DNA of 39,039 bases, from positions 1 to 39,039 of the IMG/VR virus record IMGVR_UViG_3300048762_000133; one strand, written 5' to 3'. The DNA comes from a virus (lineage: Duplodnaviria > Caudoviricetes). The position numbers and the translations under genes were made by a program. Shown piece by piece: positions 1 to 39,039 of this stretch. The notes under the pieces were generated by a model. The model saw only the letters and a list, made by a program, of their open reading frames with translations. It was not told the origin of the DNA and made no database searches. How positions within the stretch are numbered: the stretch's first letter is position 1; the number at the start of each line of letters is the position of its first letter.

Positions 1-76
1 GTTTGTTATCCATTTGGCTAACTTTAGGCACAGGGTTTGAAACAGGTTTGTTATCCATTTGGCTAACTTTTGTTAG
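1..76. repeat. Terminal direct repeat (identical to 38964-39039); circular-assembly overlap
   Basis: Bases 1-76 match 38964-39039 exactly, and the O-like ORF continues in frame across the join. Confidence 0.9.
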
Positions 77-385
77 CCGTTTGGCTAACTCAGGTTGCCA
101 CTTTTCCCAATCTTTTTGAAACCCGATGACCCGACCTTTCCGGGTGATAATGTTTGCGTCTACAAGCAATTGAAGGGACCTGGAAACAACAGATTTTCCT
201 AAACCGGTGGACTCTATGATTTGGCAATTTGCAATATAGTCATCCTTTTTGTGCCAGCCATATGTTTTGCGAAATATTATCATCAATATCTGCCACTGGT
301 TGCCCGATAGTTTCAGCATGGCCAAGTGTTCGATGATTTCATGAGCTACCCCTGTCAGCCCATTTTCAGGTTGGGGATTAGCCAT
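1..385 (-). CDS. Lambda O-like replication initiator, N-terminal part (continues across the circular junction to 38536)
   Basis: Manual translation from ATG 385: MANPQPENGLTGVAHEIIEHLAMLKLSGNQWQILMIIFRKTYGWHKKDDYIANCQIIESTGL..., which has the R-K-T-Y-G-W/F-x-K motif of the Phage_rep_O N-terminal domain; it sits directly upstream of dnaB. Confidence 0.85.
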   Translation of the reverse strand, partial: MANPQPENGLTGVAHEIIEHLAMLKLSGNQWQILMIIFRKTYGWHKKDDYIANCQIIESTGLGKSVVSRSLQLLVDANIITRKGRVIGFQKDWEKWQPELAKRLTKVSQMDNKPVSNPVPKVSQMDNK

Positions 386-574
386 TTATTTCGTCTCGCG
401 CTCTTTGCAAAGCCTTTCGACTTCACTGCGAGTGATAAATGTTTTCTCTGCGATAGTCACAACTTTAAATTTGTTATCAGCCATCCAAGAGTAGAAAGTT
501 ACCCGGCTGATCCCTATCAGTTCGATGGCCTGCTCTATGTTTAATAGCTCGTCTGGATTAATTAATTTATTCAT
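386..574 (-). CDS. Small HTH (excisionase/AlpA-like) DNA-binding protein
   Basis: LLNIEQAIELIGISRVTFYSW HTH pattern, 62 aa, abuts the O-like start. Confidence 0.8.
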   Translation of the reverse strand: MNKLINPDELLNIEQAIELIGISRVTFYSWMADNKFKVVTIAEKTFITRSEVERLCKERETK

Positions 575-714
575 ATCTTATCTTACCCCTTTACAAAGTA
601 TAATGCAACACCCGGTTTCTCTAGCCATTCATACCCTCTCTTCTATCAACCGGCTTCTCGGGTCTCCCATGGAGAAAAAGCGTGCAACCCTAACCAGCAA
701 AGTAGCCTACCCAC

Positions 715-1812
715 CTAACCCCTCGCCTTCAAGTCCAGTAGTTCACAGGTCTTCTTTTCCTGCTCCGGGGTAAAGCCTTTGAGCAGGTCGGCAACCGTTA
801 CGCCTTTCACGTCCTGTGCCAGCGGGATTTCTACCCTGTGAGAATTGAGCCATGACGCCAGCGTGGAGACTTTCCATTTCAACTTTAAGGTCGCAGTCTC
901 TTTCACGTAGGTAACAAAATCGGTACTGGCGTCTTGTGCGGGGGTTTCTACCGCCTGTGTAGTTTGCTCGGCTGATTGGGCGACAGGGGGCTTGTCATGT
1001 ACGCCGGGGCCGTCGAAGTAACTGGCGATTTCGGCATCTGACATGGGTTCGCGTTTTGATTCTTCCGGTGTTTCGTCCTCGGGATACAACAGGTCGGGTT
1101 TTTCCTCATCGGGCGGCGGGAGCATGACCTGTGAACCAGGGGCCGCCCCGATTCGCTGTATCTCGGCCAGTGTTGCATCGGTTCGTATCTGAAGGACGTG
1201 GACAGTTTTCTTGACCTGCCCCTTTTCGCTCTTGATCGTGACCTCCCGCGGTTCGATAGTAAGCCTCAAGGGAATCATGGCGATGCGGCCACACATCGAG
1301 CGTATGAGTTCAACTGCGCTGTTGACTGCCACAATAGAATGGTACGAGCCAGTGTCGAGTTGCCAAACCCCCAACCCTGGGACAGACGGAAGTAAAAATA
1401 TGAGGTTCATCACCTCTTTGCATTTCTTTTGTTGGTACATCGGGCAGTCGCGTCCTGAGCAGGGGAGGTCGCAACGCTCCGTGTCGGCCGTGTCGCGGTG
1501 GGCAAAGTCGCCTGTTTTCGTGTCGATGAGGCGAGAGCAGGTTTCGCCCGTCCCGCGACAAACAAGACCCCGGAAAGATGAATAACATTTATAAAATTGA
1601 GCGGCAAACTTCGTCTCGTCCTCAACAGGAAACATGATGGGGAGTGACCTGGGTTTATCGCCGAACATCTCCGCGATTTCAGGAGGAAGGCAGAAATAAT
1701 CTACCGCCTCGGGGTGTTCGCCCTGTCCCGATTTATTTGGGGCCTTAATCCCGCACCTTACCTTGCCCAAACGAGGCAGGACTCTTTGATTTGTTAGTCC
1801 TTTGATAGGCAT
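715..1812 (-). CDS. Gp3-like (recombination directionality factor-like) recombination protein
   Basis: N-terminal LPRLGKVRCGIK...VDYF, Cys cluster CSGRDC..QKKC, GVWQLDTGSYHS motif; AGGAG RBS. Confidence 0.65.
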   Translation of the reverse strand: MPIKGLTNQRVLPRLGKVRCGIKAPNKSGQGEHPEAVDYFCLPPEIAEMFGDKPRSLPIMFPVEDETKFAAQFYKCYSSFRGLVCRGTGETCSRLIDTKTGDFAHRDTADTERCDLPCSGRDCPMYQQKKCKEVMNLIFLLPSVPGLGVWQLDTGSYHSIVAVNSAVELIRSMCGRIAMIPLRLTIEPREVTIKSEKGQVKKTVHVLQIRTDATLAEIQRIGAAPGSQVMLPPPDEEKPDLLYPEDETPEESKREPMSDAEIASYFDGPGVHDKPPVAQSAEQTTQAVETPAQDASTDFVTYVKETATLKLKWKVSTLASWLNSHRVEIPLAQDVKGVTVADLLKGFTPEQEKKTCELLDLKARG

Positions 1813-1974
1813 CTATATTTTCTCCTTCTTTAATTCGATTTAAGCCTTTAATGCAGGATGCTTCCTGTTCTGCCGTGATTAGCCCACCCTTGACCAGCCC
1901 CCATAATTACTGGGGGTCATCGGTAACAAGTTTGACGGCACTGGCCGAATAATCCAGATTTGCTTTAGGCATGG

Positions 1975-2658
1975 TTAATCCCTCCAGGTGTGTGTGCGGT
2001 TACGGTTATCCGCGAATAAATCCCAGAAAGTTTGGTCGACCACCTTGTTGTACTCGACGCGGGCATGGTAGACCACCTTGTTGTACTCGACGCGGGCATG
2101 GTCGACCACCTTGTTGTACTCGGCGCGGGCATGGTCGACCACCTTGTTGTACTCGACGCGGGCATGGTAGACCACCTTGTTGTACTCGGCGCGGGCAGGG
2201 TCGACCACCTTGTCGTACTCGACGCGGGCATGGTCGACCACCTTGTCGTACTCGGCGCTGGCAGGGTCGACCACCTTGTCGTACTCGGCGCGGGCAGGGT
2301 CGACCACCTTGTCGTACTCGGCGCGGGCAGAGTCGACCACCTTGTCGTACTCGACGCGGGCCTTCGGTGTGAGCATCCCCTCGGGTGGATTGCTAGTCAA
2401 CCCCCGCATTTCTCCGTTTTTGACGGCCTTGACGATGGCGGCGGGGAAGTTCTTAGAGTCCGAGAAGTCCGTACACTCCCGCTCTTTGCCCTCGCTGCTA
2501 TCCAGGCCGAAATAGAAACGTATTGCTCCGTGCCCGTTCAAGTCGTCTTCGCTGGCCTGTTTCTGAAGCAACGTACCCTTCTCAGTGTGGTAGATAAGGT
2601 GATTTGTCAGAAAGAGAACCTTGGGGCCCTTTTCGATATAACTGATAAAGTCACACAT
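1975..2658 (-). CDS. Hypothetical protein with 10 tandem 11-aa repeats (ARxEY[D/N]KVVxx)
   Basis: 227-aa ORF with GGAGG RBS; unique N- and C-terminal parts flank the repeat. Confidence 0.8.
   Translation of the reverse strand: MCDFISYIEKGPKVLFLTNHLIYHTEKGTLLQKQASEDDLNGHGAIRFYFGLDSSEGKERECTDFSDSKNFPAAIVKAVKNGEMRGLTSNPPEGMLTPKARVEYDKVVDSARAEYDKVVDPARAEYDKVVDPASAEYDKVVDHARVEYDKVVDPARAEYNKVVYHARVEYNKVVDHARAEYNKVVDHARVEYNKVVYHARVEYNKVVDQTFWDLFADNRNRTHTWRD
2032..2361. repeat. 33-bp coding tandem repeat, 10 copies
   Basis: Unit ggtcgaccaccttgt[t/c]gtactcg[a/g]cgcgggca[t/g], adjacent with no spacers. Confidence 0.95.
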
Positions 2659-2809
2659 TTATTTGTGCCTCCTGTAATCTCTTTAGTTCGCCTATGGTGA
2701 GCCGGGGCGACTTAGCCAGCAGTTCCAGTTGTCTGCTCGCATCGGATAGCTTGCCGCGCAGGATGAGGACATAGCAGGCTTCGGGGGAGAGCGGCTTATA
2801 GGGGGTCAT
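2651..2809 (-). CDS. Small hypothetical protein
   Basis: MTPYKPLSPEA... with GGAGG RBS, coupled to the stop of the upstream ORF. Confidence 0.5.
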   Translation of the reverse strand: MTPYKPLSPEACYVLILRGKLSDASRQLELLAKSPRLTIGELKRLQEAQINV

Positions 2810-3123
2810 ACATCCTCCATCTCGAAATATTTGCTGCACTCGGCACAGTCTGAGATGATTTCAGATGCCTCGTTAGACTTATCCCTGTCCGCGCCGGATA
2901 GCCAGTCTTTGAGCGTCGAGCGGTCATAACCACAAGTGGAGCAGACGCCGTGCTTGATAGAGGATCGCGGGTTGATGTGGGTCATATAGGGCGAATTCAC
3001 ATCGCCTATATCGGGATTCTCCAGTAGGAAGGCGAAGTTTTCCATGTAGCCGTGGTGCTCAGCGGCGGTAACGGGAACCTCTTGTATTTCGGGCTTGTTT
3101 GGTGTTACTATTAAATTGTTCAT
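2806..3123 (-). CDS. Hypothetical protein with Zn ribbon (CSTC...CAEC)
   Basis: Start placed at ATG 3123 after an AAGGA RBS; two CxxC pairs. Confidence 0.6.
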   Translation of the reverse strand: MNNLIVTPNKPEIQEVPVTAAEHHGYMENFAFLLENPDIGDVNSPYMTHINPRSSIKHGVCSTCGYDRSTLKDWLSGADRDKSNEASEIISDCAECSKYFEMEDV

Positions 3124-3141
3124 CGTGTTTCCTTTCTTGTT

Positions 3142-3172
3142 GGGCCCGGTCTCAGCCGGGCCCCTTCTTTTT
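3142..3172 (+). terminator. GC hairpin with T-tract on the plus strand
   Basis: gggcccgg-tctcag-ccgggccc followed by cttcttttt. Confidence 0.45.
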
Positions 3173-3342
3173 GCGTTGTGATTAATCAAACCCTGACATT
3201 AGTTCTTATAGGCACCTCCTAAACGCAGGTTATCATTTTAATAATTCTGGACATCTTCTACAGTAGAAGGAGTGGGGGACTCCTCCACGGAGTATTTTTA
3301 CCCCTCGTTCTACTCCGCAATCTAAACAAGGAAGCCTCTTCA

Positions 3343-3489
3343 TCATGTTTTAGAAACCTCTACAGGCACAGTAGGCACAGTTGTTACCTTGCGGCACCTA
3401 CGGCATTGGTAGCGCTGAATGTCGCCCTTTTTCCTATGGGCGATACCCGCTTTTACCATCTTGCTACTTTTGCAATTAGGACAATTCAT
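3343..3489 (-). CDS. 48-aa InsA-like Zn-ribbon protein; first early gene, possible regulator (not in ORF track)
   Basis: MNCPNCKSSKMVKAGIAHRKKGDIQRYQCRRCRKV...; AGGAG RBS; directly downstream of the leftward promoter. Confidence 0.75.
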   Translation of the reverse strand: MNCPNCKSSKMVKAGIAHRKKGDIQRYQCRRCRKVTTVPTVPVEVSKT

Positions 3490-3506
3490 TTTTTAACTCC
3501 TGATAT

Positions 3507-3558
3507 AGAATACCACTTATATAACTACTTGTCAAGTCCCTTATATAAGTGCTATAAT
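3507..3558. promoter_or_regulatory. Back-to-back sigma70 promoters with paired operator-like sites
   Basis: Minus: TTGACA(3535-3530)-17-TATTCT(3512-3507). Plus: TTGTCA(3529-3534)-18-TATAAT(3553-3558). Inverted repeat CACTTATATAA(3514-3524)/TTATATAAGTG(3541-3551). Confidence 0.75.
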
Positions 3559-3591
3559 GATTTTAGAAAATAAATTAGGAAGGGGTATTAA

Positions 3592-3837
3592 ATGATGAAA
3601 AGGAACATAACTATCTCCCGGCCTTGGAACTATTGGGCGGTACAAGTAATCTCATGGTTACTCAGTATTATTTTATTTAGATGGGCATGGAACTGGCTTA
3701 TGCCAATAAAATTTGGGCTTCCGACTCTAAGCTTTATCGAAAGTTTTGTCCTTATCTTTATTGCCCATATCCTCATTCCAGTTATCAGTCTCTCTGGCTC
3801 ATGGACTATAAAAGAGAGGCCTGAACAACAAAAATAA
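3592..3837 (+). CDS. Small membrane protein (2 predicted TM helices)
   Basis: Hydrophobic 81-aa ORF with RBS; the only gene of the rightward transcript. Confidence 0.7.
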   Translation: MMKRNITISRPWNYWAVQVISWLLSIILFRWAWNWLMPIKFGLPTLSFIESFVLIFIAHILIPVISLSGSWTIKERPEQQK

Positions 3838-3870
3838 GGGGCCGCCCCACCTTTCGATGAGACGGCCCCT
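3837..3870. terminator. Hairpin between convergent transcription units
   Basis: aggggccg...cggcccct stem, with a T-run on the minus strand. Confidence 0.6.
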
Positions 3871-3900
3871 GCATAAAATCCAGGATACCTGAAAACTATT

Positions 3901-4182
3901 TTACATTTGAAGGATTGAGGTAGTTAACCCGCACAGCCTCGCCTTCTTCGCGTGTTCCGTTGCCTCTTGCGCCCAGAACTCGGACAGTCTGGCTTCCTGG
4001 TTTGCCCGTTCGAGGTGCGGGGCCGCGGCATCCATAACCTTGCCCTCTACTTCCAGGGCTAACCTCTCGGCGCGTTTGGCCTCTACCATAGCGGCCACAG
4101 ACAGTAGGTTGGCTTCTTGGGCGAGTTTCTTGCTCTTGAGGACGTGACGGTAGGCAGAACGCAGCAGATCGTAGGCGGTCAT
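3901..4182 (-). CDS. Hypothetical helical protein
   Basis: 93-aa ORF coupled to the peptidase gene. Confidence 0.6.
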   Translation of the reverse strand: MTAYDLLRSAYRHVLKSKKLAQEANLLSVAAMVEAKRAERLALEVEGKVMDAAAPHLERANQEARLSEFWAQEATEHAKKARLCGLTTSILQM

Positions 4183-4183
4183 T

Positions 4184-4972
4184 CTAGCACCCGTTCTGAA
4201 TCGTGGCGAGGTATTGTTTCAAGAGTGGGATGTTGAGGGGGTCGGCGGCGGGATTAACCCATTTGTCCATAGAGTCCATCACCGCATAAGCCTCGTCAAA
4301 ACGGTGGTCGCAAAACTTCCACGTGAGTTGAACACGCGCGCCCCATGTCTCGATGATTGGCCCGACGTCATTGAGGCTAACCACCTTGACCTTTGAAGGT
4401 AGTTTGTTGAAAGCCATTGAGTAAATGCAATGGCCGCCCTCTATTTTAGCGTTCTTGCATGAGTCGTCGAAGAACCTCTTGCCAGCCTCAAATCCGGACA
4501 TGAAGAAAGCCGGAACCATCATCCCGAGATAAACACCGTCCAACAGATAGACAGCGTAGGCGAACTCTTTATGATTCTTCCAGTCGATGCTTGAGAAGGC
4601 GTCTATGGTATAGGTCTGGCCACCAAACGCCAAACCCTCTTTACGCCACAGGGTGAGATGGTCGAGTAGGACCAGACCATCATCGCCGCCGCCTGTTTCT
4701 TTGAAGTATTGAGTTTTAACATCGACGTCCGGGATGTTGGGGATTGCCCCGCATTCAAACATCTCGAAGCGGTTAATCATGTGGCATGACCCGGCCTCCA
4801 CGCAATCCCCGTAGGTGTCATTCAAATACATGCGGGTATCCGTCACTCCCAACTTCGCATCTATGTCAAATTCAGGCGGCAGGGGCGGCAGGTTAGCTGC
4901 GTTGAGAATGCTGGAAAACTTGATTGTCCGTTTATCGATTTTGGCAGGCAATTTTCCGAGAAGGAATGCCAT
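4184..4972 (-). CDS. Papain-like cysteine peptidase, candidate lysin
   Basis: NDTYGDCVEA (catalytic Cys), GGHCI (His), IIETWG; AAGGAG RBS. Confidence 0.7.
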   Translation of the reverse strand: MAFLLGKLPAKIDKRTIKFSSILNAANLPPLPPEFDIDAKLGVTDTRMYLNDTYGDCVEAGSCHMINRFEMFECGAIPNIPDVDVKTQYFKETGGGDDGLVLLDHLTLWRKEGLAFGGQTYTIDAFSSIDWKNHKEFAYAVYLLDGVYLGMMVPAFFMSGFEAGKRFFDDSCKNAKIEGGHCIYSMAFNKLPSKVKVVSLNDVGPIIETWGARVQLTWKFCDHRFDEAYAVMDSMDKWVNPAADPLNIPLLKQYLATIQNGC

Positions 4973-5055
4973 TTTCTTTATCTCCTTACTTTAATATTCG
5001 TGAGTATCCCTTCTTAGCCAGTACAAATATATTTTATTTATTCCTACTCTATCCC

Positions 5056-5084
5056 TTGACAACCAGTAAATAAGGTGTTATAAT
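5056..5084 (+). promoter_or_regulatory. Consensus sigma70 promoter of the passenger gene
   Basis: TTGACA-17 nt-TATAAT with a TGn extended -10. Confidence 0.85.
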
Positions 5085-5118
5085 ATAGGTGGAAAGTGAA
5101 ATAAGGGAGGAAGCAAAA

Positions 5119-5694
<576 letters not shown>

Positions 5695-6035
5695 CTATGC
5701 ATTACTGCCCTAAAGCTTGTAGCGGGTTGAAAAATGGTAATTGCCTATGCGGATGCGGTGACCAACCGCCATTTTGGCTTGAATATGACTCCAAGATATA
5801 AGCATGGAACGACTTTCTAGGCATGAATTATATCTACTAAAAAAGGGATTACCGATAGATACTACTTTGGGGAGATAAAAATGAAAGTTATAATCTGCTC
5901 TGAATGTGCAAAGTAATTTGAGACTTGGCTTCTACTCCAAGCCAAACAGGATGCTTCACCATCGAAAATTCGCCAGACAAAAGCATACCTACTTTGGCAA
6001 AGATTCGTTATTAAAAAAGATTTCGAGGTAAAATA

Positions 6036-6697
6036 ATGTCTACGAAATATAAAACCGCTAAATACACACTCAAACAATTCAACGAAAAGTATCCCAATGA
6101 TAATGTTTGTCTCGATAGAATATTTGAAGGTCGCTATCCAAACGGCGTAGAGTGTCCTATCTGCAAAAAAGCAACGAAATATTATCGAAGGATAGGGCGT
6201 AAATCCTACGCTTGCGAGTTCTGCGGAAATGAGATATTCCCAACCGCTGGAACTATCTTTGACCATTCCAGCACTTCTTTGCGAAGTTGGTTCTATGCTA
6301 TGTTTCTCATGGCTAACACGCGATGCGGTATCTCTGCAAAACAACTTCAAAGAGAACTTGGAGTAACCTACAAGACCGCTTGGCGTATGTTCACTCAAAT
6401 TCGTAGTTTGATGGATGAGAAACAAGATAAAATGTCGGGAACTGTAGAAGTTGATGAATCTTACTTTGGCGGTAAGTCTAACAATGTTGGTAGAAGCCTC
6501 AAATTATGACTAAGATAGTCCCTAAGCGTGGTATTGATGGAACGAGACACGCCGTATCACCTAAGTACCTACAAGATTATCTGGATGAGTATGGCTTTCG
6601 TTACAATCACCGGAAGTCAGAGACTTCGATGTTTGAACTTCTTTTGAATCGTGTATTTGCTCTTGCTTTACCTTCTGTAAAGGTTGAGAGGCTTTAG
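6036..6697 (+). pseudogene. IS1595-family transposase, internally deleted (two fragments, 6036-6509 and 6506-6697)
   Basis: CPIC..CEFC Zn ribbon, GISAKQLQRELGVTYKTAW HTH, VEVDESYFGG, then directly the C-terminal HAVSPKYLQDYLDEYGFRYNHR; the central catalytic region is missing. Confidence 0.88.
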
Positions 6698-6746
6698 TTA
6701 ACAATGATTCGAATTCTTGCTCAGTTAGTATTTTCTTACGAGACAT
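6561..6746 (-). CDS. Small antisense ORF at the IS right end
   Basis: MSRKKILTEQEFESLLTKASQP..., preceded by GGGGGT; overlaps the 3' end of the transposase. Confidence 0.4.
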   Translation of the reverse strand: MSRKKILTEQEFESLLTKASQPLQKVKQEQIHDSKEVQTSKSLTSGDCNESHTHPDNLVGT

Positions 6747-6847
6747 ATTTAATACCCCCATACTTATATTTTAGCAAGTTTTTGAATTCGTTCTACTGGC
6801 TAAGAGGGTATACTCACGTTAATATTAGCTAGTTACCTGCTAAAGTT

Positions 6848-7201
6848 TCATACTTTCAATCCTTTCTGTATCAAAAATCCGATAACTGTGACAATAAATG
6901 TGACGGCCAGCCCCAAGACGGCCCAGAGTATGCCGTTGATTCGCCCGTTTGTTTCCTTGTCGCACGCTTCGGCGGTTGTTTTTGCTTCCCTGGCTTCAAT
7001 CGCCGCACGGTCCGCCATGAGTGTTGTAGCTTTGGCCAGCTCCTCGGTTTTTGCGAGCTTAATCATCGTTTCCTTGACGCTGCCGTTCAGGATGTTAAAG
7101 CGGGTATCTATCTGCTCAACAAGTTTGAACAGACTTTTCGTGTCCTCCGTGTTCATTATCAGGAGGTCCCTGTCGGTAAGGTTTTGAAGTCTGTCAGGCA
7201 T
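6848..7201 (-). CDS. Coiled-coil protein with C-terminal TM helix (XhlA/holin-like)
   Basis: Heptad-like body plus hydrophobic GILWAVLGLAVTFIVTVIGFLI; adjacent to the peptidase once the IS is removed. Confidence 0.55.
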   Translation of the reverse strand: MPDRLQNLTDRDLLIMNTEDTKSLFKLVEQIDTRFNILNGSVKETMIKLAKTEELAKATTLMADRAAIEAREAKTTAEACDKETNGRINGILWAVLGLAVTFIVTVIGFLIQKGLKV

Positions 7202-7490
7202 CGGCGGCCTCGCTTTCTACAGGTTCATCGATAGTTAACTCGGCAGTCCAGGTGTCACCGATTATTAAAATAGTATTGGCCGAAAGCTCGATGAAAGGCG
7301 CGTCCTTGACCTCGCCGAATCCGTTAAGCTCGACTGTTATCGTGCCCTTGAGGTTGTCGGTTTCAACCGCCCGCCTCAAAAACGCCAGTGTCCGGGGAGG
7401 TGTGTCCGTGAATATCTTGGCGTGTTTCCACGTGACATGATCGTGATGTCCGGGCGTTGTAAAAAGGTTCATTATACGGTCAGTCAGCAT
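7194..7490 (-). CDS. Hypothetical protein
   Basis: Likely start at MLTDRIMN after GAGGGG; coupled to its neighbours. Confidence 0.55.
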   Translation of the reverse strand: MLTDRIMNLFTTPGHHDHVTWKHAKIFTDTPPRTLAFLRRAVETDNLKGTITVELNGFGEVKDAPFIELSANTILIIGDTWTAELTIDEPVESEAADA

Positions 7491-7830
7491 GTAGCCCCCT
7501 CGAAGCCCATATAAAGGCTTTATTTGCCAGCTTTTGACTCCACGGCATGAAGGGGTTATTGCCGGGGTGTGCGCGCTCATAATTGCAAATATGGTGACAC
7601 CACCACCAGCTAAAGAGATAGACGGCGGCGGTTAAAATCAACCACCATCCATGGAGATAGCGGGCGGTCACGAACCAGATTATGAGGGCCACACCCCAGA
7701 CAAAGGACGGCCAGCGCTCTTCCATGCGGGCGGCTTGAGCTGTGTAGGGTTGGTCCGGCGGGCGTTGCATGAATTTTACATAAAACCAATAATAACCGCG
7801 GGCGATAAGCCGTTCGAACAGTTTTATCAT
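7480..7830 (-). CDS. Trp-rich membrane protein
   Basis: Two hydrophobic segments, 116 aa. Confidence 0.6.
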   Translation of the reverse strand: MIKLFERLIARGYYWFYVKFMQRPPDQPYTAQAARMEERWPSFVWGVALIIWFVTARYLHGWWLILTAAVYLFSWWWCHHICNYERAHPGNNPFMPWSQKLANKAFIWASRGLHAD

Positions 7831-7982
7831 CTAAAGCTCCGAATGACCATATAGAAACCTACGGCAACCAGGACACAGGCAGCCACCTCAAGAAAGGCGG
7901 TCACACGATGCGCTCGTCAGGATGGTATAGAACGTATCGTCACAAGTTGTGGCGGTGAATTTAAGCATGATGTTATTGGCGT

Positions 7983-8495
7983 TCATCTCGGACTGAGTCC
8001 GGTGACCGCCGCGGCTGTCGGTGTGGCCGCCGTGGCCGCCGTAGTGACTGATGTTTTCATGGTAGCCGTGAGGTCGCCAGCGGTCGGAGCGTTTGTGAGG
8101 TTGGTTACCGTTGTAATGGTGCCCGCTGTGATGTTGGTAGGAGTAGCCAGGCCGGACTGAATCTTGGTGACAGCGTCTGCTTTTACCGAGGCCGCATTGA
8201 TGGCGTCCGTAGCAATCGAGGTGGCTGTGATACCGTTGGCGGCTACCGAACCCACGGACCCCGTGACATTCCCGCCCACGTTGCCCGTTACAGAGGCTAC
8301 AGCCCCGCCCGAGTAAGTGCTTAATCCAGACTGTATTTTAGTTACCGCATCAGCCTTGACGCCGGCCGCGCCGAGCAAAGCCCCGAGTATCGCCGTGCCG
8401 GTCATCTCCACCCCGATTTGATTGGTTATCAGACCGCCGATGACAAGCACCATGACAACCAGGCAGGCCGTTATGATGATTACCTTATTAGTCAC
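7983..8495 (-). CDS. Chimeric ORF: 2-TM holin-like N-terminus fused to a Thr/Ala-rich structural fragment
   Basis: Hydrophobic first 47 aa, then duplicated VKADAVTKIQSGL; GAGGTG RBS. Confidence 0.5.
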   Translation of the reverse strand: MTNKVIIITACLVVMVLVIGGLITNQIGVEMTGTAILGALLGAAGVKADAVTKIQSGLSTYSGGAVASVTGNVGGNVTGSVGSVAANGITATSIATDAINAASVKADAVTKIQSGLATPTNITAGTITTVTNLTNAPTAGDLTATMKTSVTTAATAATPTAAAVTGLSPR

Positions 8496-8527
8496 TATGC
8501 CACCTCGCTAGATTTCGATTCTAGGGC

Positions 8528-8851
8528 TTAGCCACTTTCGACTACTCTGATTTGATTCCCCCCGACCGGGAACGACTGTACGATTGTCGTTCCTATCAGG
8601 GCCTGCCATTCCTGCAACCATTGGCCGGCTTGCGGGAAGTCTGTTTTCTTGACTGTGTAGCTCACCCCGCCGGTGGACGGAACGGCGTTTACCGTTGCTG
8701 CCGCATTGATTATCGGTGTCGCGGGATTGCCCAGTTGCCATGTGACAAAATTGACGGTATAGCCCGTTAGATCGAACGGTGTGCCGTCATGGTTTTCGAG
8801 GGTATCAGTGATGAGAAACCCAAAATCCCCCATTGAAATAGGAATTATCAT
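8528..8851 (-). CDS. BppU-N-like baseplate/fibre-associated protein
   Basis: GD...DGTPFDLTGYTVNF...GGVSYTVKKTDFPQAGQW pattern. Confidence 0.6.
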   Translation of the reverse strand: MIIPISMGDFGFLITDTLENHDGTPFDLTGYTVNFVTWQLGNPATPIINAAATVNAVPSTGGVSYTVKKTDFPQAGQWLQEWQALIGTTIVQSFPVGGNQIRVVESG

Positions 8852-10749
8852 ATTCCCTCACTTCCGCCGATATCACGAGGCGGTAACTTGCTCTCAACGT
8901 CCCGTTTGCCGAGCTTGCTTCCCCCTATATCACGCCCAGGCAACCTGCTATTTAAGGCGAGGTTGCCGAGTTGGCTTCCCCCGATGCCTCTGTTCGGTAA
9001 TCTGCTACCGCCGACGTATTTTTTAAGGATTGCGAGGATTGCCAGCGCATCTAACACTGAGAGATCGTCGAGGCTCGCACCATCGCTTAGCCTTAAGTTT
9101 ATAGTCCTGACCAAAGCTGCAGCTTCGGATATGCCTCGGCCTTCCGCTAGACTCTGGAACACTTGGCGGATTACGCCGATGCCGTCTGCAATTCCTGTCG
9201 ACTCAACCAGACTAAGATTAGCGGCTTTTATAATTGCGGGCTCGTCTTGATAACTCAGAGAATCGAGAGCCTGAATATAGGATGCTCTGCTAATCGAAAC
9301 CCCTTCACCGATGTTATTCGTCTCGCCGACGGACGCTGTGGAAGTTCGAGCAGGTAAACTTCCATCAAAGTCGCTCAAAATATCCAGTAATGCCAGGACA
9401 AGATTGCGTATACCGGACTGGCCTTCGCCTAATCTCAAGCCATCGAGAGTGGAGGCTATGAGTGTTTTAACAAGCCCAAAACTATCGCTTACTGATTGGA
9501 CCTCGGCTATTGACGGATAAGTTTGGCGTGTTACAGATTCCAAGTCCGCAATAGAGGCGGATTCTGACAGGCTTGGTTTGGCAGTCTTTTGGGGTGCGTT
9601 TAAATCTCCAGTCGATAAACCTTCCAGGTTGGATGTTTTTGAGGTTCTCAACAGCGTTGAGAGATTCGCCAGACTCAGACCGTCACCGATAGAAGGTTTG
9701 GCAGTCTTTGGCGGGTTGATTGTCTCGCTGCCCTTGACCCCTTCAGCTAGCGCAAGATTGATTTTGCGGACAGGCACGAAAGATTCACCAGAACCAAAAC
9801 CCTCCGAGATTGAGCAGGAGTAGGTGTTACCACTTATCGGTTTGAAGCTGGCGGCAGAGATAGCCCAACCATAAGTTCCAGGTGCAGCCTGAGTCCAACT
9901 CATCGTCTGTGAGCCAGCAGGAGTCACGGGGCCGTTGGTGTCACTGCCACCAAAATAGCCTAAGGTTAGCCATCGCTGGGTCTGCCCACAAGCACTAAGT
10001 CCATTGCCGCCAATATAAGGAGACACAACACTAAAAACCCAAGAGTTATTGGCTACCGTAACAACGGCAACGCTTGGATTACCAGTAGTATTGTGTGTGC
10101 CGTTGTGCGCATCAGGTTGGCCTGATTGGGCAGCCCCAGCTAAAGAAACAGCACCAGGCGAGGCATCATAAATTGTGCCGCCATAAGTGACAACAATGTT
10201 TTTCGGAGAACCAGTAGTGGGGGCGTACCTGAAAAAAATAGATGTGCGGCCTTTATCGCTGGCGGTATTCACATCTGACCTCACAAAAGTCAGACTGGAA
10301 CTATTGTACGTTACACTTAAGACAGTGTAGTCATTCCCCCCCGAGGCATCGTGGCTATCGCCAACTATCAAAAGATTGGTTGAGGCTCCGCAAGTATGCG
10401 CCCATGTCACGCTGCTAACAGCAGAATTAATACCTGAGTTACTAGTCGCATCAAAAGCAATGGAAGCCGGTAAATTAAAAGGTGAACTGCCTAGAACTGA
10501 ATTAGCAGGAATAGGTGGCGGCAGGACATCCACCTGCTCACTTCTGGAGGGCTGTGGAGCATCAGGCAAAGCTAAGGCCAGATATTCTGCGGCAGAACAT
10601 GGGATTTGCACAACGCTTTTGGTTGGCAATGTAGTTAGGGGAGAAGCCGCTAAAGCTGTTGTTCCGGCAGCAGACAGAAAATAGTGGTATGCCAGCCCTG
10701 TGTCTTTGTTGAAAGTGCTGACGAGCCACCTATTTTTAAATGTGGCCAT
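8848..10749 (-). CDS. Large tail-fibre/adhesin-like virion protein
   Basis: Beta-rich S/T/G domain followed by degenerate ~22-aa repeats; in the tail region. Confidence 0.55.
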   Translation of the reverse strand: MATFKNRWLVSTFNKDTGLAYHYFLSAAGTTALAASPLTTLPTKSVVQIPCSAAEYLALALPDAPQPSRSEQVDVLPPPIPANSVLGSSPFNLPASIAFDATSNSGINSAVSSVTWAHTCGASTNLLIVGDSHDASGGNDYTVLSVTYNSSSLTFVRSDVNTASDKGRTSIFFRYAPTTGSPKNIVVTYGGTIYDASPGAVSLAGAAQSGQPDAHNGTHNTTGNPSVAVVTVANNSWVFSVVSPYIGGNGLSACGQTQRWLTLGYFGGSDTNGPVTPAGSQTMSWTQAAPGTYGWAISAASFKPISGNTYSCSISEGFGSGESFVPVRKINLALAEGVKGSETINPPKTAKPSIGDGLSLANLSTLLRTSKTSNLEGLSTGDLNAPQKTAKPSLSESASIADLESVTRQTYPSIAEVQSVSDSFGLVKTLIASTLDGLRLGEGQSGIRNLVLALLDILSDFDGSLPARTSTASVGETNNIGEGVSISRASYIQALDSLSYQDEPAIIKAANLSLVESTGIADGIGVIRQVFQSLAEGRGISEAAALVRTINLRLSDGASLDDLSVLDALAILAILKKYVGGSRLPNRGIGGSQLGNLALNSRLPGRDIGGSKLGKRDVESKLPPRDIGGSEGI

Positions 10750-10758
10750 CTAAACCTC

Positions 10759-11589
10759 CTAGGTTGAACTCACAGAAACCACAGCGTAGGTTGCAGAAAT
10801 AACATCGGTAGGTACCACTGACCTCGACGTAGTAAATAGCCCTGCTGAGAATAAAACCCCGCCCGAAGCCGAAGTATCTCCGGCAGTGGTTACTCCGGCA
10901 GCGTTGGCCCCGAACAGTGCTAGACCGTAAATGGTCTCAGTTCCTGATTCGGTAAATGAGGCTGGTGACGCTGAGTTACTGGTACCGCAGCCCTCGGTGA
11001 TGGTTACCGTGATATTGCCCGTTGCTCCAGTAGTGGTCAGGGTATTGTTCCCGGGCAACAAAGTAACCGGAGAGCCAGTTAAAGTCATTGTTCCTGTAGC
11101 TGCGGTACCGCTGCAGCCGTTATTTAGAGCAACTACACAAGTTCCGGCTACTGTACAGGCTACAGTGTTAGCCCCAGCGGATAGTGTAATCGGTGAGCCG
11201 GTGAATGTGCCAGAGCCGTTGGTTAATGTTGAGGCAGTATATAAGGCTGAGGCTACGAAAGTACAAGCTTGCCGCGAACCTACTGTAGTTGATTCGGTGA
11301 AGGAAGGTGAAGCGTAGGTCATGGTACTAACGGGCGAGGTGTTAGTGTTGAAAAGCCCCAGATACCAGGCGTTTGACAACTTGGAGGTGGTATAAAGCGT
11401 CACGTTATTGGCGTAGTTCAAGCCCTGGTTGGTCACTTTATTGTGGACTTCCGAGACGCCCACCAGCCGGCGCAGGGGCAGGCCGTCATCCCCTAGATTG
11501 ATGGAGCCGTCCTCGTTGAAATAGCTCCAGTGTTCGGCGCGGTAGACGCCGCCCGTTAGTAGCACTTCTTTTTCGAGCAATTCGTTCAT
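10759..11589 (-). CDS. Virion structural (tail/baseplate) protein
   Basis: HNKVTNQGLN...WYLGL...GVLFSAGLFTTSRSV pattern; T/G/S-rich; GGAGG RBS. Confidence 0.6.
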   Translation of the reverse strand: MNELLEKEVLLTGGVYRAEHWSYFNEDGSINLGDDGLPLRRLVGVSEVHNKVTNQGLNYANNVTLYTTSKLSNAWYLGLFNTNTSPVSTMTYASPSFTESTTVGSRQACTFVASALYTASTLTNGSGTFTGSPITLSAGANTVACTVAGTCVVALNNGCSGTAATGTMTLTGSPVTLLPGNNTLTTTGATGNITVTITEGCGTSNSASPASFTESGTETIYGLALFGANAAGVTTAGDTSASGGVLFSAGLFTTSRSVVPTDVISATYAVVSVSST

Positions 11590-11632
11590 AATAACCTCCG
11601 AATATTTATTTTATTGCCACATATCGACTAAT

Positions 11633-11851
11633 TTAATGAGCTTTCCAAAACTTGATGATGACGTAAACCAGGTAGAATAGACCCGCCACGATGCAGGCGA
11701 ATTCGAAAACCGCCACAAACTGGCGAGGTTCCGAGTACTCGCACACCTGTTCGCCAAGGGCAAGAGGCAACCATGTAATACCTGCCCAGATAGTCGATAG
11801 CAGGCCGATGATTAGGGCAGAGATTACGAGGGGTTTCATGTCAGCGTCCAT
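11633..11851 (-). CDS. Small 2-TM membrane protein
   Basis: Two hydrophobic helices. Confidence 0.55.
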   Translation of the reverse strand: MDADMKPLVISALIIGLLSTIWAGITWLPLALGEQVCEYSEPRQFVAVFEFACIVAGLFYLVYVIIKFWKAH

Positions 11852-12498
11852 TCCGTCCAGCGCTGGAGAGTTGCGTTAGTGGCGTTGGTAACTTGGTAGT
11901 AATAACCCGCCGGAACGGTAAAAGACATGTTGCCTATAGAACACCCTGCTATCTCTGTGCCATATTTTACAGCGTAATTAACTGCCACGGCGGGACTGGA
12001 AGCTGAATCAGAATAAGCGATAGCGCCGTATATATAGGAATTGGTCGCACCGCTTGTAGACGTTACGGCCACGGCAACGTCAATTTTAGTAGAACCTGTA
12101 TTATGATAAACCGTACCGAGTACCCGCGTAGGCTGCGACTGCGTGGCGTTGCCGGTGATGCCCGTAGGCGCTGCAAAAGTCGGGTTACTGGTTGCTCCAT
12201 GCGTGGTTAAAACATAACCCGCCGTGGTAGCAGGCAACACGTCCCATGCCGTGCCGTTCCAGTACGGGATGTCGCCTTGTGCGGTCATGGGGGGCGCAAT
12301 CGCGTCCAGCACCCATGCGGAACCATTGGACTGATAGACTGCCTTCCTGTCGAGGCAGAAAACGTCCATCCCCGCGTTGCTTGAGGCCGCTGTAGGCAAA
12401 TCGGAAAAGGCGTCGGCCCAGCTCATCAGCCCCTTGTTTAAGGCCGAGGCGTTGCAAGCCGTAACGCCATCCGTAAAAAAACCAGTGTGTAATGACAT
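11836..12498 (-). CDS. Short tail fibre / receptor-binding protein
   Basis: AQGDIPYWNGTAW shaft motif; C-terminal RVLGTVYHNT...VPAGYYYQV...WTEW fibre-tip pattern; start at MSLHTG after GGGAG. Confidence 0.65.
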   Translation of the reverse strand: MSLHTGFFTDGVTACNASALNKGLMSWADAFSDLPTAASSNAGMDVFCLDRKAVYQSNGSAWVLDAIAPPMTAQGDIPYWNGTAWDVLPATTAGYVLTTHGATSNPTFAAPTGITGNATQSQPTRVLGTVYHNTGSTKIDVAVAVTSTSGATNSYIYGAIAYSDSASSPAVAVNYAVKYGTEIAGCSIGNMSFTVPAGYYYQVTNATNATLQRWTEWTLT

Positions 12499-12503
12499 AA
12501 TTT

Positions 12504-12956
12504 TTAGCTCCCTATCGCTAATGTTGGAGACCACGTAATGACAAGGTCTGTAGTTCCCGCCGAATTGTCATAATCCAGGAGGGCGTGCGCGAACATCGTC
12601 CCGCTGTTAGCAGCGCCCGTCACGGCGCCTCCGAATAGGCCGAGTTCCTTTATGTGGACGGCGCTGGCCGTCCTTATAAAGAATGTCTGAATTGTGGCCG
12701 CGCCCGCCAGCGCTGACGTCGAAGTTACAGGAGCTCTCGCGTATTCGGCCGTGAGTTGGGTGTCTCCCACTACCGGCGTGGTGGTTCCCGTTCCGATGCC
12801 GAGATACGAGACAGGCAACACACCCGGGATGCCCGCCAGGAGCGCCGCCAGCAACGTCATAGCCGACGTGACCATCAGGTTTTCGGCTTCGGCCAGCACC
12901 TTGCCCGTTCTGGCGTCCCTGAGTTGTATCAGGCCGTGTTCTTTGAGCTTGTCCAT
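12504..12956 (-). CDS. Tail collar/baseplate-fibre attachment protein
   Basis: ENLMVTSA...YLGIGTGTT...DTQL..E...IKELGLF motif. Confidence 0.65.
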   Translation of the reverse strand: MDKLKEHGLIQLRDARTGKVLAEAENLMVTSAMTLLAALLAGIPGVLPVSYLGIGTGTTTPVVGDTQLTAEYARAPVTSTSALAGAATIQTFFIRTASAVHIKELGLFGGAVTGAANSGTMFAHALLDYDNSAGTTDLVITWSPTLAIGS

Positions 12957-13172
12957 TTAACCACAACTCCAAAATCCGCAAATCAGTCCGGCTCCAGGAT
13001 AATAAGGCGGCCCGCCTGTCGAAGCGGCGCTCACCGTCTCGGTTTCTTTGACCAAGTCGTCTTCATCTTGCCCCAGAAAATAGGGGCTTGAAGTAGGGGC
13101 GGGCTGCGTATTGCTTTGCTGTAGCCCCACGAGCATGTCCAGGATGTCATACGAACGCGAGATGTCGGCCAT
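12957..13172 (-). CDS. Small tail-region protein
   Basis: 71 aa, tightly packed in the operon, ending in GFWS. Confidence 0.55.
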   Translation of the reverse strand: MADISRSYDILDMLVGLQQSNTQPAPTSSPYFLGQDEDDLVKETETVSAASTGGPPYYPGAGLICGFWSCG

Positions 13173-13175
13173 GAT

Positions 13176-14540
13176 TTACTCCGTTGACCAATTTCGAAGT
13201 TCCAATTGATATTCTTTGAGCAGGCCGCCCTTGATGACTGTTGTTATGGAATGGATCCAGTAGCTTTGATTGATGCCGAGTATCGCATTTTTGAACGGGA
13301 TGTATTGCCCGACGGCAAATCTCGTGGTATTTCCAGATGGGAAGTTGCCGTCATCAACCCTGAGAGTCGGTTTCTGGAGGCTGTAACTAAACTGCGTCTC
13401 AAGACTATTCAGGTTCGCTTTCATGGCCTGCGCTGAGTTCGCATCCGAGGCCACGATACGGGTGGCGAACCATCGGCCGTATTTGTCGTAGCTCCCCTGG
13501 ACCTTGGAAGGCTGGCCGCCCTGGTAGAGGAAGCGGTAAATAATCTTGACCGAGTTGGTTAAATTCGGCGGGGCCGTGATGAAGGTTAGAGTCTGATTTA
13601 TGGCGTCCCACATGCAGTTGAAATTAGCCGTCGTATCTATACCGGTGAGTCCGACGGTCTGTAATGACCATTGAGGCGTCACATCCGAACCCGTGTTGAC
13701 GTAAACGATGATTCTGTCATACCCGGCTGGTGCGGCGGGCGAATTGTTGCCGCCGATAACAGATGTAGAGACAACCGTTTTGACACCATCATTCGGGATA
13801 GTGGCGGACATATTATACGAATATACCGCCGTTCCGTAAACCAGAAATGAGTTTACTATGCGGGTGGCATCACGCGACCACTTCAAACCCTGGTAGCCAA
13901 GGGCTGTCAAGCCGCCCAACGTCTCGCCTGGGGTGCTTGAGAGTGCGAAGGGTGCGGGGATCGATTCTTTCAGATAGTAATGGAGGTTCTTGTTGAAATC
14001 CACATAGTAGGAATATCCAACATACCCGGCCAGTAGTTCCACAGCTTCCCTGGCGTATGTATAAATGAAAGACAACGGGGCGAGTGCAGAGGTTCCCCCC
14101 TGGACATAGCTGCCGACGGTTATCTCCGAGCTTCCGTTTGTTCCGTTCGGCCCGACTACCCGGTTGGCGAAAAGGTCTGTCAAGGTATCCTTGTCGGACA
14201 ACCCCGTCAATCCGGGTGCGGGGTAGCTCATATAGAGCAGCGTCCTGTCGAGTAAAACTGTGTAGGACTGGCCTTGAATATCCCAATACCTGTTGATGCC
14301 GTCCGTGTACCCTGTTATATTGGCGGAAAGCCCCCCGAATATCCTCTCTCCTGTGTCTGTGCGTGTCACAATCAGGTCAACGCCTTCAAGAGGCACGGCA
14401 AGGGCGCAATTTTTGTCAACGAGCGTTCCCTGCATCGTGCTTACGGTTTTACCTAACACGGACTGGATTTGGAAGTTTGTCTCGGTTAGGGCGGCCGTGA
14501 AATCTACGCCGCCGATAGTCAAAGAAACGGGAGCGCTCAT
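13176..14540 (-). CDS. Tail tip / baseplate hub protein
   Basis: Directly after the tape measure gene; start at MSAPVSLTIGG; beta-rich, with YYVDFNKNLHY hub-like motif. Confidence 0.65.
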   Translation of the reverse strand: MSAPVSLTIGGVDFTAALTETNFQIQSVLGKTVSTMQGTLVDKNCALAVPLEGVDLIVTRTDTGERIFGGLSANITGYTDGINRYWDIQGQSYTVLLDRTLLYMSYPAPGLTGLSDKDTLTDLFANRVVGPNGTNGSSEITVGSYVQGGTSALAPLSFIYTYAREAVELLAGYVGYSYYVDFNKNLHYYLKESIPAPFALSSTPGETLGGLTALGYQGLKWSRDATRIVNSFLVYGTAVYSYNMSATIPNDGVKTVVSTSVIGGNNSPAAPAGYDRIIVYVNTGSDVTPQWSLQTVGLTGIDTTANFNCMWDAINQTLTFITAPPNLTNSVKIIYRFLYQGGQPSKVQGSYDKYGRWFATRIVASDANSAQAMKANLNSLETQFSYSLQKPTLRVDDGNFPSGNTTRFAVGQYIPFKNAILGINQSYWIHSITTVIKGGLLKEYQLELRNWSTE

Positions 14541-14541
14541 T

Positions 14542-15906
14542 TTAGAAAGCCCCGCGCAACCGGGCCGCGCTGTCGAGTTGACCGAGGAACCATGTGGCAA
14601 GAGGTGTGCCGTCCGAAAGGTAGAGGTTGATCGTCTGGCCGCCGGCGCCGCCGCCGGAAAGGGGCGTCACGGTAGCCCCCTGCTGCATGTCTATCAACTC
14701 CGGGCCGTTCTCGCCCACAATCGCACTACCGCCGGTCGTGGCCGTGCCGCCATTGGCCAACAAGGGAATGTCGGAGATGTTGATACCAAAGTGGTCTCCG
14801 CCGAATATAGGCACCCAGGAGGGGATATTGACCTGGATTTTGTCCATCAGATCGATAGCCCCGTTAATGACGTCGATAACGATATTGACAGCCCCGCGCC
14901 AGATTTTAGACCAGTCTGTGCCGAGGCTATTCCAGAGGCTCGACCAATCGACGTTCCCTAAATAGCTTGCCATCCTGTCCCAATCGCCCTTGATATAAGA
15001 CCATGACGCCTGCCATGTCCGGCTCCACGCCGCACCGATGTCTCCCCACATGGCATCCCAATTTACACCTTGCAGGAAATCGATTAAGGCTCCTACCTGT
15101 AATTCTGCCTGAGCGACCATAACCGGGAAAACCTCTACTACTTTTAGCACGGCCTCTCCGAGCGCGCCAAAACCTGTCTTTAAGTCTTCCATGCCACGGG
15201 AGGAGAGGTTGCTGTAAGATGAGTTGAGTCCAGATATGGGGGTCGCCTGCGCCTCAAGGTCGGAGGTCATTAATGTGACCGCGGCGTCTCCGGCGATTAT
15301 CCCGCCCGTTGTAGTGCGTAGCTGTGTATTTTGCCCTAGATAAGCAGAGGTTAAATCATCGACAACGGTTTGAAGTGGAATACCTGTGTCATGGGATATT
15401 TGGAGGGCCTTTGCCAATAACTCCAGGTCAGTCGTGGTGTCGGGTATTTTATTTTCAAGGCCGGTCAAAGCGGATGTAACGCTCGCCGTGGTCACTCCGT
15501 ACTTCTGCGCGATGGATACGACCTGATTTAAGGTGTCGTAAAAGTTTTGAATGGGGCCGCCGGAGACCTCATTAGTCGTGGCGCCCAGAATAGCCACGTC
15601 ACCGTAAAACTTTTCAAGATCCTGCGCGCTGTGCATCATCTCAATAGCCATTGCGCCGAGGCCGCCCGCACCCAGCAATGCGCCAATCCCGAACTGTGCC
15701 AGCATCGGGTTTAATTGTTCCAACCCCGGTATCATCTTATTCAGTGCCAGGTTCGTGGAGGTCTGCGCCTTACCCTGCGCGGTGGTGGCCTTGGTAGATG
15801 CGTCAGTTTTTGAAGACAATTTGTCCAGGTCGGAGTCAATCTGTTTCATCTGCTCCTGTCCGGAGACGATGTACTGGACTATTAAACTTACTTTTTCTTC
15901 GGACAT
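14542..15906 (-). CDS. Tape measure protein (short, 454 aa)
   Basis: Helical, W-periodic repeats, C-terminal IPLLANGG...IVGENGPELI; follows the chaperone. Confidence 0.88.
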   Translation of the reverse strand: MSEEKVSLIVQYIVSGQEQMKQIDSDLDKLSSKTDASTKATTAQGKAQTSTNLALNKMIPGLEQLNPMLAQFGIGALLGAGGLGAMAIEMMHSAQDLEKFYGDVAILGATTNEVSGGPIQNFYDTLNQVVSIAQKYGVTTASVTSALTGLENKIPDTTTDLELLAKALQISHDTGIPLQTVVDDLTSAYLGQNTQLRTTTGGIIAGDAAVTLMTSDLEAQATPISGLNSSYSNLSSRGMEDLKTGFGALGEAVLKVVEVFPVMVAQAELQVGALIDFLQGVNWDAMWGDIGAAWSRTWQASWSYIKGDWDRMASYLGNVDWSSLWNSLGTDWSKIWRGAVNIVIDVINGAIDLMDKIQVNIPSWVPIFGGDHFGINISDIPLLANGGTATTGGSAIVGENGPELIDMQQGATVTPLSGGGAGGQTINLYLSDGTPLATWFLGQLDSAARLRGAF

Positions 15907-16109
15907 TTTGACCTCATCGCATTTGCCTTGCGGTTAGCCATATCCACCATCTCCTCAAATTCGGTAGATGGGAGGCGCTTGATTTCACTGGGGAGACAAT
16001 GCCAGATTTCGGCAAGGTCGTAGATAGTTACGATTCGGGGGACGTTGCGGGGCTGATCACCTCGGGCGCGGACGTTATAACAGGCGGTGACCCTGTAGCC
16101 GCGTTTGGG
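15888..16109 (-). CDS. -1 frameshift extension of the tail assembly chaperone (gpGT-like)
   Basis: Slippery C CCA AAC at 16109-16103; the -1 frame is open to TAA 15888 and encodes YDLAEIWHCLPSEIKRLP. Confidence 0.75.
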   Translation of the reverse strand, partial: PKRGYRVTACYNVRARGDQPRNVPRIVTIYDLAEIWHCLPSEIKRLPSTEFEEMVDMANRKANAMRSKCPKKK

Positions 16110-16405
16110 TCGGCCCTCAGTCTGCCGGCCAATCCGCCGGTGAGTGTGGACTGGACCACCGGGGGCAGCTTTTCAAAACTGGCGGCCTCGATGGGGGATG
16201 GGTTCCCCTTCTTGTCCGTGCAATCCCACGAGATTATCAGGCTTGCGACAATCTCTTTGACTTTGGACATGTTACGGGGCTTCTCGTTCTGCGCCGCGGT
16301 TATCTGCTCCAGTTCCTCCACGGTGGGGTCATAAAATCTGATACCCCATCCATATTCAGGGACTATGACGGTTCTTATCGGCCAGCCTTTGACAGTTTCG
16401 TTCAT
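16028..16405 (-). CDS. Tail assembly chaperone (gpG-like)
   Basis: Between tube and tape measure genes; IISWDCTDKKGNPSPI motif. Confidence 0.8.
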   Translation of the reverse strand: MNETVKGWPIRTVIVPEYGWGIRFYDPTVEELEQITAAQNEKPRNMSKVKEIVASLIISWDCTDKKGNPSPIEAASFEKLPPVVQSTLTGGLAGRLRADPNAATGSPPVITSAPEVISPATSPES

Positions 16406-16417
16406 ATCGTTTCCTTT

Positions 16418-17410
16418 TTAGGGCATCGCGGCGAGGGAGTTAGTCAGAACCACCTGCCACTCCTTCGTGCTCGTGGGGTCATATTCAGAGAGGAGTTTGA
16501 TTTTTACCACGTCTTGCCCGTCCTGGTCGCTAAGGGGGTCAGGGTTGTCCAGGATGAAACACCCGTCCAGATTGAACCCCATGTTGCCGCCTGTGATAGC
16601 GGGTCCGGTAAAGGCCAGCCGGACAAACAATACGGACTGATTCTGGAAGTTTGTCCAGGCGGAATCGAAGATGCTGTTATGGCCGAAGGTGGCCTCCAAT
16701 TCGATGTGGCGTTTCTTTTCAACCCTGTCGGCAAAGGAGAGAGAGCCGTCCAGTTTCTTGATGGGTGTGACGCCTTCCGTGAGTTTCCATGTGAAGTCAA
16801 CGAGGGTGTTAGCTGCCTGCGTCCCACCGAGCCCCGCCCATGTCGTATCGATGTAGAGTTTACAGGTCTGCGCTTCTATGGGAGTTAAGGTTGACGGCTC
16901 GGTCAAGGCGGCGGTGAAGGTCGTGGTATCCACCGACTGCCCCACGATGTCAGCTTTAACCTTTACCACGTCATCTATCTGCCCTGATAATTCCATGCCT
17001 GTGGCGAAGCAGTAGGTGGACTGGTACGCCTGGTGATCGTCCCCGCCCTCGACGGTGTAGGTATCCGGGGAGTTGGCCGAAGTGAGGTTGGGAAGGAATG
17101 TCCAGACATAAGGGCCGGCTCCGGTAGGGTTGATACCGCCCTTGATGGCCATGCCGAGGATATAGGCGAGTTGTTCGTAATTGGCATCGGCTTCAAAGGT
17201 GATTTTAGCCTGCTTCCCCACGATGGTTGACCGCTCATAACTCGATAATCTGCCAGTCTCCAGGTCATCAGGCCGGTAGAATTTGAAATCCGGGCTCATG
17301 TCCAGCTTACCCACGAGGCGAGCGGTCGCGGCGTGGTCTGTGCCCGGCGTGGATTCTTTACCGATTTGGATTTTACGAAGGTCGCGCAAACCTGAGATTG
17401 GTGCAGTCAT
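16418..17410 (-). CDS. Major tail tube protein
   Basis: IQIGKESTPGT N-terminal motif, beta-rich, position; no sheath gene present. Confidence 0.8.
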   Translation of the reverse strand: MTAPISGLRDLRKIQIGKESTPGTDHAATARLVGKLDMSPDFKFYRPDDLETGRLSSYERSTIVGKQAKITFEADANYEQLAYILGMAIKGGINPTGAGPYVWTFLPNLTSANSPDTYTVEGGDDHQAYQSTYCFATGMELSGQIDDVVKVKADIVGQSVDTTTFTAALTEPSTLTPIEAQTCKLYIDTTWAGLGGTQAANTLVDFTWKLTEGVTPIKKLDGSLSFADRVEKKRHIELEATFGHNSIFDSAWTNFQNQSVLFVRLAFTGPAITGGNMGFNLDGCFILDNPDPLSDQDGQDVVKIKLLSEYDPTSTKEWQVVLTNSLAAMP

Positions 17411-17413
17411 GTT

Positions 17414-17620
17414 TTACTCCCCCTTATTTGTGAGATATTCCAGATACCATGTCCAAAGCTCAAAAACCGCTGTGCTTATAACGACGCTCACAGCCAAGAT
17501 AAGCCACGCTTCTAATACCTTGCCCTCTCCAAAGAGGATTCCGACATAGAAGTCCAGAAAGCAGGTAAGCGAGCCAACGACGTTGACAAGCCTTTTTAAC
17601 AGTGAGGGGCGGCTCTTCAT
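17414..17620 (-). CDS. Small membrane protein within the tail operon
   Basis: Hydrophobic 68-aa ORF with GGGGTG RBS. Confidence 0.5.
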   Translation of the reverse strand: MKSRPSLLKRLVNVVGSLTCFLDFYVGILFGEGKVLEAWLILAVSVVISTAVFELWTWYLEYLTNKGE

Positions 17621-17635
17621 CGGCCACCCCCTTGA

Positions 17636-18088
17636 TTATTGCCCCCATAGACGCCTCGTTTTAATCTCTACTTGAATCTCGCCTATGCGGTAGACGTTAC
17701 CCTCGTTCGTGACGGGCAAGGTGGGGTTGATTTTGATGTTCGATGTGACCCACTGGCCGCCGTTCGTCGGGTCCGTGCGGAGTAAGGTCTTAGCATAATC
17801 GGATTGCGCGAGTAGTTTTGTAATTCCGGCTTGCACTTCGGCGGGCTCCATGTTTGACCTTGCCCCGGACTGATAAAATCGGACGTTAAAGTTTTCCGTG
17901 TCCGTGTCTTGTCCGACAAAGACCGCTTCTACGCTTGAAGGCTGAGGGATAACCGCACAGAATGGAACGTGCTTCGCCCACGCCTGTGAAGGTTCGCCGG
18001 CGTAAAACTCAGACACGTACCAATCGGCGGAACTATCCGAGGCCATGGGCTGAAGCCAGGTAATCAAGGTACTTAAAGCGGTTTGCAT
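17636..18088 (-). CDS. Tail terminator/completion protein
   Basis: Size and synteny. Confidence 0.6.
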   Translation of the reverse strand: MQTALSTLITWLQPMASDSSADWYVSEFYAGEPSQAWAKHVPFCAVIPQPSSVEAVFVGQDTDTENFNVRFYQSGARSNMEPAEVQAGITKLLAQSDYAKTLLRTDPTNGGQWVTSNIKINPTLPVTNEGNVYRIGEIQVEIKTRRLWGQ

Positions 18089-18553
18089 TTATATTCCCTT
18101 TTGGAAGGCTGCGACTACATCTCTAATCCAAATGGTCAAAGTGGCCGCGAGTGCCGATGTGAGCTGTGTGGTGACTGCCACAATCTTGCGCTGGGGCATC
18201 CTGCGTGTTCCCTCTTGGTGGTATTCGGGCACGTCCGGGCTTCTCTTCTTGCCGCCGTAGGGAACGGTGAGCTTGACCGTGTTGCCCTGCCTTGTAATCT
18301 TGGTAGAGGACATCATGGCCCCGGTTTTTATCAGTACGTTGCCGTGGCCTTTTCTCTTGACCGTCTCAGGCGAATCCTCCGGCCAGGTTCCATAACCGCG
18401 CGTCTTAAAGCGCCGGTCTGTGTCTTCCAGGAGTGTGTCACCAATGCGCTTCATGAGTTTATCGTCGGGGTTGTTAATCTTCTCGGCTAGATTATTAAAG
18501 GCCCGGCGTGTGCTTTCGAGGCCGGTCACTTTGACATTGATTGAGACGGACAT
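18089..18553 (-). CDS. Neck / virion morphogenesis protein (Mu gpG/P2 S-like)
   Basis: W..DSPETVKRKG..VLIKTG.M, YHQEGTRRMPQR motifs. Confidence 0.8.
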   Translation of the reverse strand: MSVSINVKVTGLESTRRAFNNLAEKINNPDDKLMKRIGDTLLEDTDRRFKTRGYGTWPEDSPETVKRKGHGNVLIKTGAMMSSTKITRQGNTVKLTVPYGGKKRSPDVPEYHQEGTRRMPQRKIVAVTTQLTSALAATLTIWIRDVVAAFQKGI

Positions 18554-19140
18554 TAGCGCTTCCTGGTGTAGGTATTCAGGATTCTATCAACATCCCGTGG
18601 TAGCCATGCGGGGAGCAAAGAACCTTCGCCGCTACCGCCCTCGGTCGGGAAGAAGCCGCCCGACAGAAGATGATTCGCCATGAGTGCGCACGCGATCTTG
18701 AGGTCTTCAGGGACAGAGGAGAGAGGGAATCCGGAAGTGTAGACGAGTTGAACGAATCCCGTATCCCCCCGGCGGAACGGGCTGGCGCTCAATATGACCT
18801 TTTCGTTTACCGTGTCAAAGCCGGTCAACGCCGTCCAGCCGCAGTTAGCGGGGGAAACTGAATAAGAGAGAGACGTTATCGTGATGGGTGGCGGTTGGGT
18901 GTTCCGCGTCAAAACAACAAGGGATCCGTCCGGAGCTACGTTGCAGAACCCGCTCCCGAACTGCTCAATTTCGGTATTGGCGGTCTGTGAAAGCGGTTGA
19001 TGGGCGAACGTGGAAAGCGCGGCCCACGCCTTATTGAGTAGGAGAGTCACAGAGTCCCCGGCAAAACCATCTGGCAGCTTGAGGCCGGGATATGCTTCGA
19101 GGTCTGCGGCGCTTATCGGGGCGGTTAAAGTTACGGCCAT
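18553..19140 (-). CDS. Head-tail adaptor
   Basis: VYTSGF...VPEDLKIAC...LPRDVDRILNTY motif. Confidence 0.75.
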   Translation of the reverse strand: MAVTLTAPISAADLEAYPGLKLPDGFAGDSVTLLLNKAWAALSTFAHQPLSQTANTEIEQFGSGFCNVAPDGSLVVLTRNTQPPPITITSLSYSVSPANCGWTALTGFDTVNEKVILSASPFRRGDTGFVQLVYTSGFPLSSVPEDLKIACALMANHLLSGGFFPTEGGSGEGSLLPAWLPRDVDRILNTYTRKR

Positions 19141-19153
19141 GAATGCCTCCCGG

Positions 19154-19345
19154 TCAAGATATGGTTAATTTCTGCGAAAGAACCCAAGACGCGCCGTCCC
19201 ACTTGTAAATGATGCCCGCCTGTAAGTCCTGAAGTTCTGAACCGATAGGGATGGGGTTCGTAGAGTCATTGGCCGGATTAGTATCGGCGGTAAGCGTTTT
19301 TAACCACTTGAGAGGGGATACGTGCTGCCGTTTAGCTGCTGCCAT
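19154..19345 (-). CDS. Small virion-associated protein
   Basis: PIGS..QD...G.IYKWDGASW; GGGGTG RBS. Confidence 0.55.
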   Translation of the reverse strand: MAAAKRQHVSPLKWLKTLTADTNPANDSTNPIPIGSELQDLQAGIIYKWDGASWVLSQKLTIS

Positions 19346-19368
19346 GATTTCACCCCTTTTATGACAAA

Positions 19369-20046
19369 TTAATAGACGGAACCCACTGTGAGGCGCCGCC
19401 AGTTAGCCCCTGAGATGGTATTTGCGGCGGTGGCAACATAGAGATACGAGGCGTCAAAAACAACCTGCCCCGCAATTCCGACTGTGCCGTCTACGCCGGA
19501 AGCTAAAGGCGTTGCGGTCATGGCAGTGACTAATCCGGCCCCGTTATTACCCGTATAGTTAGCTACGGTGACGAGGGCGGCAGCGGCGGGCGTGGCGGCT
19601 ATGAGCGTTGAAATGTCCGAGGCGATGGTAGTTATCACGCTACTGCCGTTTGTAGCCAGGTTGACCGATATGGCGGTTCCTGTGACCGTACAGGCTAGGG
19701 TTTGAGTGGCCCCTGCGTTCACATAGGCAACCGTTATATTCTGTCCGGCTGTACCCTTAGTCACGGCGGTAAAGGTGAGGTCGTTATTTGCCCCCGTCAA
19801 AGCCGTGGTCAAAGTTGCGGCTACGGCGTTTACGGGTGTTGCCGTGGCCACGCTCGTCGCCTGAGTAGAAGTGGAGGCGTTGGCAGTTATCCCCGTCACG
19901 CCCCACATCTGGAGGGTATTCGAGGAGACCAGCATGTCGCCTGTTTGCAGACTATCAGTGACAACAGGCGTTGACGTGAATACTCTTGGCGTATTGTTGG
20001 GGGTTGCCTTCAGTGGCTTCTTTTTATGGAACATACAGCACCTCAT
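19369..20046 (-). CDS. Head decoration / head-fibre-like protein
   Basis: Follows the capsid gene; A/T-rich; ATPVNAVAA...GVDGTVG..GQVVFDASYLYVA...NWRR; true start probably a few codons downstream. Confidence 0.6.
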   Translation of the reverse strand: MRCCMFHKKKPLKATPNNTPRVFTSTPVVTDSLQTGDMLVSSNTLQMWGVTGITANASTSTQATSVATATPVNAVAATLTTALTGANNDLTFTAVTKGTAGQNITVAYVNAGATQTLACTVTGTAISVNLATNGSSVITTIASDISTLIAATPAAAALVTVANYTGNNGAGLVTAMTATPLASGVDGTVGIAGQVVFDASYLYVATAANTISGANWRRLTVGSVY

Positions 20047-20079
20047 GGAAAAGGGGCCGGGCTAGACACCCGGCCCCTT
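20047..20079 (-). terminator. Rho-independent terminator after the capsid gene
   Basis: aaggggccggg-loop-cccggcccc-tttt on the minus strand. Confidence 0.75.
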
Positions 20080-20089
20080 GCGTTCCGTT

Positions 20090-21550
20090 TTAGCTAGCCA
20101 CGATATTGCTTATTATCCCACAGGCGCCGGGCAGGTAGAGTTTGAGCGCGCCGATCATCGTGACACCGACGGGGGTCACGCGGGTCGTGCGGGCAAACAT
20201 CTCGCCGTAGTATTCCTGCTGAAGCTCCATTTCGAGGTTGTTGGGGGTTTCGGCGTTCGGGTAGGGAACGGTCTCGCCGATGGCGATGATCTTGCCCGGA
20301 GGAACATGCACGGAGGTTTTAATCTCAATGAGCTGTTCCTGGTAGGGGCTGAAGTAGGTGTTGACGGCGCTGCCGGCGGTGAATTTGTTCTTGTCGTCCT
20401 CATTGATGGTCACGCGCACGGCGTTAGAGGTCGAGGATCCGATGGCCAGCTTTTTGATAGACTTGGATTCTTGGGCATTGACGAAGAAGGCGGTTGGGGA
20501 AACGCGGTAGTTATTCCAGATGTATTGCAGCATGGTCTCGATTTCTACCACGCCGCCACTGCCGTCGCCGGTTAGCGCGGAACCGGCCAGGTTCTTGTAG
20601 TAGGCGCCGGATGAGGCTGCGTTCAGCAGGGGAACGATGCCGTTATAGGCGTTGGCGTCGGCGGTCTGGTCGGCGGAGTTCCCGACACCTGTTCCGGTGG
20701 TGTACCCGTTATAGGACGTCGGGCTGGTCAGGGTGACGCTGTTCGTGAAAGCAGTGCCGATATAGACGGCGGCGGCATAGGACGCAGTGCCGCAATAGAT
20801 GTTATAGGCGAAGGCGTTGGGCACGTCCGTCCATGAGCAGGTCAGGGTATGGTTGGCCGTCGCAGAGAACGGAGTGCCGGTGTTGCATGAGGTGGCAGTG
20901 GTCTCGTCGGGTGCGTCCACGCTGGAGATGCGGCCTGCCGCTCCATTCTGCCAGCCGTGAATAGTCAGGGCGGAGACAGAGATGTAGTAGGCTGTGGCGA
21001 CGAAGGTTCCGCCAGAAGAAGCCCCGTCTGCGACGGTGACAGTCGTGGGTGCGCCGAGGGCGGTGATGTTCCCGCCCAGGTCGTAACGATCTTCCTGGAT
21101 CATCAGCGACTGGAGGGTGGACAGCATACCGAGCTGGGGCACGTCCTCGAACTTGCGGCCAAAGATGCGAGACTCGTCATCGTAGGTATTGTACTGGTTG
21201 AGCGTCTTGTAATTGGCACTCTTTTCGGCGGTGGATAGGGTCAGGGCGGTTGCTACGGCGCCGGCGGCTACAGACGCCTTGATGTGTCCCGAGTTGATGG
21301 CGGTGATGACTTTCCAGTGGGCCGCGACGCCGCCCGTCTCGTTGAGGACGCGGGGGATGCGGCGGCGGAGGGTGTCCTCGATGAAGTAGAGCTTTTTGGC
21401 GGGGGCTTCCAGCGGGTATCCGTAAAGATACTGGCTGGAAGTAATACCGGTCTTGACGGCGGAAGTGGATTTGCGAGGGCCGGTCTGGAGCCCTTGCGCG
21501 AGGGCCAGAGTTTCATCCGTGGTGAGTCCGAGATTGTTTGTCTGAGGCAT
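20090..21550 (-). CDS. Major capsid protein with an inserted Ig/Fn3-like domain
   Basis: Follows protease/scaffold, strong codon bias and RBS, followed by a terminator. Confidence 0.85.
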   Translation of the reverse strand: MPQTNNLGLTTDETLALAQGLQTGPRKSTSAVKTGITSSQYLYGYPLEAPAKKLYFIEDTLRRRIPRVLNETGGVAAHWKVITAINSGHIKASVAAGAVATALTLSTAEKSANYKTLNQYNTYDDESRIFGRKFEDVPQLGMLSTLQSLMIQEDRYDLGGNITALGAPTTVTVADGASSGGTFVATAYYISVSALTIHGWQNGAAGRISSVDAPDETTATSCNTGTPFSATANHTLTCSWTDVPNAFAYNIYCGTASYAAAVYIGTAFTNSVTLTSPTSYNGYTTGTGVGNSADQTADANAYNGIVPLLNAASSGAYYKNLAGSALTGDGSGGVVEIETMLQYIWNNYRVSPTAFFVNAQESKSIKKLAIGSSTSNAVRVTINEDDKNKFTAGSAVNTYFSPYQEQLIEIKTSVHVPPGKIIAIGETVPYPNAETPNNLEMELQQEYYGEMFARTTRVTPVGVTMIGALKLYLPGACGIISNIVAS

Positions 21551-21570
21551 TTTCTTCTCCTGTTAAAAAT

Positions 21571-23310
21571 TTAATTGTGTCGGGGTGATTTGGGGCCAGC
21601 GGCAAAGACATCATTTATTGAGTCCTCTGCCGACTTGCGGGCGATCTCCATGCGGGTCGATGCGGAGATATTGGGGTCTTTGAGCAGCGCGTCGTAGAAG
21701 GCCGCCTTGCCGGGTTCGGCGTTTTCGCCCATTCTTTCGTTGGTAACCGCTTTTACGTCACGGAGCGGGGGGCCTTTGACGGGCTGCTTCTCTAGGGTCT
21801 CAATGCGTTCTTTAAGCGGCTTCACAACCGCCTCTTCAACGCCCTTGATCGCCTTGGCAACAGCTTCATCGATAAGGCTTTTGACCGCTTCGGGAGTAAC
21901 GGTTTTAACGGGCTTCTTTTCTTCCTCGGGAGTCTGCTCGGCGGGAGGTTCCGCAGCTTCCTGCTTGGGGGTTTCAACTGCTTCGGAGACAGGTGCGGCA
22001 GGAACTTTAGCGGGGACAGGCGGCGCAGGATGGTTTTCCGGGCTCATGCCCTGGGATTCTGCGGGCTGGGAGGGCGCGGCTTCCGGCGGAGCATCCTGCG
22101 CGGCCTCGCCGCTGCCGTCACCGCCGCTCAAGATGTCCTGAGCGGACGCCACCAACGCATTGAGGGCGTCAGTGACAGGCTGGGGTAACTGAATCGCCTT
22201 GCCACAGGTCGCGCACTTCATAAAGTGCTTTGCGGCTTCGGGTTTGGCGTCCTCGGGGACTTCCGCAACCGGCGCTTCGACGGGCGCGGGTTTGCCATCT
22301 TCGGGTTTCTTTTCAGGTTCCAGGGGAGCTACGGGCTTCTCTTCGGCCTTAACGGCCTTTTTTGTTGGCATGCTTACCTCCGATTTATTTTCTTTGCAGG
22401 CCGTAATGCCTGGTGTTTCCAGCAGTGACTTGAAAGCGGTGTCGGCCATAGGATTGGCCGCATAAGGGGTGAGCGAGATTTCTTTGAGCGGCCAGTTTTC
22501 GATATGACCCTCAAGGGATTTAACCACGCCGTCGGCAAACGCACCGCTAGAAAACTTGAGCTTCCCCAGCTTAACGAGCATCTTGATTCGCTCGTAATAG
22601 CGGTTAGCCGTGTCGAGCTGTGTCTTGAACCATTTGCCCTCCGGCGTGTCGGTGACTTCAATGACCTTCCCGATGGGCGCGTCTTTGAGTTCTGCATCAA
22701 GTCCATGATGGTAGAGTTCCGGCATGGACTTGACCGCCTTGCCGTCATACCGCTCGGACGCGAAGTTGGTTTTGCCGTCAAACCACTCTGCTTGAAGGTC
22801 TTTACCAATGTCCGTGACTTTCTCGCGCAGCGGGCCGCCGTAAGGGACGCCCAGGCCTTCCACAATGCCCTTTTCCTCGTCGAAGAACTTGACGGCGTAG
22901 GTTTTGACTTCGGGGGTTGATGGTTCTTCGACGAACGCGGCCTTGAGCGCCTTTAACGCCTTGCTCATGCCCTGAAGCCGTCCGGCAAACTCGTCATAAT
23001 GCCCGTCCCTTTCGGCGGCGATATGCTCATAGAGAGCGGCGGACTCGGTGTCACCCGCCGATAAGGCCAAATCTGCCCGCGCCCTGTAATCGGCGGCGGC
23101 GTTAGCCTCATCAACGCAGGACTGCGACAATTTCTCTTTGTTGACCCGGCTCTCGGTATCTTCGGTTGGCAGGTTTTCGATTGTGGCGCCTGCCTTTTCG
23201 CTGGCGCACTTGAAAGCGCGGGTTTCGTCGCCGTCTTTCGCAAACTCGCGGTTATAGACGGCCTTAAAAACCTTTTGAGCCTTTACTGAGAGATTGGACG
23301 ATAATTCCAT
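21571..23310 (-). CDS. Prohead protease-scaffold fusion with ChaB-like and ferritin-like N-terminal segments
   Basis: VEGLGVPYGG..D..EWF, YHHG, FSSG, WPLKEISLTP..ANP (HK97-type protease); long P/E/A-rich scaffold. Confidence 0.85.
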   Translation of the reverse strand: MELSSNLSVKAQKVFKAVYNREFAKDGDETRAFKCASEKAGATIENLPTEDTESRVNKEKLSQSCVDEANAAADYRARADLALSAGDTESAALYEHIAAERDGHYDEFAGRLQGMSKALKALKAAFVEEPSTPEVKTYAVKFFDEEKGIVEGLGVPYGGPLREKVTDIGKDLQAEWFDGKTNFASERYDGKAVKSMPELYHHGLDAELKDAPIGKVIEVTDTPEGKWFKTQLDTANRYYERIKMLVKLGKLKFSSGAFADGVVKSLEGHIENWPLKEISLTPYAANPMADTAFKSLLETPGITACKENKSEVSMPTKKAVKAEEKPVAPLEPEKKPEDGKPAPVEAPVAEVPEDAKPEAAKHFMKCATCGKAIQLPQPVTDALNALVASAQDILSGGDGSGEAAQDAPPEAAPSQPAESQGMSPENHPAPPVPAKVPAAPVSEAVETPKQEAAEPPAEQTPEEEKKPVKTVTPEAVKSLIDEAVAKAIKGVEEAVVKPLKERIETLEKQPVKGPPLRDVKAVTNERMGENAEPGKAAFYDALLKDPNISASTRMEIARKSAEDSINDVFAAGPKSPRHN

Positions 23311-23320
23311 GATTCACCTC

Positions 23321-23494
23321 TTAATTCAGGTAAAAATTAAGGGAAGGGACTAAAGCGTATACACCCTTGACATAAACTGACTCGATGGAAGGCTGGTAGA
23401 CCTCCAAGAGGTCAAGCTCTATGGCTTGTTTGAGGCGCTCCACGAGGTAGGGTGTGAAGTAAAAGTTGATGTATAAACTCTTCGAGGCCATCAT
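23321..23494 (-). CDS. 57-aa hypothetical protein (not in ORF track)
   Basis: MMASKSLYINFYFTPYLVERLKQAIELD..., ATGA overlap with the upstream stop, fills the gap. Confidence 0.5.
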   Translation of the reverse strand: MMASKSLYINFYFTPYLVERLKQAIELDLLEVYQPSIESVYVKGVYALVPSLNFYLN

Positions 23495-24225
23495 GCCCTC
23501 GCGTATTCTTTGGGTTTTCCCTTTTCGATGATTGACCGGGCGCGGCGAGTTCTTGCTGATGCCAGCCCGTCAACGTGCAAATCCCTGTAAACATCTTGAG
23601 CGGTGCCAGGCTTGTACCCAGGGATCGGGCCGACTAGCGCCTCATCCGGCATACCGATGTCGAAAAAAGCTGAGCACCTGCACCCAATGTGGATTGATCG
23701 GGCTAAATCGTAGGCCTGCTTCGCGTCAAACCACCTGCCCGCCAGATAGAGGCATTTAGAACAAACGCGCTGGTCCTCGGCGGTATACCAGATGATTCCT
23801 ATATCATTCGCTGCGGGCAGTACGCCCACGGCACCTGAAATAGGAGGCTTGCCTGGTGGGACGGTCTCAACCTGTATCTGTGTGGCGATGTCCCGGCGCG
23901 CGGTATCAACATAAGCCGCCAGCCCCAGCGCGAGAGCAGGCGAGAGTACCCATGACCACAAACCTACCCGGTGAATCAGGCCATCCAGTAGGTCACTCAA
24001 TGATTCGCCCTGTGACGCCCGGAGCTCGATAGCTGCCATACTCGCCGCCAGTTCCTGTTCGTGGCGATTTATCAGCATGGCGATATTTACGTTATCGGTC
24101 TCGCCCCAGGGAAGCGGCCCGTACTTCTTTGCCGCCTTGTTGCGGCCCATCGTGTAGGCCAATACAAGAAATTGACTCGCGGCAAGTTGCATCTGCTGGG
24201 ATAGTTTAGACAGCGTGTCATCCAT
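23491..24225 (-). CDS. MuF/gp7-like minor head protein
   Basis: WYTAEDQRVCSKC..LAG...HIGCRC motif; follows portal. Confidence 0.8.
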   Translation of the reverse strand: MDDTLSKLSQQMQLAASQFLVLAYTMGRNKAAKKYGPLPWGETDNVNIAMLINRHEQELAASMAAIELRASQGESLSDLLDGLIHRVGLWSWVLSPALALGLAAYVDTARRDIATQIQVETVPPGKPPISGAVGVLPAANDIGIIWYTAEDQRVCSKCLYLAGRWFDAKQAYDLARSIHIGCRCSAFFDIGMPDEALVGPIPGYKPGTAQDVYRDLHVDGLASARTRRARSIIEKGKPKEYARA

Positions 24226-25989
24226 TTAAGCCGCCTCGACGGTAGCTTTCGCCCTTTCCATTGCGGTCTTTAGCACGTCCTCATAGGAGCCGATAAGCTG
24301 GTCAAGAGAGCCCCCCACTGCGGGTGTGCGGTTCCTTCTACCTAAACCAGTCCTAACGCCGTCAAAAACGGCTTTTACCGCCTCAGAAGTGGACGCGGCG
24401 GACAGTTTCGCGGATATGGCCTGTTTCATTTCGGCGGGGATAATTTTTGTTTCAAATTCCCTCAAGGATTTTTTACCCAACCGGTTTAAGGTGAATTTCT
24501 CCCATGCATCCAGTTCAGCCTTTAGGGATAATTCAGGATAGTAATCCGATTCCCGCTCATCATCCGGCGGCGCGATGGATAAGGCGGGTAAACCCTGCGG
24601 CTGGCCTATTTGGGCGCCCTGCTGTCCCTGAACCGCTCCGGGCTGGAACTTGCCGGACAGGACATCGGCCAGCAGGATAGGCCCTGAACCTGTGAAAACA
24701 AGGGGAATCGCCCCCATGCCGTTATCAAGGGGAGGTAACCCCTGTTCCCCCCGGATGTCGTCGATAGTCTTGATAGCCTTTGAGAGCATCTGGTCATTCA
24801 TATTAGAACGGGCGGTGTCATAATTCGCGCCCGGCGTCCAGATAAACTCAAGCATGGGGAGGCCAAGGTCGTCACAAAGAATCTGGTCAAACCACGACTT
24901 GAAGAAACGCAGTAAAGGGATAAGGGAATACTCCTGGCGCGCTTCCTCTTGAGTCTCAGCGGTTGCGCGGTTCATCATGCGGACATAAGGCGCGGGCGAG
25001 ACGCCGAAACACGCGCACTCGACGCGGGCCAGCCATTCGTCGAACAGGCCATCAAACTGGAGCTGTTGGAGCATTTGGACTCCGCCCACGCCGGGAAGGA
25101 CATGCATCTTTGACCGGGCCGCTAGGTCGCCCGATAGCAGGGTGTCAATCATATCCTGCCAGGCTTTTAGCTGGTCAGGAGTCATATTAGCCATCATGGT
25201 CTCGGTAAGTTGAACGATGCCCTGGGGGACATTCCCGGAGCGGAACCATTCTATGAAGCTCACGTTGCGGCGGATAACGATGTTGAGAATCTGGGCGATT
25301 GACTCTACGTGCGAGAATCCATACACGCCGTCGGAATGAGTATTATATGGCCTGTAGTAAAGCTCGTACTGGCCATTGTTATCGCCAGTCACAGGTTTGA
25401 TAAAAGATGTGCGCGGCATACCTTTGATGATTTGCTCATAAGCCATTTGAGGCGGCGAAGGGACACGGCCGGTGTCATCTATGAGCACGAGTATCTTCGT
25501 GCCGTCTATGATTTGCAGGGAGTGGAAACGCCCGATACGGTCCCGCTCTTTGTAGAGAGCCGGGGCGTCAACGACAAAATGATCTTCGGCCAGCATGCCG
25601 ATCCATTGGTCAAAGGTGTGCTCAAAGTCGGGTTTCTCGAAGAACTTCTGCCCCCACTTTTGCTCGGCGGAATAATCCTCGTCGGCAAACTCTTTACGGG
25701 TTGCTACCTGCCAATCCAGCCCCTTCAGCTCGTCTTTGCGCTGCTCGATGATGGTCCTTAGGATGCCGTCAATCTGCGCCAGACCTCTCATCTGGTCGTA
25801 TGTAACCGCCCGCGCCTCGGTGGCGCGCGGCATGATTTGCATGTTACGGGAGATGGCGTAATCATTGGCGCGCGGACTCTCGCCGGGGGCCTGGGGGTTG
25901 ATAGGTGCGCCAGGGCCAAACCCGACATTAGACGGGAGCCATAGAGCGGGCGTTTCTGGTTTGACTGTATATAATCTAAATTCAGCCAT
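24226..25989 (-). CDS. Portal protein
   Basis: Position after TerL; YGFSHVE, F..GNVPQG, ACFGVSP...NRATAE motifs. Confidence 0.9.
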   Translation of the reverse strand: MAEFRLYTVKPETPALWLPSNVGFGPGAPINPQAPGESPRANDYAISRNMQIMPRATEARAVTYDQMRGLAQIDGILRTIIEQRKDELKGLDWQVATRKEFADEDYSAEQKWGQKFFEKPDFEHTFDQWIGMLAEDHFVVDAPALYKERDRIGRFHSLQIIDGTKILVLIDDTGRVPSPPQMAYEQIIKGMPRTSFIKPVTGDNNGQYELYYRPYNTHSDGVYGFSHVESIAQILNIVIRRNVSFIEWFRSGNVPQGIVQLTETMMANMTPDQLKAWQDMIDTLLSGDLAARSKMHVLPGVGGVQMLQQLQFDGLFDEWLARVECACFGVSPAPYVRMMNRATAETQEEARQEYSLIPLLRFFKSWFDQILCDDLGLPMLEFIWTPGANYDTARSNMNDQMLSKAIKTIDDIRGEQGLPPLDNGMGAIPLVFTGSGPILLADVLSGKFQPGAVQGQQGAQIGQPQGLPALSIAPPDDERESDYYPELSLKAELDAWEKFTLNRLGKKSLREFETKIIPAEMKQAISAKLSAASTSEAVKAVFDGVRTGLGRRNRTPAVGGSLDQLIGSYEDVLKTAMERAKATVEAA

Positions 25990-27337
25990 GTTGCTCCTGT
26001 TTATCCGTCATAAGTTTGGCCGCTCCCTGCCAGAGGGCGAGTAAATCAGCGGTCCCTGTAAGTATCCCCAGCCCCGCGCTCATCGTGTCAACCTGGTCAT
26101 CGTGTGAGCCGTTGGGAAAGGCTTCAACCTCGTCTAGGAAGTCGCCAATCCACACGCCCCGTATCAGTAATATGTTCTTAGCCTCGGCCTGGGATGATGC
26201 CGGAGCGGCCCTCGTAACTTTGTCGGTAGCGGGCCTGTCTGGGGTGATCGAGTAACCAGCGAGCTGGCGGATGTAGTAATCGATTAATGTTTTACCGCCC
26301 GCGCCCGGCTCCTGTTCGATGTAGATTTTGGTTGCGGTAGTATCGAGTATGGCTGTTTGTTTTACAAGAGCTTCGACGCCCTGGGGAGATGCCCTGAGAT
26401 GTCGCATGTCGGCTATATAGAACTTCCCTTGTCCGTCCCTGCCTATCTTGCATCCTGCGGTATAGTCCGGATCTTTGCCCTTTGTGGCCTCCGTGGCGGC
26501 CATGTCCCAATACCTTATCCACCTGATGCCAGCGGGCGCAGCCTCTACGATGTCAAACCACTCGCGCTTGAATAAGTTTCCCGTGTCTCTGGCGGACCAG
26601 TCGCCCAGAAGAAGCCGCTGTCGGGTTATCGGGTCAAGCTGATTGAGGCTCTGAGTGTAGGACCCCCTGTCCAGGTAGGGGTTATCGTCTAGCCGTGCCG
26701 GTATAAATATACGGCCCTTTTCAAGACCCTCCGTAATAAACCGCTGCTTTACCCAGTCATGACCTACACCGCCGGGGTTGGACGCGGCCCGGATACGCAA
26801 GGGGATTTCAGATGTTTCGAGGCGGCGTAACCGGGAGTAGAGGAATTTAAAGGCTTTTTCGGAAAACTCGGTCAATTCATCGAAGGCTACAAACTGGAAT
26901 TCCGCGCCCTGGTAGCGGTACATGTCCGTGGCGTTATCGAGGTAGCCGAATGAGATCGTCGCGCTGCTCGGAAAGTGCCAAGTTTTTTCCTGCTCTTTCC
27001 AAACAACACCCTGGCTTTGGAATTTAGACAACCACTCACGGGAGCGGTCAAGTAGTGCGCCGGGGAGTGTGAGTTCTGAATAGTTTTTACGGAAGATGAT
27101 GGCCGCATATCCCGGGATGTCTACGTACTGGAGAGCCGCCATTAAAAGAGCGTCGGACTTGCCACCGCCAGCCGCCCCGCCGTAAAACACCTCTTGGTTA
27201 TCCAGTAGCAGGAAGGCTAACTGTTTGTCCGTCGGCTTGTGAGGTATGTACTTGTTCAGACGGGGGTTGACCGTCTTCAGTGGCTCCCAGCCGGACGGCC
27301 CCCGCTTTGACAAGGATAGCGAGGGCGTTTGAGACAT
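25982..27337 (-). CDS. terL: Terminase large subunit
   Basis: Walker A YGGAAGGGKS, Walker B VAFDE, ASNPGGVGHDWVK, nuclease YWDMA...HDDQVD. Confidence 0.96.
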   Translation of the reverse strand: MSQTPSLSLSKRGPSGWEPLKTVNPRLNKYIPHKPTDKQLAFLLLDNQEVFYGGAAGGGKSDALLMAALQYVDIPGYAAIIFRKNYSELTLPGALLDRSREWLSKFQSQGVVWKEQEKTWHFPSSATISFGYLDNATDMYRYQGAEFQFVAFDELTEFSEKAFKFLYSRLRRLETSEIPLRIRAASNPGGVGHDWVKQRFITEGLEKGRIFIPARLDDNPYLDRGSYTQSLNQLDPITRQRLLLGDWSARDTGNLFKREWFDIVEAAPAGIRWIRYWDMAATEATKGKDPDYTAGCKIGRDGQGKFYIADMRHLRASPQGVEALVKQTAILDTTATKIYIEQEPGAGGKTLIDYYIRQLAGYSITPDRPATDKVTRAAPASSQAEAKNILLIRGVWIGDFLDEVEAFPNGSHDDQVDTMSAGLGILTGTADLLALWQGAAKLMTDKQEQHG

Positions 27338-27659
27338 CGATTTCTCCTATGTTTATCTGTGTGATCGAGGTCATATCCACTAAGTCCTTGACCTTGCCCT
27401 CAACCCGGTCTAATCCCTCTTTAATCGCCGTCAGATCGCCCCGCCCCATCTTGGCAAACATGGCGAGTGCGACGATCATGGCCCCGGTCGGTTTGCCCTT
27501 GACCCACTTGGCCTTGACCTTCTCAGGATCGCCGTTAAGCAGTTCGGCCAGAAGCGACGTGACACAGTGAATCTTGGCAGGCCGCCCGTTCGGGTTGGCA
27601 TGATTGCCTGGTTGGAATGGCTTGCCTATAACTCGCGGTTTTACCGCAACTTCAGACAT
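27198..27659 (-). CDS. Terminase small subunit (DUF5681-like)
   Basis: PFQPGNHANPNGRP, LDRVEGK; directly upstream of TerL, overlapping it by 140 nt. Confidence 0.75.
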   Translation of the reverse strand: MSEVAVKPRVIGKPFQPGNHANPNGRPAKIHCVTSLLAELLNGDPEKVKAKWVKGKPTGAMIVALAMFAKMGRGDLTAIKEGLDRVEGKVKDLVDMTSITQINIGEIDVSNALAILVKAGAVRLGATEDGQPPSEQVHTSQADGQTVSLPATG

Positions 27660-28438
27660 TAGATTTTAACTGCCTTTTTACATGTGAAATCTTCCCAGCG
27701 TTTGATGATGACGTCGCAGTAATGCGGGTCGATTTCCATGCCGTAGCACTTGCGGTCTAACTTCTCACAGGCTATGAGGGTGGAACCTGAACCGAGAAAG
27801 AGGTCGAGGACGCTCCCTTCGATAGGTGTGCTATTTACCAATTGCGCTTCAATGAGTGCGACGGGTTTCATTGTGGGGTGGGATTCGCTTCGTTTTGGGC
27901 GGGGAATTTCAAAGATTGTGGTCTGGCTATGATTTCCAACCCACAGAGTTCCTTCGTGCTTACCCCTGCCTGGTCTGCCATCTCCCGGAAAATATCCATA
28001 ATAAATCGGCTCATGCCGATAGTGGTAATCGGCGTGTCCAAGAACCATGCTGTCCTTGACCCACACGAGCGTTTGATGCAAGCGCCATCCAAGTTTTCTA
28101 ATCACGTCCCCATAAGTTAGTGATAGCGCACCCGGCGGGTGCGCTATATAAAAATGTCCTGAATCAACACATGCGAATTGGGCATTTGTGAAAGCATCGA
28201 ACAATAGACAATAAAGCCCACCAGCATCGTCGTTTTCAATAGTCAGCGCCTCTTTTGTTTTACCGATATACTTGACGCCATAAGGTGGGTCTGTCCACAT
28301 GCAGATAGCCTTCTCGCCCCCCATCAACCTCGCCACGTCCTCTTTCTTGGTAGCATCCCCCACTAAAAGATAATGAGCACCTTTTACGTCAGCTCGGGTA
28401 TATTCTACCTCGTGCCCACACTCACATTTAGTCTTCAA
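27659..28438 (-). CDS. DNA N4-C/N6-A methyltransferase (beta class); C-terminal half of a split ParB-MTase
   Basis: TDPPY, HPTMKP, VLDLFLGSGST; TTG start after GGGAG. Confidence 0.9.
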   Translation of the reverse strand: MKTKCECGHEVEYTRADVKGAHYLLVGDATKKEDVARLMGGEKAICMWTDPPYGVKYIGKTKEALTIENDDAGGLYCLLFDAFTNAQFACVDSGHFYIAHPPGALSLTYGDVIRKLGWRLHQTLVWVKDSMVLGHADYHYRHEPIYYGYFPGDGRPGRGKHEGTLWVGNHSQTTIFEIPRPKRSESHPTMKPVALIEAQLVNSTPIEGSVLDLFLGSGSTLIACEKLDRKCYGMEIDPHYCDVIIKRWEDFTCKKAVKI

Positions 28439-28441
28439 AAA

Positions 28442-28470
28442 TTGACTCCCGTAATATGCGGTGATATAAT
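28442..28470 (+). promoter_or_regulatory. Promoter for the antisense HNH gene (probably leaderless)
   Basis: TTGACT-17-TATAAT with TGn; ATG 6 nt after the -10. Confidence 0.7.
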
Positions 28471-28476
28471 AAAGTT

Positions 28477-28998
28477 ATGGAATGTAGAGATTGTAAAAAA
28501 GAGTTTACCCCAAATCCCCGCTGGCATCGCGCTTGGGGGCTTTGCCCTGAATGCCGAGTTCTTAATTCGCATCGGATAAAAGAAAAATACAAGAAAACTG
28601 CGAAAGGGAAAGCATGCTTGGAACGATGGGTCCATAGCGAAAAACGAGCAGAAAATGAAAAGGGCTATCGGCAAACACCCCGCCGAAAACAATTAGCAGT
28701 TGCCGCAACTACTAGATTCAGATTAAATCATCCTGAATTGGAACCGGAGGTTGCGCGAGTAAACCGAATTTACGAATCAAGGACACAAGGTAAACTAAGA
28801 GGATGGTGGAAAGAACACTCTAAAAATGGTTGTCTAAAATGTGGCACCTTCGAAAAGTTGTGCATCGACCATATTATCCCGCGTTCTCTAGGCGGTTCTG
28901 ACGATATTAGCAATCTCCAGGTTCTTTGCATACGCTGTAATGGTGAAAAAGGAACACAGACTATAGATTATGCTGCTTCCCACACTTCGGACAAATAA
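28477..28998 (+). CDS. HNH endonuclease, antisense insertion
   Basis: CLKC...IDHIIPRSLGGSDDISNLQVLCIRCN..KG; N-terminal CxxC..CxxC. Confidence 0.92.
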   Translation: MECRDCKKEFTPNPRWHRAWGLCPECRVLNSHRIKEKYKKTAKGKACLERWVHSEKRAENEKGYRQTPRRKQLAVAATTRFRLNHPELEPEVARVNRIYESRTQGKLRGWWKEHSKNGCLKCGTFEKLCIDHIIPRSLGGSDDISNLQVLCIRCNGEKGTQTIDYAASHTSDK

Positions 28999-29509
28999 TA
29001 TATCCTCCGAGTTGCCACAGGTCGCCCGTCTTACAGGTAGGTTCTACCTGTTCGGGGATAGCGTCATCATCGGTCAAGCCTTCGCCTGGGACATGGAACT
29101 GCGTCATCAACTCTTCGATTTCCTTATCATCGAAGCCGGTTATCTCTATGTCGAACGCCCCAGTGTTGATTTCTTCCAGCAGGTCTTTCAAGCGGGGCAA
29201 GTCCCACTCGCCGGATATTTTATTCAAGGCCAGGTTAAGGGCTTTCTCTTTGGCGTCATCCAGCCGGACTATTGAAACCTCGACCTCGGCGCGCCCCATC
29301 TCTTTTAAGACCTTGAGGCGCTGGTGGCCGCCTACAAGGTTCCCCGTTTTCTCATTCCAGACAAGCGGCTCGATGCAGTCAAACTCGGTTAGCGATTTCT
29401 TGAGCTTTTTATACTCAGGATCGGATGGTTGCAAATCCTTGCGGGGATTGTAATCAACCGGGTTTATCTTTGAGATGGGGATGGTTTTAATTTCCATAAT
29501 CTTTTTCAT
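28961..29509 (-). CDS. ParB/Srx-like domain protein; N-terminal half of a split ParB-MTase
   Basis: YNPRKDL, LVGGHQRL, LNKISGEWD, then DDAIPE...KTGDLWQLG. Confidence 0.88.
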   Translation of the reverse strand: MKKIMEIKTIPISKINPVDYNPRKDLQPSDPEYKKLKKSLTEFDCIEPLVWNEKTGNLVGGHQRLKVLKEMGRAEVEVSIVRLDDAKEKALNLALNKISGEWDLPRLKDLLEEINTGAFDIEITGFDDKEIEELMTQFHVPGEGLTDDDAIPEQVEPTCKTGDLWQLGGYIICPKCGKQHNL

Positions 29510-29544
29510 TTACGCACGAAAAGCGAAAGTTGCCACCGTAGCGA

Positions 29545-29868
29545 TCAAACTATTCCAGGCGGCTGTTCATAATAAACGTCCAGACCGAGCGCGAGCGCCA
29601 GCTCATATTCACCCTTGGAACCTTCGCTCGATTCCCAGCCAGCCATCATGAATATGCAATCGCAGCGTCTTAAAATCTCAAGATCGCCCTCAAGGAATAT
29701 CTCATCTGGTACGGCTCCATCGAAGTTTGCAGTGTTCGCGTGAGGACAGATAACCGCAAATCCCGAGCGCCATAATTCTTTCGCCGCGTGCATGGCCGCG
29801 TAGATATTGGCGTCGATGCCCTGCTTGGTTGGGGCGCGGTAGGGGCCGGACACAAAGATGATTTTCAT
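29545..29868 (-). CDS. DUF4406/DUF1937-like (nucleoside deoxyribosyltransferase fold) protein
   Basis: IFVSGPY, CPH, LRRCD.IFMM.GWESSEGS..E. Confidence 0.75.
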   Translation of the reverse strand: MKIIFVSGPYRAPTKQGIDANIYAAMHAAKELWRSGFAVICPHANTANFDGAVPDEIFLEGDLEILRRCDCIFMMAGWESSEGSKGEYELALALGLDVYYEQPPGIV

Positions 29869-30404
29869 TACCCCGTCACACTCACTTTGTTTTCGTTTAA
29901 TCTGGCGAAAGCGAGTCCATCTGCAAAACCTTTTTTATAACCATGTCGGTAACTTAGTTCGTGAGTACCCCGAGTAGTTAGTTGCAGATTTTCTAATTTA
30001 TTGTTGTAACGGTTGCCATCGAGATGATGCACTATTTCGCTCGAAAGTAACGGTCTTCCGAGGTGCCGCATCATAACAAGTCGATGTTCAAGAATGTATC
30101 CGTCTTGACTACGCTGTGGGTAGAAATCATCACCGGGAAACATGCGAATAGCATTATATCCCTCAGTGTCTTTGCGACCGCCTCTCCAGCGTGGATTGTC
30201 TGAACCCTTTTGAGGATTTCCAAACCATCTATTACTGCAAAATTTCATCATGCATGAACGGCACATGAGACTAGGATTTTTAATCAAATAATACTTATCA
30301 ATCCAACGCTCTTTCCCACAATGAGGGCATGCCTGCCAGACATAACTACTATGCCCAGTTCTGCCGATTTCTCTTGATGTTGACACTTCTCCGATACTAG
30401 GCAT
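29868..30404 (-). CDS. HNH homing endonuclease
   Basis: NPRWRGG, EHRLVM..HLGRPL...EIVHHLDGNRYNN..ENLQL. Confidence 0.9.
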   Translation of the reverse strand: MPSIGEVSTSREIGRTGHSSYVWQACPHCGKERWIDKYYLIKNPSLMCRSCMMKFCSNRWFGNPQKGSDNPRWRGGRKDTEGYNAIRMFPGDDFYPQRSQDGYILEHRLVMMRHLGRPLLSSEIVHHLDGNRYNNKLENLQLTTRGTHELSYRHGYKKGFADGLAFARLNENKVSVTG

Positions 30405-31206
30405 TTACAGTCACCTTGTTTTCATCAGGATCAAACACAAATACCGGTGCTCCGATGCCATTTGGTGGATAATTCTTAATCTCTCCGTATGATGGCGGGA
30501 TTCCCTGCGTGTACCCCCGGAACCAGCAGCCGGTCATAGCCCCAATCTTTTCAAGCGAGATTATCTTTCCCGCCTCAGTGAGTTCCATGTAATGCTTCGT
30601 CGATATGATGGTGTCATGGACATGGCCGTGCGCGTACCATCTGGCGTTGAAGTTATCCATGAAGCGTTCTAGTCGCGTCATCTTGGCCCCGCGTGTGATA
30701 CCCCCGCCCGCTCCATGTGTTACAACACCTAGAAACTCATGTGATTCTCTGCAATTACCGGACTTACGGCGGAAAATCAGGCGGACAAAGGCTGAATACC
30801 CCAGGTCTGGAAGGTTCAGCCTCTTGCAGATTTGCTTTTGAGGGTCTCCGTCCTGATGTTTCCTGTAAGCGTCCTCGTGATTTCCCATTAATAGCCCGAT
30901 GCATTTAGAACGGATGGGCTGAAATAGGTTGACGATTTTCTCTATTTCACTTTCCCCGATTTCGGCGGGGTCGATCCAATTTGAAATACATTTTCCATCA
31001 AAGCGCGGATCGCGGGCACTTATGAATTCACAATAATCACCCATCCCTATCCACAGGGCGAACGGGTCATCCTTGATTTGCTGGACGCGGGCTTTTATCT
31101 TATCTTCCGCACAGTGGGCGGTTCCGAGGTGTATGTCACCCAGAAGGTGCACTTTGAAGGTATCAGAACGTGATTTGTAATCGACGATTCTCGAGATAAC
31201 TTCTAT
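30397..31206 (-). CDS. Calcineurin-like metallophosphoesterase
   Basis: GDIH, GD, GNHE, THG, GHVH; start probably an in-frame ATA at 31206 after AAGAGGT (the track starts at 31152). Confidence 0.88.
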   Translation of the reverse strand: MEVISRIVDYKSRSDTFKVHLLGDIHLGTAHCAEDKIKARVQQIKDDPFALWIGMGDYCEFISARDPRFDGKCISNWIDPAEIGESEIEKIVNLFQPIRSKCIGLLMGNHEDAYRKHQDGDPQKQICKRLNLPDLGYSAFVRLIFRRKSGNCRESHEFLGVVTHGAGGGITRGAKMTRLERFMDNFNARWYAHGHVHDTIISTKHYMELTEAGKIISLEKIGAMTGCWFRGYTQGIPPSYGEIKNYPPNGIGAPVFVFDPDENKVTVNA

Positions 31207-31546
31207 TTTTCTACCTCTTAACCAGCCAGCCCTACCCCGCTTTGAGCGTGTTTCGACGGCGAGGTCGATTTCGGGCTGTGGTTTAATAGTGTCCGGGGCG
31301 GCCTAGGAAGGAATAACCTCAGTCGCCCCGGTGCTGGTAATGTGCCGCTGGCGGGGATGAGCCGCCCTAACGGCTTGCAGGAGTGGAGGCTGTCCGAAGA
31401 AAACGAACTGTTCGAAGATTTGGGATAGTTGGGGGCAAAAAGAAAGAGCGGGCCGTCTTTGGTTAGACTTCCCACTCTATAAATCAGATTTTAGTCCGTT
31501 TGTTCGGATAAAGTCAAGTCTCGTGCCTGAAGTTGTCAAGTGTTTT

Positions 31547-31975
31547 TTAGCGCAACCTATGGTTTATCCATTGCTCGAACGTGCATGGCTTCCGGCCGCG
31601 CCGTTTGCATTTTTTAACCAAACAGTTTTCGCACGACTGCCAGCGCCGGCATAATCCGCAGACGTATGAGACCGCAGAACGGGAATCTGACGACAGGTCA
31701 TCGAATTCTACGGGCCGCTCTTTCCCTTTGGCTATAATCTCGACATACAACCGCACGCCATAGTCTCCGCACATACTGATGCGCTGGGTTATCTCTGCAC
31801 GAACTAGCGACTCGGTTTCCCCCGGCATGTGGCTGCTTGATTGATGCGAGATCGGCGCGTCTGTGTAGTTTGATTCTTTCACGGGCCAGGTTTCCCGACA
31901 TTCATTCAAAAAGAACATGATTTGGTCACGGGTGTAGGAACGAAACTCGCCGGGAACGTAATAATCTTGTATCAC
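31547..31975 (-). CDS. Hypothetical protein with Cys-rich C-terminus; possible late regulator by position
   Basis: Last gene before the non-coding late leader; GTGA coupling. Confidence 0.5.
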   Translation of the reverse strand: MIQDYYVPGEFRSYTRDQIMFFLNECRETWPVKESNYTDAPISHQSSSHMPGETESLVRAEITQRISMCGDYGVRLYVEIIAKGKERPVEFDDLSSDSRSAVSYVCGLCRRWQSCENCLVKKCKRRGRKPCTFEQWINHRLR

Positions 31976-32187
31976 GTCCTGAACACCCCCATGTTGTGCT
32001 TGACCTGTTCGGGAGTGGCGCGCATGATTTTGTCGGTTATGATGCAGTTCTGAATATCCCAAAGAGCACGAGTGAGAACAGGATCAGCAAAAACGTTTGG
32101 CAATCTCTTGTAATGGCGGAATTGAATCTCGCAAAGGAGTTGCTGCTGGGTGGGTGGCAAACAATCCCAGATAGTGCTACACAGCAT
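31972..32187 (-). CDS. Hypothetical protein
   Basis: Likely start at MLCSTIWD; coupled to neighbours; start approximate. Confidence 0.45.
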   Translation of the reverse strand: MLCSTIWDCLPPTQQQLLCEIQFRHYKRLPNVFADPVLTRALWDIQNCIITDKIMRATPEQVKHNMGVFRT

Positions 32188-32452
32188 TTCCGCTTCCCCT
32201 TGCCGCCGTCTTTTGGAAAGCAGGCTGCTTATATTTGGGGCACCTCCAATCAGGGCAGCGATAAAGTGGCTTGCCATACATGTCGATGGTTTCGAGGTGT
32301 CCGCCACATTGGGGGCAGACACGAACCGTCAAGTTTTTCTTGACAGTTGCGGTTTGTTTCGGCCAGCGTCCGGCATGGATTTTCTTAGTCGGATGATGTG
32401 ACGCTGTTTTCTCGCGGGGCGGCAGATTTTTGGCTCCCAGTGTTCGGCTCAT
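32177..32452 (-). CDS. Small basic Zn-ribbon protein
   Basis: CPQCGG...YRCPDWRC; AAGGAGG RBS. Confidence 0.6.
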   Translation of the reverse strand: MSRTLGAKNLPPREKTASHHPTKKIHAGRWPKQTATVKKNLTVRVCPQCGGHLETIDMYGKPLYRCPDWRCPKYKQPAFQKTAARGSGNAV

Positions 32453-32570
32453 GATTCCCTCCTTCAAAACAAAAAGAGATAAACAGGAAGCACCATATCA
32501 GAGCTTGTAAAGGTGACAGAGCCGCTTTGATTACGTCCATAAAGGCTCAATTTATCCCACTCCCTTAAAT

Positions 32571-32617
32571 AAAAAAATGGGCGGGAACCCCGAACAATAA
32601 AGTCCGAGATTCCCGCC
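32571..32617 (-). terminator. Long-stem terminator
   Basis: gggcgggaa...ttcccgccc followed by atttttttattt on the minus strand. Confidence 0.65.
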
Positions 32618-32695
32618 CTCCGGTCCTAAACCTGGTCAGGCGATGCTAGCTAAAGTTAGTTTGTCTTTTTCTCATGGTTTTAAAAGCTCCGGATT

Positions 32696-32816
32696 TTAGT
32701 ATATATTGCCAATGACCTCGTAATTCTTGAAATCCCAGGCATGAGAAAGCGGACGCTCTTCCCAATCTATCTCTATTGCGAAAGTGGCAAGAGCTTCGTT
32801 CCACTCATCACGACCA
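32696..32816 (-). pseudogene. yopX-family gene, 3' fragment
   Basis: ...YEVIGNIY C-terminal YopX motif. Confidence 0.85.
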
Positions 32817-32850
32817 TTGACACTCCCCGGCTCTAAAGAGCGGGGATTCT

Positions 32851-33981
32851 TCAGGCTACGCACGGAGCAACCTCCCACGTTAGCACCTGAGGGGTCTGCC
32901 CGACCCCACGACTGAGTATGTTCCTAGCGGCGTTCTCATCCCTGTCTAACACTAATCCGCAGTTAGGGCAGCAATGGATACGCTCAGCTAGTGTCTTTGG
33001 TACTTTAATACCACATCCTGAACAGAGTTGAGAGGTATTTTGGGGCGCTACTTTGACCAGTATCCTACCGGCACTCTCAGCCTTATAGGATAGCAGCCCG
33101 AAGAATTGCCCCCAAGCTCCATCCAGAATGTGCCTTGCCAGATGGTGATTCCGCACCATCCCCTTGATATTCAAACCCTCTACGTAAATCGTGCCGTAGC
33201 TTTGAATGTAGTAATTGGCTACCTTGTGCAGAAAGTCTGCGCGTTGACTGGCTACCTTTTCGTGTGCCTTAGCTACTAATACCCGAGCTCGTTTCCTTCC
33301 TTGTGAGCCTTTAATCCTCCGGCTCAACCTGCGCTGCCTTAGCCGCAGTTCTGCCATGCTTTTGTTGGAATAGCGTGGATTATCTATCTTGTGTCCCTCA
33401 GAGTCTACTGCCATCGAGGTTATGCCTACATCTATGCCGATGGATTTGTCATTCTCAGGAAGTTTATTCTCCGGCACGCTGTCGCAAGAGAAGCAGACGT
33501 ACCACTTACCGGTAGCAGAGCGGCGCATGGTGACAATTTTAATCTCCCCCTCAATGGGGCGGGAAAGGTGAAGTTTGAAGATACCAACCTTGGCTATATG
33601 CAGATGATTCCCCTCAAGTTTCCAGCCCGTCTGCTTTAGGGTGAAGGAATCATACCAGCCCCTGCCCCTGAACCGAGGAAAGCCTGCTTTGCCCCCAGCC
33701 TTCACCCTGCGGAAAAATCCTTTGTAGGCTTTATCCAGTCGCTCTAGCACATTCTGGAGCACTTGGGAACCTACGTTCTGATATTCGGGGTGGACTATTT
33801 TGAAATCGGGCAGAGCGTTGGCTTGGTCATATCCAGATACCGTTTCGTGGTCTTCTTGCCAACATTCTATCCGATTAGCCAGTGCCACATTGTAGAGCCT
33901 ACGGCATAGCTCCAGCCATTGAGACACATGTTCCAGTGTCTCTTTGTTGGCATAGGCCCTATATCTATAGGTCAGTTTCAT
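32851..33981 (-). CDS. tnpB: TnpB RNA-guided endonuclease
   Basis: RuvC GIDVG / VEGL / DRDENAA, CSGC..CPNC Zn finger, GFPRF. Confidence 0.96.
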   Translation of the reverse strand: MKLTYRYRAYANKETLEHVSQWLELCRRLYNVALANRIECWQEDHETVSGYDQANALPDFKIVHPEYQNVGSQVLQNVLERLDKAYKGFFRRVKAGGKAGFPRFRGRGWYDSFTLKQTGWKLEGNHLHIAKVGIFKLHLSRPIEGEIKIVTMRRSATGKWYVCFSCDSVPENKLPENDKSIGIDVGITSMAVDSEGHKIDNPRYSNKSMAELRLRQRRLSRRIKGSQGRKRARVLVAKAHEKVASQRADFLHKVANYYIQSYGTIYVEGLNIKGMVRNHHLARHILDGAWGQFFGLLSYKAESAGRILVKVAPQNTSQLCSGCGIKVPKTLAERIHCCPNCGLVLDRDENAARNILSRGVGQTPQVLTWEVAPCVA

Positions 33982-34367
33982 TTTTTACTTTGGGCTTCGA
34001 TGTACTTCTTAATAGTTTCGCTGGATACGTTGCCTGCTGTAGACACGAAGTAGCTATTAGTCCAGAGCGAAGGGAGCCTTAGCAGTGTGGGAAACTCTTT
34101 CCTGAGCATGTTGGAGCTTCTTCCCTTAAACGCTTTGACCAATTTGTGAATCGCTATTTGTGGGTAGCACGAAACGAAAAGGTGTAAATGGTCTGGCATT
34201 ACCTCTAACGCTAATATCTTCACCTTCTGCTCTACGGCTACCTGCGCCAATATCTCGGCCAGCCTATCTTTAATACCGCCAGTCAACACCGAGCGCCGAC
34301 GCTTTGGGCACCACACTAAATGGAAGTTCAAGAGGTAGACTTGGTTTCTTATACGTTCGTATTCCAT
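33978..34367 (-). CDS. tnpA: Y1 (HUH) transposase
   Basis: HLVWCPKRR, PDHLHLF, LWTNSYFVST, YIEAQ; start at 34367, 6 nt after TTGACA..TATATT. Confidence 0.96.
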   Translation of the reverse strand: MEYERIRNQVYLLNFHLVWCPKRRRSVLTGGIKDRLAEILAQVAVEQKVKILALEVMPDHLHLFVSCYPQIAIHKLVKAFKGRSSNMLRKEFPTLLRLPSLWTNSYFVSTAGNVSSETIKKYIEAQSKK

Positions 34368-34456
34368 GTTTACAATATACCAACTATCTACATTGCTTGT
34401 CAACTGCCCCTGATTCATCCCCAGCATTAAAATGCGGGGTTTTCTCAGGACGTTTT

Positions 34457-34803
34457 ATAAAATTTATCCAAGTGATTTTACCGATGCCCGACGTGTCTTC
34501 TTTGTAGCCGCAGTGTTTGCACTCGCAGCCACTTTTCCAATTATTTACTCTGACGATATCCCCCTCGTAAATCTCTTTGCCGTTTTTATCGCGGAGGCCG
34601 ATGTATTGCATGAGTGGGCTTTCTTTCGTGGTTCCACCGTAAACGACCTTATCACCTTCCGCAGTATAGGTATCTCCATACCCGACGCCATAAGTGGCGA
34701 TGTGCCCCGCATTGTTATTAAATCTAATCTCGGTTACAGGAAGCACCTGTTTAGTTGCCGGACACCACGCCCTGAATTTAATCTCCCTCACGTTTTGCTC
34801 CAT
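34457..34803 (-). pseudogene. yopX-family gene, 5' fragment
   Basis: REIKFRAW, MQYIGLRDKNGKEIYEGDIV. Confidence 0.9.
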
Positions 34804-35021
34804 TTTAGTAAGTCGATCCTCAAGATTTCTGCTGTCTTCTGGATGCTGATTTTTTCTTTTCCCAACCCATCGCTCGTGTACTTGAAAACTATCATGGGCT
34901 GGGCGTCCTGTAACTCGATCTCGATATGGTCCCAGGGGTGGATTTTGAACAGCTCGATTAAAACAGCCTGAGCGGGTGTCAACATGTACGGTATCAGGTT
35001 CACCCCTATTTTCTCAGCCAT
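34788..35021 (-). CDS. Hypothetical protein
   Basis: 77-aa ORF with GAGG RBS. Confidence 0.6.
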   Translation of the reverse strand: MAEKIGVNLIPYMLTPAQAVLIELFKIHPWDHIEIELQDAQPMIVFKYTSDGLGKEKISIQKTAEILRIDLLKWSKT

Positions 35022-35049
35022 TCAACCTCACTTCTAATCGTAATCCTAT

Positions 35050-35358
35050 TCAGGCATGATTTACAAGTATTTTTTCTTTGAACCCCTGCTTAATCCGTAT
35101 CGGTCGGATAATAGCCAGTAATTCCTGTTGCCGTTCCCAAGAATGATGCGCCTGCTCGTAACCATGTTCGGCCTTTGTAAGGCAGGCTATATTGAACGGG
35201 TCTATGAGCCTCAATCCCCTCCGTCCGGTGATGTGGTGGTGTTCTGCTGTAGGCCCGCCGGACAGGTCGCTCTTTTTGTCGCTCAGCTCATCTAGCAGGA
35301 TGCAAAGTTTCTTGTATTCCTTTTCCTGGGCAGCGCGTTTCGGAGTGTGGTATCTCAC
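35050..35358 (-). CDS. HNH-like small nuclease
   Basis: EHHHITGR..L..PFNIACL...H pattern. Confidence 0.5.
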   Translation of the reverse strand: MRYHTPKRAAQEKEYKKLCILLDELSDKKSDLSGGPTAEHHHITGRRGLRLIDPFNIACLTKAEHGYEQAHHSWERQQELLAIIRPIRIKQGFKEKILVNHA

Positions 35359-35669
35359 GTAAGCACCTCGCAGATTTCATCCCACGAGCTGGGCCTCCAA
35401 AGATACACGTCACACTTCCCTGTCGCCGCCAGTATTTCAAGCCACCCCATTTGAGCCTCCGATAACTTGCCCCGCTCAGTCTTGAGTTCGACAAATATTA
35501 ATCTGCCCTTTTTTGCCAAACACAGGTCAGGAAAGCCCACATCCGAATAGATAGACAAGAAAGTATGATAAACCGAATAACCTTTAAGGGTTGCCAACTG
35601 CCTTACTTGTTGGCTCAATTCCTTTTCGGACATAAATTTGTCCAGTCCAGTGGCCCCGTATTCGTTCAT
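35355..35669 (-). CDS. VRR-NUC domain nuclease
   Basis: GFPDL, FVELKTERGKLSEAQ..W, WRP. Confidence 0.9.
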   Translation of the reverse strand: MNEYGATGLDKFMSEKELSQQVRQLATLKGYSVYHTFLSIYSDVGFPDLCLAKKGRLIFVELKTERGKLSEAQMGWLEILAATGKCDVYLWRPSSWDEICEVLT

Positions 35670-35834
35670 GTTTGCCTCCTCGACACGGCGGGAGGTCACT
35701 CTAACGCCCTCTGGATGGCCGCTTTGACCATCTCGGTAGTCACCTCGGCTTGCGCATCTTTTATCCGCGCCTCGTGCATCTTGAGAATTCGCGTTAGCTT
35801 ATTATTTAATTCGAAGTCGAAAAACCCCATCTTT

Positions 35835-36107
35835 CTATCCTTCCTTCCCCGCCTGATCCGGGCGTGCCGGATGGGCGAGAATCTTCTTTATTTGCGCCTT
35901 TGCCACTTCGCGTTCAGGTAACGGCTTGCCGTCGTCTCCGTATTCCTGGGCTTGGTCATTAGCGAGTTTCAAAGCATCTCTAATTTCCGCGTCTGTTAGA
36001 AGCAATCTCTCGGCCTTGCAACCTGCACAATTAGGTGTGCAATCATCAGTGAATATTTGTTCAGGGTAACAGGTATGGACAATGCCCTCAATGTGCTTGG
36101 TTCTCAT
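35835..36107 (-). CDS. Hypothetical protein
   Basis: GGAGG RBS, ATGA coupling. Confidence 0.55.
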   Translation of the reverse strand: MRTKHIEGIVHTCYPEQIFTDDCTPNCAGCKAERLLLTDAEIRDALKLANDQAQEYGDDGKPLPEREVAKAQIKKILAHPARPDQAGKEG

Positions 36108-36502
36108 CTCCCCTCCTGCTTGCTCAGCGCGGCGTTGTCCTGTTTTAAGCCTTGGGCTATGTCTTTAAGCGCAGTATTCTCACCCTCAGAACCTGCCAAT
36201 GACCATTTCAGCGTGGCCTCCCTAGCCCCGGCAGCAGCCAGAGAGGACTGATAGATGGCGAGGTCGGAGGCGTTCTGTTTCTCTTGATAGCATCCTGGCT
36301 TATCACAGCAAGAGGCAAATTTATACCCGCATCCATCACAAATATGATTCACCAGTGGCATCTCCTGCACAGGCAGGCTAGAGGCGAGGACGGCGAGGAG
36401 GGCGGCCGCGAAATTATCCAGCGCAACCTCAGCCATCATATCTTGCCTATCTTGATAGAATTTTAGTTTTAACTCGGCGATTTGTTCTTTTAAGGTTTCC
36501 AT
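36104..36502 (-). CDS. Hypothetical protein with Cys cluster
   Basis: GGAG RBS, 132 aa. Confidence 0.55.
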   Translation of the reverse strand: METLKEQIAELKLKFYQDRQDMMAEVALDNFAAALLAVLASSLPVQEMPLVNHICDGCGYKFASCCDKPGCYQEKQNASDLAIYQSSLAAAGAREATLKWSLAGSEGENTALKDIAQGLKQDNAALSKQEGR

Positions 36503-36547
36503 CTTTATTTCTCCTCCGTCTTTTATTTTACCTGACTTTGGTGTCCA

Positions 36548-36724
36548 TTAAATCCATCCTACCTCAACCTTATTGCTGGACGTGCGCTCTTTCGCGGCCG
36601 CTTTAATCGCTACCTCTCGTTGCAATATGGCGATCTGTTTCACCGCGCAGACATCCGAGGCCCACCAGGCGCAATCTGACTCGGCGCAATCAGACTGTGT
36701 TAAAGGGCAAACCTTTTTATTCAT
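36548..36724 (-). CDS. 58-aa Cys-rich protein (not in ORF track)
   Basis: MNKKVCPLTQSDCAESDCAWWASDVCAV..., overlaps the stop of the DnaB C-half. Confidence 0.55.
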   Translation of the reverse strand: MNKKVCPLTQSDCAESDCAWWASDVCAVKQIAILQREVAIKAAAKERTSSNKVEVGWI

Positions 36725-37064
36725 ATGCGTTCATCTCCTCTACCTCGTAATACATTCCTGTTGATTCTTTATAAATTACCGGCACGGCCCCCACTTTTCC
36801 ACCTTGCCTCTCTTTTGCGATGATGAGTTTCCCAATACTCGGTCTACCCTGAACCTTGACTATATTGCGATCATAATAGTCCGGCCTGTGGATAAAGACC
36901 ACGGCGTCAGCGTCACTCTCAATATGGCCGCTGTTATGGACAAGTATGCTGTTAGCTATAAAATTGTGGTTTTGTGGAACGACAAAATCATAGGTTTGCT
37001 GTAAACCTATATCCTCCACAGAAATGACTTCATCGTAGATTAAACTCGCCTGTTGTTCTATCAT
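36717..37064 (-). CDS. dnaB: Split intein C-fragment (44 aa) plus DnaB C-extein
   Basis: TYDFVVPQNHNFIANSILVHN|SGHIESDADAVVFIHR...IIAKERQG; GGGAGG upstream. Confidence 0.9.
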   Translation of the reverse strand: MIEQQASLIYDEVISVEDIGLQQTYDFVVPQNHNFIANSILVHNSGHIESDADAVVFIHRPDYYDRNIVKVQGRPSIGKLIIAKERQGGKVGAVPVIYKESTGMYYEVEEMNAYE

Positions 37065-37105
37065 AATAAGCTCTTTCCTCCCGTATGAGTTTTTCTACAA
37101 ACTGG

Positions 37106-38539
37106 CTATACCACATAAGATGCAGACACACAAGTTATTTTATCGCCTATTTTAATATCTTTAGCCTTAACCCATTTGCCATCCACGTAAACAGGGGTAT
37201 TCCTGCTTAATTCTATAGACCTTCCCCCTTTTGTTTTTATCTTCAGGCACCACTTACTTCCAGTATCAATAACTTTGGGGGTCTCTATTTTAGGTTCGCC
37301 TGAGGGAAGCGTAATTGACAATAATTCCGCATCCTCTTTTTTATAAATGTCATAAATAGGCCGCATGCCTCGGGTAGTCTGGATAAGCGTCCCACCTGTC
37401 ACACATTCGTAAAGGTCAGATAATTGTGGCTCATTTCCCTCGCGCTGTGTGACCGCACGGCTCAGTTGGTGCGCCGTGATAAGCGGTACGTCGAGGTCCA
37501 TCGCAATAGCCTTGAGTTGCCGTGAAATATACCCAAGCCGCTCATTTGCATTTTTGCCGTATTCATCGGCCATGATGCCCAGATAGTCCACGAATATCGC
37601 GGTCAATCCGTACCTGGCCTGCATTTCTACCGCCGCGCTCATTACGCGCGAAGTAGTTAATCTCGCCCCGCGCTTTGATTCCAGGTAATAAACATTACTT
37701 TCAGATAGCTTCCCCAGGGCTCCAAGCAAATCCGAATACATCTGCTCGGAGTATTTTCCCTGTCTTACCTCATGGATGTGGACACCTAGAGCAGAGGCGA
37801 TATCCCGATCTGTCACACTGGATATAGGCATTTCAGCCGAACAAAATAGTACATTCCCGTACTTGCCTTGATGGTTTGCCATCTGTTGGAGCAAGGTAGT
37901 TTTACCGATTCCGGGACGCCCGGCGAAGATTATCAGTTCGCCGTTATAAAATCCGCCTCCGAAGTTACGGTCCAGCCGCCCGAAGGAAGTTTTCACAGCA
38001 ACGTTATTTGTCGCATTGAATAGCGCGGTATATCTTGACTCCATCATCTCGGCCCGCATGTGAGGCGTCACAATGGGCGTGTAGGATGCCTTTTTACGAA
38101 TTGCGAGTAACATGGCGTCCGCCTCATCGAGTGGTTGCGCTACATCGGGCTTTACGGCCATTCCGATTTCTGCGATTGCCTCGCCAGCGGTGATAAGCTG
38201 GCGGAATATAGACAACCTCTTAACGATGTCGGCATAATATCTGACGTCTAATGCCGTAGGTGTGGCTGTTAAAAGATGATTCAGATAAGGCACGCCGCCG
38301 ATTTTATCAAATGCCCCCGCCATTTCGAGTTCTTGCCGGAGGGTGATAAGGTCAATTGACACACCGCGCTTGTAGAGAGCGCTTGCCGCCGCGAATATCA
38401 GTTTGTTGGTATCTGATAGAAAATCCGTCGGCGCGAGTATGCCAGCAATATCTTTATAAACCGGTCCGTCTACCAGGAGGGACCCGTTTACCGCTTCCTC
38501 CGCCTCAAGATCATAGGGTGCGAGTTTTACATCTGTCAT
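37106..38539 (-). CDS. dnaB: DnaB replicative helicase N-extein plus split intein N-fragment (99 aa)
   Basis: PYDLEAEEAV, AGRPGIGKT, VDYL, HQLSR, PQLSDLYE|CVTGGTLI (Cys1 at 37405). Confidence 0.95.
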   Translation of the reverse strand: MTDVKLAPYDLEAEEAVNGSLLVDGPVYKDIAGILAPTDFLSDTNKLIFAAASALYKRGVSIDLITLRQELEMAGAFDKIGGVPYLNHLLTATPTALDVRYYADIVKRLSIFRQLITAGEAIAEIGMAVKPDVAQPLDEADAMLLAIRKKASYTPIVTPHMRAEMMESRYTALFNATNNVAVKTSFGRLDRNFGGGFYNGELIIFAGRPGIGKTTLLQQMANHQGKYGNVLFCSAEMPISSVTDRDIASALGVHIHEVRQGKYSEQMYSDLLGALGKLSESNVYYLESKRGARLTTSRVMSAAVEMQARYGLTAIFVDYLGIMADEYGKNANERLGYISRQLKAIAMDLDVPLITAHQLSRAVTQREGNEPQLSDLYECVTGGTLIQTTRGMRPIYDIYKKEDAELLSITLPSGEPKIETPKVIDTGSKWCLKIKTKGGRSIELSRNTPVYVDGKWVKAKDIKIGDKITCVSASYVV

Positions 38540-39039
38540 TTTAACTCCGGCCAGATGGATTTATAAGGTTGTTTGGCAGGATGTTCCTTTTCGTCTTTTC
38601 TTGCCCATGCCAGGATAGTTGCGTAATGGCTGCTTCTTTTTTTTCCCGTACTCGCCAGCCAAAGTGACAACCCCTCTATCTTGTCGTCAAGGGTTCCGTT
38701 AAACCTTGTTTTTAACTTTTCGTATTCTTCAGATGATAGGATAACGTTCTTTAATTCACCATACCCTATATTTTGTATAGATATATTTACCCTTTGTGTG
38801 TCGAGTGTGTGGCTAACTTTTGTTAGCCGTTTGGCTAACTGGAGTTGGCAGGTGGCTAACTTTTCCTTATTGCCCGAGTTATCCATTTGGCTAACTTTAG
38901 GCACAGGGTTTGAAACAGGTTTGTTATCCATTTGGCTAACTTTAGGCACAGGGTTTGAAACAGGTTTGTTATCCATTTGGCTAACTTTAGGCACAGGGTT
39001 TGAAACAGGTTTGTTATCCATTTGGCTAACTTTTGTTAG
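38536..39039 (-). CDS. Lambda O-like initiator, C-terminal part
   Basis: In frame with 385..1 across the junction; C-terminal NVILSSEEYEKL...SHYATILAWARKD. Confidence 0.85.
   Translation of the reverse strand, partial: LTKVSQMDNKPVSNPVPKVSQMDNKPVSNPVPKVSQMDNKPVSNPVPKVSQMDNSGNKEKLATCQLQLAKRLTKVSHTLDTQRVNISIQNIGYGELKNVILSSEEYEKLKTRFNGTLDDKIEGLSLWLASTGKKRSSHYATILAWARKDEKEHPAKQPYKSIWPELK
38808..39039. repeat. Iteron-like array, probable replication origin
   Basis: About 3.5 copies of a 45-bp unit plus extra GGCTAAC/GTTAGCC motifs inside the initiator gene. Confidence 0.8.

Follow-up and report, generated by a model that had tools for sequence, protein, structure and literature searches.

The split ParB-methyltransferase locus

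The window, a whole 39-kb virus record, carries a gene for a ParB-like protein and a gene for a beta-class amino-methyltransferase on the minus strand, with an HNH endonuclease gene on the opposite strand between them and the terminase genes following (Table 1). This arrangement, described previously in the initial annotation, was confirmed by the ORF list and the Pfam matches. The ParB-like protein has a ParB domain with a GxxR motif (GHQR at residue 61), although its match to PF02195 (E 1e-5) lies just under the cut-off. Its C-terminus reads GDLWQLG-GYIICPKCGKQHNL*; the GD and the second G of GDLWQLG are invariant in alignment A3, and the same tail is found in the proteins P0394 and P0398. 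The methylase ORF starts with TTG and reads MKTKCECGHEVEYTRADVKGA and then HYLLVGD. It shows the PPY-before-FxGxG order of the beta class, with DPPY at residue 50 and FLGSGST at residue 214. The family phrog_498 is covered by the two proteins in two abutting matches (profile positions 30-199 and 199-430). As had been claimed, the downstream half possesses its own ribosome-binding site, TTG start and intact catalytic motifs, and the uninterrupted form reads straight through: the closest methylase relatives are fused proteins with GDLWxLG-x-HRLLCGD and no cysteine insert. A contig of sequencing run X1, a possible source sample, spans positions 27993-29700 with zero differences, showing that the split is not a mis-join.

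Table 1 Features of the split locus and further features of the window
Feature	Position	Strand	Remarks
Large terminase	25982-27337		after small terminase; Terminase_6N/6C
Small terminase (likely; role inferred from position)	27198..27659	-	DUF5681; overlaps methylase stop
Beta-class amino-methyltransferase half, DPPY type	27659..28438	-	259 aa
New N-terminal head MKTKCECGHEVEYTRADVKGA	28376..28438	-	21 residues, CECGH; second Cys pair C5/C7
630-bp inserted cassette	28376..29005		tail, HNH gene, promoter/RBS gap and head; replaces one codon of fused allele
Sigma-70-like promoter TTGACT-17-TATAAT, extended -10	28442..28470	+	11/12 consensus (consensus match alone)
Ribosome-binding site GGGAG of methylase	28446..28450	-	7 nt ahead of TTG start
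HNH endonuclease	28477..28998	+	173 aa, N-terminal Cys4 ribbon, intact-looking DHIIP...CN motifs
ParB-like half, adaptor subunit	28961..29509	-	182 aa, GHQR motif at 61-64
New C-terminal tail GYIICPKCGKQHNL*	28961..29005	-	14 residues, CPKC; first Cys pair C173/C176
GDLWQLG donor strand	29006..29026	-	predicted to complete methylase beta-sheet; lowest-error contacts in complex
Second HNH gene (HNH_3)	29868-30404	-	upstream of locus
Two overlapping ORFs (454 and 474 aa)	13176-15906	-	where tape-measure gene expected
IS200/IS605 element	32851-34427	-	TnpB and TnpA
dnaB, two ORFs	37106-38539 and 36717-37064	-	split by apparent natural split intein
Replication-initiator-like ORF	38536-39021	-	opens with three copies of 15-residue repeat; near contig end

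The HNH ORF matches Pfam HNH_5 (E 1.9e-12), and its gene overlaps the 3' end of the ParB gene by 38 nt. The putative promoter points into the HNH gene and ends 6 nt before its ATG; judged from these positions, the HNH message is likely to be leaderless. Elsewhere in the window, tape-measure PHROGs match only the first of the two overlapping ORFs at the place of the tape-measure gene, and the 15-residue repeats near the contig end are likely origin iterons.

Can the two halves still yield a single chain? RNA splicing, protein splicing or ribosomal bypassing would be compatible with an insert of 630 nt whose flanking halves are in the same frame. Against this, ten in-frame stops lie between the halves, which are two ORFs and not one polypeptide. 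No ribozyme core of a group I or II intron was found with Rfam, the folding of the insert is ordinary (z 0.60), and no intein model matched either half, while the same scan detected intein pieces in the dnaB of this phage. In most relatives the two ORFs overlap out of frame by 4-8 nt, which leaves no space for an intron; the same head also occurs on second methylases located about 800 nt downstream. A joint skipping the insert was found in none of four sequencing runs, of which X1 alone covers the junctions. The RNA run X2 gave one 202-nt contig inside the HNH gene; it has no strand information and may be DNA, and we did not count it as expression. Splicing and inteins are therefore unsupported, in agreement with the initial annotation, which had noted no intein or obvious intron signals, and we consider the formation of a single chain extremely improbable. 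The dnaB gene matches TIGR01445 on its first ORF and TIGR01443 on its second, with a gap of 41 nt that contains no nuclease; an apparent split intein and the cysteine joint thus occur together in this phage.

Cysteine ends in split and fused relatives

The initial annotation had named co-occurrence of the Cys pairs with the split among homologues as a check of its proposal, and this co-occurrence turned out to be strict. Among 80 viral relatives, the locus L152 has the same split with no HNH gene and with two methylases bearing the Cys head (tagged methylases). We then scanned DNA with a pattern for GDLWxLG-x4-CPxCG. All 36 viral loci found in this way stop 19-27 residues past the motif start. 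Among 12 matching loci in genomes, 11 are real and likewise stop after the motif (L202 is a chance match); the genome records are titled Planctomycetota, Bryobacteraceae, Terriglobia, Armatimonadetes and Lentisphaerales. Every one of the 61 methylase ORFs behind the 36 viral tails has a Cys pair before the His, while the 95 proteins that were recognised as fused in a set of 119 all lack it, which shows that the Cys pairs are more than a chance feature. The reciprocal pattern for the head matched 43 loci, 34 of them tagged and nine by chance; a ParB half with CxxC lies upstream in 33 of the 34, and the remaining one is cut by the contig end. Many of these loci are contigs already present in the tail scan.

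The best 120 of 4063 tail-profile matches are all 83-232 aa long, with GD.W.LG-x4-CPxC and without a PPY motif; here the motif is selected by the profile, but the short length is not. In the best 150 of 3998 head-profile matches, the Cys pair was detected by script in 134 and by eye in most of the others, and none of these 150 combined ParB, both knuckles and methylase in one chain. All split loci are on uncultured contigs. Among cultured phages, the head of the window had no match, and the matches listed for another head (25 of 39) miss the first Cys.

The preserved ends also bear on whether the two halves work apart, one of them being a relic, and the methylase acts alone. Remnants do occur at some loci (L366). 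In the window, both ORFs are intact with their GHQR, DPPY and FxGxG motifs. The ParB half keeps the methylase-fold strand in all of the best 120 of 4063 tail-profile matches, and we regard independent function as improbable.

The ligand sets vary among the 134 heads (63 CxCxxC, 51 CxC and 20 CxxC), meaning that a four-Cys geometry is not fixed; two heads (P0382 and P0386) have C-x-N-G-H, where the His may replace a Cys ligand. Two motif scans and a pair of profile searches revealed no fused ancestor containing the whole zinc ribbon. Two single odd records were rejected as such an ancestor: P0324, in which a ParB fragment runs straight onto a head with no donor strand or CPxC, and P0121, which looks duplicated. 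The finger repeats of DUF4379 (PF14311) were also rejected as the source of the knuckles. With what we take to be the DUF4379 motif, there was no match among 37 heads or in any of the five genomes searched, and DUF4379 was absent from the 25 of 27 families listed for the 37 heads at E values up to 10, where weak generic ribbons alone appeared.

Many stand-alone phage ParBs (P0411, P0415, P0417-P0419, P0421, P0422, P0424, P0425, P0427 and L284:3001-3513) end in a lone CPxCGxxF/W and have no donor strand; these knuckles may be where the tail came from, or they may act as a hook for other partners. In another subfamily, L237 shows a variant joint, in which the ParB ends in GQIWVIRPKMATCPHCNHEQ... 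and the two methylases behind it have heads that are very short.

Predicted complex and a putative shared zinc site

The methylase half was modelled with a beta-class amino-methyltransferase fold (pLDDT 84.8), and its best Foldseek matches were N4C and N6A enzymes with about 20-23% identity. Modelled alone, the head and the tail had low confidence. We predicted the complex from the methylase, zinc and the last 45 residues of ParB. The complex score was 0.91 versus 0.01 for the best control, in a test that split-gene halves tend to pass and with a tool that neither scores nor places zinc; among pairs of known status, 116 of the 157 solved ones and 2 of the 215 mismatched ones came up to the score mark used. 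The runs shared at least 71% of the contacts, with a partner pLDDT of at least 68. The tightest contacts were all strand-to-strand, with ParB residues 161-167 lying between methylase residues 21-26 and 256-258, and C5, C7, C173 and C176 were all located in the predicted interface. No sequence among the solved structures covers this junction. The two halves are thus predicted to bind to each other, mainly by means of a ParB strand that would complete the methylase sheet.

CxxC and CxC knuckles are a zinc-binding chemistry, and because of this we infer that the two Cys pairs share one zinc ion. The initial annotation had proposed a zinc ribbon closed by both pairs that rejoins the halves. Part of this proposal is supported, as the Cys pairs track the split, binding of the halves is predicted and all four cysteines lie in the predicted interface, and the clasp reading is likely right, with the zinc as its conditional part. 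The predicted interface is also dominated by the donated GDLWQLG strand, a contribution that the initial annotation had not considered.

Strand complementation could also join the halves alone, with the Cys pairs serving as zinc hooks between two ParBs or two methylases, in higher-order assembly, or in binding iron. The complex score is indeed carried by the modelled strand contacts, many stand-alone ParBs end in CPxCGxxF/W without a donor strand (e.g., P0411, P0415 and P0417-P0419), and in the split nrdA of phage Aeh1 the tails drive formation of the tetramer and not of the heterodimer, according to the available text (PMC3045599). But in split loci the tail is invariably accompanied by the head, and both knuckles fall into the predicted cross-chain interface, so we consider this division of roles unlikely.

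The Rad50 hook and the CD4-Lck clasp likewise have two Cys per chain sharing one zinc, as far as described in the available texts (PMC5093744, PMC12198760). Unlike in these systems, the site proposed here would join the halves of a former single enzyme and serve several partners. As a separate observation, the ParB-methylase of L254-L256 (P0392) has its catalytic core deleted in frame and retains GDLW-HRLL together with the last helix and strand, which are the elements of the predicted joint.

Mobility, cargo and history of the cassette

The DNA likeness to fused alleles, whose ParB parts are 72-87% identical, ends at position 29006 and returns at the His codon, which shows that a 630-bp insert has replaced one codon. 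The ParB body of the window is 73% identical to the N-terminal part of the fused protein P0002, and the methylase body is 81% identical to it. The first 44 methylase residues, in turn, are 77% identical to the second methylases of L194 and L183, even though the full-length methylases of these loci are just 46% identical to that of the window. In a tree of 208 bodies, for which the fused set was chosen by likeness to the window, the window methylase nests with the fused P0002-P0004 (support 99), and the second enzyme of L165 is also found among fused enzymes. A single clade of all tagged enzymes was rejected (p-AU 9.6e-5) in a test on 29 rows picked after the first tree had been seen. The halves nest among fused alleles, yet the head resembles those of distant split loci, from which we conclude that recombination moves the joint: a tail-cargo-head unit enters fused alleles, and the locus is of mosaic origin. 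Among the nearest ParB proteins (39 inspected of 120 listed), six are split with a Cys tail, two of them with a tail identical to that of the window, 16 are of the fused type and 17 lack the motif, showing that both states segregate in one lineage. The split state was found in none of the 80 nearest viral loci.

The nuclease is flanked by C- and N-terminal extensions encoded by the element, at a site that is uninterrupted in close relatives. Because it is seated in a conserved coding site, the HNH protein is likely a homing nuclease. A search for its close relatives in viral contigs gave one weak locus. In L258, an HNH gene directly behind a fused ParB-methylase (L258:4224-4931) has RWDYTGKKAVKL at its end. 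This sequence copies the C-terminal motif of the methylase, which suggests a second nuclease target site at the 3' end of the methylase gene.

Two further scans brought the census to 57 distinct tails. By script, 45 of these loci have two tagged methylases, one has three, nine have one and two are truncated; on inspection L410 also has two, so that 47 of the 57 carry two or three methylases behind one ParB. A nuclease-like ORF occupies the gap in only three (L184, L396 and L386), each with a single methylase as in the window. The gap of L184 contains a sense HNH gene resembling that of the window in the HNH core only, the gap of L396 contains a sense HNH gene 30% identical to it over 198 columns, and that of L386 an antisense degenerate ORF whose N-terminal part matches an HNH PHROG. 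In L225, the gap measures 390 nt and contains a small ORF that matches no known family, and at L249/L250/L389 three tagged methylases lie behind one ParB. In the 29 two-methylase loci of the tail scan, the first enzyme is of the SPPY type in 23 and the second of the DPPY or DPPW type in all 29. Heads within one locus are mostly 53-65% identical (range 29-88%), compared with 24-35% for the bodies, which may be because both heads would have to fit one socket. The idea that the split is a way to avoid duplicated fused genes was rejected for lack of support, as just 2 of the 129 loci with a length of 5.5 kb or more have two fused genes.

The HNH gene is thus minority cargo, and the view of the initial annotation that the clasp is dedicated to tolerating it is not supported. 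More likely, the nuclease gene is carried along as a passenger by a joint that can be reused. The analogy drawn there with the mobE-split nrdA of Aeh1 holds for the tails, the nuclease and the lack of splicing, i.e., a split gene rescued by element-derived tails; it fails for the chemistry of the tails. The Aeh1 tails are oppositely charged, and they are needed for the tetramer but not for the heterodimer, according to the available text (PMC3045599). The tail and head of the cysteine joint have mean net charges of +0.9 and +0.5 and cysteine as the shared feature; since they are not oppositely charged, a charge-pair mechanism was rejected.

Another precedent for the cassette is MobA of T4-like phages, an HNH cassette that inserts at a fixed site and adds conserved extensions at the C- and N-terminal sides, both overlapping the ORF of the nuclease; its tails outlast the nuclease, and the nucleases get replaced (bioRxiv 10.1101/2022.08.31.505936). 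The window shares with it the tail-HNH-head layout at a conserved site. MobA differs in having a bypass cassette and a topoisomerase target, whereas the window has no bypass cassette, a methylase target and a downstream ORF open from its start; in addition, the tails here are short Cys knuckles, and the slot usually holds a second enzyme. This precedent suggests a history that is compatible with the clasp, in which an endonuclease element made the split and brought both tails, as in MobA and as the initial annotation had assumed, and the nuclease was later lost or swapped while extra methylases filled the slot. The MobA-like layout of the window, the survival of MobA tails beyond the loss of their nuclease and the single methylase of all three nuclease-bearing relatives fit it. 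However, no nuclease lies in the gap of 54 of the 57 distinct split loci (two of them truncated), and the nucleases differ in orientation and build (antisense in the window, sense in L396 and L184, antisense and degenerate in L386). At L165, a cassette that carries a methylase as cargo sits within the fused alleles, and an origin of the knuckles from DUF4379 finger repeats, which also counted in favour of a nuclease-free view or against this history, found no support. We hold this history to be possible but doubtful.

The explanation that we regard as probable is that the ParB adaptor and the methyltransferase are two proteins reassembling without splicing, through a joint used family-wide and carried by a mobile cassette. 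In this explanation, the sheet of the methylase is completed by the last strand of the adaptor, and a zinc site beside it, made of four cysteines, would be closed jointly by the two Cys pairs. Usually, one ParB precedes two tagged methylases, most often the SPPY type first and then the DPPY type; both presumably plug into the same socket and would be interchangeable. Their probable target is the DNA of the phage, with methylation taking place next to the packaging genes. The space between tail and head is unconstrained and can accommodate either another methylase or, in the window, a nuclease, and the HNH protein here probably drives the spread of the cassette by cutting uninterrupted alleles.

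The split locus belongs to none of the related systems, i.e., MobA, fractured genes and the fused family. Fused phage ParB-N6/N4 methyltransferases (phrog_498; PF02195+PF01555) have the same two domains and the same place before the terminase genes, but they are single chains, while the system of the window consists of two polypeptides with Cys-tagged ends and usually has one ParB per two or three methylases. The available texts on ParB-terminase loci (PMC4738411, bioRxiv 10.1101/2025.10.10.680097) mention neither a split form nor zinc; methylation of phage DNA around packaging is a prediction made there for such loci (PMC4738411). In fractured genes with split inteins, a free-standing endonuclease likewise separates the two parts of an enzyme gene (PMC2677866); the halves in the window have no intein, and no covalent ligation is expected. 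A separate phage ParB also serves a DNA-modifying enzyme in the ParB-activated T-dioxygenase system, although the enzyme is different; in the available text, no stable ParB complex was seen, which counts against the explanation given above, and the word zinc is absent from the main text (PMC13229309). In the literature searched, we found no description of a Cys-tagged split or of a layout with one ParB and several methylases.

Tail-rescued split genes are known from few cases in T4-like phages, with no defined tail chemistry. The present work adds a joint of 14+21 residues with a specific proposed mechanism that combines strand complementation with a shared zinc, and this joint recurs at no fewer than 57 distinct loci; the window contributes a mapped cassette within a lineage that has fused alleles, and the census contributes the alternation of nucleases and methylases in one slot. 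It also seems that the joint has come to serve as a one-to-many adaptor. A wider reading, for which we see about even chances, is that a splice-free, metal-closed connector makes one ParB a hub, with an SPPY and a DPPY enzyme per ParB dimer, and that the mobile tail-cargo-head cassette opens a gene slot in an otherwise fused gene, as a non-covalent counterpart of split inteins exploited by homing nucleases. If true, this would give a handle on the role of phage ParB domains for DNA-modifying enzymes, it would describe how a selfish insertion site became a diversity slot for methylation specificity, and it would provide a small natural heterodimer tag.
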